Source: an uncultured Elusimicrobia bacterium
GTDB taxonomy: Bacteria; Elusimicrobiota; Elusimicrobia; 2-01-FULL-59-12
Length of the DNA: 64,000 nt
Direction of reading: 5' to 3'
Assembly (NCBI GenBank): GCA_963702895.1
Contig: OY969767.1
Location: 160,001 to 224,000 of the forward strand
Numbering within the stretch: position 1 is the first letter of the stretch; each line of letters begins with the position of its first letter. Shown here piece by piece: positions 1-64,000 of the stretch. The position numbers and the translations under genes were made by a program. A model generated the notes under the pieces. That model was not told the DNA's origin. It saw nothing but the letters and a program-made list of their open reading frames with translations, and searched no databases.

Positions 1-1
1 C

Positions 2-325
2 GTGTTCGGCCAATTTTGTTTTTGGCCGTTCGGTCGCGAAGCGATTGATCGCCAAGAACTAACGGGAGAGTCCGACATCGGCACCGGCGCGGCAGGGTTC
101 ATCGGCAACGTAATCTGGTTCTTCGCGTGCGGTTTCTGGCTCTGCCTCGGGCACCTTTCAGCCGCCCTAGCGCACGCAGTCACGATCATAGGCATCCCAT
201 TCGCTATTCAACACTTTAAGCTTGCCCTGTGCGCCCTCGCCCCGATCGGAAAGACAATTGTCACACGGGAGGAAGCAGCGGCCGCGCGAGAATACAACGA
301 AGCCAGCGAAGAGTCTGATACCTAA
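2..325 (+). CDS. yccF: YccF-domain inner membrane protein (5'-partial)
   Basis: Repeated WPFG / GNVIW..GFWL / IIGIPFAIQHFKLA..ALAPIGK motifs typical of YccF; frame open at window start. Confidence 0.85.
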   Translation: MFGQFCFWPFGREAIDRQELTGESDIGTGAAGFIGNVIWFFACGFWLCLGHLSAALAHAVTIIGIPFAIQHFKLALCALAPIGKTIVTREEAAAAREYNEASEESDT

Positions 326-362
326 AACGGGCGCCAAGTTCCCCGATTTATGAGGAAATGGA

Positions 363-1430
363 TTGATGGATCCGAGATTTGTTGACCCAATAAATTGCAA
401 TGCTCTCTTGCCGAATATCGGCAACCTCCCCTTCGTCGCCCAATTAGAACACTGCCTCTGCGAGCTTAACGATAATCACCTTAGGCATCTCGGATTCTTT
501 CATAAGCTCTTACAACAGAACTCCCAATCTATCAACTCGCCGTTGTCGTCAGATCGATTTACTTGGACACAACTTAATATCGTCCAAGTCGCCTACGTAG
601 CCACCCGTGAAATTAATACGCAAGCAGTCGAGTTCCCTTATCCAAACCCTATCAGTTTGCACATTGGACTCGAACTGAACAACGATTTGTCTTGGAAAGT
701 AATAGTGCCACTTCAATACCTTCTTAAAGGATGGGGCGACGCAAATAAAGGGCACCAAGGATATGTTCATTCGATAACACGTAAAGTCCCACGTCATGAG
801 ACGCCCGATCAGTTATTTGAACGACAAGTGAAGGATCAAGACAGCTACTACTATGTTGGAATAACAGGTCGGAATTGGTTGCAGCGATTAAACGAGCACG
901 TCGGCGAAATGCATCGTGGTTCTCGAAAGAACTTTCATAAAGCTTGGCGGGAAAGTTTAGGCATGCAGAACGTACAGATTATTTCCGCGTTGAGAACCGT
1001 AAACATGAGCTTCGATGAGGCGATGAATTGGGAGGAACAGGAAGTAGATAGAATTTCAAGCGATCAGTACGGCCTAAATATGATCCCAGGTGGATTTAAG
1101 GGGCTGAAGAAGCTACATGAGCTCGGAATCACCAGTTGCGTGCGAATTTCATTGGATGAAAGAGAACGGGCGATTGAAGAGTTCATACGACGAAACCCTA
1201 GGAAAGGAATTCCCAATCCATTTATGAAAGCACTTTGGGAAAATGATGACCACTACCTAAAAGTGATCGGTTCTCGTGAAAAGACTCTGACCCCAGATCA
1301 AGTAAGGAGCATCAGAGCACTTCATCAATCTGGCAGTTCTGTAGAGGAGATTACAGAAAAAGTCGGTGCATTACATGAGAAACAGGTGAAAGATGTGTTA
1401 GCAAACAGGACTTACATCCGTATTCATTAG
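363..1430 (+). CDS. Hypothetical protein with GIY-YIG-like nuclease segment and C-terminal HTH
   Basis: 355-aa AT-richer ORF; GYVHSI...YYYVGITGRNWLQRLNEH...EEQE...GLNM resembles GIY-YIG; C-terminal LTPDQVRSIR...VKDVLANRTY resembles homing-endonuclease HTH. Confidence 0.55.
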   Translation: MMDPRFVDPINCNALLPNIGNLPFVAQLEHCLCELNDNHLRHLGFFHKLLQQNSQSINSPLSSDRFTWTQLNIVQVAYVATREINTQAVEFPYPNPISLHIGLELNNDLSWKVIVPLQYLLKGWGDANKGHQGYVHSITRKVPRHETPDQLFERQVKDQDSYYYVGITGRNWLQRLNEHVGEMHRGSRKNFHKAWRESLGMQNVQIISALRTVNMSFDEAMNWEEQEVDRISSDQYGLNMIPGGFKGLKKLHELGITSCVRISLDERERAIEEFIRRNPRKGIPNPFMKALWENDDHYLKVIGSREKTLTPDQVRSIRALHQSGSSVEEITEKVGALHEKQVKDVLANRTYIRIH

Positions 1431-1488
1431 TCGGGTGCTTGAAACTTGTTATACGTAACCAATGGCTCCCTTCCTCGCAGTTCCACAC

Positions 1489-1802
1489 TGTAGAGCCGAT
1501 CAGCTTTCCGATCAGCATCCAAAATCACCCCTCCGGACTAATTCACCGATCAGGGCGTCATCCCGCGCTATAATGGCTTCGCGGGGTGGAGCAGCCCGCC
1601 TCCGCCAAGGCTTCGGCGGGTGAACCTGGTATCCCCGTCCGCCGAACCCCGCAGGGCGAAGGAGGATCGTCGGGCAAGATTCACAATCCTATCTACATTT
1701 AGACCTGTTACGTTCTTCTAAGTCCTCTATATTTTCGCCATTTTGTCTTTCTTAGCCCTCCTTCGCTGGATCAAGTTGTAGAGCCGATCAGTCTTCCGAT
1801 CA
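1489..1802. repeat. 26-bp direct repeat pair (1489-1514 and 1777-1802)
   Basis: TGTAGAGCCGATCAG-CT/TC-TTCCGATCA, 24/26 identical. Confidence 0.85.
1580..1675 (+). pseudogene. 5' half of initiator tRNA-Met interrupted by two hairpin repeats
   Basis: CGCGGGGTGGAGCAGCC (1580-1596), CCTGGTA (1625-1631) and TCGTCGGGC (1667-1675) match canonical tRNA-fMet in order; TATAAT at 1569-1574; 3' half absent. Confidence 0.75.
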
Positions 1803-1807
1803 TTACC

Positions 1808-1862
1808 ATGAGCCAAATAAGACTGGAATATAGCTCATAAAACAGCTATTATTTGAGCTATA
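1808..1862. promoter_or_regulatory. Putative operator of the fic gene
   Basis: Perfect inverted repeat TATAGCTCA (1829-1837) / TGAGCTATA (1854-1862) plus ATGAGC half-site at 1808, just before the ATG. Confidence 0.5.
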
Positions 1863-1865
1863 AGA

Positions 1866-3002
1866 ATGGATCCTATCGCTCACACAAAATGGAACTGGCA
1901 ACAACCGGATTGGCCGGACTTCCGCTACGATGCTCGCCGCCTCGAGCAGCAGGAGTCCGCGTTTTTGAATCACGGTGGGATTCTTGTGGGGACGATCAAG
2001 CACCTGAACACAGCGGACCGCGATCAATTGCGGATTGAATTAATGAGCAATGAGGCTGTGCAGACTTCAGCCATTGAAGGAGAGATCCTTGATCGCGATA
2101 GCGTTCAATCCTCCCTTCGGCGGCAGTTTGGCCTAAAAACGGACGATCGCCGGATACCGCCCGCTGAACAAGGCATCGCCGCGATGATGATCGATCTCTA
2201 TCGATCCTTTGCGGAAACGCTGACCCATGAAACGATGTTCCGCTGGCACCGCCTGCTGACGAATGGACGCCAGGATCTCAGAGATATTGGCCAATACCGA
2301 ACACATCCCGAACCGATGGTCATTGTCTCCGGCCGATACGATGAGCCGAAGATTCATTTTGAAGCGCCGCCGTCAACAGAGGTTCCGAAAGAGATGGGCC
2401 GCTATGTCCATTGGTTTAATGGCAGTGCCTCGGGCGGACCCGGTGCCCTTCCCGCTCTGACCCGCGCCGGCATCGCGCATCTGTATTTCGTCTCCATCCA
2501 TCCGTTTGAAGATGGCAATGGACGGATCAGCCGCGCTCTGGCGGAAAAGGTTTTAGCTCAGAGTCTCGGTTTACCAACATTAATTGCGCTCTCAGACACG
2601 ATCGAACGCCGGCGCAAGGACTATTACCGTGCCCTCGAAGACGCCAATCGTGATAACAGCATCGATCCTTGGCTCACGTGGTTTGCCACAACCGTCATCG
2701 ATGCTCAGCGTTCGACGCAGGTGCGAGCAGAATTTGTGATCGAAAAAACGAAGCTGCTGGACCGCCTGAGAGGTCAGTTGAACCCGCGACAGGAAAAAGT
2801 CCTTTTGCGGATGTTCCAGGAGGGGCCGGAAGGCTTTAAGGGCGGCATGAGTGCCGACAAGTACCTCCGCATTGCGCCGACCTCACGCGCCACCGCGACC
2901 CGCGACCTGCAGGACCTCGTCGAAAAAGGTGCGCTCACTCGCAAAGGCGAACGCAAGCACACTCGCTACTTCCTTGCGGGAGATCCCAGCTCAAAGATGT
3001 AA
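1866..3002 (+). CDS. Fic family protein (DUF4172 N-terminus, C-terminal wHTH)
   Basis: WNWQQPDWPDFRYD N-terminus; HPFEDGNGRISR Fic motif; SRATATRDLQDLVEKG wHTH. Confidence 0.92.
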   Translation: MDPIAHTKWNWQQPDWPDFRYDARRLEQQESAFLNHGGILVGTIKHLNTADRDQLRIELMSNEAVQTSAIEGEILDRDSVQSSLRRQFGLKTDDRRIPPAEQGIAAMMIDLYRSFAETLTHETMFRWHRLLTNGRQDLRDIGQYRTHPEPMVIVSGRYDEPKIHFEAPPSTEVPKEMGRYVHWFNGSASGGPGALPALTRAGIAHLYFVSIHPFEDGNGRISRALAEKVLAQSLGLPTLIALSDTIERRRKDYYRALEDANRDNSIDPWLTWFATTVIDAQRSTQVRAEFVIEKTKLLDRLRGQLNPRQEKVLLRMFQEGPEGFKGGMSADKYLRIAPTSRATATRDLQDLVEKGALTRKGERKHTRYFLAGDPSSKM

Positions 3003-3056
3003 TCTCCAGCACACCGTGGCCTCGTACGCCAACACCATCGCGGTCTATTTTCGAGG

Positions 3057-3145
3057 GTCGCGGCGGCCCTCGATGAGGCGCTCGCGGGCGAACCCGTCAC
3101 GACGCCGTTCACGAACCCTACGGCTGCAGCGTCAAGTATCAATAA
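3057..3145 (+). pseudogene. Frameshifted C-terminal fragment of a thioredoxin-like redoxin
   Basis: VAAALDEALAGEPVTTPFT then shifted-frame PYGCSVKYQ*, the typical C-terminus of AhpC/TSA-like redoxins. Confidence 0.55.
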
Positions 3146-3221
3146 GGAGATCAGCGGCTCAAGCGCCGGCGTCCGGTGAGCGTCGTCCTGTGGCCGGCCC
3201 GTAGGGCGCGGTCCTCTCGTG

Positions 3222-5297
3222 TTACTCCACGGTGAGCGTATTGTTTTGGAGTTGGATCCGGGAGAGGAGAATACGTCCGGGGAAACTGGGCTGGGGGTCA
3301 AACCAAAGCCTTTGACGGGAGGCCTTTCCGAGCACCCACCCCGGCAGTGGGACGCCCGCGAGGCGCACGCTTTTCAGGGTGGCCTTGAGATGGGGATGCG
3401 GGCCGGCGAGGACCAGCTCAAGGCGCACAGCCGCCTGGAGGGAGAGTCCATGCCACCGGGCTCTGGCGATCACCTGTCCGTTTTGAAATTCCACCCGAAC
3501 TGCTTCGATGCCTTTGATCGTGCTCAGCCGTGTCTCGAGCGCCTCGGCCGGCAGCTCGAGCGATGCCCCGATGGAATCCAAGGCCATGAGTCCTAAGCGG
3601 TCCTCGTCCCACAAGCGGTAAAGATTCAACCAGGGCTTGAAGAGGACCACGCGAAGGCGGGGGACCTTCACTCCTTCTACGACACAATCCGAACACGACG
3701 CCGTGAGCCGGCTCAAGCGCCCTTCGCGCAATCCCTGGGACGACGCTTGAACGGAAACCTCGATCGGGCCTTGAACCCAACGTTGGAGTGTATGGGCAAG
3801 ACGCTTGGAGACCGACTCGGTTGTGAGGGGGGAAACCTGAAAGACCGGGTGAGGGGCTCGCTGATAAAGGCGTACCGTGCTCTGGTCTGGCAATGAATAG
3901 GTGGTCCGCAAGGGGTAGACCTCTTGAAAAGCCCGCGTTTCTGGCTCCACGTCACGCCACTCCGCCGACAACTGATGTCTTTCGGAGCCCTGATCGCCTT
4001 CCCGGTGGATCAGGTATTCCACAAAACTCGCGTCGCCATCTCCGGAACGTGTCGTTTTCAATGAATAACCTTGGCCGCGCAGGGTCCACCTCAGGGTTCT
4101 GGCAAAGAACCGAGGGTGATGTGAAATGACGCTGGCGATCACCATCGGTTGCGAGGTGTCATGATGATCTTCCAGATAGCGGCCAATCTCGGTGATGCGC
4201 CAGTTCTCTTTGGCAGGACGATCGTAGGTCCATAACGTGTAACCGAAAAGGATACTGACGGAGGCCCAGAGGAAATAAGGTCGCCACGCGCGCGGCATGC
4301 GCTCGTTCCAGCCGCGCGCGGCGAGGAACGCGATAGCCGGCAAGCCGGGCAGGATGTGCCGTGGATCTTTATTCATCATGGCGCTCAGAATGATGAAACT
4401 GGAGACAAACCAGACCCACAAAAGCCCGTCGCTTTGCCGGCTCGGCAGGCGCTGGAGGGCCTTCGCGGCAAACAGAAGACCAAGCCCGGTGAAGAGGGTC
4501 TGCGGGATTCCCAACTGTTCGGGCCACACCCGAAGATAAAAAGACGCGCCGGCGATCGTCCGGGGGTCCACTCCGGCGCCGGTCACTTCACCGATCAGGC
4601 CGAAGGCCTTGCTCAGGAAGGCGGCGCTGTTCCACCCATACCAGGACCCTCCCACAACGGCGGCAAGGAGTATCCCGAGGCCCGCGTTCTTATACCGAGA
4701 GGCTTCCCTCCCTCGAGAGAGCGTCCAGATCACCGGAACCAGGAAGAATATCACGAAGGAAAATTTGATGAGCGCCGCCAGTGCCAGGGCGAGGCCCCAT
4801 GCGAGGCTGGCGCGGCGCAGAGAAAACTCACGGGTCCTGGCCAGTAATCCCATGGCCAAGGTGACGCAGGCCATGAGCGGAAAATCCGTCAGAGAGCGTC
4901 GCGAGGCCCATAGCACGTAGCTATACCCCAACGTCAGAACAGCCGCGGCCAAGCTTTCGTCATCGGGCCTCCCCTGCGCCCTGCCCAAGAGCAGGACACC
5001 GTAAAGAAAAAGAAGCAGATAGAACGCGTGTGCCATGACCGCCTTCGATTCCGTGGGCCATCCGATGCTCATGAAGGGGAAGATGGAGAAGTGATACAGC
5101 GGCGGGTAAACCGAGGCCCAGGGGTTCTGCAGCGGGTTGTCCCGGAGGACCCAGTCGTGATAGTCCATGGCGAGTTGCATGTGCTTGGTCTCGTCCATCG
5201 AAGAGGGGCGGTCCTGGAGGCCGTGCCAACCCACGATGGTGCTCATGAAGAAGAACGCGATGAGACCCATTTTTGTGACGGACGATCGGTCGAGCAT
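3222..5297 (-). CDS. ArnT/PMT (GT-C) family glycosyltransferase with C-terminal LmeA/DUF2993-like domain
   Basis: DE motif after TM1, YPPLY, many TM helices, NKDPRHILP; beta-rich C-terminal domain; ATG at 5297 follows TATAAT. Confidence 0.7.
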   Translation of the reverse strand: MLDRSSVTKMGLIAFFFMSTIVGWHGLQDRPSSMDETKHMQLAMDYHDWVLRDNPLQNPWASVYPPLYHFSIFPFMSIGWPTESKAVMAHAFYLLLFLYGVLLLGRAQGRPDDESLAAAVLTLGYSYVLWASRRSLTDFPLMACVTLAMGLLARTREFSLRRASLAWGLALALAALIKFSFVIFFLVPVIWTLSRGREASRYKNAGLGILLAAVVGGSWYGWNSAAFLSKAFGLIGEVTGAGVDPRTIAGASFYLRVWPEQLGIPQTLFTGLGLLFAAKALQRLPSRQSDGLLWVWFVSSFIILSAMMNKDPRHILPGLPAIAFLAARGWNERMPRAWRPYFLWASVSILFGYTLWTYDRPAKENWRITEIGRYLEDHHDTSQPMVIASVISHHPRFFARTLRWTLRGQGYSLKTTRSGDGDASFVEYLIHREGDQGSERHQLSAEWRDVEPETRAFQEVYPLRTTYSLPDQSTVRLYQRAPHPVFQVSPLTTESVSKRLAHTLQRWVQGPIEVSVQASSQGLREGRLSRLTASCSDCVVEGVKVPRLRVVLFKPWLNLYRLWDEDRLGLMALDSIGASLELPAEALETRLSTIKGIEAVRVEFQNGQVIARARWHGLSLQAAVRLELVLAGPHPHLKATLKSVRLAGVPLPGWVLGKASRQRLWFDPQPSFPGRILLSRIQLQNNTLTVE

Positions 5298-5351
5298 GGG
5301 GCGATTATACACGAGGAGCTTGAAGCGTCCGGTCCAAGACGCCCAGACGCA

Positions 5352-5972
5352 TCAACGCGATGGGCCCGTTGGACGAGGAGCGAGGTCCTCTTTTTCGGCG
5401 AGGAGGCTGTCCAGCAGAACCGTGATCTCATGCTTATCCCAGCGGAAGGCGCCTGAGCGGCTCAGCGCCACTTTCCCAAATCGCGAGACAATGAACGTCG
5501 ACGGCAGGCCCGTGACGCGGAAGGAAGGGGGGGCTTGCAGGACCGTGTAGATGGGAAGTTCAATCTTACGCTTTTGAATAAAGCGCTGAACGACTCTGGG
5601 GTCTTCGTTGGTGAGACAGAGGAACATCACGTCGGTGTCGCGGTAGCGCTCATAGAGCTTTTCGATACTCGGAAGTTCCATCCGGCAGGGCGAACACCAG
5701 GTGGCCCAAAAATTCAGGAAAAGGACCTTTCCTTTGAGAGTCGAGAGCGGAAAGGTTTGGCGGCCGTCCAGTGACTGAACAGACCACGCGTCCTCGATAG
5801 GAGTGCCTGGCTCGAGGGGTGTGAGCTCCCGGCGCGCGCGCTCCGCGCGCGCCTGAAGGATCGCGGGCAAACGCGTTTTCATCAGATGATAAGCCCCCCA
5901 GGCGATGAGGCCCAGGACGAGCACGACCAAGAAGTCGGAGAGAAAATCTTTTCGCGAATAATCGATCGCCAT
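5352..5972 (-). CDS. TlpA/ResA-family thiol-disulfide oxidoreductase
   Basis: LNFWATWCSPCRMELP; N-terminal TM anchor. Confidence 0.9.
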   Translation of the reverse strand: MAIDYSRKDFLSDFLVVLVLGLIAWGAYHLMKTRLPAILQARAERARRELTPLEPGTPIEDAWSVQSLDGRQTFPLSTLKGKVLFLNFWATWCSPCRMELPSIEKLYERYRDTDVMFLCLTNEDPRVVQRFIQKRKIELPIYTVLQAPPSFRVTGLPSTFIVSRFGKVALSRSGAFRWDKHEITVLLDSLLAEKEDLAPRPTGPSR

Positions 5973-6090
5973 ACCCGCGCACTATAGAAAATACCGGAGT
6001 CCCTGCAAATAGTTTAAGGATGGCGGGGTGATGCGTATCGTGGGATTCTGCAGGACCCGTTGTGCCAGGCGCCAGCTCCTACGAACAGCC

Positions 6091-6174
6091 TGTCATCCCG
6101 GCGCGACCCTAGCCGGGATCCATCTTCTTGAGTGTCTTCTTGATAGACCCCGGCTTACTACCGCCGGGGTGACG
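6091..6174. repeat. (C/T)GTCA-tagged palindromic repeat pair
   Basis: TGTCATCCCGGC...GCCGGGATCCATC / GATAGACCCCGGC...GCCGGGGTGACG. Confidence 0.85.
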
Positions 6175-6221
6175 TCTTGACTGAATTCTTCGGTTCGGCC
6201 GTCTTCCCGGAAGGTCGCCTT

Positions 6222-7055
6222 CTACCAGGATTTTGCTTTCTCTAAGATATAGACAGGGACGTTATGGCGGTTGAAGCGCGCTTCCTCGTATTTGTCTTTG
6301 ACGGCCAGGTCGATCCGCAAGCCCTTGATCGCGCTTCCCGTGTCGGACGCATACGAATACCCATACCCCTGCACGTAGAGCCTTGTCCGTAAGGGAATCA
6401 CCTTCGGATCCACCGCCACAAGACCGCGTTGTAATTTGTGGCCTAAAAAGGTGGTGTCGCTGGGTACCGTTTTTTCTCCTACGTAATAGCCTGTCGCTCG
6501 CATGTGAAGGACTTTTGAACGAAGGAGATCATACTCCCGCACGGGTCTGCCAGCACGGCTTAGAAGCGTCAGCTTGTAGAAAGGAAGACGTGTCTTCTTG
6601 GTCTGTACGACCGCTCGTTTGACCTCCACACCGTCATAGGCGATGACTTCGATCTGGGACTTTTCCACGGGGGCATAGCCGCGTTGGACAAGAACGCGCC
6701 GGAGATTCTGTCTGTTTCGGACCTGCCACCTGACGATCGGTGTGCCGGTTGAGATTTCCACCACTTGACGACGTTCGACGCGCGTGACTTTCGCGGCGGT
6801 CTTGGAATCAATCCTCGTTTCCAGTGACGGGATGGTGAAGTCATCGGGCCCTAGAGGAATACGTTCTTCCTCTAAAAATTCCCTGAGGGTGTGGGCCTTG
6901 GTGAAGATGCGGCGCGTCTTGCCATCGGCGGTCAAACGAACGCTGTTGGCGCGCCAGTAATAAAGGCTTCCGGCGGACAAAAAGAGGAGCGTCGCCAAAG
7001 CGCCGACGATATAAGGGTGTCTGGGGTGGCTAAAGTCTGAAGAGAGCTTTGGCAT
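6222..7055 (-). CDS. YabE-like 3D-domain protein (DUF348/G5/3D)
   Basis: TM anchor; VAVDPKVIPL...ASDTGSAIKGLRIDL 3D motif; follows tatD as in the conserved metG-tatD-yabE order. Confidence 0.85.
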   Translation of the reverse strand: MPKLSSDFSHPRHPYIVGALATLLFLSAGSLYYWRANSVRLTADGKTRRIFTKAHTLREFLEEERIPLGPDDFTIPSLETRIDSKTAAKVTRVERRQVVEISTGTPIVRWQVRNRQNLRRVLVQRGYAPVEKSQIEVIAYDGVEVKRAVVQTKKTRLPFYKLTLLSRAGRPVREYDLLRSKVLHMRATGYYVGEKTVPSDTTFLGHKLQRGLVAVDPKVIPLRTRLYVQGYGYSYASDTGSAIKGLRIDLAVKDKYEEARFNRHNVPVYILEKAKSW

Positions 7056-7890
7056 TGGCGGTCGTCTGGCGCGCGACTTCCTCCGTGGTCTTATGCTGGA
7101 GCGCGCCTACGGCTTCTGCGATGATGGGGATATAGGCGGGCTCATTTCGCTGGCCGCGAAAGAGCTGTGGAGCCAGATAGGGGGCATCCGTTTCCAGGAT
7201 TAAAGATTCCAAGGGGAGCCGTGCGACATGGCCCTGGAGCGGCTTGCTGTTGGGGTAGGTGACGGGACCGTCAATGCCAAGAAGAAAACCATGTCCCATA
7301 TACGTTTGCGCGTCTTGCCAGGTTCCCGAAAAGCAGTGGATGGTCCCCTGGGGCTTGGCCGCCGATGGGGTGTCGGGGGCGTTAGGGTAGCGTTCCCGCA
7401 GTTTCTTTTGGATATCGGCATGGGCCCCGCCTCCAGTCTCTTGAGGCCGCGGGACCGAGCTTCCAGGTGAGGCGTGTCGCTCAGCCTCTCGGCAGTGAAT
7501 GACCGCCGGTTTGCCGACCTCCCTGGCCAGGTCCAGCTGCTGAGAAAAAAGATAATCCTGTTGTTCCTTGCTGTTCTGCATCCGGAAATAGTCCAGCCCG
7601 AACTCTCCCACCGCGACCACTTTGGGCCTTTTCAGGTACTCCCTGAGGCGGCGAGAGAGACCGGGCCACTCACGGGGTCCGGCTTGGTGGGCATGATGGG
7701 GGTGAATGCCGAGACTTGCGAACACGCCCGGTTTCTTTTCCGCCAAGTCGACCGCCGCCTCCCACATGTCCGGCGATTCCGCGATCTCGACCAGGATTGT
7801 GACGCCCGCTTGCAGAGCCCGACCGATCGCGGCTTCGCGATCGGCATCAAACTGCGTGTCGGCCAGATGGCAATGGGTGTCGGTGAACAT
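7030..7890 (-). CDS. tatD: TatD family deoxyribonuclease (with ~20-aa insertion)
   Basis: DTHCH, GIHPH, GEFGLDY, HCREA, HCFSG, LETDAPYLAP, RNEP. Confidence 0.95.
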   Translation of the reverse strand: MFTDTHCHLADTQFDADREAAIGRALQAGVTILVEIAESPDMWEAAVDLAEKKPGVFASLGIHPHHAHQAGPREWPGLSRRLREYLKRPKVVAVGEFGLDYFRMQNSKEQQDYLFSQQLDLAREVGKPAVIHCREAERHASPGSSVPRPQETGGGAHADIQKKLRERYPNAPDTPSAAKPQGTIHCFSGTWQDAQTYMGHGFLLGIDGPVTYPNSKPLQGHVARLPLESLILETDAPYLAPQLFRGQRNEPAYIPIIAEAVGALQHKTTEEVARQTTANAKALFRL

Positions 7891-7929
7891 TAGGATCGCG
7901 AAGCTGAATGCTGGAGGGAAGCTTCAGCT

Positions 7930-8038
7930 CCTTCTCCCGGCGCGTGCGACGGGAGAAGGTCAGGATGAGGGCGCGTTGATTTTGCCCTCACCCGTTGCCC
8001 TTTGGGCAATGCCCTCTCCCACGTTCCGCGGGAGAGGG
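7930..8038. repeat. CCCTCTCCC/GGGAGAGGG three-hairpin palindromic repeat with nested mini-hairpin
   Basis: CCTTCTCCCG..CGGGAGAAGG, GATGAGGGC..GCCCTCACC, GCCCTCTCCC..GGGAGAGGG; last hairpin 27/28 identical to 21185-21212; nested TTGCCCTTTGGGCAA. Confidence 0.85.
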
Positions 8039-8080
8039 TGGTCCTTCCATCGCCAAATTTGATGGTGCTCTCGGCACACA

Positions 8081-9601
8081 TTATTTGCGGGGGAAATAGG
8101 ACGCGCCGCGCTGGATGGTTTGGCCCGCGGGCAGGTCGACGCTCGATGGCTTGTCAAAGAATTCCATGGCCCGTGTCTTGATGTAGTCGGGCTGTCCGAG
8201 CTGCATCCAGAGGTTTTGCGCGGTGTCAGGCATAAAGGGTCGTAAATAGAAGGTCAGCGCCTTCAGGCAGACGAGGACCTGGCGCATGACAGGGCCCACC
8301 TCCGTGGGAGAGCTCTTATAGAGTTTCCAGGGGGCTTTTTCTTCGATGAAGCGATTGACCCGATCGACGGCCAGAAAGAGGGTCGTGAGCGCGTCCTTAA
8401 ATTGAAGATGATCGAGTTGGGCTTCGACCGGAGCCAAATCTTTGAGGACCTGATCAATCAGATCGCGCCCAGAGCCTTCGGGGACCTTGCTTTCGCAGTA
8501 TTTTTCCGCCATGGTCATGGCGCGTGAGATGAGGTTTCCCAGATCATTGGCGAGCGCTGCGTTGTAGGCAATCTTGAGAGACTCGGCTGAAAAATCGCCA
8601 TCGGCTCCAAAGGGGAAGGCCGACATCAGGAGGTAGCGCGTGCCGTCCACGCCATACTCCTTGATCAGATCGGAGGGCCGCACGACATTGCCCAGGCTCT
8701 TCGACATCTTTTGGCCACTGACGGTAAAGAACCCGTGCGCGAAGACCTTCTTGGGCACTTTGATGCCTGCCGCAATGAGGAGCGCTGGCCAGACGATCGC
8801 GTGAAACCAGAGAATGTCCTTGGCCATCAGGTGCAGGTCCGCTGGCCACCACTGTTGCATGCGCTCTTTGTCCAGGGGGTAGCCGGTGGCCGTCAGATAA
8901 TTGATGAGCGCATCCACCCAGACATAGGTGGTCTGGGAACGGTCCCACGGAAGCTGTATCCCCCAGGCGAGCGTCGCTCGGGAGATGCTGATGTCGTTGA
9001 CTTCCTGCTTCAGTTTGCCTACCACCTCATTTCGGCGTTCCCGGGGAAAGATCTTAAAGTGATGGGGATGGCTCTCATCGGTCAGTGCGGCGAGGAGCTC
9101 CTCCCTAAATTGGGAAAGCCGGAAAAAGTAATTGTCTTCGGATTGTGTCTCAGGAGCGATCCGGTGATCGGGACAAAGGCCCGCGATGAGTTCATCTTCC
9201 ACGTAGAACCGCTCGCACTGCACGCAGTACTTTCCCTGGTAGCGGGCCTTGAAGATCACGCCTTTGTCCCAGAGCGCCACCAGCAGCGCCTGGACGGCGC
9301 GGTGATGCTCAGCCGAGGTGGTTCGAATGAAGGCGTCATGCGTGATGTTCAAGGCTTTCCAGGAGTCTTGAAACTTGGCGGTTATTTCATCGCAGTAAGC
9401 CTGGGGCTCGCGGTTGTGGGCCGCCGCAGCCTGCGCGATCTTGGTCCCGTGCTCATCTGTGCCGGTGATGAAGAAGACCTCTTTCCCATGCCCGCGGTGC
9501 CAGCGCGCGAGGATATCGCAGGCGATGGTGGTGTAGGCGTGGCCGATATGCGGCACATCGTTCACGTAATAAATGGGTGTGGTGATAAAAAGTTTATCCA
9601 T
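8081..9601 (-). CDS. metG: Methionyl-tRNA synthetase (short form)
   Basis: YYVNDVPHIGHAY (HIGH) and KMSKS motifs. Confidence 0.97.
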   Translation of the reverse strand: MDKLFITTPIYYVNDVPHIGHAYTTIACDILARWHRGHGKEVFFITGTDEHGTKIAQAAAAHNREPQAYCDEITAKFQDSWKALNITHDAFIRTTSAEHHRAVQALLVALWDKGVIFKARYQGKYCVQCERFYVEDELIAGLCPDHRIAPETQSEDNYFFRLSQFREELLAALTDESHPHHFKIFPRERRNEVVGKLKQEVNDISISRATLAWGIQLPWDRSQTTYVWVDALINYLTATGYPLDKERMQQWWPADLHLMAKDILWFHAIVWPALLIAAGIKVPKKVFAHGFFTVSGQKMSKSLGNVVRPSDLIKEYGVDGTRYLLMSAFPFGADGDFSAESLKIAYNAALANDLGNLISRAMTMAEKYCESKVPEGSGRDLIDQVLKDLAPVEAQLDHLQFKDALTTLFLAVDRVNRFIEEKAPWKLYKSSPTEVGPVMRQVLVCLKALTFYLRPFMPDTAQNLWMQLGQPDYIKTRAMEFFDKPSSVDLPAGQTIQRGASYFPRK

Positions 9602-10469
9602 GGGGCGGACCGGCCTTTCGGGCGGAAGAGAGTTTTAAGAGTAAATGATCATAAACGAGCGCGGGTTGGACATTGTGACGGAGCTGGGAGAGCGCGCGCT
9701 GCAGGAGCCGCACGGGCGCTTGGGCGTTCATGTCGCCGGAACGCAGCGCGCGCGTCGCGGGAACGAGGAGCCGACGGATCTTGTCCTCAATCTCAGGGCG
9801 CCCCGTTTTGATGGTGCGTGAGCGGGCTTCTGCGGCCTGCACGAGGCGCGCGGAAGGCGCGCTCTTGAGCCGGTCCCAGAGCTGTTCGGCCTCCTGATGT
9901 GCTTCGACCTCCTCATGGCTCAGGGCGAGCTCATGCTCGAGGTAGCGAAAGCGAACGGGCTGGCAACGGGACACGAGGGTTGTAAAGAGCCTGTCGCGAA
10001 AAGGGGTGATGAGGAAAATCGCGGTGCTTGTGGGCGGCTCCTCGAGGATCTTCAAAAGGACATTGGCGGCATCTGGAGTCATCTTATGAGCGTCGCTTAA
10101 GATGGACACTTTCCAAGCCCCTTCCACCACGCTCTGCAGCAGCCGGTGCCGCTCCGTCATGATGGTCTCGATTCGCAAATTCTGCTGCTTTTCCACGGCC
10201 TCTTTACGCTCCGCCGCCTGCCAGGCCAGATCGATCACCCGGACATCAGGGTGTGTGCCGTTGTCGATCTTTCGACAGGACAGGCAAGCACCACAGGCGT
10301 CTCCCTGAGCGGCTTTGCAATTCAAGGCTTTCGCCAGCTCGAGCGCGAGCTGCATTTTTCCGGCGCCCGGTGGACCGTAAAAAAGCAGGGGATTGGTGGT
10401 CTGACGCTTGAGCCAGGTGCGGCAAAGGTCCACGGCAAGCGGCTGTTCTTTGATGGCGCTAAAACTCAT
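9594..10469 (-). CDS. holB: DNA polymerase III subunit delta'
   Basis: GPPGAGK, Zn motif CGACLSC, ANVLLKILEEPP, SRC; adjacent to tmk. Confidence 0.9.
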   Translation of the reverse strand: MSFSAIKEQPLAVDLCRTWLKRQTTNPLLFYGPPGAGKMQLALELAKALNCKAAQGDACGACLSCRKIDNGTHPDVRVIDLAWQAAERKEAVEKQQNLRIETIMTERHRLLQSVVEGAWKVSILSDAHKMTPDAANVLLKILEEPPTSTAIFLITPFRDRLFTTLVSRCQPVRFRYLEHELALSHEEVEAHQEAEQLWDRLKSAPSARLVQAAEARSRTIKTGRPEIEDKIRRLLVPATRALRSGDMNAQAPVRLLQRALSQLRHNVQPALVYDHLLLKLSSARKAGPPHG

Positions 10470-11095
10470 ATCGATTTTAAAAAGCGGTCCACCGCATGTC
10501 GGATCAGGCCCTGGGTCTCATGGATCTCTTTCTGTTGGGCAATCACACGAAACCTTTGGGGGTCCTTTTGTGCCAGTCTCAAAAACCCAGCGCGCACCCT
10601 GCGATGAAAAGCAAGACCCGCGCGCTCCAGCCGGTCGTGCCGGCGTTTTTTCTGGTGGGCAAGCCTCAGCCCGCGCTCGACGGGAACATCCAACAAGAGC
10701 GTCAAGTCCGGCGTGAGCCCCTGGGTCGCGATGTGGTTTAAGGTCTCAATGGTTTTTAGTTTCAATCCGCGGCCATCACCCTGATAGGCAACGGTAGAAT
10801 CCGCGTAGCGGTCACACAGTACTATTTTTCCTTGCCGCAGGGCGGGCAGCAGCTTTTCATGGACGTGCTGGGCCCGGTCCGCTTCATAGAGAAGGAGCTC
10901 GGCCATGGCGGAGAGTCCCTCTTCGCCCTCCAGGAGCCATTGGCGTATCCCGGCGGCAAGGGTGGTACCTCCCGGTTCACGGGTCACGAGGACCGACTTG
11001 CCACGCGCCCGCAAATAGGCGGCAAGAAGTTGGAGGTGTGTTGATTTCCCGCTTCCTTCCGGTCCTTCGAGGGTGATGAAGATCCCTTTGTTCAT
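10466..11095 (-). CDS. tmk: Thymidylate kinase
   Basis: EGPEGSGKST, TREPGG, DRYADSTVAYQG. Confidence 0.97.
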   Translation of the reverse strand: MNKGIFITLEGPEGSGKSTHLQLLAAYLRARGKSVLVTREPGGTTLAAGIRQWLLEGEEGLSAMAELLLYEADRAQHVHEKLLPALRQGKIVLCDRYADSTVAYQGDGRGLKLKTIETLNHIATQGLTPDLTLLLDVPVERGLRLAHQKKRRHDRLERAGLAFHRRVRAGFLRLAQKDPQRFRVIAQQKEIHETQGLIRHAVDRFLKSI

Positions 11096-11182
11096 CGAAC
11101 TCGAACCATTATAATAAGGTTCGTCTCCCGCAAATCAGTTCGAGAGGCATTAAAATCGACGGAAGATTCCTTGAGGTCATTC

Positions 11183-12826
11183 ATGAGATACTTCATTTTA
11201 TGCTTGGTTCTGCTCTGCGGATGTGCGACGCCTCAGCGCCCCGGGGAACTCGCCGTCCGAGATCAGCCATCCGCTGAGCCCCGGACTTACCGCATGATGA
11301 TCGTGTATGTCCCGCAAACCGATGACGCGGCAGCGACCTGGCTCAAGTGGTTTGAGACCTATCCCGATCTCCGCATGATGATGGCGTTATCTCCTCGCTT
11401 TACGCGTCTTGCCAAGGACCCCGCGCTCAAGTCCCGCGTGCAGGCCCTGGAGAAGGAAGGTCGCCTGGAGCTGGCCCTGCAGATCCCCAACGCGCCTCTG
11501 CTTCCCTTGTTGGCCGAGAACCCACCTTATGGTTTCACGGAGGATATCGTTCAACTGATCGCTCAATCGAAAGCCGGCTTTTACAAGACATGGAACTTTC
11601 TTCCGAAGGGACTCGTCCTTCCTTTTGGCGCCGCGAGTCCGCGGCTCCTCTCCATGCTTGAGCGCTCCGGTTTTTCCTGGATCGTCGCCTCGCTGGGGCA
11701 GGGGCACGAGACGGCCCTCTTTCAGCTGGGTCCTTTGCAGGTATGGGACGGCTCCTCTACGAAGGGTCAGGTCAGGGTCTGGGATGAACGACAGTCGAAA
11801 GGCAGGCTGCTGGAGGGGTGGATGAAAGAACTCTCCAGTCATAAAGGCGTGAATTTTCTGCCACGCGATGGAGAACACACGCCATCGCCGCTTCCATTGA
11901 GCACGCTCACACAACGCACCTGGGACGGTTCAGACTGGTCCCTGTGGACCGGAGACCCCGACAAGAGCGCGGCCTGGAATGCCCTGCAAAGGACCCGAGA
12001 GGCCCTTGAAAAATACAAAAACTCAGGACAAGCCTCCGTGACGCGCCTGGATGCCGCCTTTAATGAGATTTATAGCGCGCAGAATTCCAACTATTTCGCT
12101 TCCGCGGGAAATATGAACATTTCGCCAGCGCTCAAGGAAGAGCGGGAGCATGAATTCCAGGCGACGCTCCTGGCCATCTATCGCATGATTGGCTTTCCTC
12201 CTCCGGATGATCTTTTCACCGCCTCCGCGACAGTCCCCGCGGTGGTCAAGCCCTCTTCGACCAGCATTAGCTCGGAAATCTTCCCCGATGGAGGTGAGCG
12301 CGTGGTCATTCATGACGCGGTGGGGGACGCGCTCACGCCGGGAGGGGGAGATTTAGAATCGCTCGCGGTCCGAACAACGACAGACTCGACCCATTGGACC
12401 GTCACCCTGGCGAGCGGCGCGCTGACGACTCCCGTGGAGATCTACGTGGACTTGAATGCTCAACCTCATACGGGGACTTCGACTTTCCTGCCCGGCAGGT
12501 CCTACTCCACGTCCGCCCGAGACGCTTGGGAATATGCTCTGGCTTTCTCGGGACAAGAGGCCACGCTCTACCGAACCCGGGGTGGGGGGTCTTATGGGGA
12601 CGCCCAGACCTTTCCTGTGGTGATGGAAGGGCCTAAGCTTCGCGTCACTCTCCCCGAAGGTGTTATGCGAGGGCGGCCCTCGCGGTGGGGCTATCAGGTG
12701 CTGGTGGGACAAAGCGCTGTTTCTGATTTGATTGACCCCTTGGAGGTGCCGCAGAAGGACTTATGGCAGGCCCTTTCAAACGGGAACCGACATGACATCC
12801 CCTTTGTTCGAATAAAACGTAATTGA
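11183..12826 (+). CDS. Lipoprotein with degenerate GH57-like domain and glucodextranase DOMON-like C-terminus
   Basis: Lipobox LCGC; DWSLWTGDPDKSAAWNAL and EIYSAQNSNYF (GH57 helical part); IYVDLN..G..TFLPGR..AWEYAL (DOMON-like). Confidence 0.6.
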   Translation: MRYFILCLVLLCGCATPQRPGELAVRDQPSAEPRTYRMMIVYVPQTDDAAATWLKWFETYPDLRMMMALSPRFTRLAKDPALKSRVQALEKEGRLELALQIPNAPLLPLLAENPPYGFTEDIVQLIAQSKAGFYKTWNFLPKGLVLPFGAASPRLLSMLERSGFSWIVASLGQGHETALFQLGPLQVWDGSSTKGQVRVWDERQSKGRLLEGWMKELSSHKGVNFLPRDGEHTPSPLPLSTLTQRTWDGSDWSLWTGDPDKSAAWNALQRTREALEKYKNSGQASVTRLDAAFNEIYSAQNSNYFASAGNMNISPALKEEREHEFQATLLAIYRMIGFPPPDDLFTASATVPAVVKPSSTSISSEIFPDGGERVVIHDAVGDALTPGGGDLESLAVRTTTDSTHWTVTLASGALTTPVEIYVDLNAQPHTGTSTFLPGRSYSTSARDAWEYALAFSGQEATLYRTRGGGSYGDAQTFPVVMEGPKLRVTLPEGVMRGRPSRWGYQVLVGQSAVSDLIDPLEVPQKDLWQALSNGNRHDIPFVRIKRN

Positions 12827-12831
12827 TTTGA

Positions 12832-12905
12832 CGTCATCCCCGCGGACGCGGGGACCTCAGGGTCATTTTATTGATGGGCCCCCTCTCACAACCGGGGGGA
12901 TGACG
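12832..12905. repeat. CGTCA-tagged palindromic repeat pair
   Basis: CGTCATCCCCGCGGACGCGGGGACC ... GGGCCCCCTC..GGGGGGATGACG. Confidence 0.8.
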
Positions 12906-12926
12906 ATATAAGGAGGACTCCATAAC

Positions 12927-14489
12927 ATGCGCAACCTCAATTCTCTGACGAAACTACTTCTGCTTTCACTGACGGTCTTTTTGTTGTGGGGGTTCCACAC
13001 CGGGCGCTTGATTTGGACGGGTTCCGGCCTGCGCCTGGCTTCCTATCGGGTTCCTTCGCAGGCACCTCTGGCGGACGTCCACCCTGAAGTGCTCAATCTC
13101 CAAGCCTCTTTCGCGACAGTCGCCGATATGGTGAAGCCGGCCGTGGTGAGCATCTCGACCGTTCATATTGAGGAGGTGTATCAGACCCCTCAGTTCTACT
13201 ACGGAGACCCTTTTGAGCAGTTTTTCGAGTTTTTTGGACAGAACGACTCTCCCCACCGGCGCAGGATGCCACCGAGTCAGCCTCGCAAGTATAAAGCGGA
13301 AGGGGTCGGCTCAGGGGTGATCATTGATCCGGAGGGCCTGGTGCTCACGAACGAACATGTCGTTCGTGGAGCCGATGAGATCAAAGTGGTCCTTTACGAC
13401 AAAGATAATAAAAAGACGGAATATTCCGGCAAGATCGTGGGCAAAGACGCGCGCACGGACCTGGCTATCATCCGGATCAAAGCAAGCGGCAAATTGCCCT
13501 TTGCGGCGCTGGGGGATTCCGAGAAGGTGAAGGTGGGGGACTGGGCGATCGCCATTGGCTCACCCTTCGGGCTATCGCAGACGATGACGGTGGGGGTTAT
13601 TTCCGCCGCACGCCAGGCCCTCGCGATTGAGGACAAGGAATACCGCAATCTCATTCAGACGGACGCCGCCATCAATCGCGGCAATTCCGGCGGGCCCCTG
13701 ATCAACATCCACGGCGAGGTGGTCGGCATTAACACCGCCATCTACGCGCCAACAGGCGTGTTTGCGGGGATCGGATTTGCGGTCCCCATCAACCAGGCCA
13801 AGGATATCTTAAATGACCTCGTCCAAAAGGGGCATGTCGTTCGGGGCTGGCTCGGGGTCGAGTTGGGCCGGGAGATTTCGCCGGCCATGGTCAAAGCTTT
13901 CGGGCTTCCAGACAGTCGCGGGGCGCTCGTGAACCGCGTGCTCAAGGATTCTCCCGCGGAGAAAGCAGGACTCAAGCGCGGCGATGTCATCCGCTCCTTT
14001 GACGGCAAAAAGATTGAGTCTTCCGATAAACTCCAGACCTTCGTGGCCCAAACAGCTCCGAAGAAGAAAATTGAAATGGAAGTGCTCCGGGACCGCAAGA
14101 CCGTGACGCTCTCCCTTGTGATGGGAGAACGGCCGGATTCCGCGGACACCGGCAAGCAAGAGTCTCCCGCCTCACCTAAAATGGGCGAAAAGGAAAAGGG
14201 GAGAACCTGGCTGGGCGCCAAAATCGCGGCACTGACCGAAGAGCTTGCTCAGTCCTACCGGCAGCCAGCGGGGGCCTCAGGCGTGATCGTCACCGATGTC
14301 GAAGCGGGCAGCGAAGCGGACGCCATGGGCCTTGTCGCGGGTAACATCATCCTCGGGATCAATCAGGAGCCGACGCCGAATCTCGCGGCCTTTAGCCAGG
14401 CCAGCGCCCGCGCTAAACTGAGCGACGGCATCGTTCTGGATGTTGTCCGCCAGGGCCGGCCGATGTATCTCAGCTACACCAAGCAGTAA
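12927..14489 (+). CDS. degP: DegP/HtrA serine endopeptidase with two PDZ domains
   Basis: TNEHVV, DLA, QTDAAINRGNSGGPL; AAGGAGG RBS. Confidence 0.93.
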   Translation: MRNLNSLTKLLLLSLTVFLLWGFHTGRLIWTGSGLRLASYRVPSQAPLADVHPEVLNLQASFATVADMVKPAVVSISTVHIEEVYQTPQFYYGDPFEQFFEFFGQNDSPHRRRMPPSQPRKYKAEGVGSGVIIDPEGLVLTNEHVVRGADEIKVVLYDKDNKKTEYSGKIVGKDARTDLAIIRIKASGKLPFAALGDSEKVKVGDWAIAIGSPFGLSQTMTVGVISAARQALAIEDKEYRNLIQTDAAINRGNSGGPLINIHGEVVGINTAIYAPTGVFAGIGFAVPINQAKDILNDLVQKGHVVRGWLGVELGREISPAMVKAFGLPDSRGALVNRVLKDSPAEKAGLKRGDVIRSFDGKKIESSDKLQTFVAQTAPKKKIEMEVLRDRKTVTLSLVMGERPDSADTGKQESPASPKMGEKEKGRTWLGAKIAALTEELAQSYRQPAGASGVIVTDVEAGSEADAMGLVAGNIILGINQEPTPNLAAFSQASARAKLSDGIVLDVVRQGRPMYLSYTKQ

Positions 14490-14510
14490 GGGGAAGACAG
14501 GAAAGATGAG

Positions 14511-14659
14511 CTGGGGAAGTTCAGCTGGCTCTGTTTTGTGGTCGAGACCTAGTGCACTTTTTTGTGCCGTCATCCCGGCGAACGCCGGGATCCGTCGCTC
14601 CCTTTATTTCGATGATGGGCCCTGATGGCGGATCTCCGGGGTGACGAACTGGTTTTGGG
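14511..14659. mobile_element. MITE-like element carrying a CGTCA palindrome pair
   Basis: Ends CTGGGGAAGTTCAGCT / AACTGGTTTTGGG; shares TGCACTTTTTTGTGCCGTCA.CCCGGCGAA.GCCGGG.TCC with 62547-62692. Confidence 0.65.
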
Positions 14660-16132
14660 CTAGGCGGCAGCGGAGTTGGAAGGTCGGATACGGAAAACTT
14701 CGCCGCGTTCGTTTTGTTCGAGGCCGCGCGGGATGCTGAAGGTGAACGTGGTGCCTTCGCCCTGCTTGGACCGGACACTAATTTCGCCATAGTGCGCATC
14801 CACCACAAATTTGCAGATTGAAAGCCCGAGCCCCGTTCCACCCTTGGTGCCAGAAGCTTGTTCAAACTTCTTAAAAATCTTATTGAGAAACTCCGTCGGC
14901 ATGCCATTGCCGGTATCGGTGACCTGGACTTGAACCCTGTCCGATAGCTCAATCACCTTGACGGTGATAAAGCCGCCATCGGGCGTGAACTTGATGGCGT
15001 TTCCGATGAGATTAATCACCACGCGCTCCATGAGGTGCGGGTCCAGTTTCATCGTGCGCATCTGGTCCGGCATGTCGAGGGTGAGCGTGATCTTTTTCTT
15101 GGCGGCTTCCGTGTGAAAGATTTCCACGGTATTGGGGAGGATTTGGCGCAGGTTGCATTCGGAGATGTTCAGTTTGAGCTTGCCCGCCGACATTTTCGCA
15201 CTGTCGAGAAGGTTCGACACAATATGAAGGAGCTTCGTCGACGCGTTTTCCATGATGTGGATCATTCTCTTTTGCTCTTCATTGATCGGACCGGCCATCT
15301 CTTCGCCCAGAACCTGAAGGAAACCGCGAACCGCCGTCATGGGACTGCGCAGATCATGCGTCAGGGACTGCAAGAAATCATCTTTCAGCTGGTCCAACTC
15401 CTTCTCGGCGGTGATATTGCGGATTTGGATCATGAACCAGTAATTGGTACCACTGCCTTCCGGCGCGTTGATGATGGAGGAGGAAATCAAATAGAACCGG
15501 CGGATGCCTTCCGTGGAGAGATTGACCTCGAGTTTAGCCTTAGGGGAGTCCCCTTCGACGCTTTCCCGGATCGTGATGGCGAGCCTGTCGTGCTTGACAA
15601 AGCTCCAAATCGGGCGCCCGCTTAAGGCTTCCTTGTCCTCTTCGAGTTCGAGCATCGAATAGGCCTTCGGGTTGATCAGCTGGACGTGGCCGTTGTCGTC
15701 CGTCAGGATGATGCCGTCTTCACTGGTATTGATGACGCCTTCGGTCTTGGCCTGCTCCGCCATCACTTCATCGACGCGCACCTCGCTGTAGTGCTTGAGG
15801 TCTTCGCTCATGGCGTTAAAGGCACTGGCGAGGTCCTGGAATTCATCATGCGTTTCGGTGTGGACAACCGTGGAAAAATCGCCCTTGGCAATACGCTCGG
15901 CTCCCTGCTTGAGCGCCTGAATAGGGCGTGTCAGATGCCGGGCAAATCCATAGGCGACCCCGGAGAGCACGATGGTCAGCCCGCTCAGGATGAAGACGCC
16001 GGGCCAAAGAAACTCGTGATGCATCAAGATGAAAGCGGACGTGATCAAGTATAAGGGTATGAGTGAGGAAAGCGCCACGAACACAGCAATTTTCGCAAAG
16101 ATGGAAGTTCGTATGGGCTGCGAAAAGTCCAT
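14660..16132 (-). CDS. HAMP/PAS sensor histidine kinase
   Basis: Two TMs, HAMP, PAS, THDLRSPM H-box, NLIGNAIKFT, DTGNG, GTGLGL. Confidence 0.93.
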   Translation of the reverse strand: MDFSQPIRTSIFAKIAVFVALSSLIPLYLITSAFILMHHEFLWPGVFILSGLTIVLSGVAYGFARHLTRPIQALKQGAERIAKGDFSTVVHTETHDEFQDLASAFNAMSEDLKHYSEVRVDEVMAEQAKTEGVINTSEDGIILTDDNGHVQLINPKAYSMLELEEDKEALSGRPIWSFVKHDRLAITIRESVEGDSPKAKLEVNLSTEGIRRFYLISSSIINAPEGSGTNYWFMIQIRNITAEKELDQLKDDFLQSLTHDLRSPMTAVRGFLQVLGEEMAGPINEEQKRMIHIMENASTKLLHIVSNLLDSAKMSAGKLKLNISECNLRQILPNTVEIFHTEAAKKKITLTLDMPDQMRTMKLDPHLMERVVINLIGNAIKFTPDGGFITVKVIELSDRVQVQVTDTGNGMPTEFLNKIFKKFEQASGTKGGTGLGLSICKFVVDAHYGEISVRSKQGEGTTFTFSIPRGLEQNERGEVFRIRPSNSAAA

Positions 16133-16141
16133 GGCGAGCCT

Positions 16142-16170
16142 AGTCTAGAGGGTGTTTGGGTGAGTGTCAA
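16142..16170 (-). promoter_or_regulatory. Sigma70 promoter of the kinase gene
   Basis: TTGACA-17 nt-TAGACT on - strand, 9 nt before ATG. Confidence 0.7.
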
Positions 16171-16225
16171 GGAAGGATTTTTGCTATTTCTCGGATCAAA
16201 TTGATAGATTGATCGTCTAATCGCT

Positions 16226-17365
16226 ATGCGTCTTAAGCCTCTGATTGCCTGCGTGGTATCGGTGGGTCTACTCCCCGTGATGGCGCGCTATGGCTTTGCG
16301 GAGGATTCCTCTCCTTCCGTCCCTCCTTCCAGAGGAGCAAGCGCCTTACAGGCTTCTAATCTTTTGAATCCCAATATCAGCGTCGTGGGCACGTTTCAGG
16401 GAATGGTCGGCCATCCCCATGACCCAGGTGTTGAACCGGAACCCGCATTGCAATTAAAGGAAGCGGAGATCAGTTTCCAGGCTATTGTGGATTCTTGGGC
16501 GCGGGCAGACTTCTTTGTTGGGTTCGACTCTGATGGGCATGTGGAGCTCGAAGAAGGCTATATCAACTGGTTTCATCTGCCGGGAAACTTGGGTCTGCGG
16601 GCAGGAAAATTTCGTTCCCTCTTTGGGCCGTTCAACCGAACCCACGCTCACGAGACGCCCTTTGCGACCCGGCCCCTTGTGGAAAAGAATTTTCTCGGGG
16701 AAGAAGGCTTATCGGGCGCTGGCGCCGGTCTTTCGTGGCAGGTCCCGAACCCCTGGGTCTACATCAATACGGATTTGGAAATGGTGCAGCCGCCTTCGGT
16801 GGAAGATGTACCGTCCTTCGATGAAGCCAAGCGCAGCGATTTCCTCTATATGGGGCGGCTCAGCACTTATGTGGATCTTACCGATACGCAGAACATCTTT
16901 TTCGGAGGGAGCGCGGCCACAGGGCCCTCAGGCCAGGAGTTGGATGCCTTGGGCGTTTCTTCCGATACCCTGCACACCCAGCTCTATAGCCTGGACCTGA
17001 CCTATCGTTGGAAAAATCCTGCCCGCTCCTCCTTCCGATCCGTTCTTTGGCAGAACGAGATTCTGTGGAGTCAGCATCAAGTCACTTCCAACGCCACGGT
17101 TCAGAGCTGGGGCCTCATGAGTTGGCTCGAATACCGTTTTGCGCGGCGCTGGTCGACTGGCGGGCGCTATGATTATTCCGAGTTTGCCGAGAATGACCTT
17201 CAGCATGAAGCGGGAGGGCTGCTCTTTCTCACGTTTTCACCTTCGGAGTTTGCCCGGATCAGTCTTCAGGGCAGCCATGTTCGACGCTCCGATGGCTTAG
17301 ATGAGAATTTAGGTTTGCTCAGGATTACCTTTAATATCGGTCCTCATGGCGCCCATGCGTTTTAA
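16226..17365 (+). CDS. Outer-membrane beta-barrel protein associated with metal ABC uptake
   Basis: Signal peptide; NPNISV, FNRTHAH and C-terminal GPHGAHAF; upstream of a ZnuA-like gene. Confidence 0.7.
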   Translation: MRLKPLIACVVSVGLLPVMARYGFAEDSSPSVPPSRGASALQASNLLNPNISVVGTFQGMVGHPHDPGVEPEPALQLKEAEISFQAIVDSWARADFFVGFDSDGHVELEEGYINWFHLPGNLGLRAGKFRSLFGPFNRTHAHETPFATRPLVEKNFLGEEGLSGAGAGLSWQVPNPWVYINTDLEMVQPPSVEDVPSFDEAKRSDFLYMGRLSTYVDLTDTQNIFFGGSAATGPSGQELDALGVSSDTLHTQLYSLDLTYRWKNPARSSFRSVLWQNEILWSQHQVTSNATVQSWGLMSWLEYRFARRWSTGGRYDYSEFAENDLQHEAGGLLFLTFSPSEFARISLQGSHVRRSDGLDENLGLLRITFNIGPHGAHAF

Positions 17366-18266
17366 CCGATCTCTCATTGGGCTTGCGCTTCTTCTTCCGC
17401 AGATGGCTTGGGCCAAGCTCCTGGTGGTCACGACCACAGAAGATTTGGCGGCCATCGCCAGGGAAATCGGCAAGTCCGAGATCGACGTCTTTGCCATCGC
17501 CAAAGGCTATCAGGACCCTCACTATGTGGACCCCAAGCCGAGCTATCTCTTAAAGCTGCGAAACGCGGACCTCCTCGTGCTCATTGGCCTTGAGCTGGAA
17601 GTGGGGTGGCTCCCGCCGCTTTTGCAAAATGCCCGCAACTCCAAGATTCTTCCCGGCAACCCCGGGCATCTGGACGCTTCGGAGGGCTGCCATATCTTTC
17701 AGAAGACTACGGGGACGATCGATCGCTCGATGGGGGATATTCACCCGTTCGGCAATCCGCATTATTGGACCGATCCGGAAAACGGCTTGATCATCGCCAG
17801 ACGCCTTGCCCAAAGACTTTCGGAGCTCGACGCCGCTCATGCCGACTCCTTTTCAGTCAACCTCAAAGATTTTGAAGCACGTCTGCGTCTGAAGCAAAAG
17901 GAATGGGGAACTTTGGCTCGTTCGTTCAGGGGAGTCCATGTCATCACCTATCACAATTCCTGGCCTAACTTTGTGAGCGCCTTTGGGATCTCTGTGGTGA
18001 ATTTTATCGAGCCCAAGCCAGGCGTGCCCCCTTCTCCCGCCCATGTTCAGAGTCTCATCGCGCAAATACGCGCTCAAGCGATTCCTTTGATTCTGGTTGA
18101 GCCCTATTTTGATATCAAGCTCCCACAAAAAATTGCTCATGACACAGGGGCCCAAGTCGTTTCCTTTCCGCCATCGGTGGGCGGTGCGAAGGAGATTCGG
18201 ACCTACCTGGACCTCTTCGATTACAACCTTACTCTCTTAAAACAGGCGCTGACCCCAACGCCATGA
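17355..18266 (+). CDS. Zn/Mn ABC transporter substrate-binding protein (ZnuA/TroA family)
   Basis: QDPHYVDPKP, GNPHYWTDP, TYHNSW. Confidence 0.9.
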   Translation: MRFNRSLIGLALLLPQMAWAKLLVVTTTEDLAAIAREIGKSEIDVFAIAKGYQDPHYVDPKPSYLLKLRNADLLVLIGLELEVGWLPPLLQNARNSKILPGNPGHLDASEGCHIFQKTTGTIDRSMGDIHPFGNPHYWTDPENGLIIARRLAQRLSELDAAHADSFSVNLKDFEARLRLKQKEWGTLARSFRGVHVITYHNSWPNFVSAFGISVVNFIEPKPGVPPSPAHVQSLIAQIRAQAIPLILVEPYFDIKLPQKIAHDTGAQVVSFPPSVGGAKEIRTYLDLFDYNLTLLKQALTPTP

Positions 18267-19093
18267 CCTTGAGCATCCTCTCCCTCTTGTTCTGGCCGGC
18301 GGTGGCGTGTCTGGTGCTCGCCGGCATTCACGCCTATCTCGGTCTTCATGTCGTCGAACGTGGGGTGATCTTTGTTGACCTTTCGCTGGCCCAAGTCGCG
18401 GCCCTCGGGACGACCATCGCATTTTTATTTGGCGCTGATCTCCATGGAACGACGGCGTATTGGGTGTCGCTAGGGTTTACGCTTCTGGGCGCGGTGGTCT
18501 TCGCCGTAACGCGCTCACGCAAGAGCCGAGTTCCTCAGGAAGCGATCATCGGAATCGTCTACGCCGTCTGCGCGGCCGCGGCGGTGCTCGTGATGGACCG
18601 ACTTCCCGAAGGCGCTGAGCACATCAAGCATATCCTGGTGGGAAATTTGCTCGCCGTCACGCCGCAGGAAATCATCAAAATCGCCGTGCTCTATTGCACG
18701 ATAGGCGTTCTGCACTGGTTCTGGCGGAAGCCATTTCTCGCCATTTCTTCGAGCCATGAGAAGGCGTACGCGTCAGGGTACCGCGTGCGCTTATGGGATT
18801 TTTTGTTCTACGGGACGTTTGGGTTTGTGGTGACGTCCTCAGTTGAGATTGTCGGGGTGCTCTTGGTTTTTTCCTTCCTGATTGTTCCTTCCGTGGCCGC
18901 CATGCTTTTTGCCGAAACGATTGCCCAACGCTTGATGTTTGGCTGGGTGATGGGGGCACTTTCCAGCCTGCTGGGAATTTGGGCGTCCTATCAACTGGAC
19001 ACCCCCACCGGGGCCACCGTGGTGTGTATGTTTGGACTCGTTCTGTTGGTTCTGGCGGCCGTGCGGCCGCTCGTGTTCAGGAAGACCGCTTAA
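18263..19093 (+). CDS. Metal ABC transporter permease (ZnuB family)
   Basis: Multi-TM; GVLLVFSFLIVPSVAA; DTPTGATVV. Confidence 0.88.
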   Translation: MTLSILSLLFWPAVACLVLAGIHAYLGLHVVERGVIFVDLSLAQVAALGTTIAFLFGADLHGTTAYWVSLGFTLLGAVVFAVTRSRKSRVPQEAIIGIVYAVCAAAAVLVMDRLPEGAEHIKHILVGNLLAVTPQEIIKIAVLYCTIGVLHWFWRKPFLAISSSHEKAYASGYRVRLWDFLFYGTFGFVVTSSVEIVGVLLVFSFLIVPSVAAMLFAETIAQRLMFGWVMGALSSLLGIWASYQLDTPTGATVVCMFGLVLLVLAAVRPLVFRKTA

Positions 19094-19839
19094 TCGACGA
19101 GCAACAGGAGCAGCATCAGCCCTACTCCCGCCAAAAGTGAAATGAACTGCACCAGCGACTTCATCGGAGCATTTTCTTTATGGAGTTCGGGTGTCAGGTT
19201 CGACCCGGCAATATAGAGAAAGGTGCCCGCGGTGACGGGAAGCGCGATGGAGGGGAAGTCCGCCATGGCACTCTGAAACGCAAAGGCGACCCCCACACCG
19301 ACCATCGCAATGCAAGCGGACAAGAAATTGAAGAGAAGCGCCTGGCTGCGCGAGTAGCCGGAGTGCAGGAGCACCCCAAAGTCTCCGATTTCATGCGGCA
19401 GCTCATGCAGAACCACGGCGAGGGTGGTCGCGATGCCGACGGAGTAGCCCGCCTGATAGCTGGCGCCAATCAAGATGCCATCCATGAGGTTGTGAAGGCC
19501 ATCGGAAACAAGAAGGATTCGTCCGACAGGATGAATGTGGTCGTCGTGGTTGTGCAGCCCATGTTCCTGCCTCCAGCGAAGGAATTTCTCTAGTACAAAG
19601 GACGAGAAGATCCCTACCAAGACCCACAGAGAGCTTTTGACCGGATGGGCGGAGGAGCGAAAGATTTCAGGGAGGAGATGGACGATGGCGTCCGCGAAGA
19701 GCGCTCCGGCCGCCAAACTCACCAGGAAGAAGACCACATTCTTCACGCTGCGTTCGCGCAAAGGAATGGTCGCAAGCGCCGCCAGAGACAAAAGGCTCAC
19801 CCCCAGCGCGCTGCCAAAAGCCAACCAAAATGGCGTCAT
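19090..19839 (-). CDS. ZIP family metal transporter
   Basis: DGLHNLMDG and LHELPHEIGDF; His-rich loop. Confidence 0.92.
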   Translation of the reverse strand: MTPFWLAFGSALGVSLLSLAALATIPLRERSVKNVVFFLVSLAAGALFADAIVHLLPEIFRSSAHPVKSSLWVLVGIFSSFVLEKFLRWRQEHGLHNHDDHIHPVGRILLVSDGLHNLMDGILIGASYQAGYSVGIATTLAVVLHELPHEIGDFGVLLHSGYSRSQALLFNFLSACIAMVGVGVAFAFQSAMADFPSIALPVTAGTFLYIAGSNLTPELHKENAPMKSLVQFISLLAGVGLMLLLLLVD

Positions 19840-19995
19840 AGAGCCGTTATTATAACCTCAATTGTGGGATAAGACAGAGGATTAACCGGGAATATTCGTG
19901 CGCCAACGGAATGCGATCGTCACAGATCTCCTGACTTTGCTGTCCCCTCTCCCGCCGCAAGGCGGGAGAGCAACTGTGTTGTCAATAGGGGTCTT

Positions 19996-21177
<1,182 letters not shown>

Positions 21178-21290
21178 TCACCCCGCCCTCTCCCACGTCC
21201 CGCGGGAGAGGGAGCACATGGGCAGTCGAATTATCCGGTTTAAGAGAGTATGCCGATGGGCACATAGGCCTAGAATCGCGCGAAGTTGAG

Positions 21291-21596
21291 ATGCTCCGTC
21301 ACGAAACAAGTTTACGTTCTGTTCATCTTGCTGTAACACACGCACTCTACACTGATATTGTGACCATCAAACAAATCATCGTAGGGTCCATGGTGGGCAC
21401 CATCATCGTCGGAGCGATGGCTCATAGGCTCTATTCGGTAAAAGATCGTCACGGACAGGCGCAGATCCTGCTCTCCTCGAAAAAGATGAGCCCTAAAATC
21501 TCCACGAACAGCAAAGAAGCTTCAACCAAAAGAACCAAGCGAAAACCATGGTTCCAAGTCCACCAGGAGCCTCTCCGTCCATCCCGCCAGGCATAA
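21291..21596 (+). CDS. Hypothetical small membrane protein
   Basis: One hydrophobic stretch followed by a basic tail; start uncertain. Confidence 0.3.
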   Translation: MLRHETSLRSVHLAVTHALYTDIVTIKQIIVGSMVGTIIVGAMAHRLYSVKDRHGQAQILLSSKKMSPKISTNSKEASTKRTKRKPWFQVHQEPLRPSRQA

Positions 21597-21698
21597 ATTT
21601 ACACCATAAACCACTCTCTATTTAGATGTATTCATGAGTTTACCTTGCGTTAACAATCGATTTACTTTCCCGTAACAGCCTCCCGCCATCATGTTCTT

Positions 21699-22973
21699 AT
21701 GAAATTGAAGCATTGGGCCTATTTTGGGCTTATATTGGCTTTAAGTCGTGAGTCCTTGCTCGGGGGCATGCGCCCTGCCTCTGGGCTGGCTCCTGCCGTC
21801 CCCTTTCCGTCTTTTGGCGTCCGCTCACCTCAAGACAGACTCCGGGTCTTGCGGAAAAAGCCCAAAAAAAAGGTCCCCTTGCCTGTCATGGTTCGACTCT
21901 TTGCCAAGGGAAACACCCAGGCGCTTTGGCTCAAGCACGCGAAGGACCTGCGACTTTCTGGACGGCAAGTCCAAGGGCCCATATATGTCGTGCATAAGGA
22001 TGGAAAGCTTCACGTGTATCGGGCCAAGCGACAGCTCATGGTCACGCGACAACTCAAGATCCATTCGCTTGATGAGATGCCCTATCAAATCGAGAACCGT
22101 GTTCGACAGCGCAAGTGGGTTACGGGCGAGCTGCGCCTGAGTGTTGTCCAAGGACAAATCAGAGTCGTCAATCGCATGGCGATGGAAGATTATGTGGCAG
22201 GCATTCTTGAGGGGGAATTAGGTTCACTGAAGCTCGAACCGGAGCTCTTGAAAGCCCAAATCGTTGTGGCCCGCAGTTATGTTCTTTCCATGCGGGACGC
22301 CCGGCATCATGGAGCAGGATATGAGTTTTGCGACCGGCCGCACTGCCAAGTGTTTCGGGGTGTCGCGCGCAAGGAGGAGCATCCCGAATTGGAGAAGATC
22401 CTGGTGAGTGTTCGTGGACAATACCTTGCTTATCACGGACGACCCATCTGCGCGTTCTATCACCACAACTGTGGCGGTGTGACTTCCGCAGTAGAAGAGG
22501 TCTGGCCGATGCCGGGACGGCCCTACCTGAAGGCGGTCGAGGAAGATCCAGCGAGCATCTGTAAGGTGCCTCGAGACTCCGAGTGGCGCGTTTTGCTCAG
22601 TCGCAAAAAGCTCACGTCTTGTTTCAGAAAGGCAGGGTGGTTGAAGCCCAAAGAGGCTTTGACGGACGTGCAGATTCTTGAGACCGATCCTTCAGGACGC
22701 GTGAAGCGCCTCCTGATCCAAGGACAGCGCCCGATCCGGGTCAGCGTGGGCCGCTTTCGGAATGTGATCAATCAATATTTTGGCGGAGAGCCCTTAAAGA
22801 GCGCTTTGTTTACCCTGGCCCTTGGCCAAGAGGCCTGCACGGTGAGGGGGCGCGGCTGGGGACACGGCGTTGGGTTCTGCCAGGAAGGCGCCAAGTGGCT
22901 GGCTCAAAAAGGACTGTCCTACAGAAAAATTCTACAGCATTATTTCCCGCACACAGCACTTCAGAAGGTCTAA
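21699..22973 (+). CDS. SpoIID/LytB-domain protein
   Basis: EDYVAGILEGE, LKAQIVVARSY, CDRPHCQVFRG, GWGHGVGFCQEGA, ILQHYFP. Confidence 0.92.
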   Translation: MKLKHWAYFGLILALSRESLLGGMRPASGLAPAVPFPSFGVRSPQDRLRVLRKKPKKKVPLPVMVRLFAKGNTQALWLKHAKDLRLSGRQVQGPIYVVHKDGKLHVYRAKRQLMVTRQLKIHSLDEMPYQIENRVRQRKWVTGELRLSVVQGQIRVVNRMAMEDYVAGILEGELGSLKLEPELLKAQIVVARSYVLSMRDARHHGAGYEFCDRPHCQVFRGVARKEEHPELEKILVSVRGQYLAYHGRPICAFYHHNCGGVTSAVEEVWPMPGRPYLKAVEEDPASICKVPRDSEWRVLLSRKKLTSCFRKAGWLKPKEALTDVQILETDPSGRVKRLLIQGQRPIRVSVGRFRNVINQYFGGEPLKSALFTLALGQEACTVRGRGWGHGVGFCQEGAKWLAQKGLSYRKILQHYFPHTALQKV

Positions 22974-23047
22974 CTTTTAGTCGCTCGAAGCTGCCCCGCC
23001 GACAACCCCTTAAGCGGTCCCATGAAAAATGCTAAAACAATGTCCTT

Positions 23048-24013
23048 ATGTGGATCGTGACAGGCGGTGCGGGCTTTATCGGGAGCGCGCTTCTCTGGAA
23101 GCTCAACCAGGAGGGGATGAACGATCTCCTCGTGGTGGATGGCCTGGAGTCCTCGGACAAATGGAAAAATCTCCGCGGGAAGAAGTTTTCCGACTATCTG
23201 GAAGCGGGTGATTTCCTGAGCCGCGTCCAGGCGGGGAAAATGCCAAAGGTCCAAGGCATGGTCCATCTGGGCGCCTGCTCCTCGACCACGGAGACCAACG
23301 CTTCCTATTTAATTCAGAACAATTACGAATACACGAAGACGCTCGCGATGTGGGCGCTCTCGAAGAACATCCGTTTTGTCTACGCCTCAAGCGCTGCGAC
23401 TTATGGCGATGGGGCTTGGGGGTACAAAACAGATGACGCCACGACGATGCGCTTACAGCCCTTGAATATGTATGGCTACTCGAAGCAATTGTTTGACCAG
23501 TGGGCTCTGCAGAAGGGCGCGCTCAAGAAGCTGGTGGGCATCAAGTTTTTTAATGTCTTTGGTCCCAACGAATACCACAAGGGCGATATGCGCTCGGTGA
23601 TCGCCAAGGCGTATGAACAAATCCAGCGGGACGGCAAAGTCCGACTCTTTAAGTCGTACCGTCCGGACTACAAAGACGGGGAGCAGGTACGCGATTTTCT
23701 CTATGTCAAAGACGCCGTGAACGTGGTCTATGAGTTGATGACAGGCAAAGGATACGGCGGCCTCTATAATTTAGGGGCAGGCCACGCGCGCTCCTGGAAG
23801 GACCTCGCGCGCGCGATCTTTGCGGCCCTGGGGCGGCCGGAGCGCATCGAGTACATCGAGATGCCGGAATCCCTCCGGGCCAAGTACCAATATCACACGG
23901 AAGCCGATATGTCCTGGATGAAAGGGAAGAAACTTGCCAAGATGATGACGCTGGAAGAAGGCGTCTCGGACTACGTGCGGAACTATCTTTCAAAGGAAAA
24001 CCCCTACTTATGA
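23048..24013 (+). CDS. hldD: ADP-L-glycero-D-manno-heptose 6-epimerase
   Basis: GGAGFIGS, HLGACSSTTE, YGYSK, FFNVFGPNEYHKG. Confidence 0.95.
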   Translation: MWIVTGGAGFIGSALLWKLNQEGMNDLLVVDGLESSDKWKNLRGKKFSDYLEAGDFLSRVQAGKMPKVQGMVHLGACSSTTETNASYLIQNNYEYTKTLAMWALSKNIRFVYASSAATYGDGAWGYKTDDATTMRLQPLNMYGYSKQLFDQWALQKGALKKLVGIKFFNVFGPNEYHKGDMRSVIAKAYEQIQRDGKVRLFKSYRPDYKDGEQVRDFLYVKDAVNVVYELMTGKGYGGLYNLGAGHARSWKDLARAIFAALGRPERIEYIEMPESLRAKYQYHTEADMSWMKGKKLAKMMTLEEGVSDYVRNYLSKENPYL

Positions 24014-24600
24014 AATCCCGTGTAGCCCGCGTTGCGCGAAAGACCCGAGAAACCCAGGTTGATCTGAAGCTTAACCTCGACGGCCACGGTTCATATCGAG
24101 TTTCGACGACGATCGCGTTTCTCGATCATATGCTGGAGCTCTTTGCGAAACATGGTCCATTCGATCTTCGTGTTCAGGCCCGTGGTGACACCCACATTGA
24201 TCACCACCACCTCGTGGAGGACATTGGCATCGCGTTGGGCGAAGCCATTGCCAAGGCGGCAGGGGATAAGAAGGGCATCTGTCGCTATGGGAATTTTTAT
24301 CTTCCCATGGATGAGTCCCTGAGCTATGTGGCCCTCGATCTTTCGAACCGTCCGTACTTTGTCTGGAAAGTGAAGTGGCAGAAATCTGACATCGGAAAGT
24401 TTGACGGCCTCTTGCTTGAGCATTTCTTTGAGTCGCTGGCGGCGAGCGCCCGCATGAATCTCCATATGGCGCTCAAGTACGGCAAACAACCCCACCACAT
24501 CGCGGAAAGCCTCTTCAAAGGTTTCGCGCGCGCGCTCAGTCAGGCGGTCGCGCGCGGCGGCCGATGGAAGGGCATCCCCTCCACCAAAGGCAAGCTCTAG
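24010..24600 (+). CDS. hisB: Imidazoleglycerol-phosphate dehydratase
   Basis: RKTRET, DHHHLVED, PMDES, HHIAESLFK, IPSTKG. Confidence 0.96.
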   Translation: MKSRVARVARKTRETQVDLKLNLDGHGSYRVSTTIAFLDHMLELFAKHGPFDLRVQARGDTHIDHHHLVEDIGIALGEAIAKAAGDKKGICRYGNFYLPMDESLSYVALDLSNRPYFVWKVKWQKSDIGKFDGLLLEHFFESLAASARMNLHMALKYGKQPHHIAESLFKGFARALSQAVARGGRWKGIPSTKGKL

Positions 24601-24650
24601 GCGTAGTCCGACCGCAGTGTGTCGGATCCATCATGGTAGACCTCGGCTAA

Positions 24651-24858
24651 CCGGGAAAGTTCAGTTATGCCGTCACCCCGGCATGCCTTAAGCCGGCCCT
24701 CCAGACTACCGGCGGGCCGTCCGCCCTGCCATGTGGCGGACGGGGTCTATCAGACGTACAAAACCTGATGGATCCCCTGCTTACAACCGCAGGGGATGAC
24801 GGCACTAAAAAGTGCGACGGGTTCAGACGGAGAAATTTGGCCAACCGCAGTTTTCGGG
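24651..24858. mobile_element. MITE-like element with CTAA duplication, nested in a palindromic repeat
   Basis: CTAA at 24647-50 and 24859-62; TIRs CCGGGAAAGTTCAGTT / AACCGCAGTTTTCGGG; reverse-oriented homolog of 62547-62692. Confidence 0.8.
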
Positions 24859-24886
24859 CTAACGACATGCCGGGGTGGCGGTTTTA

Positions 24887-25243
24887 TTATTGATTCGTCG
24901 ATCCGTGGATCAAGGTGTCTTGAATGAGGTTCGGCAAGGGCGGTTCAGACGAATCGTCAGGCAGGAACACAGGTTTTGGGGGCGGCTGAGGCTTCTCTTC
25001 TTCTTGCACTTCGTGAAGTGGCGGGTTTAAAGAGGGATAGGCGTTCCCTCGCCCGGAATCAACGGTTGGCGACACGGTGGCCGTTGAGTCTTGCGGCAGC
25101 TCGAACTTGGGGTGGTACTCGAGGCGGTTGTAATTCGGAAAGTTGTCTTGACCCTCCGGACGTTTTCCGCGCGCCTCTGAGATTGAGGCGGTCGCGCCAA
25201 GCAGTGCCGCCGCGAGAAAAAAGATCGTCGCTCTCCGGTTCAT
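24887..25243 (-). CDS. Hypothetical secreted Pro-rich protein
   Basis: MNRRATIFFLAAALLGATASISEA signal peptide. Confidence 0.55.
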   Translation of the reverse strand: MNRRATIFFLAAALLGATASISEARGKRPEGQDNFPNYNRLEYHPKFELPQDSTATVSPTVDSGRGNAYPSLNPPLHEVQEEEKPQPPPKPVFLPDDSSEPPLPNLIQDTLIHGSTNQ

Positions 25244-25350
25244 CGGGGCAGACAGCGGCATTCTTGAATAGGGTTTCCTTGATGTCTGATGCGGCGCAGA
25301 TGTCATGTAAGAAATTTTACTGCATCTAATGCGGTTTTGCGCAAGACCGA

Positions 25351-26565
25351 CTACCGGCGGCCGTGACGGCCCCGTGGAATAAAGCGGCGGCGCGCGCCGA
25401 ATCGCTCGGCAAACGTCTTGGGCTTGGGCGGTGGGGGGAGCTTTTCGTAGGGAAAATCGGGGACCTGCGCTCGGGGGATTTTTCTTCCTATAAAGCGTTC
25501 AATGGCCGCCACGAACCGCTCTTCTTCGGGAGAGACGAGGGTGTAAGCATCACCCACTTCGAAATACCGGCCTGTACGGCCAATGCGATGGACATAGTCT
25601 TCGGTTTTTTCCGGCACGTTATAGTTGATGACGTGGCTGAGTTTTCTCACGTCCAGGCCGCGTGCCGCAATGTCGGTGGCGACCATCACTTGATACTTCC
25701 CCTGCTTAAACCCGGCCATCGCCTGATTGCGTTGCCCCTGCGTGAGGTCCGCGTGCATGGCGACGACAGACAGATCTTCAGTCTTCAGAAACCGGGCGAG
25801 CCGGTCGGCGCCGCGCTTCGTCCGGCTGAAAATAAGGACGGACTTCATGCTGGTGTTGCGGAGAATATACAGGAGCAGATCGCTTTTTTGCTGCGGCATG
25901 ACGGGGTAAAGCATCTGCGTCACGCTGTCTGCCGTCGCCCCGCGTGGCGCGATCGCAACGGAGATGGGATCCTTGAGCGCCAAATGGGACAAACGGCCAA
26001 TCTCGGCAGCAAGGGTCGCGGAAAAAAGCATGGTTTGCCGCTCTTTTGGCACATAAGTCAGAATCTTATGCAGCGCTGGGGCGAAACCCATGTCGAGCAT
26101 CCGGTCCGCTTCATCCAGCACCAGGGTGTGGACTTTGGTCAGGCTGATCGTCCGTCTCTCTAAGTGATCGATCAGCCGGCCGGGTGTGGCGATCACAAGC
26201 GACGCTCCGGCACGCAGTGCCTGAAGCTGTAGATGGAAACTCTCTCCTCCCACCAAAAGAGCAGACCGAAACGTCGTGAATCGACCGACTTCCTTCACCA
26301 CCGTGGCGACCTGCGCGGCGAGCTCGCGCGTTGGAAGCAAAACGAGCCCCGTCACACCCGTTACAGGGTGCTCCAGCATCCGGTGCAGCATGGGAAGCAC
26401 AAAAGCGAGGGTTTTACCGGTCCCTGTTTGGGCAGACACCAGGACGTCACGTCCCTGGAGGACTTGCGGGATCGCTTCGTGCTGAACGGGGGTCGGCTCA
26501 TGAAAGTTTAACGACTCCATGGCTTTCATCAGTTCGGGGCGGAGACCAAAATTCGCAAAGGACAT
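25351..26565 (-). CDS. DEAD-box RNA helicase (RhlE-like)
   Basis: AQTGTGKT, PTRELA, DEAD, SAT, HRIGRTGR. Confidence 0.95.
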   Translation of the reverse strand: MSFANFGLRPELMKAMESLNFHEPTPVQHEAIPQVLQGRDVLVSAQTGTGKTLAFVLPMLHRMLEHPVTGVTGLVLLPTRELAAQVATVVKEVGRFTTFRSALLVGGESFHLQLQALRAGASLVIATPGRLIDHLERRTISLTKVHTLVLDEADRMLDMGFAPALHKILTYVPKERQTMLFSATLAAEIGRLSHLALKDPISVAIAPRGATADSVTQMLYPVMPQQKSDLLLYILRNTSMKSVLIFSRTKRGADRLARFLKTEDLSVVAMHADLTQGQRNQAMAGFKQGKYQVMVATDIAARGLDVRKLSHVINYNVPEKTEDYVHRIGRTGRYFEVGDAYTLVSPEEERFVAAIERFIGRKIPRAQVPDFPYEKLPPPPKPKTFAERFGARRRFIPRGRHGRR

Positions 26566-26588
26566 AGACACTATCGTAGCATAGCGAC

Positions 26589-26912
26589 ATGCCAGATCCC
26601 TTGAAGATTGTCACGGAAGCCAGACGACTTTTCAATGCGCGACACGACTGGCATGTCCATGAAGTGCTCGAAGAACTCTGGAAGGTGCGGGCGGGCAAAG
26701 AGAAGGAACTGCTTCAGGGACTGATCCTGGTGTCGGCTGCCTTGGTCCATGCCTCAAACGGAAAAATGGAGGTCTGCTGGTCCATGATGGAGCGGGCCCT
26801 CATGAAATTGGACGGCCAGCCGGACGATTACTATGGATGGAATATCTCCGTGTTTCGGAGCCATTTTAAGCGTGTGCTGGACAAAAAGACACTCCGCATT
26901 CCTGAGGTCTAG
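26589..26912 (+). CDS. DUF309 family protein
   Basis: FN..WHVHEVLEELW...LQGLILVSAALVH..NG. Confidence 0.85.
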   Translation: MPDPLKIVTEARRLFNARHDWHVHEVLEELWKVRAGKEKELLQGLILVSAALVHASNGKMEVCWSMMERALMKLDGQPDDYYGWNISVFRSHFKRVLDKKTLRIPEV

Positions 26913-26960
26913 CAACATTTTTTCTGGACATGTCCTTTCCAAAAGTATAATGAGCCTGCC

Positions 26961-28196
26961 GTGAAGTGGATTTCGACCTTATCTGATGCGGCCACCCTCC
27001 CTCAGGCGCTGGAAGAGGTTGCCTCTGCCGCCGAGCGTTCTCTCAAAGAACAAATCCCGGATCTTTGTCTCGTTTTTATTTCCAATCATTTCCAATCCGG
27101 CTACGAAACGGTCATCCCCTTTCTCAAGGCCCGCTTAGGGCCACGCGTGATCCTGGGATGTTCGGGCGGTGGTGTCGTGGGGACCGGCCGCGAGCTGGAA
27201 AACTGCCCCGCCTTGGCGCTCACGTGCGCTGTCCTGCCGGAGGTCACCTTGACGCCCTTCCGCGTGGCGGACAGTTCCTTGCCAGGACTTGACGCCAGTC
27301 CTCGTGAGTGGCATCACCTGGCCGGTGTTTCGAGCGTAGACAATCCCCAATTCATTGTACTGGCCGACCCCTTCTCCATTCGTATCGACAATTTGCTCAT
27401 GGGCCTCGATTATGCCTACCCCAAAGCGACCAAGGTCGGAGGGCTCGCCTCGGGGGGAAAACAGCCAGGGGATAATGCCCTTTACTTAAACTCCGTGTGC
27501 TACAGATCGGGGGGTGTGGGGGTGGCCTTGTCCGGGAACATTGCCTTGGATGCGCTGGTGTCCCAGGGCTGTCGGCCGATCGGCAAGCCCATGAGGGTCA
27601 CCAAGTCCGATCGCAATATCCTGGTGGAGCTGGATGGGAAGTCCCCGCTCCACATCCTGCGCGATTTGTATCTGACCCTGGGGGCGCGTGACCAAAACCT
27701 CTTGCAGCATGCGCTCTTTCTGGGTCTCGTCATGGACCCCATGAAGTCTCACTTTACACAAGGGGATTTTCTCATTCGGAATATCGTGGGCATGGATACA
27801 GAAAAAGGCATCCTGGCCATTGGCGCGCACCTCCGCCAGGGACAACTCGTCCAGTTCCATCTGAGAGATGCCCTGACGTCCGATGAAGACCTGAAGCAGG
27901 TGCTCTCCACCTATGCCCAGCGCTCCACGCATGACCAGGTGACAGGAGCCCTCCTTTTCTCCTGCCTTGGCAGAGGGGAATATCTCTACGGGCACGCCAG
28001 TCACGATTCCCAGCTGTTCCAGCAGAAATTGGGGCAGGTCCCCATCAGCGGGTTTTTCTGCAATGGGGAGATTGGACCGGTCGGCGGCACCACCTATTTG
28101 CATGGTTATACAAGCTGTTTTGCCCTTTTCCGCCCCATGTTCGTCACCGAGCCGGCGATTAGCGCGTCGGAAGCGCAGTCCTTTCGCTCCATTTAA
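26961..28196 (+). CDS. FIST-domain signal transduction protein
   Basis: GCSGGGV, GGLASGG, SQGCRPIG, FSCLGRG, GFFCNGEIGP, LHGYT. Confidence 0.92.
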   Translation: MKWISTLSDAATLPQALEEVASAAERSLKEQIPDLCLVFISNHFQSGYETVIPFLKARLGPRVILGCSGGGVVGTGRELENCPALALTCAVLPEVTLTPFRVADSSLPGLDASPREWHHLAGVSSVDNPQFIVLADPFSIRIDNLLMGLDYAYPKATKVGGLASGGKQPGDNALYLNSVCYRSGGVGVALSGNIALDALVSQGCRPIGKPMRVTKSDRNILVELDGKSPLHILRDLYLTLGARDQNLLQHALFLGLVMDPMKSHFTQGDFLIRNIVGMDTEKGILAIGAHLRQGQLVQFHLRDALTSDEDLKQVLSTYAQRSTHDQVTGALLFSCLGRGEYLYGHASHDSQLFQQKLGQVPISGFFCNGEIGPVGGTTYLHGYTSCFALFRPMFVTEPAISASEAQSFRSI

Positions 28197-28265
28197 GACC
28201 CCCAGCAGTTCTGCAGTTGATTTTTCAATCTATCCTAGGTAAGCTCAGAAGAGCCAAACGGAGCT

Positions 28266-28805
28266 ATGCCAAAAAGCGATAAAAACATCCTGAAGGAAGC
28301 CAAGATCTTCTCTTTAGCCCAAGTGGTGGACCGCTGCATCGTGGTGGTCGAAGAGGTGGGGGGGCCGCGCCTCGTGCCCATTTGGATCGGGATCTTTGAG
28401 GGGGGGGCGATCGCGGCCGAACTCACGGGCCAGGAACCGCCACGCCCCATGACGCATGACCTCTTCAAGATGATGCTCAAAGCCGCCCATGCGACGCTTG
28501 ATAAAATTGTGATTACGGACCTCCGGGAAAATACCTATTTTGCCGAGATCCATATTCGGACGAACGGCTCCACGACCGTCATCGATTCCCGTCCAAGCGA
28601 TGCTTTGGCGCTCGCCGTACGCGCCAAGTGTCCGATGTACGTTTCAGAGGCAGTTTTCCAAAAATGCCCCGAGTTGCTCAAGCCCATCTCCGAGGATGAA
28701 GTGAAATCCTTCAAGGAAGAACTCAAAAACATGAAACCGGAAGATTTCTTCAAGGACTTGAAGCGCGACAAAGGCCCCGGCCCCAAAGACCCCCCCTCTC
28801 CGTAA
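28266..28805 (+). CDS. Bifunctional nuclease (DUF151) family protein
   Basis: PIWIG, RPMTHDL, IDSRPSDALALA. Confidence 0.92.
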   Translation: MPKSDKNILKEAKIFSLAQVVDRCIVVVEEVGGPRLVPIWIGIFEGGAIAAELTGQEPPRPMTHDLFKMMLKAAHATLDKIVITDLRENTYFAEIHIRTNGSTTVIDSRPSDALALAVRAKCPMYVSEAVFQKCPELLKPISEDEVKSFKEELKNMKPEDFFKDLKRDKGPGPKDPPSP

Positions 28806-28952
28806 GCCAAGTCCTTTCTCGACCGTTGCTTTGGACGCGCCCGTTCAACCCCTCGGAGTGAATATTTTGGCGTGTTTTGCATCTAAGGGATAGAGGGAGC
28901 CTTTGCCCCTTCCGGGCCGAGTGCCCCTCCTATCAACCTAAGGAGGAAACAC

Positions 28953-29288
28953 ATGAATCGAATCAACAAAAAGCCGAGTTGGATCACCGTGCTCATCGTC
29001 GCGGGCTTTGCGTCCATGAGCTTGGCGCAGGAACCGCCTGCTGCGCGCTCCGGCGTCAAGACGGGTCGCGGAGCTTATGGGTTTGTGGCCATGGTCGACC
29101 ACAAAGTGGGGCTTTCCCCAGAGCAGAAAGATGCTGTCCGCGGGCTTCTGGCGGAGCAGCGAGAGAAGTCGAAAGCCATACGCCAGGAGACGGATAAGAA
29201 AATCCGTGGACTTCTCAACACCGACCAGCAAAAGAAGTTCGATGCCGTGCTGGCCGAGCAAAAGTCCAACGCAATGCAAAAGCGATAA
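28953..29288 (+). CDS. Small periplasmic helical protein (Spy/CpxP-like)
   Basis: AAGGAGG RBS, signal peptide, LSPEQK and LNTDQQKKF motifs. Confidence 0.6.
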   Translation: MNRINKKPSWITVLIVAGFASMSLAQEPPAARSGVKTGRGAYGFVAMVDHKVGLSPEQKDAVRGLLAEQREKSKAIRQETDKKIRGLLNTDQQKKFDAVLAEQKSNAMQKR

Positions 29289-29319
29289 TTGAATCGCTAG
29301 GCCGTTTAGGAAAATCCAC

Positions 29320-29360
29320 AGGGAAGGTTTCCATCGATCGGTGGGAACCTTCCCTTTTTT
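29320..29360 (+). terminator. Intrinsic terminator
   Basis: AGGGAAGGTT...AACCTTCCCT stem followed by a T run. Confidence 0.8.
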
Positions 29361-29377
29361 GTAGAATCGGTGCCGAT

Positions 29378-30361
29378 ATGACTGAGCTTTTTGATCTGAC
29401 GATTATCGGTGGTGGTCCTGCCGGCCTCTACGCTTCCTTCTACGCCGGTTTCCGTTCACTGAAGGTGAAGATCATTGATAGCCTTGAGGAACTGGGTGGG
29501 CAGGTGAATGCGCTCTATCCCGAAAAGAACATTTACGACGTCGCCGGTTTCCCTCATGTCTCTGGCAAAAATCTCGTTAAGGGATTGCTGGAGCAGGCCC
29601 TGAAATATCACCCTACTGTTTGCCTCGGCGAGAAGGTGGAAATGATGAGGGCCTTGGCGGATAAATCCTATGAACTCAAGACACAGAAACAATCTCACCT
29701 CAGCAGAGCCGTCCTCATTACGGTGGGCGTGGGCGCTTTTAAGCCCAAGCGAATCCCGGCGCTGGGGGCTGAACAGTTTGAAGGCAAAGGACTTTCCTAT
29801 TTTGTCCCAGACCCCATCAGATATGAGAAGAAGCGGGTCGTGATCGTGGGGGGCGGTGATTCGGCGGTCGATTGGGCCCTTCACCTGTACCCCCAAGCGA
29901 CCTCCGTTCACCTTGTGCACCGCCGGGACGGGTTTCGGGCCCACGAGGAAAGCGTAAAACAGCTGAAAGCTTCACCCGTGACGCTCAAACTCTTTTTCGA
30001 GGTGAAAGAGGTGCGCGGCAGGGGCCATGTGGAATCCGTTGTCCTCGTCAACAACCAGACACAGGCCGAAGAAATCATCCCAGCGGACGAGGTGCTGGGG
30101 TGTCTCGGATTTGATGCCAGCGTCGGTCCGCTCACCCAGTGGGGCCTGAAGCTTCAAGGCAATGATATTCCGGTGACCACACGTATGGAGACCAATCTTC
30201 CGGGCGTTTATGCGGCCGGGGATGTGACGCATTATGCTGGCAAGGTCAAGCTGATCGCCTGCGGGTTTGGCGAGGCCGCTACCGCAGTCAATAATGCTGT
30301 CGCCTATCTGAATCCCGGTGCCAAAGTATTCCCAGGGCACTCCACGAGTCAAACGAAGTAA
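29378..30361 (+). CDS. Ferredoxin-NADP(+) reductase (TrxB-like, YumC type)
   Basis: GGGPAG, LYPEKNIYDVAGF, GGGDSAVD, C-terminal HSTS; no CxxC. Confidence 0.9.
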   Translation: MTELFDLTIIGGGPAGLYASFYAGFRSLKVKIIDSLEELGGQVNALYPEKNIYDVAGFPHVSGKNLVKGLLEQALKYHPTVCLGEKVEMMRALADKSYELKTQKQSHLSRAVLITVGVGAFKPKRIPALGAEQFEGKGLSYFVPDPIRYEKKRVVIVGGGDSAVDWALHLYPQATSVHLVHRRDGFRAHEESVKQLKASPVTLKLFFEVKEVRGRGHVESVVLVNNQTQAEEIIPADEVLGCLGFDASVGPLTQWGLKLQGNDIPVTTRMETNLPGVYAAGDVTHYAGKVKLIACGFGEAATAVNNAVAYLNPGAKVFPGHSTSQTK

Positions 30362-30362
30362 T

Positions 30363-31331
30363 TTGATCTATCCAGACCTTCTTATGCCGATCCTGCGGGG
30401 TAAGGTCCCCGCGGGATCGAGGTTGCTCGTCGCGGTATCAGGCGGGCCGGATTCGGTCGCCCTTCTGCATTTGCTCAAGCAGCTGCCTTATCCCCTGGTG
30501 ATCGGTCATGTCGATCACGGTCTGCGCCAAAGCTCGACTCGCGATGCCCAATTCGTGAAAAGGCTCGCTGCGCTATGGGAGATCCCATGCCGCGTCCGGC
30601 GGGTGGGCACTCGGTCTTACGCTCGGCAGAACAAGCGAGGGATCGAAGAGGCGGGGCGAGAGCTGCGTTATAAGGCGCTTGCCGCGATGGCCCGGCGTTT
30701 CAGGTGCCAGGCCATCGTGACCGGCCACACAGCGGACGACCAGGCGGAGACCGTGCTCATGAATTTCCTGCGCGGCTCTGGCGGCACCGGACTCTCCGGC
30801 ATCCCTGAAGCAAGGCCCCTCAACTCACGGGGGCGCTTGCTCCTTTTGAGACCGCTCCTGGGTTTCGGGAGGAGAGACATCCTTTCCTACTTAAGCTTGC
30901 ATGCTCTTGACTACCGAAAGGACCCGTCGAATGAGCTCAGGGTGTACGCACGGAACCGGATCCGACATGATGTGTTACCTTGGTTAGACCAGCTCTATCC
31001 AGGCTTGCCAGGGCGGCTCGGTCAAATGGCGGACCTCTTCCGGCAAGAGGAGGATTTTTGGCAAGCACAAGTCGATCGCGTTTTAAGAAAAACGGCGCGT
31101 CAGAACGGCCCAGAATGGACGGTTGTCTTACCTCGGCTTTTTGGTTATCATAAGGCCCTCGTTCGACGGATTTTGCGCCATCTGATGCCGGGGTCGTCTT
31201 TCCTGGATATGGAGCAGGTGTTGCGTATGGCGCAATCCAAAAATGCGACAGGCAAGCTTGAGCTTTCCAGTGCCTGGCGCGTATTTCGTTCGAAGGACAA
31301 ACTGGTCGTGCGGCATAAGAGGAATGGATGA
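30363..31331 (+). CDS. tilS: tRNA(Ile)-lysidine synthetase
   Basis: SGGPDS, HTADDQAET, RPLL, RNRIRH; start uncertain (TTG 30363 or ATG 30384). Confidence 0.93.
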   Translation: MIYPDLLMPILRGKVPAGSRLLVAVSGGPDSVALLHLLKQLPYPLVIGHVDHGLRQSSTRDAQFVKRLAALWEIPCRVRRVGTRSYARQNKRGIEEAGRELRYKALAAMARRFRCQAIVTGHTADDQAETVLMNFLRGSGGTGLSGIPEARPLNSRGRLLLLRPLLGFGRRDILSYLSLHALDYRKDPSNELRVYARNRIRHDVLPWLDQLYPGLPGRLGQMADLFRQEEDFWQAQVDRVLRKTARQNGPEWTVVLPRLFGYHKALVRRILRHLMPGSSFLDMEQVLRMAQSKNATGKLELSSAWRVFRSKDKLVVRHKRNG

Positions 31332-33145
31332 ATAATAAAAATTGGCGTGGTTTTGTCGTCTGGCTCCTTCTTTTTGGCGGGCTCTTTATGCTTTTTCAGA
31401 CCACGCGCCAGACGAATGTCGATAAGGAGATCGGCTACTCCGAATTTAAGCGCCGACTTTACGACGGTCAGGTTACGAAAGTCGTCGTGCGGCAAGACAT
31501 GATCCGTGGGCGCTCCCGTACTGCCGAAGGCAAGGAAGAGCATTTCCGCACCGTTCCCCTGAACGACCCCAGGCTGGTCGAGGAGATGCAGGCTTTTAAG
31601 GGCCTCGACTATCGGGCGGAGTCCGACCGAAGCTGGTTTGGCGCTGTGATCATGAATTTCGGGCCCGCGCTCGTCTTTCTCTTCTTCTGGTTCCTCATGA
31701 TTCGGCAAATGCAAGGCGGCGGCAAGCAGGCGATGGCCTTCGGCCGCAGCAAAGCCAAACTTCAATCCACCAAGAAGAGCAAGATCACCTTTGCGGATGT
31801 CGCCGGCTGCGATGAGGCCAAGGAAGAGCTCCGTGAGATCATCGAATTTCTGAAAGATCCCGCGAAGTTCCAAAAGTTGGGCGGCAAAATCCCGAAGGGT
31901 GTTCTCCTGTATGGCGCGCCGGGAACGGGCAAGACTTTGCTTGCGAAGGCTGTTGCCGGAGAGGCGGGCGTGCCCTTCTTCTCTTCTTCAGGAAGCGAAT
32001 TTGTCGAAATGTTTGTGGGGGTGGGCGCCAGCCGTGTCCGGGACCTGTTCGATCAGGGCCGCAAAAGCGCTCCCTGCCTGCTCTTTGTCGATGAGATCGA
32101 CGCGGTCGGGCGGCACCGCTTTGCCGGTATCGGCGGCGGCCATGATGAGCGAGAGCAGACCCTGAACCAGCTCCTGGTGGAGATGGATGGTTTTGACACC
32201 AAGGAGGGCGTGATCCTCATCGCGGCGACCAACCGCCCGGATGTTTTGGATCCGGCGCTCCTTCGACCGGGACGCTTCGACCGCCATGTTACGGTGCCTT
32301 CCCCTGACTTGCGCGGCCGCGAGGAGATCCTGCGTGTGCACGCGAAGCAGATCAAGATTGGCCCAGAGGTTGATTTTAAGGTCATCGCGCGTCGCACGCC
32401 GGGCTTTGTCGGGGCGGACCTCGCCAACCTGGTCAATGAAGCGGCGCTTCTGGCCGCACGTCGCGATAAAGCCTATGTCGAACTGCCGGAGCTCGAGGAA
32501 GCCATTGAGCGCGTGATCGCGGGCCCTGAACGGAAAACGCGCATGATCACAGAGCGTGAGAAAAAGATCGTGGCCTATCATGAATCCGGCCATGCCCTTG
32601 TTGCGAAGCTCACGCCGGGGACCGATCCCGTGCATAAAATCTCCATTATCCCGCGCGGCCCGGCCCTCGGCTACACACTGCAGCTTCCTACGGAAGATCG
32701 CTACCTGACCAGTCGTACGGAACTCAAAAACCGCCTCTACGTCCTTCTCGGAGGCCGCGCGGCCGAAGAACTCATCTTTAAGGAAATCACCACAGGCGCT
32801 TGTGACGATTTGACCAAATCAACGGATATTGCCCAGAAGATGGTTTGTGAGTTTGGGATGTCGGATAAGCTTGGCCCGATCACCTTCCGCAAAAAGGAAG
32901 AGGAAATCTTTTTAGGGCGTGACATTGGGCGTGAACGTACGCATTCGAACGAGACGGCCCAGATGATTGACGCCGAAGTCAAGCAGTTGATCGCCGATGC
33001 CATGTCCTACGTCCGCAAAGTGCTCGCGGAAAACCGTTCCAAGCTGGACAAGCTGGCGGAACGACTCATGGAAAAGGAGATTCTCGACAGTGAGGAAGTG
33101 GATGCCCTTATCCGTGAAGGCGGCGGAGCCGTCGCGAGCGCCTGA
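31328..33145 (+). CDS. ftsH: ATP-dependent zinc metalloprotease FtsH
   Basis: [32 protein letters not shown]. Confidence 0.98.
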
Positions 33146-33980
33146 GGCCTCTCTTCTCTTTCACGCCAGGCGCGCCTGGATCATGGGGGTGGTCAACGTC
33201 ACTCCGGACTCCTTCTATTCCACCTCCCGGACACTCGAGCTCAACGCAGCTGTTCGGCACGCTGGACAAATGATCACCCAGGGCGCTGACGTGATTGATA
33301 TCGGCGGGGAGTCCACGCGCCCGGGCGCTGCCGAAGTACCCCTCGAAGAAGAGCGCTCACGTGTGCTGCCTCTGGTGAGGGCCTTGCGGGCCCGGTGGCC
33401 GGGGATGCTGATTTCGATCGATACTCAAAAGGCGGCGCTCGCCAAGGCCTGTCTTGAGATGGGGGCCTCGCTCATCAATGATATTTCCGCCCTGCGCCAT
33501 GATCCCGCGATGGCGGACGTGATTGCCGAAGCCGGACGCCCCGTGGTCCTCATGCATATGCAGGGAACGCCGCAGACCATGCAGATCCGCCCTCGCTACA
33601 GAAACATTGTGGATGAGGTGAAGCGATTTTTCGAAGAACGTTTAACCTTCGCTCAGCGTCACCATATACGGGAGAACAACATTATTCTTGATCCGGGGAT
33701 TGGCTTCGGAAAGACAGTGGACCACAACATGAGCCTGCTCAGGAGGCTTGCCGACTTGGTGAGCCTGGGTCGACCGGTTCTCGTCGGTGTTTCACGGAAA
33801 TCTTTTTTGGGGAAACTGTTGGGGAGCATGGACTCGCCTCTACCGGTCGAAGAGCGCCTGGAGGGGTCGCTCGCTGCGGGTCTTTGGGCCGTGAAGGAAG
33901 GGGCCCGCGGTCTTCGCGTCCACGATGTCCATGAGACACGCATGGCCTTGCGCTTCTGGGAAGGACTGAGCGCGACATGA
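33102..33980 (+). CDS. folP: Dihydropteroate synthase
   Basis: MGVVNVTPDSF, GGESTRPGA, DPGIGFGK, SRKSF, RVHDV. Confidence 0.95.
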   Translation: MPLSVKAAEPSRAPEASLLFHARRAWIMGVVNVTPDSFYSTSRTLELNAAVRHAGQMITQGADVIDIGGESTRPGAAEVPLEEERSRVLPLVRALRARWPGMLISIDTQKAALAKACLEMGASLINDISALRHDPAMADVIAEAGRPVVLMHMQGTPQTMQIRPRYRNIVDEVKRFFEERLTFAQRHHIRENNIILDPGIGFGKTVDHNMSLLRRLADLVSLGRPVLVGVSRKSFLGKLLGSMDSPLPVEERLEGSLAAGLWAVKEGARGLRVHDVHETRMALRFWEGLSAT

Positions 33981-34780
33981 TGCTTCAGACATGGAACTTG
34001 TTTATCCTGCCGGCGATCGACATCCTCTTGATCGCTTTCGTCTTTTATCACATCTTGCTGCTGATCAAGGGAACGCATTCCGTCCAGGTCGTGATGGGAT
34101 TGGCCGTCCTCATGGCCATGACGCTCATCATCCGACATTTCTTGCGCCTGCCAGCGGCCACCTGGCTTCTGGAGAATTTCTGGTCTGGCGCTTCCGGCGC
34201 CGTTGTTTTATTAGCCGTTGTCTTCCAGCCGGAATTGCGAATGGCCTTGGCCCATCTGGGGAGTCGGCCGCTGGGCCGGATCATCATCCCAGGGCGCCTC
34301 TCCTTTGTCGACGAGATCGTGTCCACCCTCCAGGAAACGATGCAAAAACAGATGGGGCTGCTCCTCGTCCTTGAGCAGGACGTCGGCCTTCGTAATTACG
34401 CGGAAACCGGCACCCTCATCAACGGCGACATCTCCAAAGAGCTGCTTCTCTCCATTTTTCATTATCGTTCACCCCTGCATGATGGGGCCGCCATCGTCCA
34501 GAACGATCGGCTGCTTGCGGCCGGGTGTCTTTTGCCGCTGTCGAATGATCCCAATTTGGCCAAGATCCTGGGCACCCGCCACCGCGCGGCGGTGGGCCTC
34601 TCGGAATTCACAGACGCCTGGGTCCTCGTCGTTTCAGAAGAAACAGGGATCCTCTCCCTGGCGCATGACGGGAGGCTGGAGCGCGAACTCGCCATTGAGG
34701 ATTTACGCCAGCGTCTTTTGACTCTTTATGAGAACCGCATCGAAAAGAGCCGGAATCTTTGGAGCAAGTCCCGTGCATAA
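33977..34780 (+). CDS. cdaA: Diadenylate cyclase CdaA
   Basis: Three TMs, FQPELR, LHDGA, GTRHRAA, VSEETG. Confidence 0.95.
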   Translation: MMLQTWNLFILPAIDILLIAFVFYHILLLIKGTHSVQVVMGLAVLMAMTLIIRHFLRLPAATWLLENFWSGASGAVVLLAVVFQPELRMALAHLGSRPLGRIIIPGRLSFVDEIVSTLQETMQKQMGLLLVLEQDVGLRNYAETGTLINGDISKELLLSIFHYRSPLHDGAAIVQNDRLLAAGCLLPLSNDPNLAKILGTRHRAAVGLSEFTDAWVLVVSEETGILSLAHDGRLERELAIEDLRQRLLTLYENRIEKSRNLWSKSRA

Positions 34781-34970
34781 CTGGAAAGCGAATTGGGAGC
34801 TCAAGGTCCTGGCGATGGCGATGGCGCTGTTGGTTTGGATTTTTGTGAAGTTGAGGGTTGTCGAGGGCCCCCCTCCTGAGCGCGATCCAAGCCGCGGCGG
34901 CCGCCCCCCCGCCGCCTCGGCCACAGGCCAGCTTCCGGGCGCAGCCTCCACGCAGGAGCCTCGTCCTTGA
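34773..34970 (+). CDS. Minimal CdaR/YbbR-like peptide (TM helix only)
   Basis: NWELKVLAMAMALLVWIFV matches the CdaR N-terminal helix; lies between cdaA and glmM overlapping both. Confidence 0.65.
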   Translation: MHNWKANWELKVLAMAMALLVWIFVKLRVVEGPPPERDPSRGGRPPAASATGQLPGAASTQEPRP

Positions 34971-36427
34971 GCACCGCGCCGGCCCTTTTTGGCACGGACG
35001 GCATTCGCGGCATCGCGGGAGACCCTCCACTCGAGAAATCCTTCCTTCGCAAGCTGGGTGTTGCAGCAGGGAGCATCTACTTGCAGGAAGTGCGTGACCG
35101 GAAACCGGTCTTTCTCATGGGGCGAGACACGCGCTCTTCCGGCCGCTGGATCGCACAGGCTTTTGCGGAAGGCGTCGCGTTTACGGGCGTTCGGGTGGTG
35201 GACGCGGGTGTCGTCTCCACGCCATCGCTCGCCTACCTGGTTCCCAAAAAGCAGATGATCGGCGGCGCCATGATTTCGGCGTCGCACAATCCCGCGGAAT
35301 TCAACGGCATCAAGCTTTTCGGTCCCCTGGGGCGGAAATGCCCTGACGCTTGGGAGCGCCTCATCGAACAAAAAACCTCCCAAATCCTCGACCCGAGGCG
35401 CGGCAGACACCGCCTGCCGAAAAACGCCGGGATCATTCGGGAATACCTGGAATTCCTGAAGCGCACTCTGCCCAGTCGGTCCTCTCTCAAAGGGATGAAG
35501 CTCGTCGTGGATTGTTCCCATGGCTCGCTCTCCGGCATCGCGCCGGCCTTTTTGAGAAGTCTTGGCATTCAGGTTTTTGCGATTGGCTCTTCTCCCAACG
35601 GGCTCAACATCAACAAGGGCTGGGGATCCCAGCACCCTGAGAAGATGCAGGCGGAAGTGCGCCGGCGTAAAGCCCATGGCGGCATGGCCTTTGACGGGGA
35701 CGCGGACCGCCTCATCCTTTGCGATGAGCAGGGGGAGATTTTGGACGGGGACTACATCCTGGCTTGCGCGGCACGCTGTCTCAAGGAAGAAAACAGGCTC
35801 GCGGGCAATATGGTGGTGGTGACCGTCATGGCGAATCTCGGCCTTATGAAAGCTTTACGCTCCTGGCAGGTGGAGACGCTCGTGACGCCCGTGGGTGACC
35901 GCTATGTGTCGGATAAGCTGGAAGAATGCGGAGGTGTGGTGGGAGGCGAGCAGTCCGGTCACATCATCTTCCATGATCTCTTGCCAACAGGCGATGGTCT
36001 TTTGACGGGCCTGCAAATGATCGCCATGCTTCGGCAACGTCAGAAGCCTTTGTCATGGATCAGGACGCTCATGAAGAAATTTCCTCAGGTGCTCGTCAAT
36101 GTGCACGTTCAAAAGAAAACACCGATCGATCAATGTCCCACCCTGGTGTCGGAAATTGAGCGCGCTCGCCGTGTCTTGGGAGACGACGGACGAGTTCTGG
36201 TGCGCTACTCCGGGACAGAGCCTCTCTTGCGCGTGATGATGGAAGGTCCGGACGAAAGGCAACTCAAAGAATTAGCCGATCGTATGGTCGAAGAAGCCCG
36301 GCGCGTTTTAGGCGCTGAGCCCCTTCCTTCTGATCGCGCGTTAGGAGAAAGCAGGGATGAAGCTCAGCTTACTCCCGCGCCCCACCCCTCTTCCAGCTCT
36401 GGCGGGAGAGGGGGGCCGCCGAGGTGA
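34967..36427 (+). CDS. glmM: Phosphoglucosamine mutase (repeat-derived C-terminal tail)
   Basis: FGTDGIRG, SASHNP, DGDADR, GGEQSGH, RYSGTEP. Confidence 0.96.
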   Translation: MSTAPALFGTDGIRGIAGDPPLEKSFLRKLGVAAGSIYLQEVRDRKPVFLMGRDTRSSGRWIAQAFAEGVAFTGVRVVDAGVVSTPSLAYLVPKKQMIGGAMISASHNPAEFNGIKLFGPLGRKCPDAWERLIEQKTSQILDPRRGRHRLPKNAGIIREYLEFLKRTLPSRSSLKGMKLVVDCSHGSLSGIAPAFLRSLGIQVFAIGSSPNGLNINKGWGSQHPEKMQAEVRRRKAHGGMAFDGDADRLILCDEQGEILDGDYILACAARCLKEENRLAGNMVVVTVMANLGLMKALRSWQVETLVTPVGDRYVSDKLEECGGVVGGEQSGHIIFHDLLPTGDGLLTGLQMIAMLRQRQKPLSWIRTLMKKFPQVLVNVHVQKKTPIDQCPTLVSEIERARRVLGDDGRVLVRYSGTEPLLRVMMEGPDERQLKELADRMVEEARRVLGAEPLPSDRALGESRDEAQLTPAPHPSSSSGGRGGPPR

Positions 36428-37149
36428 TGGTCAAACTCGGCGTGAATATCGATCATGTGGCGACGCTGCGCCAGCAGCGAAAAGAAGGGGTCCCCCGCCC
36501 GGCTGATGCGGCTCTGGTCGCGCAGGAGCATGGCGCAGACAGCATTGTCGCACATCTGCGTGAAGACCGAAGGCATATCCAGGATGAGGATCTCGATCTT
36601 TTAAAGAAGGCTCTGAGCATTCCGCTGGCGATGGAAATGGCCGTGACCGACGAGATGGAACGTATCGCTCTTGAGGTGCGGCCTGCACGGGTGTGTCTGG
36701 TTCCTGAGAAGCGTCAGGAGCTCACCACGGAAGGCGGGCTGGATGTGATGGGCAGCGCGCACAGGCTCAAACAGATGATTCCTAAACTCGTGGCCCAAAA
36801 CATTGAAATTAGTCTCTTTGTCGATCCTGATCTGGAACAGATCCAATGCGCCCAATCCTTAGGAGTCCAAACCCTCGAACTCCATACGGGCCGCTACGCG
36901 GTTTCAAAGGGTGCGGACCAAACGCGAGAGCTCCAGAGGCTTTCGCGAGCCTCAGAGCTTGCTCTGAAGCTTAAGTTTCACCTCCACGCCGGTCACGGTC
37001 TGGATTACCGGAATGTGTCAGCGGTCGCTCGGATCTGGGGAATGGAAGAGCTGAATATCGGCTTTGCCATTATGACGCGTGCTGTCTTTGAGGGATTGGG
37101 AAGTGCGGTACGTCAAATGAAGGAGCTCATCGTATGTGCGGCATCGTAG
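36427..37149 (+). CDS. pdxJ: Pyridoxine 5'-phosphate synthase
   Basis: LGVNIDHVATLR, HLREDRRHI, TTEGG, HAGHGL. Confidence 0.96.
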   Translation: MVKLGVNIDHVATLRQQRKEGVPRPADAALVAQEHGADSIVAHLREDRRHIQDEDLDLLKKALSIPLAMEMAVTDEMERIALEVRPARVCLVPEKRQELTTEGGLDVMGSAHRLKQMIPKLVAQNIEISLFVDPDLEQIQCAQSLGVQTLELHTGRYAVSKGADQTRELQRLSRASELALKLKFHLHAGHGLDYRNVSAVARIWGMEELNIGFAIMTRAVFEGLGSAVRQMKELIVCAAS

Positions 37150-38963
37150 GCTACATTGGACCCAAGTCAGCCTCAGAAATTCTACTGAACGGACTCAGGC
37201 GCCTGGAATACCGTGGTTACGATTCGGCGGGAGTTGCTGTCCTGAATGAAGGCGTGATTCAGCTCAGGCGCAGCCCCGGGAAACTCACTGTTCTTGAAGA
37301 TCTCCTGAAGAAGCAGCCCCTTCCAGGGACCCTCGGACTTGGCCACACGCGCTGGGCGACGCATGGGTGTCCTTCTGAAGAAAACGCTCACCCCCACACG
37401 GACTGCAAGGGCGAGATCGTCGTGGTCCATAACGGGATCATCGAGAATTATGTGGAGCTCAAGAAGGAACTCCAGACCCAAGGGCACACCTTCAAATCCC
37501 AGACCGATACCGAAGTTCTCGCGCATCTGGTGGAAGAGGCCTATGATGGCAAGGATTTGGCTGGCGCTCTTCGCTCCACGCTCAAAAGGGTGAGGGGTTC
37601 CTATGCTGTTGGGGTCCTGTCCTGCAAGGAGCCTTCCCGGTTTGTGGCGGCCCGCAAGGATTCGCCGCTCGTGCTGGGATTGGGTGATGACGAGATGTTT
37701 GTTGCTTCGGACGTGCCCGCGATTCTGCAGCACACGCGCAAGGTCATTTTCTTGGAAGATGGGGATGTTGCGGAGCTCTCCCAAAAAGATGTGAAGATCA
37801 CGGACTTGGAGGGTCACCCGGTTCAGCGCTATACCCAGACGATCATCTGGGATTCCGTGATGGCGGAAAAAGGCGGCTACAAGCACTTCATGCTCAAGGA
37901 AATCTATGAACAGGTGGTCACCGTCAGAGACACGTTCCGCAGCCGGGTCAAGCAGGAAGAAGGCCGGGTTGTTCTGGAAAACGTGCTCCCGCCCGAGGTC
38001 GCTCAAAATCTTCCCAAGATTTGTCTGGTCGGTTGCGGCACGTCCCATCATGCGGCGCTCGTCGCCAGGTTCTGGTTTGAAGAACTGGCGGGAGTGCTCT
38101 GCGATGTCGAGATCGCGAGCGAATTCCGGTATCGCCGTTCCTCCAAAGAACCAGGAACGCTCATTGTCGCGATTACACAATCGGGCGAAACTGCCGATAC
38201 CCTGGCCGCCATGCGCGATTCAAAATCTAAAGGACTCTCGACGCTCGCGCTCTGCAACGCGGTAGGATCCACGGCAACGCGTGAAGCGGACTATACGCTG
38301 ATGACGCACTGCGGTCCGGAAATTGGCGTGGCTTCGACGAAGGCCTTTACCGGACAGCTCACCGCGCTCTTTCTCCTGGCGCTCTATGTCGGTCAATGCA
38401 AAGGGACGCAGTCGAGGGAATTGCGGCACACGCTCCTGGAGGGCTTGACGCACTTGCCTCTGGCTATCAGCGAGGCGCTGGATCATGCTGGGAAAGTCGA
38501 ACAGGTCGCCAAGAAGCTTTTCCGCAAAAACAACTTTCTCTATCTCGGGCGCCATTTGAACTATCCGATTGCGCTGGAGGGAGCACTTAAACTGAAAGAG
38601 ATTTCTTACATCCATGCCGAAGGCTATCCCGCGGGGGAAATGAAGCACGGGCCTATTGCCCTCATCGATGAGAACCTTCCCGTCGTGGCGATCGCGACGG
38701 AGTCCTCGGTGCGCGACAAGATGCTCTCCAACATGCAGGAAGTGAAAGCGCGCGGCGGGATTGTCATCGCGCTCGCGCACGACCAGGACGCCGACGCGAC
38801 CCGGCAGGCCGACTATATTTTATCTGTCCCTCCCGTCCACGAGGCCCTGGCTCCGATCATCACGATCATCCCGCTTCAGCTTTTGGCCTACTATATTGCT
38901 GTCCTCCGTGGCTGTGACGTCGATCAGCCTCGCAACCTCGCAAAATCTGTCACGGTCGAATAG
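37134..38963 (+). CDS. glmS: Glutamine-fructose-6-phosphate transaminase
   Basis: MCGIVG, GHTRWATHG, SQ/TQSGETAD, PRNLAKSVTVE. Confidence 0.98.
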   Translation: MCGIVGYIGPKSASEILLNGLRRLEYRGYDSAGVAVLNEGVIQLRRSPGKLTVLEDLLKKQPLPGTLGLGHTRWATHGCPSEENAHPHTDCKGEIVVVHNGIIENYVELKKELQTQGHTFKSQTDTEVLAHLVEEAYDGKDLAGALRSTLKRVRGSYAVGVLSCKEPSRFVAARKDSPLVLGLGDDEMFVASDVPAILQHTRKVIFLEDGDVAELSQKDVKITDLEGHPVQRYTQTIIWDSVMAEKGGYKHFMLKEIYEQVVTVRDTFRSRVKQEEGRVVLENVLPPEVAQNLPKICLVGCGTSHHAALVARFWFEELAGVLCDVEIASEFRYRRSSKEPGTLIVAITQSGETADTLAAMRDSKSKGLSTLALCNAVGSTATREADYTLMTHCGPEIGVASTKAFTGQLTALFLLALYVGQCKGTQSRELRHTLLEGLTHLPLAISEALDHAGKVEQVAKKLFRKNNFLYLGRHLNYPIALEGALKLKEISYIHAEGYPAGEMKHGPIALIDENLPVVAIATESSVRDKMLSNMQEVKARGGIVIALAHDQDADATRQADYILSVPPVHEALAPIITIIPLQLLAYYIAVLRGCDVDQPRNLAKSVTVE

Positions 38964-38969
38964 GGTCCC

Positions 38970-39308
38970 ATGGAAGTTGGAATCGACATCGTTGAGATTC
39001 ATCGTATCGCAAGGCAAATCCATAACAGCCGATTTTTGAGGCGCATCTTCACGTCTCAAGAAGTCCGCTACTGCCGTTCCCGCAAAAACGCCGCGCAGCA
39101 TTTTGCTGTGCGCTTTGCGGCCAAGGAGGCCGTGTGGAAGGCGGTGGGGGAGGCCAGCCTCCTGCATCGTGATATTCAGATCCACAACCGGGCCGATGGC
39201 AAGCCCGAAGTCACTTTTCCCAAGCGTTTCGCGAAGCTCGCGCGGCGGGTCTCCATTTCTCTATCCCACGGCCGCGACTATGCTGTGGCGATGGCTCTTT
39301 TTCGATGA
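38970..39308 (+). CDS. acpS: Holo-ACP synthase
   Basis: GIDIVE, RFAAKEA, SLSH. Confidence 0.94.
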   Translation: MEVGIDIVEIHRIARQIHNSRFLRRIFTSQEVRYCRSRKNAAQHFAVRFAAKEAVWKAVGEASLLHRDIQIHNRADGKPEVTFPKRFAKLARRVSISLSHGRDYAVAMALFR

Positions 39309-40168
39309 AGGCCAGGCTTTTAAGCGCTCTTGCAGTTCGCAGAATGGTCCCCCGGCGTCCTGATTCATCCCATAAAGGCAAGAATGGCCATCTTTTGATC
39401 ATTGCCGGCAGCCGTGGCATGACGGGTGCGGCCTTCCTCTGCGCCTTGGGGGCGCTCAAAGCTGGCGCAGGCTTGGTGACGGTCGGTTGTGGGGAAAGTG
39501 TTCGAAAGCTTATCGCGGCACGTCTGCCGGAAGCCATGACGCTCCCTTTACCGGAACGCAAGCTGGGTCATCTTTCTGCCTCCGCCTCTCGAATCATTGA
39601 GGACTATGTTCGCCGGCGAACAATCACAGTCTTGGCTGTTGGTCCGGGCTTATCTGTCCACTCCTCGGTTGGCCGATTGCTCAGGTCGCTCCTCCGTTTG
39701 CCATTACCGTTCGTCTTAGATGCGGACGGACTTAATAATCTCAGAATCTCTGATATACAAGGGAAATCGCTTGTGATCACGCCGCATCCCGGCGAAATGG
39801 CGCGGCTCTTGGGAGTCACCCTGAAGGTCATTGGAATGGACCGCTCGGCGAGCGCTCAACATCTGGCATGCCGCGCCGCGATCACGTGTGTTCTGAAGGG
39901 GCATCGGACGGTCATTACGGACGGGCAGCGTCTATCGGTCAACCCGACCGGCAATCCAGCGATGGCGACAGGAGGGATGGGAGATGTCCTGACGGGCGTG
40001 ATCGGCGCCTTCATCGCCCAGGGTATTCCTCTCTACGAGGCCGCCTGCGCGGGCGTCTACCTTCATGGTCTTGCTGGCGATCTGGCGAAAACATCGGACC
40101 GCGGCCTTCTCGCCTCGGAGTTGGCCATGACGATAACTCGGGCGCTCGCCAGGTTGGGGATCCGATGA
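39305..40168 (+). CDS. nnrD: ADP-dependent NAD(P)H-hydrate dehydratase
   Basis: SHKG, GPGL, DADG, TPHPGE, GGMGDVLTG. Confidence 0.92.
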   Translation: MKARLLSALAVRRMVPRRPDSSHKGKNGHLLIIAGSRGMTGAAFLCALGALKAGAGLVTVGCGESVRKLIAARLPEAMTLPLPERKLGHLSASASRIIEDYVRRRTITVLAVGPGLSVHSSVGRLLRSLLRLPLPFVLDADGLNNLRISDIQGKSLVITPHPGEMARLLGVTLKVIGMDRSASAQHLACRAAITCVLKGHRTVITDGQRLSVNPTGNPAMATGGMGDVLTGVIGAFIAQGIPLYEAACAGVYLHGLAGDLAKTSDRGLLASELAMTITRALARLGIR

Positions 40169-41166
40169 AGCAAATGAAGTCATTGGGGGAGTTTGGTTGG
40201 CTTAGAACCCTTTTGCCAAGGCTCTATTGGCCTAGACAGCGTAAGTCACAATTGTGCATAGGGCCTGGGGATGATGCGGGGGTTCTGCGAATAACGCCCG
40301 GGAAGGTCCTCGTAGCCACCACAGACGCTATGGCCGAAGGGATACATTTTGAGCGGAAATGGTTTTCCTGGGAAGACCTTGGATATAAAGTAATGGCTGT
40401 TAATATGAGCGATTTAGCTGCTATGGGAGCTGTAAGACCCCTGGCTGCTTTGGTGACTGCCGCGATACCTGGGGATACCCCTGTGGGTATTGTGGATAAA
40501 TTTTACAATGGCTTGGATAAGTGTGCACAGCGGTGGAAAGTCGGGTTTTTGGGGGGAGATACAGTCGGATCCAAGAAGGGCTGGTTTGTCTCCGTGACAC
40601 TCATGGGAGAAGCCAGGCCGCAAGATCTGATTAAGCGAAGTGGCGCTCGAGCGGGCGATTACCTGGTGACGAGCGGTCCCTTGGGCCTGGCGGCAGCGGG
40701 TCTGGAAATCCTGAAGGCTGGGGGCACCCGGCGAAGGGGCAACCAAGAGCTTTTGGATGCGTTTAACCGTCCTCAGCCGCGCCTCGAAGTAGGCGCAGTG
40801 CTGGGGCATGGGCAGCTCGCCAGCAGCCTCATCGACTGCTCCGATGGTCTGGAGGCGTCCGTTCGGCTTATGGCAGAGGCTTCTGGAGTTGGCGCTGAGA
40901 TTGACCTGACCCGGCTTCCTATTCCCCGAGCGCTTGCCCGATGGGCCTATGGAAAGTCCCGACACCCCTGGGACTATGCTCTGCGGGGAGGGGAGGACTA
41001 TGAGCTCATTTTTACCGTGAGGCCTCACCGTTGGAGTCTGGTGAAGCGTCGCGTGCCGGGAGCCATCCTGATGGGCCGCATCCTCGCCAAAGGCAAAGGG
41101 TGCTGGGCTGTGTCGCCAGGTCGGCGTCTTCCACTCCGCAGCTATGGTTTCTCGCACTTTGGCTAA
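40165..41166 (+). CDS. thiL: Thiamine-monophosphate kinase
   Basis: GEF, GDDA, NMSDLAAMG, GGDT, DCSDGL, GGEDYEL, GFSHF. Confidence 0.95.
   Translation: MKQMKSLGEFGWLRTLLPRLYWPRQRKSQLCIGPGDDAGVLRITPGKVLVATTDAMAEGIHFERKWFSWEDLGYKVMAVNMSDLAAMGAVRPLAALVTAAIPGDTPVGIVDKFYNGLDKCAQRWKVGFLGGDTVGSKKGWFVSVTLMGEARPQDLIKRSGARAGDYLVTSGPLGLAAAGLEILKAGGTRRRGNQELLDAFNRPQPRLEVGAVLGHGQLASSLIDCSDGLEASVRLMAEASGVGAEIDLTRLPIPRALARWAYGKSRHPWDYALRGGEDYELIFTVRPHRWSLVKRRVPGAILMGRILAKGKGCWAVSPGRRLPLRSYGFSHFG
40253..40540. promoter_or_regulatory. Cluster of co-oriented DnaA-box-like 9-mers inside thiL
   Basis: Perfect TGTGGATAA at 40491-99 plus near matches at 40253, 40266, 40286, 40470, 40482, 40512, 40522, 40532; AT-richer stretch 40381-40435. 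Confidence 0.5.
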
Positions 41167-41172
41167 ACGACA

Positions 41173-41266
41173 CGTCCGACGTCCGGGGCTCCACACGACA
41201 GGCGCCCGGCCGTTGTGTGGCGGGTCCAGCGCCCAAACTTTGATGTCGGACGCCGCACGTCGGATG
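41173..41266. repeat. Inverted heptamer (CGTCCGA) tandem arrays
   Basis: CGTCCGA CGTCCGG ... TCGGACG CCGCACG TCGGATG. Confidence 0.65.
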
Positions 41267-41692
41267 ACCCTTGCCCTTCGCAGTCCTGAGGCGATGCGTG
41301 CCTGGGGCCACAAGTTCGCGAAGCGCTTGCGTGTGGGTGATGTGGTGGCCCTTGTGGGCGAACTGGGTGCCGGGAAAACAACACTGGCTCAGGCCATCGC
41401 GGAGGCCTGGGGATATCGAGGGGGGGCGAGCAGCCCGACTTTCTCGCTGGCCAATGAATACCCAACGCCGCGTGGAATGATTTACCACATGGACATGTAC
41501 CGGCTCTCAAAATCAGATGTCGCTTCATTTCCTCTCGAAGATTATTGGGGCACAGGTCTGTGCCTGATCGAATGGGCCGATCGCGTCAAGAACCGCCTCC
41601 CTTTGAGGACGATCGCGCTTCACCTCAAAATGACGGGCCCTGCAACCCGTACTTTAGTGTTGCGATTTCCTCCCAAGCTTCATGGCTCATAA
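41243..41692 (+). CDS. tsaE: tRNA threonylcarbamoyladenosine biosynthesis ATPase TsaE
   Basis: GELGAGKTT, SPTFSL, HMDMYRL, IEWA; start ATG 41243 or 41264. Confidence 0.93.
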   Translation: MSDAARRMTLALRSPEAMRAWGHKFAKRLRVGDVVALVGELGAGKTTLAQAIAEAWGYRGGASSPTFSLANEYPTPRGMIYHMDMYRLSKSDVASFPLEDYWGTGLCLIEWADRVKNRLPLRTIALHLKMTGPATRTLVLRFPPKLHGS

Positions 41693-42323
41693 TCGGTATC
41701 TGGCCATCGAGACCTCCAGCCCCCGGCTATCGCTTGCTCTCGGAGATAGCAAGAAGGTGATGGCCACCTTGGCCGGAGCGCATGACTGGCGCCACGCAGA
41801 AAGCGTCTTTGCCGGGATCAAAAAATTACTCAAGCAAGCCCGCTGGTCTGTTCAGTCGCTAAGCGGAGTCGCGGTGTCCACCGGACCTGGCAGTTTCACG
41901 GGGATTCGCATTGGCTTGGCCGTTGCTCGGACCTTAGGGCAGTCCTTGAAGATCCCTGTCGTTGGCGTGAGCTCTCTCGAAATTATGGCGGCAGGAGCGA
42001 AAACACGCGCTCTTTGGCGAGCGCCCCAGATCGACGCTTTGCGAGGCCACGTCTTTGCCGCGCTCTATGAAACAACGTCCGGTGTTGCTCTGCGGCGGGT
42101 CCTCTCAGAGCGCATGGTCCCGGCGAAGGACTGGCCGAGGCTTGCTTTGCGTCACGCACAAGGAAAACCGCTTTGGTTGCCAAAGCTCCACACGTGCTTT
42201 CCCGAGGCTGGGGTGCTGCTCGAACTCGCCGGAAACCTGCTCGACCAGGCGAGCCCCACATCCTATAAGTCCGTCTTTCCTCTCTACATCAGGCAAGCGG
42301 CGGCGGAAGAGCGCAGGCGATGA
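41682..42323 (+). CDS. tsaB: TsaB
   Basis: LAIETS, GPGSFTGIRIG, IDA, PLYIR. Confidence 0.93.
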   Translation: MAHNRYLAIETSSPRLSLALGDSKKVMATLAGAHDWRHAESVFAGIKKLLKQARWSVQSLSGVAVSTGPGSFTGIRIGLAVARTLGQSLKIPVVGVSSLEIMAAGAKTRALWRAPQIDALRGHVFAALYETTSGVALRRVLSERMVPAKDWPRLALRHAQGKPLWLPKLHTCFPEAGVLLELAGNLLDQASPTSYKSVFPLYIRQAAAEERRR

Positions 42324-42763
42324 GGGTCGCTCCACTCGAAGAGCAGTACCTCGATGATGTCTCGGCGATGGAGAAGCAAGACGGAGACGTCCACTGGTCC
42401 CGCGCGCAGTTTGAGCGGGAACTGGAAAGTGAGGTGATCAGGTTCTTTGTGGTCCTTTCGTCCGACGTCCGGCCGATTGTTCTGGGGTATGGCGGTTACC
42501 GGGTGGCGGGGACGGAAGCTCAGATCACCAATCTGGTGGTGCGCAGGGACGCCCGCTGCCGCGGGATCGGGCGGCACCTCCTGGAATTTCTGGTCGACTG
42601 CGCGCGCGGAGAATCTTGTTCATCATGTACACTGGAGGTGCGCGCCACGAATGCGCGCGCGCAGCGGCTGTATCAGAAGCTCGGGTATGAAGTGCAAGGG
42701 ACCCGGTCGAAGATGTATCAGGATCCTGAGGAAGACGGAGTCTTGATGGAGAAAAGATTATGA
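42320..42763 (+). CDS. rimI: Ribosomal protein N-acetyltransferase RimI
   Basis: ITNLVV, RCRGIG, LEVRATN, Y..PEEDGVLM. Confidence 0.88.
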   Translation: MRVAPLEEQYLDDVSAMEKQDGDVHWSRAQFERELESEVIRFFVVLSSDVRPIVLGYGGYRVAGTEAQITNLVVRRDARCRGIGRHLLEFLVDCARGESCSSCTLEVRATNARAQRLYQKLGYEVQGTRSKMYQDPEEDGVLMEKRL

Positions 42764-44928
42764 AGCGATTGCCTGAACGTTCGTCATCCTCCGCGGATGG
42801 AAGCGGGGGATCTATCGTGATGGATCCGACAGACGTCTGGCGGATGGCGTCAAGGGTGCTCTTCGTTGTTCTCTGCTCACTGTTCGCTGTGCGCTGTCCC
42901 AGCTGGGCTGCCAATGAAGCGTATTACAACTATCTGCAAGGGATGTCGGAAGAGCGTCAGGGCAACACCGCCAAGGCGCTGGAAGCCTATGAAAAGGCCG
43001 TACAGCAGGATCCCGAGGCCTTGCAGGTCTATCGTGATCTTGCCGAGCTCCGCTTGCGCATCGGTCAGGCGGATGCGGCCCATCAGGCGGCAGAGCGCGT
43101 CAAAGAACTCGCCCCGAAGGACCCCATGTCCTATATCTTTCTCGGCAATGTGCGGGTGGCCAAAGGGGACCTCGCGGGAGCAGCGGAAGCTTATGAGCAA
43201 GCCCTCAAACTGGACCCCACCAACCTTCGCGCGTTGGAAAACCTAGGCAATTACTACGCGTTGATACAGCCGGAGAAGGCGCTTTCTTATTACGAGCGGT
43301 ACCTTCGAATCAGTCCCCGGGACGCCGATATCCTTTTTCAGATGGCTGTTGTCCATCACAAGAGCGGTCAACTCAGCAAAGCAGAGAAGTCCTATAAAAA
43401 GTCCATTGAGCTGGAGCCCGACCAGTTGGCATCGCATCTCGCTTTAGCGGACCTTTACGAGCAGCAAAAAAGCACAGCGGCGGCCATTGCCGAATACGTC
43501 AGGGCAACGGAGATCCAGGCCGCCAATGCCCTCATTCTCACCCGTCTCGGGAACCTGTACTATAGGAACGCTCAGTTCGACGAGGCTTGGGACACATTTC
43601 AAAGCGCTGAAAAGGCGTCCCCGAGCGACCCCACGGTCCATTATTGGCTGGCGAGGACCGCGGAGGAAAAGAAGAATTGGAAAGCTGCTGCGATCCATGC
43701 GGAGCAGGCTTGGGACCTCTCGCAGGACCCCCAATTCCTGCCTCTCGTGGCTTATTACATGACCCTCCATCGCCAGCCCGACCAGGCCGTCAAGTATCTT
43801 GAGAAAGCCAAGGAGTACGATCCGACCAACGCCAATATTCTCCTCTTCCTTGGGATGAATTATATGGACCTCAATAAGCCGGATCTGGCGCGAGAAGCTT
43901 TGGCCAAAGGCGTATCCCTGTACCCCAAAGACGCGCAGATGCGTTTTCATCTCGGGTCGGCAGAAGATCGCCTGGGGAATTTCAGCGCCGCCGTAGAGCA
44001 GTTTAAGGCTATTCTTGAGATTGACCCGAACAACACGCCCGCAATGAATTACCTCGGCTACTCATGGGCGGAGCGCGGAGAGAACCTGGAGGAGGCCGAG
44101 AGGCTCTTAAGAAAAGTGGTCGCGGCTGAACCGGAAAGCGGCGCTTATCTCGACAGCCTCGGATGGGTGCGTTTCAAGAGGGGGGATCCTTGCGAGGCGC
44201 AAGCGTACCTGCAGAAAGCCATTCAGTATGCTTCGGATGCCGTGATCTTTGACCATCTGGGGGACGCGTATATGGGTTGTCAGCATAGGGAAGCGGCCCT
44301 TCAGGCCTGGTCGAAAGCGATCACGATGGACCCTAAAAACCAGGTGGTCCAGAACAAGCTCCAACAGGAGGCCAAGAAGTTCCTCGATTCCCCGGAGGCG
44401 AAGAAATATCCTCTCTTTCTTGAAGGAAATTTTAAACAGGCACAGAATTTGGCCAGCACCTTTTCGCTCAAAGCGCGCCTGGGAAGGCGTAAGCTGGCGA
44501 CATCCGGCTCCCTGGCTTACGAACAGCCAGATGCGATGACCCTGGATGTTGCTGCGACCGAGAAAACCGCGGCGGCCAAGTTTTCCATTCGCGGCGCCCA
44601 GCGCCAAGTGGAGCCACCCCAAGACCGATGCCCTCTTTGTCAGATGGCCTTTGATGGGATGAATACGTTGACGGAGTTTCTTTCCGGAAGGCTGACGGCG
44701 TCCTTGAAGCCTGTGCTGAAAACCAGCGGCGGTCTGCGAACACAGTTTGCGAAGCCCAACCCCAGCGGCGGTAAGGACATGGTGGAAGTCGTATCCTATG
44801 ATTATGTGGAAGGTCTTTGGCTTCCTGCGGAGATGCGTCTCACCAACGCGACGACGGGCTGGTCGGCAGAAATTCAATTTTCAGACTGGGCCATTCAGCC
44901 CTTAACACACGCACCCTCTCCACCATGA
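42760..44928 (+). CDS. Periplasmic TPR-repeat protein with C-terminal LolB/DUF4292-like region
   Basis: Many TPRs, NYLGYSWAE..YLDSLGW..DHLGD motif; precedes ispE; start may be internal (42820/42844). Confidence 0.8.
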   Translation: MKRLPERSSSSADGSGGSIVMDPTDVWRMASRVLFVVLCSLFAVRCPSWAANEAYYNYLQGMSEERQGNTAKALEAYEKAVQQDPEALQVYRDLAELRLRIGQADAAHQAAERVKELAPKDPMSYIFLGNVRVAKGDLAGAAEAYEQALKLDPTNLRALENLGNYYALIQPEKALSYYERYLRISPRDADILFQMAVVHHKSGQLSKAEKSYKKSIELEPDQLASHLALADLYEQQKSTAAAIAEYVRATEIQAANALILTRLGNLYYRNAQFDEAWDTFQSAEKASPSDPTVHYWLARTAEEKKNWKAAAIHAEQAWDLSQDPQFLPLVAYYMTLHRQPDQAVKYLEKAKEYDPTNANILLFLGMNYMDLNKPDLAREALAKGVSLYPKDAQMRFHLGSAEDRLGNFSAAVEQFKAILEIDPNNTPAMNYLGYSWAERGENLEEAERLLRKVVAAEPESGAYLDSLGWVRFKRGDPCEAQAYLQKAIQYASDAVIFDHLGDAYMGCQHREAALQAWSKAITMDPKNQVVQNKLQQEAKKFLDSPEAKKYPLFLEGNFKQAQNLASTFSLKARLGRRKLATSGSLAYEQPDAMTLDVAATEKTAAAKFSIRGAQRQVEPPQDRCPLCQMAFDGMNTLTEFLSGRLTASLKPVLKTSGGLRTQFAKPNPSGGKDMVEVVSYDYVEGLWLPAEMRLTNATTGWSAEIQFSDWAIQPLTHAPSPP

Positions 44929-45758
44929 TTCGTCTCAAGGCTTGCGCCAAGATCAACTTCTTTCTTGAGATCACAGGCAAGCGTCCAGACGGTTACCACA
45001 CGCTCGAAACTGTTTTTCAAACCGTTTCCCTCGCCGATGAGCTCACTTTTTCGCCAGGAAGCGCACTGAGGCTCAGGTGCTCAGACCCCACCCTGCCTGT
45101 GGATGAGCGCAATCTGGTCATGCGCGCCGCGCTCAAGCTTCAGGAGGCCCTCCAGGAGCGGCGCGGCGCCAACATCTTTCTCAAGAAACTTGTTCCTAGG
45201 GGCGCGGGCTTGGGGGGTGGCTCAGCGGATGCAGCGGCTACCCTGCGCGGGCTTTTGAAACTCTGGAACCGGCGAACCGGGGAACCGGCGCTGAAGAAAA
45301 TAGCCGTAAGCCTTGGGGCGGATGTCCCCTTTTTCCTGAAGGGCGGGCTTTGCTTGGCGACGGGTATTGGTGAGGAGCTCAAGCCCCTGAAGCCACTCCC
45401 CAAGACCTGGATCGTCATCGTCTGGCCCGGCTTCGGCGTCTCCACGAAGGACGCTTATGCGAAAGTTCGTCTGCCTTTCGCCGACCCGCCGGTTCGCCGG
45501 TTCGCCGGTTCGCTTACACGACAACTTCCTGACCCGAGAACGAGTTTATTTAACCGCTTTGAGTCTCTCCTCTTCCCTTCTTATCCTGCCCTTCCCAAAC
45601 TCGAACAGGATCTCTTGGAGGCCGGCGCCGCGGCTGCGCTCATGTCCGGCTCAGGATCCGCGGTCTATGGCTTGGTGAGCTCACAGAAGGCCGGGCGGGA
45701 GGTCTTGGTTTTCCTTCAAAAGAAATATAATCACGTCTGGCTCGCGCACACGATTTAA
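44925..45758 (+). CDS. ispE: 4-diphosphocytidyl-2-C-methyl-D-erythritol kinase
   Basis: AKINFFL, RPDGYH, GAGLGGGSADAA, GADVPFF, MSGSGS. Confidence 0.96.
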   Translation: MIRLKACAKINFFLEITGKRPDGYHTLETVFQTVSLADELTFSPGSALRLRCSDPTLPVDERNLVMRAALKLQEALQERRGANIFLKKLVPRGAGLGGGSADAAATLRGLLKLWNRRTGEPALKKIAVSLGADVPFFLKGGLCLATGIGEELKPLKPLPKTWIVIVWPGFGVSTKDAYAKVRLPFADPPVRRFAGSLTRQLPDPRTSLFNRFESLLFPSYPALPKLEQDLLEAGAAAALMSGSGSAVYGLVSSQKAGREVLVFLQKKYNHVWLAHTI

Positions 45759-45770
45759 TCCCGGGTGGTG

Positions 45771-46222
45771 TGGTTCGACTCGGCCGCGAGGAAGGCGGCC
45801 TCGCTCACCATGGGCAGGCCGAGGCGAACCAGGGTGAGCGAACGAACCAAAGGGAGGGAGTCGAACCCTTGACATGGTTTGTGTACATGTTGCTATGTTT
45901 GGATAAATCCATCTATATAGGCGTTACAAGTAACTTGGAGCGCCGACTCTATGAGCATCGATCAGGCCATGGAGCCAAGCATGTTCGATCAAAAGGGTTT
46001 GAAAAATTAATATGGTCTGAAAAACACAGTGACCAGCAATTGGCTGAAAAACGTGAAGCACAAATTAAGAGATGGACTCGAAGGAAGAAATTGGCTTTAG
46101 CATCTGGGGATTTGGAACTGTTGATGCGTTTGTAGCTCTTTCTCGGAAATGATTCGACCTGCTACTCTTTGTGTCGGGTGGTGAGCGAGCCCATTCGGCG
46201 TTGCTCAGGGCGAGTCGAACCA
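45771..46222. mobile_element. Palindrome-flanked GIY-YIG cassette inserted at the tRNA-Gln 5' end
   Basis: Ends TGGTTCGACTC / GAGTCGAACCA (perfect 11-bp inverted repeat); tRNA nt 1-13 TCCCGGGTGGTGT duplicated at 45759-71 and 46224-36. Confidence 0.75.
45869..46135 (+). CDS. Small GIY-YIG nuclease (YhbQ/UPF0213-like)
   Basis: WFVYML...IYIGVTSNLERRLYEH...REAQIKRWTRRKK; TTG start with AGGGAGG RBS supplied by the repeat. Confidence 0.9.
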   Translation: MTWFVYMLLCLDKSIYIGVTSNLERRLYEHRSGHGAKHVRSKGFEKLIWSEKHSDQQLAEKREAQIKRWTRRKKLALASGDLELLMRL

Positions 46223-46912
46223 TTCCCGGGTGGTGTAATGGTAACACACATCCCTTTGGAGGATGTATTCCTGGTTCGAATCCAGGCCTGGGAGGTCTTT
46301 CTTAAAGTTGTTGATACGTAACGGATTTGGAAATTCGGAGTTTGGAGGCGATACGTTCTCCGTCGAGAAAGTGGTTCCGCGCCACTGAGGCGTCGGCGCG
46401 CCCGCCGAGTCGTAGTGGCGGGGAATCCTAACCGGGGGTGCCTTGGAGGCAGTTACCGGCATGACGTGTGATTTGAGCGTTCGGGCCGTCCCGTTACGAA
46501 ATGATTTTGTAACGGGGCCTTTCTGGGACCGCTGCAAGATTCGCCAGACAGCCGTGCGCGACCATTTGCCGGCACGCTTGGTTTTGTGATCTTCCTTATT
46601 GAGGGTTCGAGCGATCTGTTCTGACGAGAATTTCTGTGACGCTAATGCCTGAATCCGCGCTATCCATTTTGCTTCAGTCTCATGTGCGGCGCGACCGTAG
46701 GGGTTCTGTTGAAATCCGAACGGAACGCGCCCCTGAGGCGAACACGTGCGTGTGTCGAGCTTTTCAACCTTCTCTTCCGGCGGCGGAGCCGGATTCTCCT
46801 TTTCTCGCTTCATTCGTTCGCAAATGCTCGCTTGCACCTCCATTATTCGAAGACCACGTTCTTCCGCTGTCAGATCTCTTGGATCAATCAGTCGATAATA
46901 TGATCGGATCAT
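46205..46912 (-). pseudogene. Serine-recombinase DNA-binding (Recombinase) domain fragment reading into the antisense tRNA
   Basis: GRVPFGF..ETEAKWIARI..EQIARTLNKE..KRAGKWSRTAVWRILQR; no catalytic resolvase domain; GGAGG RBS. Confidence 0.6.
46224..46294 (+). tRNA. tRNA-Gln(TTG), CCA not encoded
   Basis: Acceptor TCCCGGG/CCTGGGA; anticodon arm CATCC-CTTTGGA-GGATG; T arm CCTGG-TTCGAAT-CCAGG. Confidence 0.95.
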
Positions 46913-47187
46913 ATGGCCTCCATAAAAATGGATAGAAACGGGTCGTGTAGTACCTTCCCAAAATGACAAAGTCAAATGAGCAATCCACCCACTGACCATT
47001 TGAGAGAACGTCGCCAAGTAACCGCTTACCTGTTTGGGGGCCTTATCTCTGGTGGAATCATTTGGTTGTTTTGTGCTTTTAGGTGTGGATTGCTTGCAAA
47101 AGCAGTTCAGAAGTTAGGATGCAGCCTATGCGTTCTATGTGATAGTGCCGTCGGCGCCGGACATTCGAATGCCAATTATCTCTCCTG

Positions 47188-48597
47188 ATGTCGCGTTTTA
47201 GCAAAGTGCAATACTTTAAATATGTTGCGTTTGGAATTGTCGGTCTTTTCCTTTCATTTATCGGGATAGGGTCGTGGTGCCGGATGGTGTTCAAGGCAGA
47301 TAAGTCGTTGCTGTTGGAGGTGACCTCATCAAATTGGCGCACGACGACGTCGCTCAGTTCCTCGATGGAGACCGAATCCATATGGGTTAGAAACAAAGGC
47401 AGCAAATCCATTGACTCGCCACGATTAATCGTCAATGGCCGAAAGGACTGGTTTGACTTCAATAGCATATTGAAGGAAGCGCTTGGAACGGCAAAAACTG
47501 AACGGGAGCAAGCCACGGCACTATGGTCCTTTGTCGTCAAAAATCGCTACCAAGGGCCGCCATCGCACCTGGGAAAAGGCAATTACAGCCCCGTCCTCTT
47601 GTTTAATGCATACGGTCATGCGCTGTGTGACGATGCTGCGGTCACTCTGATCATGCTGGCACAGGCAGCTGGTCTTGAAGCGCGCGGTTGGACGTTAACG
47701 GGTCATATCATTTCAGAAATCAAGATTGATGACGAATGGGCCATGTTTGATCCCGCATACGGGTTGATCTCCCTGACGGCAGATGGTCACCGGATTCTTG
47801 GGGTTGAAGAAATCGAAAGCAATCCTGATGACTTTCTTCGTGGAGCTAATGATAAAAAGATGGCTAGAAATCTTATTCCCCTTTATGTTTCAACAAGCGA
47901 CAACGCGCCCTCTCCTCCCGGTCGTCGTCCCAAGCCTGACCGGCGCACGATGCGTGATGTGCTACGGCCCGGAGAGGATTTCGTCCGATCGCGAAAACAT
48001 TGGGGGAAATTCATCGCTTTTAGCGATGAAGAACCGGCCGTACATGGAAATGGGTCTTACGAATTCAGCGTAGACTGGCATCACGGGATCCGGCAGCTCG
48101 CCACGGATAAATCTGAAGGACTTATGGTGAGCGAACGGAACGGGCGCAGGGTCGTTGAACTTCAACAGGGCGTCTCTGAGGGATATCTTCAATGGGTGTT
48201 CGAGAGTCCGTATCCCTATGTCGATGCAAGCTTTGAATTGGATGCCATGGTGACAGATCCGCAGGCATCTGTAGAAGCATACATGTCACTTGATGGAGTC
48301 AGGTGGGAGTCTTTGGTACGTACTGCCGAGAGCGGTGTCCACGTAGTTCCTTTTGGTCATCTTTTACGGTCTCTACGCGAACCGCCGAAACATCAATTTT
48401 TCTTGCGCGTTAAGCTTCAGGGGCATAGTCCGGGCAACGTGCAACTCAAACACATCACTCTCCGGAGAGAAGTTCAAGTCGCGCCAGCAGCCTTCCCAGA
48501 TTTCCGAAGAGGGACAAACGAGATTTTGTTCCGGTCGGCGAGGAGCGGTCCCGTTGACGTTGAAGTTGAATTCAAATTAAGGTCGATCCCCTTTTGA
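47188..48597 (+). CDS. Membrane-anchored transglutaminase-like protein
   Basis: N-terminal TM; GHALCDD...GHIISE...WAMFDP Cys-His-Asp triad. Confidence 0.65.
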   Translation: MSRFSKVQYFKYVAFGIVGLFLSFIGIGSWCRMVFKADKSLLLEVTSSNWRTTTSLSSSMETESIWVRNKGSKSIDSPRLIVNGRKDWFDFNSILKEALGTAKTEREQATALWSFVVKNRYQGPPSHLGKGNYSPVLLFNAYGHALCDDAAVTLIMLAQAAGLEARGWTLTGHIISEIKIDDEWAMFDPAYGLISLTADGHRILGVEEIESNPDDFLRGANDKKMARNLIPLYVSTSDNAPSPPGRRPKPDRRTMRDVLRPGEDFVRSRKHWGKFIAFSDEEPAVHGNGSYEFSVDWHHGIRQLATDKSEGLMVSERNGRRVVELQQGVSEGYLQWVFESPYPYVDASFELDAMVTDPQASVEAYMSLDGVRWESLVRTAESGVHVVPFGHLLRSLREPPKHQFFLRVKLQGHSPGNVQLKHITLRREVQVAPAAFPDFRRGTNEILFRSARSGPVDVEVEFKLRSIPF

Positions 48598-48797
48598 TCT
48601 ACCGAACCCGCATTATTGGGCAGATGAGTTCGTGCAGACCGCTGGAGGGGATTTTAAAGGCTCCCCATTCGGCAAAGAAGATCGAGGGGCCGAACGCAAG
48701 AAGAAACCGGAAGGGTAATTCCCGGTTTGGGCGGGTCTATCAACCGATCAAACACTCTGAGTTGAAGATCCTGATCCCGGATTCGGGCCAGTCGGTG

Positions 48798-49227
48798 CTA
48801 GTCACGGTCTGTAATAACTGGGTGATGTGTGGTAGGCGGAAGTCCGCGGATGTAGCTCTGGATTTCGGGGGCCAGCTTGGTCAGGTTTAGAAGCCGGGTT
48901 GTTTGGGAGGGGTCCATCCCGGTTTCTCTAGCCAAAGCGGATCTTGTCAGGCCGGGGGTGGACTCCAGGCGCTCTTTAAGCAGGTAAGCTTTTTTCAGGA
49001 GCCTTGGATGGGCGGCGATCGGGGCGGCTGGTAGCGTCGCTGCCGTTTTTTGACCGCCTCCGCCTGGTCGGGGCGCAGAAGCCATTTCTGTCCGCGGACT
49101 CCATTGGCGCGGCCAAAGGTGGATTCGTCCAGGAGCAAAAATTGGGCTGTCCAGCCCAGATTCTGACTCAGCTCGTTGCTGTATTTCCGGTTGGAGTATG
49201 GTTTACAATCAAAGCGAGGGAGCCAAT
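48798..49227 (-). pseudogene. Frameshifted HTH-containing fragment typical of serine-recombinase-associated C-termini, beginning NWLP
   Basis: NWLPRFDCKPYSN...FLL then RSALARETGMDPSQTTRLLNLTKLAPEIQ. Confidence 0.45.
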
Positions 49228-49229
49228 TT

Positions 49230-49685
49230 ATGATAAAAGTCCTGATCGCCATAATCTTTGTGATGAGCTTTCTTCCGCTCTTGACGGGGTGCGGAAAGAC
49301 AGACAATAAAAGCGTTCTTCCGGACGCCTCGACGCATTCTCAGGAACCCCTTGCGCTCTCCAGTGAAGGAAGGAAAAATCCTCTTCCCTCGGGGGGCTAT
49401 TTTACATGGCGCTTTGATAAGAAACCGCAGCTCGGCCTCTTGATCGTCATCGTCCAGGCGTACTCCAAGGACGGCAAGAAAGAAAGCCCCTACGAGATCA
49501 GCGGCGACTATGGAATGCCCAGCATGAGCGCCCACGATTCCGGCGAGGTCCTCTTTCAGATGAACAAGAAGGGCGATTATCTCCTGCCGGCTCAGATCTC
49601 CATGCCTGGGCTATGGCAAATCGTCCTTCGGATCAAACACGGCGGGAAACAAATTCTGGTTGGAAAAATAATTTTTGAGGTTTAG
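49230..49685 (+). CDS. YtkA/FixH-like lipoprotein
   Basis: Lipobox LTGC; GMPSMSAH; GDY..ISMPGLWQI. Confidence 0.7.
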   Translation: MIKVLIAIIFVMSFLPLLTGCGKTDNKSVLPDASTHSQEPLALSSEGRKNPLPSGGYFTWRFDKKPQLGLLIVIVQAYSKDGKKESPYEISGDYGMPSMSAHDSGEVLFQMNKKGDYLLPAQISMPGLWQIVLRIKHGGKQILVGKIIFEV

Positions 49686-50652
49686 GACCCTTCTTCTTTC
49701 TCTGTTCCTCTTCTCCAGTGCCAGGGTGCATGCCGATTCAAGCCTGCTGTTTTTGGAGGCGCAAATGGTGGGCGGTTATTCCTCCCTCATGGACCAAGAG
49801 ATCTATTACTCCAAGAGTCAGGAAGATGTCATGCAAAAACCCTCGATCGGAGCCGATTGGGTCCAAAAGCTTTCCGGTGAAACGGGGGACTGGGGGACCC
49901 TCGCCCTCCAGGGACGCCTGGCCTACGACCACGAGGGACATCCCACGATTGAACCTCAACTGTACAATGCCTATTTCCGGGTCAAAACGCCTTACGCGTA
50001 TACCTGGGTCGGGCATAACCGGGTGCCCGTCGGCCTTGAATCCTACTTCGACACGCACGGCCTTCTTCTTCAATCTTTGCCGATGAGCGGGTTCGGGTTC
50101 GACCGGGATTGGGGGGTGGGAGCTTCTCGCGATTTCAGCTGGGGGGATGCCGCCTTATCCTTCACGTCGGGAACGGGAATGCCGCTTCGCTTGGAAGGCA
50201 ACTACCTCTTTTCGGGCCGTGTGGCCAAAGGGGCGCTGAACCGGGATAATTACACCTACGGCCTTTACGGAACGGTAGGTCAAATCCCCGACATCATGGG
50301 GTATCACATCATCGACTCGGCGTTGACGGATTATGGATTTCTGGGGGTGGACCTGGCCTACGTATGGGACCGATTGGAATGGCGGGCCGATCTTCGCAAA
50401 GGGGAGAAAGGGGGTTCCTCAGCCTACGCCGCGTTGGTACGTTTTGGGATTAATTTCCTCGATGAAAATCGGCTGAAGCTGGAATTCCAGCCAATCTTTA
50501 CGAAAGAATCCGGCCAGAAGGATCACTCTCTCGCCGGAAATCTTTCCTATATTCTCACTCCTGATTTGACTTGTCGTTCGCTCTACGAATACGAAAAGAA
50601 TGATAACGATCACCGCATCGTTTTCCAGATGTACTATTACGTGAAGCTATGA
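49675..50652 (+). CDS. Putative outer-membrane beta-barrel protein
   Basis: Signal peptide, amphipathic strands, aromatic C-terminus FQMYYYVKL. Confidence 0.6.
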   Translation: MRFRTLLLSLFLFSSARVHADSSLLFLEAQMVGGYSSLMDQEIYYSKSQEDVMQKPSIGADWVQKLSGETGDWGTLALQGRLAYDHEGHPTIEPQLYNAYFRVKTPYAYTWVGHNRVPVGLESYFDTHGLLLQSLPMSGFGFDRDWGVGASRDFSWGDAALSFTSGTGMPLRLEGNYLFSGRVAKGALNRDNYTYGLYGTVGQIPDIMGYHIIDSALTDYGFLGVDLAYVWDRLEWRADLRKGEKGGSSAYAALVRFGINFLDENRLKLEFQPIFTKESGQKDHSLAGNLSYILTPDLTCRSLYEYEKNDNDHRIVFQMYYYVKL

Positions 50653-51269
50653 ACAAGCTCCTTCTGATCGTCTGTCTCTTCCTGTCGCCATCGATGGCCT
50701 TGGCGGCGGTCGGCTGCGAATTAAATGATCCGGATCGGGACATCGCCCGGCTGTTCCCTGTGTCTTCCGGCTATAAAACGGTTTACCTTTCCATCAAAAC
50801 GTCGGGCGGTGAAGCGATGCTCCGGCGTGTCGAAGAACGACTGGGGGACTCTTTCCATGGACTCTACGAGACCATCGATGTCCCCTATACGCTTTATGAA
50901 GTGCACAAGGGCAAAGAAAGAATCGGCTATGTCCATGGCGTGAACCAAAAAGGAGAGTACGGAGGGATCCAGGTCTTTCTCTCCCTTGAAGCCGATGGGG
51001 CCATCAAATCCCTTTTTATCCAGAAGCTGACGTCAAAAGCAGCCAAGGAGCTCCGTTCAAAACAGTTCGGGTCTCAGTTCGAGCGACTGAGCCTGAAGGA
51101 TTTCCAGGCCTATCATCCCGCCTCTGGCCAGCTGCCATCAAGCGGTTCACTCGCGGCCCTGAAAAACCCCGCGCCGGCGGCCGGCAGGGATTTCCAGCAC
51201 GTCCTTCGCGCGGTTAAGAAAAACCTCATTCTGATGGATGAATTTGTTTTTTCCGGAAAGAACAAATGA
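50649..51269 (+). CDS. Periplasmic protein, FMN-binding-like
   Basis: Signal peptide; GYVHGVNQKGEYGGIQV...QF pattern. Confidence 0.5.
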   Translation: MNKLLLIVCLFLSPSMALAAVGCELNDPDRDIARLFPVSSGYKTVYLSIKTSGGEAMLRRVEERLGDSFHGLYETIDVPYTLYEVHKGKERIGYVHGVNQKGEYGGIQVFLSLEADGAIKSLFIQKLTSKAAKELRSKQFGSQFERLSLKDFQAYHPASGQLPSSGSLAALKNPAPAAGRDFQHVLRAVKKNLILMDEFVFSGKNK

Positions 51270-52453
51270 ACATTTACTCCGTGGCGTATAAAAATCTCCT
51301 GCGCAAGAAAACCCGCGCGGTGTTGACCGCCGGTGGAATTGCCCTGTCGGCTTGGGTCTTGGTCACTCTGCTGGGTTTTAACCGGGGGTACGAACAGAGC
51401 CTGAATCGGGACATCGACAACATGGGTTTTCAGGTCTTGCTGACGGCCAAGGGCTGCCCGTATGAAGCCGCCACCCTCATGCTCAAGGGCGGCACGGGCC
51501 TCCGCTACATCAACGAAGGGATGGTCAACACCGTCACCGCCCATTCCGAAGTCGACCGTGTGACCCCGATGCTGATGCAAGCCGTGTTTGATCCGAACAA
51601 GGGAGACAACGGCGCCGTGGCCGCTTATCTCGGCGTGGATGCTCTGAGCTTCCCCCCGATGAAACGGTATCTGGAGTTCAAACAAGGAGGGTGGTTCAAG
51701 GACAACAACGCCCGCGAAGCGGTTCTCGGATACGAAGCGGCGGAGCTGGAGCAGCGGGAAATCGGCGACAAACTGCTCATCCCGGGCATCGATGCCGAAG
51801 TCCGTGTGGCGGGAGTGCTCAAACGCTCCGGCACACAGGACGATGGGACCATTTTTCTTCCGATTGGCACGGTGCAGACCCTGTTTTCAAAGAAAGGACA
51901 GCTGACCGCCCTCGGCATCAAAGTGAAAAAAGACACAGATATGAACGCTTTTGAAAATCGGCTTTATGATTTGCCCGATGTGCAGGTCGTTTCGTTGGCG
52001 CAGGTGAAAGCCACGATCATGGGGCTCATCTCCAGCGCCAAAGTGATCGTCCTGGCACTGGCGCTCATTGCGGTGATCATCGCCATGGCCGGGGTGATCA
52101 ATACCATCCTGATGTCGGTCCTGGAGCGCTACGGCGAAATCGGGATCATCAAAAGCATGGGGGCGATGCCCCGGGATGTCTTCAAAATGATCTGGACCGA
52201 AACCGCCCTTCTCTGTTCGGTGGGTGGATTGACGGGGATTCTTTTGTCTCTGGCGACCGCCAGGCTCTCCGAAGCAGCGATCCGGCACTTTCTTCCCTAC
52301 GCCCCCACGGGCGCCCTGGTGATCCTGGATGGGAGGATCGCGGTGTTTGCCTTCCTGATGATCCTCTCGGCGGGACTGTTGAGCGGGCTCTATCCAGCTT
52401 GGCGCGCTTCGCGGGTGCGCCCGCTGGAGGCGATGCGGGCAGAGAGCGACTGA
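51266..52453 (+). CDS. MacB/FtsX-family ABC permease
   Basis: NLLRKKTR, SVLERYGEIGIIKSMGA, YPAWRASRVRPLEAMR. Confidence 0.9.
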   Translation: MNIYSVAYKNLLRKKTRAVLTAGGIALSAWVLVTLLGFNRGYEQSLNRDIDNMGFQVLLTAKGCPYEAATLMLKGGTGLRYINEGMVNTVTAHSEVDRVTPMLMQAVFDPNKGDNGAVAAYLGVDALSFPPMKRYLEFKQGGWFKDNNAREAVLGYEAAELEQREIGDKLLIPGIDAEVRVAGVLKRSGTQDDGTIFLPIGTVQTLFSKKGQLTALGIKVKKDTDMNAFENRLYDLPDVQVVSLAQVKATIMGLISSAKVIVLALALIAVIIAMAGVINTILMSVLERYGEIGIIKSMGAMPRDVFKMIWTETALLCSVGGLTGILLSLATARLSEAAIRHFLPYAPTGALVILDGRIAVFAFLMILSAGLLSGLYPAWRASRVRPLEAMRAESD

Positions 52454-53127
52454 TGAACAGCCTCATTTCAGCGCAGGGCTTAACCAAAGTCTATCGAAGA
52501 GGCAATGAGGAAGTGCGGGCGGTCAACGGGGTGGACCTCGAGGTCCAGGCTGGAGAAATGCTCGCGATTACCGGGCCCTCGGGCTCCGGCAAAACAAGTC
52601 TTCTGAATCTCCTCGGCTGTTTGGATAATCCCACAGAAGGCCAGCTCCATGTCAACGGGGAGGATATTTTCGGCACTCAAAAAGGAATGACCGAAACCGC
52701 GCTGACGCGGGTCCGCCGCCAACTGTTTGGCTACATCTTTCAAAAGTTTTACCTGGTACCGACGCTGACGGTGCTGGAAAATGTTCAGCTCCCGCTGATT
52801 TTTTACAAGAACCGTGCCGCCCGCCAAACGCCCGAGAGCCTGTTAAGCCAATTGGGGGTTGGGCACCGGCTTCATCATTTACCTTCCGAACTCTCCGGCG
52901 GAGAGATGCAGCGGGTCGCCATCGCGCGCGCCCTGATCAACGAGCCCAAAATCCTGCTGGCGGATGAACCGACCGGCAACCTGGACACTCACCGAAGCGA
53001 CGAGATCAAAGACATTATGCGTTCACTCGCCCAAGGAGGAATCACGGTCGTCATGGTCACGCATAATCAAAAGATGGCCCATGCCGCAGACCGGATCGTT
53101 GAAATGCGGGATGGAAAAATCGCTTAA
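52453..53127 (+). CDS. ABC transporter ATP-binding protein (LolD/MacB type)
   Basis: [32 protein letters not shown]. Confidence 0.95.
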
Positions 53128-53296
53128 GGAAGTGGTCGTCTCGCGACCTTTTCGAATGAGCCAACTCTCCGTGCTGCGAAGCCTCCGATCTCGCTAAAAT
53201 CGCATTTTCGGGTCTTGTCCCCCGAGGGCCCCACGTAATACAATAAGAGTGCTCGAGTCCCTCCCCCGGAGGTATTTTCTCGTTCATCGCGCCATT

Positions 53297-53938
53297 ATGA
53301 AGAATTTAAAGCGGATCTTTTGCGCCGCCTGCGTGTCTGTGGGCGTTCTTTTTGTTTTTCGAGCTCGCGTGTGCGCAGAAGTCGTGCTGAGCACCGTCGC
53401 GCCGGAGGGACTTGTGGTCGAAAGCACGGCCACGGTACCAGAACCGTTTACGGATCCTTTGGGAGTTAAGAAACAGAAGATTATCAGCGCTTTTGGTCAG
53501 AGAACCATTCCATTGGAGCTTCGGGCTCCCGTGGCGACCACGGCGCAACTCACCCTCATTCCGGGCGATGAGTCTCATGAGGGGATCGATCTCTCCGCAC
53601 CGCTAGGGTCCCTGGTGCGGGCTTCTCGATCGGGGAAGGTTATCTTTGCTGGTTTTTCCAAGATGTATGTGAGCCGCAAAAACAAGAATGATCAGCATCG
53701 GCTCGTGATCATTCGCCACCCTGACGGGATGAGTTCGCGGTATGTGCACCTCGCGGGGCTGCGAGTGCGGCCGGGGCAGGATGTGGCCACAGGGCAGGCC
53801 ATTGGCAGTCTCTCAGCGTCTGACGAATGGACAGCGCCCGTATTGCATTTTGAAATCCGGGACATCCAGGGCCAGGCGCTGGATCCGGCCGAGGTCCTCG
53901 CGCCGCCCGACTTGGTCTTAGGGGAGTTGAAACCTTGA
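53297..53938 (+). CDS. M23 family metallopeptidase
   Basis: HEGID, YVHL, VLHFEIR (HxH altered to VLH). Confidence 0.8.
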   Translation: MKNLKRIFCAACVSVGVLFVFRARVCAEVVLSTVAPEGLVVESTATVPEPFTDPLGVKKQKIISAFGQRTIPLELRAPVATTAQLTLIPGDESHEGIDLSAPLGSLVRASRSGKVIFAGFSKMYVSRKNKNDQHRLVIIRHPDGMSSRYVHLAGLRVRPGQDVATGQAIGSLSASDEWTAPVLHFEIRDIQGQALDPAEVLAPPDLVLGELKP

Positions 53939-55317
53939 AGTCTTTATACGTTCTCGTTTTAGCCGCGGGCAAGGGGACCCGGATGAAGTCCGAGCTCCCC
54001 AAGGTCATGCATCCCGTCGCGGGTCGGGTCTTGATTGAACATGTTTTAAGGACGACGGCCGAGCTTAAGGCCCGAGAATTGGGTGTCGTTTTAGGCGCCG
54101 GCCGTGAGCTTGTTCAGAAAACGCTGGCGGAGCACGGCTGGAAAAAACTCCATTACGTGATTCAGCACACCCCCAAAGGGAGCGGTCACGCGGTCCTGAT
54201 GGCCAAGAGCTGGCTCCGTCACAAAAAGGGGTCACTTTTGGTGGTTTACGGGGACACCCCCCTTCTGACACCGCACACGCTGCAGCGTTTGGTGGAACAT
54301 CACGCCGTGTCCGGCAACGCTGCGACGTTTTTAGCGATGGATGTTCCTGACCCGGCCGGTTACGGCCGTATGATTTTGGACGCTGAAGGGTATCTGGAGC
54401 GCATTGCGGAAGAAAAAGACGCTACGCCGGGGGAGCGCGCGATCACGTTGGTCAATTCAGGCGTGGCTTGCTGGGACATCCAGATGCTTCTGGCGGTCCT
54501 CCCGCGCTTGCAGTCGAATAACGCCAAGCGCGAGTATTACTTGACGGACGCGGCCGCCCACATTCGAAGTGTTGGCGGCCGGGTGGGCGTGGTCCGGGCC
54601 AAAGACGCCGATGAGACCCACGGGATCAACACGCGCCTCGACCTGGCGCGGGCGGAAGCTATCTTTCGGCAAAGGGTCCTGGAGCGCTGGATGCAAGAGG
54701 GCGTCACGATCCTCGATCCGGGGACAACTTATATTGACGCGGACGCTCAACTTCAGCCCGACACCCGGATCTGGCCGGGAACGATCATCCAGGGGAGCTC
54801 CCGTATCGGGGCCCGCTGCGAGATTGGCCCCTATACGGTCCTGGAAAGCGCCGTGGTCAAAGATGGCGCGCGCGTCGGGCCTTTTGCGCACCTGCGTCCG
54901 GGGACCGTGATTGAGGAAGGGGCGCGTATTGGCAATTTTGTGGAGATCAAGAAATCCACGGTAGGGCCTGGCTCAAAGATTAATCACCTGAGCTATGTGG
55001 GCGACGCCCACATCGGTGAAGCGGTGAATGTGGGCGCAGGGACCATTACCTGCAATTACGATGGGTTTTCCAAGTTCCAGACATGGATTGAGGACGGTGT
55101 TTTTGTAGGATCCAACGTGAACCTGGTGGCCCCGGTGCGCGTGGGCCGCGGCGCGATCCTTGCAGCAGGTTCAACGATCACCGAAGACGTGAAGCCCGAA
55201 GCTTTGGCGCTGGCGCGATCCCAACAGATGTCCAAACAGGGATGGGCGAAGGCCTTTCGGGCCCAACAGGCCAAAAAGTCAGTCCACCGGAGTCGGAAAG
55301 GGAGTCGACATGAATGA
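53935..55317 (+). CDS. glmU: Bifunctional GlmU
   Basis: [37 protein letters not shown]. Confidence 0.97.
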
Positions 55318-56245
55318 GCGGCTGAAAGTCTTTAGCGGCAACGCCAACAGGGCGCTTTCGGAGGAAATCTGCAAAATGCTTCATGTGCAGCTGGGAGAGG
55401 CGGAGATTGGCCGTTTCTCCGATGGCGAGATCCGTCTTCAAGTCCTGCAAAATGTTCGCGGGGACGATGTGTTTGTCGTCCAGCCCACCTGTCCCCCCGT
55501 GAACGACCATCTCATGGAGTTGCTCATCATGGTGGACGCTCTTTCGCGTGCGTCGGCTCGACGCATTACCGTTGTGCTTCCCTATTACGGTTATGGCCGT
55601 CAGGACAGGAAGTCCGAGCCGCGCGTGCCGATCTCGGCGAAGCTTGTGGCTAATTTAATCACCGCGGCAGGCGCTGACCGCGTGCTCGCGATGGACCTGC
55701 ATGTGGGGCAGATCCAGGGCTTCTTTGATATTCCCGTGGACCATCTCTATGCGATGCCTGTGTTTTTGGACTACATCCGCAAGAAGCAATTGACCGAAGT
55801 GGTGGTGGTCTCGCCCGATGCCGGAGGCGTGGAGCGCGCGCGGGCTTTTGCGAAGAGGCTCGACGCAGACCTGGCCATCATCGACAAGCGCCGCCCGCGC
55901 GCGAACGTCGCCGATGTCATGAATGTCATTGGTGACGTCAAAGGAAAGACGGCCATCCTCCTTGATGACTTGGTGGATACCGCCGGCACCCTTTGCAAAG
56001 ACGCCGAGGCGCTCAAAACTTTCGGAGCTAAAAAGATCTTTGCGGCGACTTCACACGGGGTCCTCTCCGGGCCGGCCATCGATCGCCTGAACAAGTCGCC
56101 GATTGAGGAGTTGATGATGACCAACTCCATTCCGCTCAAGGGGAATTCCTCCCCGAAAATTACAGTCCTTTCGGTGGCGCCGCTTCTCGCGGAAGCCATT
56201 AAGCGGATCCATGAGGACCAGTCCATCAGCCAGTTGTTCGTATAA
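55310..56245 (+). CDS. prs: Ribose-phosphate pyrophosphokinase
   Basis: [33 protein letters not shown]. Confidence 0.98.
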
Positions 56246-56246
56246 A

Positions 56247-56306
56247 CGTCTCCGCCAGACTTCTGGCGGTCCAGTTGACTGGACCCCGGCGTTCGCCGGG
56301 GTGACA
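56247..56306. repeat. CGTC-tagged palindromic repeat with CCGCCAGA/TCTGGCGG hairpin
   Basis: CGTCTCCGCCAGACTTCTGGCGGTCCAG..CTGGACCCCGGCGTTCGCCGGGGTGACA. Confidence 0.8.
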
Positions 56307-56323
56307 TGAATGAGGAGAAGCGT

Positions 56324-57064
56324 ATGAAAGAGATCGTTCTGCAAGCCGAAGTCAGGGACCAGCTCACGAAAGGCGCGACCCGATCGCTCCGACAGTCGGG
56401 GCGTGTGCCGGGGATCGCCTACGGAGACAAGGAGGCGCCCCTCGCCCTTTCGGTCGACACGAAGAGCATTCAAACCATCCTCCGTTCGGAGGGGGGGCGA
56501 AACGCCCTCATCAGCCTGAAGATTGGCAAATCCTCGCATCAGGTCTTGATCAAGGAGATCCAGCGCCATCCGATCACCCGCGTGTTCCAGCATGTGGATT
56601 TCCATCGGATCTCACTCAAGAAAATCATTGAGACCAAAGTGCCGCTCCACGTCAAAGGGGAAGCCCCAGGCGTGAAATTGGGAGGTGGGGTGCTCGAGCA
56701 TCTCGTTCGCGAAGTGCCCGTACGCTGCTTGCCGACGGACATCCCGGCAGCGCTGGACTTGGATATTTCCAACCTGCAGATCGGCCAGTCTCTGCGCGCC
56801 AAAGACCTGGTCTTGCCCCAAGGTGTTGAGATCCTCATGGATGCGGAAAGCGTCATCATCCATGTGGTCACGGTCCACGTGGAGGAGGAAGCCCCCGCAA
56901 CCCCCAGTGTCGAGGTGCCTGGAGCAACGACGGAGCCCGAAGTGATCAAGAAGGGTAAAGTGGAAGAAGGCGCTGAAGGCGCTTCCGCTGCTGAGGCCGA
57001 AAAGAAGCCGGGGGCCGCCGCAGCGCCCGCGAAGCCCGAGGTCAAGAAACCCGAAGGCAAGTGA
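56324..57064 (+). CDS. rplY: 50S ribosomal protein L25/Ctc
   Basis: RSLRQSGRVPGIAYG, IQRHP, HVDF, EPEVIKKGK tail. Confidence 0.95.
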   Translation: MKEIVLQAEVRDQLTKGATRSLRQSGRVPGIAYGDKEAPLALSVDTKSIQTILRSEGGRNALISLKIGKSSHQVLIKEIQRHPITRVFQHVDFHRISLKKIIETKVPLHVKGEAPGVKLGGGVLEHLVREVPVRCLPTDIPAALDLDISNLQIGQSLRAKDLVLPQGVEILMDAESVIIHVVTVHVEEEAPATPSVEVPGATTEPEVIKKGKVEEGAEGASAAEAEKKPGAAAAPAKPEVKKPEGK

Positions 57065-57104
57065 CAGACTTGAAAGCATCCGCCAGACATGGGGCGGGTC
57101 CATC

Positions 57105-57620
57105 ATGCCCATCAAACTGGTTGTAGGACTGGGCAATCCGGGCCCCCGCTATGAAGGGACGCGCCATAACATTGGCCGGCGCGTCGTGCAAGATCTGTCC
57201 GGCAAGCTCGCGGGCGCGCATCTTCTGCTCCCGGAGACTTACATGAACAACTCGGGCTTTGAGGTCGCCAAAGTGGCGCAAAAAAAAGGGATTCTTCCGG
57301 ACGAGATCCTGGTGGTCTTGGACGAATTTCAAATACCGCTGGGGCAGATGAAGATTCTCAAAAGCGGCTCCGACGGCGGACACAACGGCTTGAAATCCAT
57401 CGTCGCGTGTCTGGGAACCGAGACGGTGCCGCGTCTTCGTATTGGCATCGGTCCCTTGCCGCCAGGGGAGGACCCGGCCGCCTATGTCTTGAAGCGATTT
57501 TCAAAAACGGAAGAGCAAAAGATGGATCAGGAGGTCCCCGCGATTCGTCAGGCCGTGACGGTGGCTGTCACAGAGGGGCTGGAAACAGCGATGAACCGAT
57601 ACAACAACCGACCGCTATGA
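57105..57620 (+). CDS. pth: Peptidyl-tRNA hydrolase
   Basis: GLGNPG, TRHNIG, TYMNNSG, GGHNGL, RLRIGIG. Confidence 0.95.
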   Translation: MPIKLVVGLGNPGPRYEGTRHNIGRRVVQDLSGKLAGAHLLLPETYMNNSGFEVAKVAQKKGILPDEILVVLDEFQIPLGQMKILKSGSDGGHNGLKSIVACLGTETVPRLRIGIGPLPPGEDPAAYVLKRFSKTEEQKMDQEVPAIRQAVTVAVTEGLETAMNRYNNRPL

Positions 57621-58135
57621 GAGTCAGGGATGTCATGCGCACCTCGGTGATCGTTCTTCCGCAGAACGCGACCCTCCAGGACGTCCTCGACCGATTCATC
57701 AAGCACCATTTGGATTGTCTCCCCATTATCGATGCGGCCCAACGTGTGGTGGGACTGATCACGATTGATGATCTCGTCGATCTTTTTCTGCCTCGTTACT
57801 TCGAGATCCTCAGAGACATTTCGGCCCTCCAGGACAAGGGGCAGCTCACCTCTCTTTTCAACCAGAGCTTCGCGGGGTTGGACGCCCATCATGAGAGATT
57901 GATTTTGGCCGCCGATGTGATGCGCACGCATCTTCCCTGGATCTTGGTGGACGAGTCGCTCCTCGAAGCGGCGGCCACCCTCCAGTCTCAAAACGCGCAG
58001 CGCCTGCCCGTCGTCGATAAAGATCAAAAGCTTGTCGGGCTATTGTCCGATTTTGACGTGATCCTGGCGCTGCTGCGAGGCGCGCCAGTCTCCGTGTCCG
58101 GCGCTCGGCAGCCATCGCCCCATGTCAGACCGTAG
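57617..58135 (+). CDS. CBS-domain protein
   Basis: VRDVM..LPIID..VGLIT and ADVM..LPVVD..LVGLLS. Confidence 0.88.
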   Translation: MRVRDVMRTSVIVLPQNATLQDVLDRFIKHHLDCLPIIDAAQRVVGLITIDDLVDLFLPRYFEILRDISALQDKGQLTSLFNQSFAGLDAHHERLILAADVMRTHLPWILVDESLLEAAATLQSQNAQRLPVVDKDQKLVGLLSDFDVILALLRGAPVSVSGARQPSPHVRP

Positions 58136-58145
58136 CCTTTCTTGG

Positions 58146-58215
58146 CGTCCGACGTGCGACGTCCGACGCCGAAGAAGAAGGGTGCCCTCAGGCGTCGGAC
58201 CTAGGACGTCGGACG
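58146..58215. repeat. Inverted heptamer (CGTCCGA) tandem arrays
   Basis: CGTCCGA CGTGCGA CGTCCGA CGCC ... GGCG TCGGACC TAGGACG TCGGACG. Confidence 0.8.
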
Positions 58216-58225
58216 GGCTTTGACC

Positions 58226-61200
58226 ATGGATTCTTTCGTTCATCTTCACTCGCACTCCGAATATTCCCTTCTGGATGGTGCCGCGCGCCTGACGGACGAA
58301 AAGGGGAAGCCCGGCGAGCTGCTCAAACGTGTGGCGGACCTCAAAATGCCGGCCCTTGCCCTGACCGACCACGGCAACCTCTATGGCGCCATCGAGTTTT
58401 ATCAGGCGGCCAAGGCCGCGGGCGTCAAGCCCATCATCGGCTGCGAGATGTATCTGGCCCCCAAGTCACGCCTGGACAGGACTTCCGAGCGCGGCCAGGA
58501 AGACGCGTTTTATCATTTCACGCTGCTCGCCCGGGATAACGAAGGCTATCAAAACCTCATCCAGCTCTGTTCCATCGGATTTCTGGAGGGCTATTACTAC
58601 AAGCCGCGTGTGGACAAAGAGGTCCTTGCCCGTTATGGTCAGGGACTGATCGCGCTTTCCGGCTGCTTGAAGGGGGAACTCTCGCAGGCGCTCCTGGCGG
58701 GCAAGGACCAGGCGGCCCTGAAAATCGTGGACGACTATCAGGCGATCTTTGGCAAGGAGAATTATTACCTTGAGCTCATGGACCACGGCATCGCGGACCA
58801 GAAGCGACTGAATGTAAAGCTCCTGGAGCTCTCAAAGAAGACCGGCGTGCCGCTGGTCGTCACCAACGACTGCCACTATCTTAAAAAAGAGGACGCTTCT
58901 GCCCATGACGCCCTGCTCTGCATCGGGACGGGATCCACCCTGGCGGAGCCCAACCGCCTGCGCTTCGAGCAGCCCGAGTTTTATTACAAATCTCCCCAGG
59001 AGATGTATGCCCTCTTCGGGCATTGTCCGGACGCGCTGCGAAGGACGCTCGAGATCGCCGAGCGCTGCCACGTGGACATCAAGTTTGATCAAATGCTCCT
59101 GCCGCACTATGAAGTCCCCGCCGGCACCACGCCGGACGAGTACCTGGAAAAGCTTTGTCGTGAAGGGATGCTGCGTCGCTACGGCGCCGACCAGGCTTCC
59201 TACATGGAGAGGCTGCGCTACGAGCTTTCCGTCATCCACAAGATGGGATTCTCCATGTACTTCCTGATCGTCTGGGACTTCGTCCAATGGGCCAAGTCCA
59301 ACCACATCCCCGTCGGACCAGGCCGCGGCTCGGGGGCCGGGTCGCTCGTGTCCTATGTGCTGGGGATTACGGATATCTGCCCCATGAAGTACGGGCTCCT
59401 CTTTGAAAGGTTCTTAAATCCGGACCGACGCTCGATGCCGGACCTGGACATTGATTTCTCGGATGAGGGGCGCGATCGGGTGATTCAGTACGTGCGCAGC
59501 AAGTACGGCGAAAAGAGCGTCGCCCAGATCATCACCTTTGGATCGATGCTCGCGCGGCTGGTGGTCCGGGACGTGGGACGTGTGATGGGATTTCCCGTGT
59601 CGGAAGTCGACCGGATTGCCAAACTCATTCCTCGCGAGCTGGGCACGACCATCGAGATGGCCCGCAAAAATGTCCCTGAACTCCAGCAGGAGTGCAAGCT
59701 CAACCCTGAAGTGGACAAGCTCCTCGTCACGGCCCAGCGCCTGGAGGGCCTCAAGCGCCATACGGGGGTGCACGCGGCCGGGATCGTGATCGCCAAAGGC
59801 GATCTTACGCAATATGTGCCTCTGGCCAAGGGGGCCAAGGACGTCATCACGACCCAATATAACGATGAAGCGCTCCTCAAGATGGGCCTTCTCAAGATGG
59901 ACTTTTTGGGCCTGCGGACGCTTACCGTCATCCATCACGCCTCACGTCTTGTGCGCGAGCGCGGCAAGCCTCATTTCGACGTCCGCTCGGTGCCGCTCGA
60001 TGACGCGGCCACCTACAAGCTTCTGCAGGACGGCAAAGGGGTTGGCGTGTTCCAGTTGGAAAGCTCCGGCATGCGCGATCTCCTGCGCAAACTTCACCCC
60101 AGCGTTTTCGAGGAGATCATCGCGCTGATCGCCCTCTACCGCCCAGGTCCCATGGGGGCGGGCATGCTTGAAGAATTTGTGAAACGCAAACATAACGCGT
60201 CCGCCGTGAGGTACGACCATCCGAGGCTCGAGCCCATTCTGAAAGAAACCTATGGTGTGATTCTCTATCAAGAGCAGGTGATGAAGATTTCACAGGATTT
60301 CGCAGGGTTCACGCCCGGCCAGGCCGATATTCTCCGCAAGGCCATGGGGAAGAAGATCCCGGAGGAAATTGAGAAGCTGCGCGGCCAATTCATGCAGGGC
60401 GCCAAGGCCAAGGGCATCCGGGACAAGACAGCCCATCATGTCTTTGAGCAGATCGTCACCTTTGGCGGCTACGGCTTCAACAAGTCCCACAGCACGGCTT
60501 ATGGCTTGGTCTCCTATCAAACGGCGTATCTCAAGGCCAATCACCCGCTGGAATTCATGACCGCCCTGCTGACGAGTGAAATTGGGCACAGCGCCATCGG
60601 CAGGGAAGAGGAATCGAAACTCGTCGGTTTCATCGGGGAGGCGGAGGCCATGGGGATCAAGGTCTTGCCGCCGGATGTCGAAAAGTCCTTCAGCGAGTTC
60701 ACGATTGAATATATTGATGTCACCCCGGCGGAAGCCGGGGTCCATACAACGGTCTTGATGGATTCCAACCCCCCTACAACTGGGGGACTGTCCCTTCCTA
60801 TCAGTTACAAGGACGGGGACGGCGTTCGCCGGAATGACGTAAGGGCGATACGGTTTGGCCTGTTGGCGGTGAAGAATGTGGGCGAAGGGGCCGTCCAATC
60901 CATCGTGCAGGTTCGAAAAGAAGGCGGTCCCTTCACTTCTCTTGAGGATTTCTGCCGCCGCATCGACCTTCGCCAGGCCAACCGCAAGGTGCTCGAGTCG
61001 CTCGTCAAGTCCGGGGCCTTTGACCGGTTCAGCAAGGAAGAACCGCACATGAGCAGGCCGAGATTTTTATTTGAGCTGGATGATCTCATGGCGCGTTCCG
61101 CCAAAATCCGTGAAGAGACCCAAAGCGGCCAGGATTCACTCTTTGGATGGGACGAGATGACCTCCAGCGACCGACGCGGGGACGCGGCGACGGCGGGACG

Positions 61201-61918
61201 GAGTGACTGGGCGAGGACGGCAGGACAGGGGGACGGCTCGACAGGGCGGCGAGTCGACTTTGGCTGGTCCGAGCATGAGCTCCTGGCGTGCGAGAAAGAA
61301 GTGCTCGGGTTTTATCTGTCCGGACACCCCCTGGCGCGCTTTCAAAGCGAGTTGAATCTTTTTTCCTCGCATCGCCTCAACAAGCTTCCCGCCTCGGGGA
61401 CCGCGGTTCGGATCGCGGGGATGCTCTCGAACGTGCGCCGGATGGTGACCAAAGCGAAAAAAGAACCTTACGCGCGCTGCCGCTTCGAAGACCTGGAAGG
61501 GGAGGTCGATATCATCGTTTTCCCCAAGGCTTACGCCAGCGGCGTCTCGCAGCTCCTCAAGCCCTCTGCGCTCGTGGTCATCACGGGCAGGCTCAACCGC
61601 CGGGCGGAAGACGGCAACCCGGAAATCCTGGTGGAGGAGATGGTGCCGCTCGAGAGCGCCCGCGAGCAGTACGTGAGCGAACTTCTTGTGCGCATGGCGG
61701 GAACTGGAATGGATGAGACGGTGTTGGAAGATCTGAAAGGCGTGCTGGCCCGTTACCCCGGGCGCTGCCGGGTGTGCCTGGAAGTGCCCGCCCCGCCACA
61801 GGGCACGGTCGTGGTGGAAACGGATGTCACGGTCAAACCTTCACAAGAACTCTTGATGGAGATTGAAAAAAGGCTGGGACACCAGTCCTGGACGATCACT
61901 AAAATAGGACGGGCGTGA
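58226..61918 (+). CDS. dnaE: DNA polymerase III alpha subunit (two repeat-derived insertions)
   Basis: HLHSHSEYSLLDG, GRGSGAGS, PDLDIDF, KMDFLGL, FNKSH, EKEVLGFYLSGHP. Confidence 0.98.
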   Translation: MDSFVHLHSHSEYSLLDGAARLTDEKGKPGELLKRVADLKMPALALTDHGNLYGAIEFYQAAKAAGVKPIIGCEMYLAPKSRLDRTSERGQEDAFYHFTLLARDNEGYQNLIQLCSIGFLEGYYYKPRVDKEVLARYGQGLIALSGCLKGELSQALLAGKDQAALKIVDDYQAIFGKENYYLELMDHGIADQKRLNVKLLELSKKTGVPLVVTNDCHYLKKEDASAHDALLCIGTGSTLAEPNRLRFEQPEFYYKSPQEMYALFGHCPDALRRTLEIAERCHVDIKFDQMLLPHYEVPAGTTPDEYLEKLCREGMLRRYGADQASYMERLRYELSVIHKMGFSMYFLIVWDFVQWAKSNHIPVGPGRGSGAGSLVSYVLGITDICPMKYGLLFERFLNPDRRSMPDLDIDFSDEGRDRVIQYVRSKYGEKSVAQIITFGSMLARLVVRDVGRVMGFPVSEVDRIAKLIPRELGTTIEMARKNVPELQQECKLNPEVDKLLVTAQRLEGLKRHTGVHAAGIVIAKGDLTQYVPLAKGAKDVITTQYNDEALLKMGLLKMDFLGLRTLTVIHHASRLVRERGKPHFDVRSVPLDDAATYKLLQDGKGVGVFQLESSGMRDLLRKLHPSVFEEIIALIALYRPGPMGAGMLEEFVKRKHNASAVRYDHPRLEPILKETYGVILYQEQVMKISQDFAGFTPGQADILRKAMGKKIPEEIEKLRGQFMQGAKAKGIRDKTAHHVFEQIVTFGGYGFNKSHSTAYGLVSYQTAYLKANHPLEFMTALLTSEIGHSAIGREEESKLVGFIGEAEAMGIKVLPPDVEKSFSEFTIEYIDVTPAEAGVHTTVLMDSNPPTTGGLSLPISYKDGDGVRRNDVRAIRFGLLAVKNVGEGAVQSIVQVRKEGGPFTSLEDFCRRIDLRQANRKVLESLVKSGAFDRFSKEEPHMSRPRFLFELDDLMARSAKIREETQSGQDSLFGWDEMTSSDRRGDAATAGRSDWARTAGQGDGSTGRRVDFGWSEHELLACEKEVLGFYLSGHPLARFQSELNLFSSHRLNKLPASGTAVRIAGMLSNVRRMVTKAKKEPYARCRFEDLEGEVDIIVFPKAYASGVSQLLKPSALVVITGRLNRRAEDGNPEILVEEMVPLESAREQYVSELLVRMAGTGMDETVLEDLKGVLARYPGRCRVCLEVPAPPQGTVVVETDVTVKPSQELLMEIEKRLGHQSWTITKIGRA
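60719..60838. repeat. In-frame GTCA palindromic repeat (120 bp) with nested 54-bp double hairpin inside dnaE
   Basis: GTCACCCCGGCGGAAGCCGGGGTCCA..TGGATTCC[54 bp]GGCGTTCGCCGGAATGAC. Confidence 0.9.
61173..61258. repeat. In-frame octamer (GACnnnnn) tandem array inside dnaE
   Basis: GACGCGGG GACGCGGC GACGGCGG GACGGAGT GACTGGGC .. GACGGCAG GACAGGGG GACGGCTC GACAGGGC. Confidence 0.75.
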
Positions 61919-62005
61919 TTAAGTGATGGGCGTGATTAGGTGATTAAGTGATTTAGTGATTAGGGGATGTCCCCTAATCACCCAATCACCTAATTACTAA
62001 ATCAC
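61915..62005. repeat. Inverted octamer (GTGATTAR) tandem arrays forming a long hairpin
   Basis: About six GTGAT(T)nn units then GGGATGTCCC then CTAATCAC CCAATCAC CTAATTAC TAAATCAC. Confidence 0.85.
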
Positions 62006-62024
62006 GCACAAACAAGGAGGATGT

Positions 62025-62546
62025 ATGGACATCGAACGCAAGAATGGAACAACACTCAAAGGGAACCCCTTTACGCTTCTCGGCGCCGAAGTCAAGGTAG
62101 GCCAGAAGGCGCCGGAGTTTACAGCGCTCGCGGGAGACCTCTCGCCCGTGACGCTGGCCTCCAGTCAAGGAAAGACGCGCATGTTCGTCTGTGTGCCGTC
62201 CTTGGATACGCCGGTCTGTGAGTCGGAGACCCGCCGGTTCAACGAAGAAGCCGCCAAACTCCCCGGTGTGGAAGTGTTCGTGATTTCGGTGGACCTTCCG
62301 TTTGCGCAAGGGCGCTTCTGCCAGACCGCCGGCATCCAGAACGTGAAGTGCCTCTCCGACCACCGCGACACGTCCTTCGGCAAGGCTTACGGCACCCTCA
62401 TCAAGGAGCTCCGGCTTCTTTCCCGCGCAATCTTCATCGTGGGCGCCGATGAGAAGGTCCAGTACGTGGAGTACGTCAAGGAAGTGACCAGCCACCCGAA
62501 TTACGACGCGGCTCTTGGTGCGCTTAAAGCGGGAGCGACCCGCTAA
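62025..62546 (+). CDS. tpx: Thiol peroxidase
   Basis: VPSLDTPVC, SVDLPFAQGRFC, RAIF, HPNYD; AAGGAGG RBS. Confidence 0.95.
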   Translation: MDIERKNGTTLKGNPFTLLGAEVKVGQKAPEFTALAGDLSPVTLASSQGKTRMFVCVPSLDTPVCESETRRFNEEAAKLPGVEVFVISVDLPFAQGRFCQTAGIQNVKCLSDHRDTSFGKAYGTLIKELRLLSRAIFIVGADEKVQYVEYVKEVTSHPNYDAALGALKAGATR

Positions 62547-62692
62547 CCGGAAATCTTCGGTTCATTTTGCCTCATCGTCTGAACTCGATGCACTTTTTTG
62601 TGCCGTCACCCCGGCGAAAGCCGGGGTCCAGTTCAACGACGATGGACTGGATCCCGGTTTTCACCGGGATGACGACAGCTGCAGATTCCCGG
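62547..62692. mobile_element. MITE-like element with CTAA duplication carrying a CGTCA palindrome pair
   Basis: CTAA at 62543-46 (tpx stop) and 62693-96; TIRs CCGGAAATCTTCGGTT / AGCTGCAGATTCCCGG. Confidence 0.8.
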
Positions 62693-62703
62693 CTAAAACA
62701 AGT

Positions 62704-62784
62704 GGGGACGTTGATAACGAAGTAACGAACTCCAAGATGCCAGCCAGATATGGCTGAGTTAGTTGCTTAGTTGCCAACGTCCCC
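62704..62784. mobile_element. Second MITE-like element (GGGGACGTTG/CAACGTCCCC ends)
   Basis: Perfect 10-bp terminal inverted repeat with internal octamers TAACGAAG / TTAGTTGC. Confidence 0.55.
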
Positions 62785-62965
62785 TATTGTTCATCACCTC
62801 AAATCAGATTGTCTTTTGGATCTCTTTTCAAGACCCGATCATCCCTAGGCCTATTGGTGCCCTGATATTTAGCCTTCCGCTCTATCGTCCCGCCGCCTGA
62901 AATCCGATAAACTTTCCCAGTTGGATCGGGAGGGGGCGAGCTATCTCGATGGCTCGTCCGCTTTT

Positions 62966-64000
62966 ATGCTTAAACATCACCTCAATCGACTCATCGCTCT
63001 CCTGCTGGTCCCTTGTCTCCTGGCTGACCCCGCGGCCTCCGCGGCTTCAGGCCTGCGGGTCCCTGCCCTCACAGTCTCATCCATCGAACACTCAGCCCGG
63101 ATGGCGGCGTTCAACGAGCAAGCACTGGTCGCCGTCGCCTTAGGCAGAACCCGTTCCATTTTGGATAGAGGTGTTCCATTCTTTTCGGGCCTGGCAAGAA
63201 AGATGGGGCTGGGAACCTTCCTCAGGCCGATCGCCGCCCCGCCCACAGGACACTTAACTGACAGAGGATCTCCCAATGCGTTAGTGACAACGTCCCTGGC
63301 GGGATGGCTTTACAGCCGTTTGCCGGAAGGCCGCTTGCGCGCCTGGGTGGGGACGCGGCTGGGGCCGCGTCGGGAAAATCGGCGGTATTTATACCGCGCG
63401 GCCTTAGCAGCCGTCGGCCACACGATAGCGCTCTTGATCTTGGCCAAACTGCCCGTCCAATCCATCGCTCGAATGAGCAACGGCGATCGCCTCTCGATCC
63501 TCACGATGCCGGATCCGAGCCCCGCGTACCTCCCCCTGGAAAACTTTATTTGGACAGCAACAAGGTGCTTCCTGGAAGATCACGACGAGGTTTTCTACGG
63601 CACAGCGCGCGACACCCGACCCCTCGAAGCCGGTGATAGCGCTAGGTTTGAGCGCCGCGCGTGGCTGTTCGCCAGGCAATTTTCAATTCTTCTGGATGGG
63701 GCCGTCCAAAAGAAGTTCGGGATCTTCCGGCTACTTTGGCTAGCCGCCGTCGAGCTCCGTGGTGCCCTGCGGCGGGCGGACCGGCTGCACGGGACGCATA
63801 ACACGCTGGGGCGCAAACACGGCACGGCTTTGCTGATGGCCAAAAAGGGAGGGAGCACGACAGGCTTGCCGCAAGCCAAAACCGCGCACACAGCCGGGCA
63901 GGATTCAGCGGATGAACCCAGAAGCCCTGCTGGGACCGGCGCAAAGCGGGCGGGATATTCGTTCTCTGTCATCGCACGGCTTTTGCAGACGCTCAAGGGC
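62966..64000 (+). CDS. Large secreted hypothetical protein, 3'-partial (not in ORF track)
   Basis: Hand translation gives 345 codons with no stop from ATG 62966: MLKHHLNRLIALLLVPCLLADPAASA...FNEQAL... Confidence 0.7.
   Translation, partial: MLKHHLNRLIALLLVPCLLADPAASAASGLRVPALTVSSIEHSARMAAFNEQALVAVALGRTRSILDRGVPFFSGLARKMGLGTFLRPIAAPPTGHLTDRGSPNALVTTSLAGWLYSRLPEGRLRAWVGTRLGPRRENRRYLYRAALAAVGHTIALLILAKLPVQSIARMSNGDRLSILTMPDPSPAYLPLENFIWTATRCFLEDHDEVFYGTARDTRPLEAGDSARFERRAWLFARQFSILLDGAVQKKFGIFRLLWLAAVELRGALRRADRLHGTHNTLGRKHGTALLMAKKGGSTTGLPQAKTAHTAGQDSADEPRSPAGTGAKRAGYSFSVIARLLQTLKG

Follow-up and report, generated by a model that had tools for sequence, protein, structure and literature searches.

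Free-standing GIY-YIG homing endonucleases of the T4 Seg/I-TevI type are selfish genes located next to conserved RNA genes, and homing elements pass through a cycle of invasion, decay and loss. Ssn nucleases (cd10448), which are accompanied by NTS/SRM hairpins, were described by Chenal et al. 2025 (PMC11893778). According to that study, SsnA cuts single-stranded DNA upstream of the hairpin in a strand-specific manner, and its authors remark on an IS-like layout and a parallel with REP/IS200 (PMC11893778). The main text of the same paper makes no mention of tRNA or of a duplication and shows no mobility (PMC11893778). Repeats of the CGTC type, in four families, were described by Di Nocera et al. 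2013 as REPs without a dedicated transposase (PMC3733652). A literature search, with most subscription journals outside its coverage, returned no description of GIY-YIG cassettes at tRNA ends or of their tRNA targeting; this targeting and the protein clade presented here appear to be undescribed.

The window is the whole 64,000-nucleotide stretch of DNA that was analyzed. G000 denotes the genome that holds it, other G-numbers denote related genomes, and L-numbers denote extracted loci. Ahead of a tRNA-Gln gene in the window lies a cassette of 465 bases (45759-46223), the sole gene of which encodes an 88-residue nuclease and is located between DNA hairpin repeats. An earlier note on this DNA had listed a 13-mer, hairpin units, the gene and the tRNA, and every one of these parts was recovered at its coordinates when the window was re-read. 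Two decayed half-units (45808-45831 and 46141-46165) were absent from that list; with them, the gene is bracketed by hairpin dimers. The features are, in window coordinates:

44926-45758, plus strand: host gene ispE from the ORF list, named in the earlier note and by its kinase motif; ATG at 44926, with the stop TAA (45756-45758) abutting the cassette
45759-45771, plus strand: left end of the cassette, repeating tRNA-Gln nt 1-13; unchanged in G007
45771-45810, minus strand: hairpin unit 1, minus-strand sequence TGGT-GAGC...GTCGA-ACCA, enclosing a smaller hairpin of 6 bp
45808-45831, plus strand: decayed half-unit with 93% complementarity to unit 1 in its 3' part
45832-45868, plus strand: hairpin unit 2, containing an RBS-like GGGAGGGAG 8 nt ahead of the TTG start
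45869 (TTG)-46135, plus strand: gene for a single-domain GIY-YIG nuclease of 88 aa, UPF0213-like by structure matches
46141-46165, minus strand: decayed inverse unit with core AATGATTCGAC, which can pair with the end of unit 3 and with tRNA nt 1-7
46179-46222, plus strand: hairpin unit 3, stopping one base ahead of the acceptor stem
46224-46295, plus strand: intact tRNA-Gln(UUG) with a U1:A72 pair, by the Rfam model
46205-47017, minus strand: serine-recombinase remnant (PF07508), directly on the 3' side of tRNA-Gln and outside the cassette

The order is tRNA piece, hairpin cluster, gene, hairpin dimer, tRNA. The 13-mer at 45759-45771 is identical to 46224-46236, that is, to tRNA nt 1-13 on the Rfam model, and comprises the 5' strand of the acceptor stem and the 5' strand of the D-stem. 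The match reaches 15 nt if one mismatch is allowed, and by simple arithmetic an exact repeat of 13 nt would arise by chance within 1 kb with a probability of ∼1e-5. Terminal inverted repeats with perfect 10-11-bp arms are present at 45771-45781 and 46212-46222. The TTG start and 15 flanking nt of the nuclease gene are conserved in G007, and the core AATGATTCGAC of the decayed inverse unit is kept in 4 copies from 3 genera. The gene has a G+C content of 41% vs 57% for the genome, a value equally low in 0.18% of 5000 random windows. An Rfam search of the region returned the tRNA and nothing else, no promoter-like site was found at the locus, and the one terminator-like site matches chance expectation. 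In ViennaRNA, the left hairpin cluster folds (z -3.5 and -4.9 against shuffles), while single units are no better than shuffles (z -1.2 to +0.4) under an energy model that lacks sheared G-A terms, which makes the single-unit values uninformative. No RNA sequencing run was listed as containing this DNA, and three DNA sequencing runs contained short pieces only, none of them across a junction.

The nuclease has PF01541 as its sole Pfam match (GIY-YIG, E 1.6e-20), and its predicted model (pLDDT 96.9) is closest to solved structures of UPF0213 proteins; NCBIfam and PADLOC searches gave sub-threshold matches only. Tyr, Tyr, Arg, His and Glu occupy the usual catalytic positions and are invariant across nine relatives, and we take them to have the corresponding catalytic roles here. 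Between G000 and G007, the gene displays dN 0.22 and dS ∼2.3 (57 synonymous sites, near saturation), compared with dN 0.33 for ispE, and the protein is under purifying selection. The SsnA mutants Y6, Y17 and E64 match catalytic positions of the cassette nuclease (PMC11893778).

Comparison with relatives establishes that 45759-46223 is an insertion at the tRNA-Gln gene, for which filled and empty alleles exist. The empty ispE-tRNA-Gln junctions that the earlier note had suggested seeking are indeed present. A same-family sample of 10 other genomes yielded tRNA-Gln(UUG) in 7, and the junction is bare in five of these (TTTA/TTCCCGG, with the slash at the junction, in G003, G004, G005, G006 and G009), including G003, from the same genus as the window's genome, and G009, where ispE is still directly upstream. 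G007, from another genus, carries the same cassette with a 70% identical protein interrupted by an internal TGA, and a different gene start follows its tRNA. G008 has the right-hand hairpin only, ahead of both its tRNA-Gln genes, with a related gene (50%) located 3' of one. Homologues of ispE occur in 40 of 41 genomes, and a GIY-YIG gene is present at 3 of the 30 ispE loci inspected. The subclade gene (defined below) is absent from 7/10 family genomes and was found in G000, G007 and G008 only. The 5'-type junction pattern matched 6 genomes in a sample of 401 from the phylum, which left out G008, with tRNA junctions by listed sequence in G000 and G007 only. This pattern gave 0 matches in viral contigs, and the hairpin was found at 0/34 viral homologue loci. 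The cassette occurs as one copy per genome at this site, with no recent twin copy in G000.

The ends of the cassette are more conserved between G000 and G007 than the tRNA itself. Five end blocks of 26, 16, 15, 11 and 14 bases are identical at 82/82 positions, whereas fourfold-degenerate sites (12/22 identical), the tRNA (60/71) and the hairpin loops have drifted, which shows that the ends are under constraint. At its left end, G007 has the same 13-mer as G000, with a mismatch to its own tRNA at nt 7, and the probability that 13 neutral sites all stay identical is ∼4e-4, a rough value drawn from 22 sites. The 13-mer was probably carried by the element rather than freshly duplicated from the target. 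Alternatively, a fresh duplication may have been followed by one back-change, or the tRNA 7:66 pair, which varies within the family, may have changed later. In G044, three copies of tRNA-Gln piece, hairpin and gene lie inside 13 kb, an arrangement that points the same way, toward a carried piece. The target duplication is perfect in G000 and absent in four 3'-side subclade members (G008, G013, G351 and G329), which also lack the right-hand end; 16-nt repeats are present in a neighboring clade, and 3' cassettes of this kind at the loci analyzed display repeats of 16-20 nt.

Hairpin type is consistently linked to protein clade, a co-variation that the earlier note had raised. A quick first tree comprised 175 homologues, with motif classes defined after the flanks had been viewed. 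An SRM-like motif flanks 77/88 genes of one 99%-supported, Ssn-like clade (3.3 expected), and a variant core flanks 20/23 genes in a Patescibacteria-rich clade. The GAGC...GTCGA motif of the cassette flanks 4/4 genes of the window's group, 5/5 of an Omnitrophota-type group (Omnitrophota relatives being represented by a few loci only), 8/13 of a Bacteroidota-type group and 2/12 of a bare UPF0213-like group. It is likewise found beside 18 of the 88 Ssn-like genes (5.6 expected), which means that a different enzyme could be what moves it. In a second quick tree (79 rows, 91 columns), the cassette protein falls in a subclade of seven proteins from six genomes, with an SH-aLRT value of 84; the larger tree gave it a different membership, support is modest and the deep branches are unresolved. 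Within this subclade, the hairpin accompanies 7/7 genes and tRNA-Gln adjoins 6/7, the seventh lying at a contig end. A sister group of ten one-per-genome UPF0213-like genes from the same family displays neither (0/10 with the hairpin, 0/10 beside a tRNA). The subclade genes are located on different sides of two different tRNA-Gln genes. The earlier note took tRNA 5' ends to be the safe sites, but the 5' end is the minority location among the six tRNA-adjacent genes of the subclade (2/6, vs 4/6 on the 3' side). Elsewhere, GIY-YIG genes located just behind tRNA-Gly(CCC) were observed in one family (L116, L117, L125, L127, L129 and L133), where the hairpin motif was not detected; this group is possibly a settled copy.

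The hairpin stem keeps its pairing and not its sequence. Among 123 loose motif matches from 28 selected loci, a perfect 4-bp outer stem is present in 48, in 17 sequence types, compared with a mean of 7 and a maximum of 17 by permutation; the stems covary. From the inner GA/GA steps and GAA loops, sheared G-A pairs would be expected on one strand alone, the purine-rich one; this reading is based on mini-hairpin chemistry (PMC13037366), and such a fold would give a strand-specific signal like that of SsnA.

A precise register also relates the hairpin to the tRNA. In a junction set of 15 tRNA genes, chosen after seeing the data from loci hand-picked for nearby hairpins, a hairpin end meets the tRNA on 15 of the 30 sides. 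The register in 12/15 is core, 4 stem bases, one base and then T1 of the acceptor stem, read on the plus strand at 5' junctions and on the minus strand at 3' junctions; two pairs among the 12 are near-identical, and the other 3 junctions are off register by 1-3 bases. All of these tRNAs are Gln or Asn with U1:A72. Owing to the inverted-repeat nature of the acceptor stem, the same target is offered at each end of a tRNA gene, which explains how one clade can occupy either side. It had been proposed that the repeat core GGTTCGA mimics a tRNA T-loop, a suggestion that was rejected: the GG is part of the variable stem arm (17 types) and the junctions lie at the acceptor stem, not the T-loop. The acceptor-stem junction rule takes its place.

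Solo and dimeric copies of the repeat exist elsewhere in the genome, in support of the earlier note's reading. G000 contains 19 strict motifs, 16 of them outside the cassette; several form inverted dimers well away from tRNA genes, the second tRNA-Gln has one at a distance of 122 bases, and solo copies often bear a GTCA-like tag. Strict solo motifs number 19, 27, 7, 10, 33 and 5 (hand count; median 14.5) in the six genomes with a subclade gene vs 6, 1, 6, 0, 8, 5, 0, 1 and 1 (median 1) in nine where none was found, a comparison in which the 15 genomes are related and partly incomplete, the ranges overlap, and four genomes of the second group hold 5-8 motifs. No RAYT-type gene was found beside the hairpins, and the only Y1_Tnp match in G000 is a weak fragment with no such hairpin near. 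Three solo dimers (G000:C1:380474, 1836520 and 2112743) end directly ahead of an ATG, which may be the start codon of the neighboring gene.

Other tRNA-linked repeats were observed in G000. In G000:C1, 31/48 tRNA genes have a partial duplicate of at least 12 nt within 800 bases, compared with 94 of 2000 random windows. In many cases, hairpins of a different family interrupt the duplicate, frequently within the T-loop or where the D-stem meets the D-loop, and several such duplicates display a 2-base CG repeat. Hairpins of this other family interrupt a tRNA-fMet 5' relic (1579-1596) at 1579-1680 of the window, and a further dimer lies 80 bases behind tRNA-Gln within the frame of the recombinase remnant (46375-46425). 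The relic, previously read as a related event, is present and similar in kind but involves the different family. Four small GIY-YIG genes of a separate clade (G000:C1:1813690, 1813378, 1701167 and 580653) adjoin tRNA-Asn (two in tandem), tRNA-Ala and a tRNA-Ile/tRNA-Ala gap, and are candidates for mobilizing that family. G000 further contains two Ssn-like genes flanked by SRM motifs (G000:C1:554285 and 543369), and tandem arrays of tRNA 3' ends (G000:C1:1171696 and 2455472, minus strand) with period 120 behind tRNA-Val and 82 behind tRNA-Gln(CUG).

For the filled and empty alleles, conserved ends, covarying stems and junction register, the explanation we favor, and consider reasonably probable, is that the cassette is a minimal selfish element made up of hairpin dimers around a lone GIY-YIG gene, its spread helped by its own nuclease. 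Binding, cutting and movement would be attributed to this enzyme by analogy. From the Ssn precedent and DNA-hairpin chemistry, we infer that the enzyme would bind the purine-rich hairpin strand, folded with sheared G-A pairs, on transiently single-stranded DNA. Its nicks would then fall at the end of the hairpin and immediately 5' of the folded acceptor stem. GIY-YIG enzymes hydrolyze DNA and do not rejoin it; therefore, host annealing, gap filling and ligation would finish the insertion, for which the carried 13-15-nt tRNA piece may serve as homology. Insertion outside the stem would leave the tRNA whole, recombination between the two 13-15-mers could restore the empty site, and the gene-less dimers elsewhere would be non-autonomous copies. 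The internal TGA in the G007 copy is as would be expected of a decaying selfish gene. Given near-saturated synonymous sites, an old, vertically inherited insertion fits as well.

A different account, which we regard as unlikely, posits a domesticated Ssn-like nuclease that serves the host by cutting single-stranded DNA with hairpin tags, for example to limit foreign DNA uptake, with a cassette that is old, immobile, inherited and occasionally lost. SsnA lowers the integration of NTS-bearing DNA in Neisseria (PMC11893778), and the purifying selection on the cassette gene, with a divergence like that of ispE (dN 0.22 vs 0.33), would suit such a role; the broken G007 copy, whose ends are intact, would not. 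Conserved hairpins could be autoregulatory sites, but a host role leaves the one-base junction rule unexplained and is difficult to reconcile with a gene that is restricted among family genomes to G000, G007 and G008 and lies on different sides of two different tRNA-Gln genes.

It is improbable that the gene is a free-standing homing endonuclease which cuts the empty tRNA-Gln allele, so that the filled allele is copied by homologous recombination, with the hairpins belonging to a separate REP family and traveling as passengers. Occupation of this conserved site is patchy, and the broken copy fits an invade-decay-loss cycle, yet the 88-aa protein consists of the nuclease domain alone and lacks a DNA-binding module, and the hairpin type follows the protein clade. 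Since the tRNA is left whole, a site inside it would not be destroyed by the cassette, and homing alone leaves the occupation of both tRNA ends unexplained.

The least credible account is debris at an island hotspot, in which a shrunken integrative element left the 13-mer behind as an att-site scar and other means brought in the gene and repeats: large serine recombinases do end at this tRNA in G004 and G005, a remnant is present in the window and 31/48 tRNAs of G000 have local partial duplicates, but the duplicated 13-mers do not enclose the recombinase, in G007 the same cassette goes with another gene start behind the tRNA, G004 and G005 combine a recombinase with an empty 5' junction, and debris would not preserve 82/82 end bases.

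A role for the neighboring serine recombinase was rejected on the same two grounds, its position outside the 13-mers and the empty 5' junction in G004 and G005. A separate island at the 3' end of the tRNA is the probable origin of the remnant. The earlier statement that no integrase or transposase is present holds inside the cassette, but not for the adjoining sequence, given PF07508 on the tRNA 3' side. Within the family, islands with large serine recombinases appear to use the 3' end of tRNA-Gln(UUG) as an attachment site (L225 and L226, 1-1575).

Building on the selfish element favored above, a broader proposal is offered tentatively, as a possibility we hold at somewhat less than even confidence. 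The cassette may represent a transposon class below 0.5 kb with a hydrolytic GIY-YIG nuclease as its sole gene. The nuclease would read the folded shape of a single-stranded tRNA gene, pick U1:A72 acceptor stems (Gln, Asn) on either strand and join the hairpin one base upstream, with host repair finishing the process. Such enzymes might then be the missing mobilizers of transposase-less REP families.

Among known systems, the cassette resembles Ssn loci in its single-domain GIY-YIG protein of ∼90 aa (88 aa here, <150) and in its oriented flanking hairpin repeats, which also occur solo, as reported for Ssn. It differs in that the protein lies outside the 99%-supported clade containing G000's two SRM-flanked genes, used as proxies for SsnA, and in its GAGC...GTCGA hairpin core. 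Matches to the SRM pattern number 0 in 45700-46300 vs 147 in the genome, the strict motif being narrow (6/88 Ssn-like loci). With classical insertion sequences, the cassette shares terminal inverted repeats. It has the same catalytic fold as homing endonucleases of the T4 Seg/I-TevI type, as fold matches indicate, and is likewise a probable selfish gene beside a conserved RNA gene; unlike them, it is chromosomal, has conserved hairpin bounds, occupies either tRNA side and encodes a protein without a separate DNA-binding domain. As in RAYT/REP/REPIN systems, hairpin dimers bracket one small nuclease gene, and dimers elsewhere have no gene between them. The enzyme is a GIY-YIG nuclease, not an HUH Y1 tyrosine transposase, and a covalent strand-transfer step is therefore not expected. 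The earlier description of the locus as a GIY-YIG analogue of RAYT/REPIN agrees with the alleles, the clade-hairpin link, the solo copies and the lack of a RAYT gene; the concept itself has already been published for Ssn (PMC11893778), and propagation by the enzyme is presumed. What is added to the Ssn work is the filled and empty alleles, an exact junction rule and evidence for a carried tRNA piece. The nuclease-hairpin pairing known for Ssn extends to a second GIY-YIG branch, hitherto labeled "UPF0213, hypothetical", which points to a further set of very small nucleases that act on single strands with sequence or structure specificity and makes testable what spreads REP-like repeats without a transposase.
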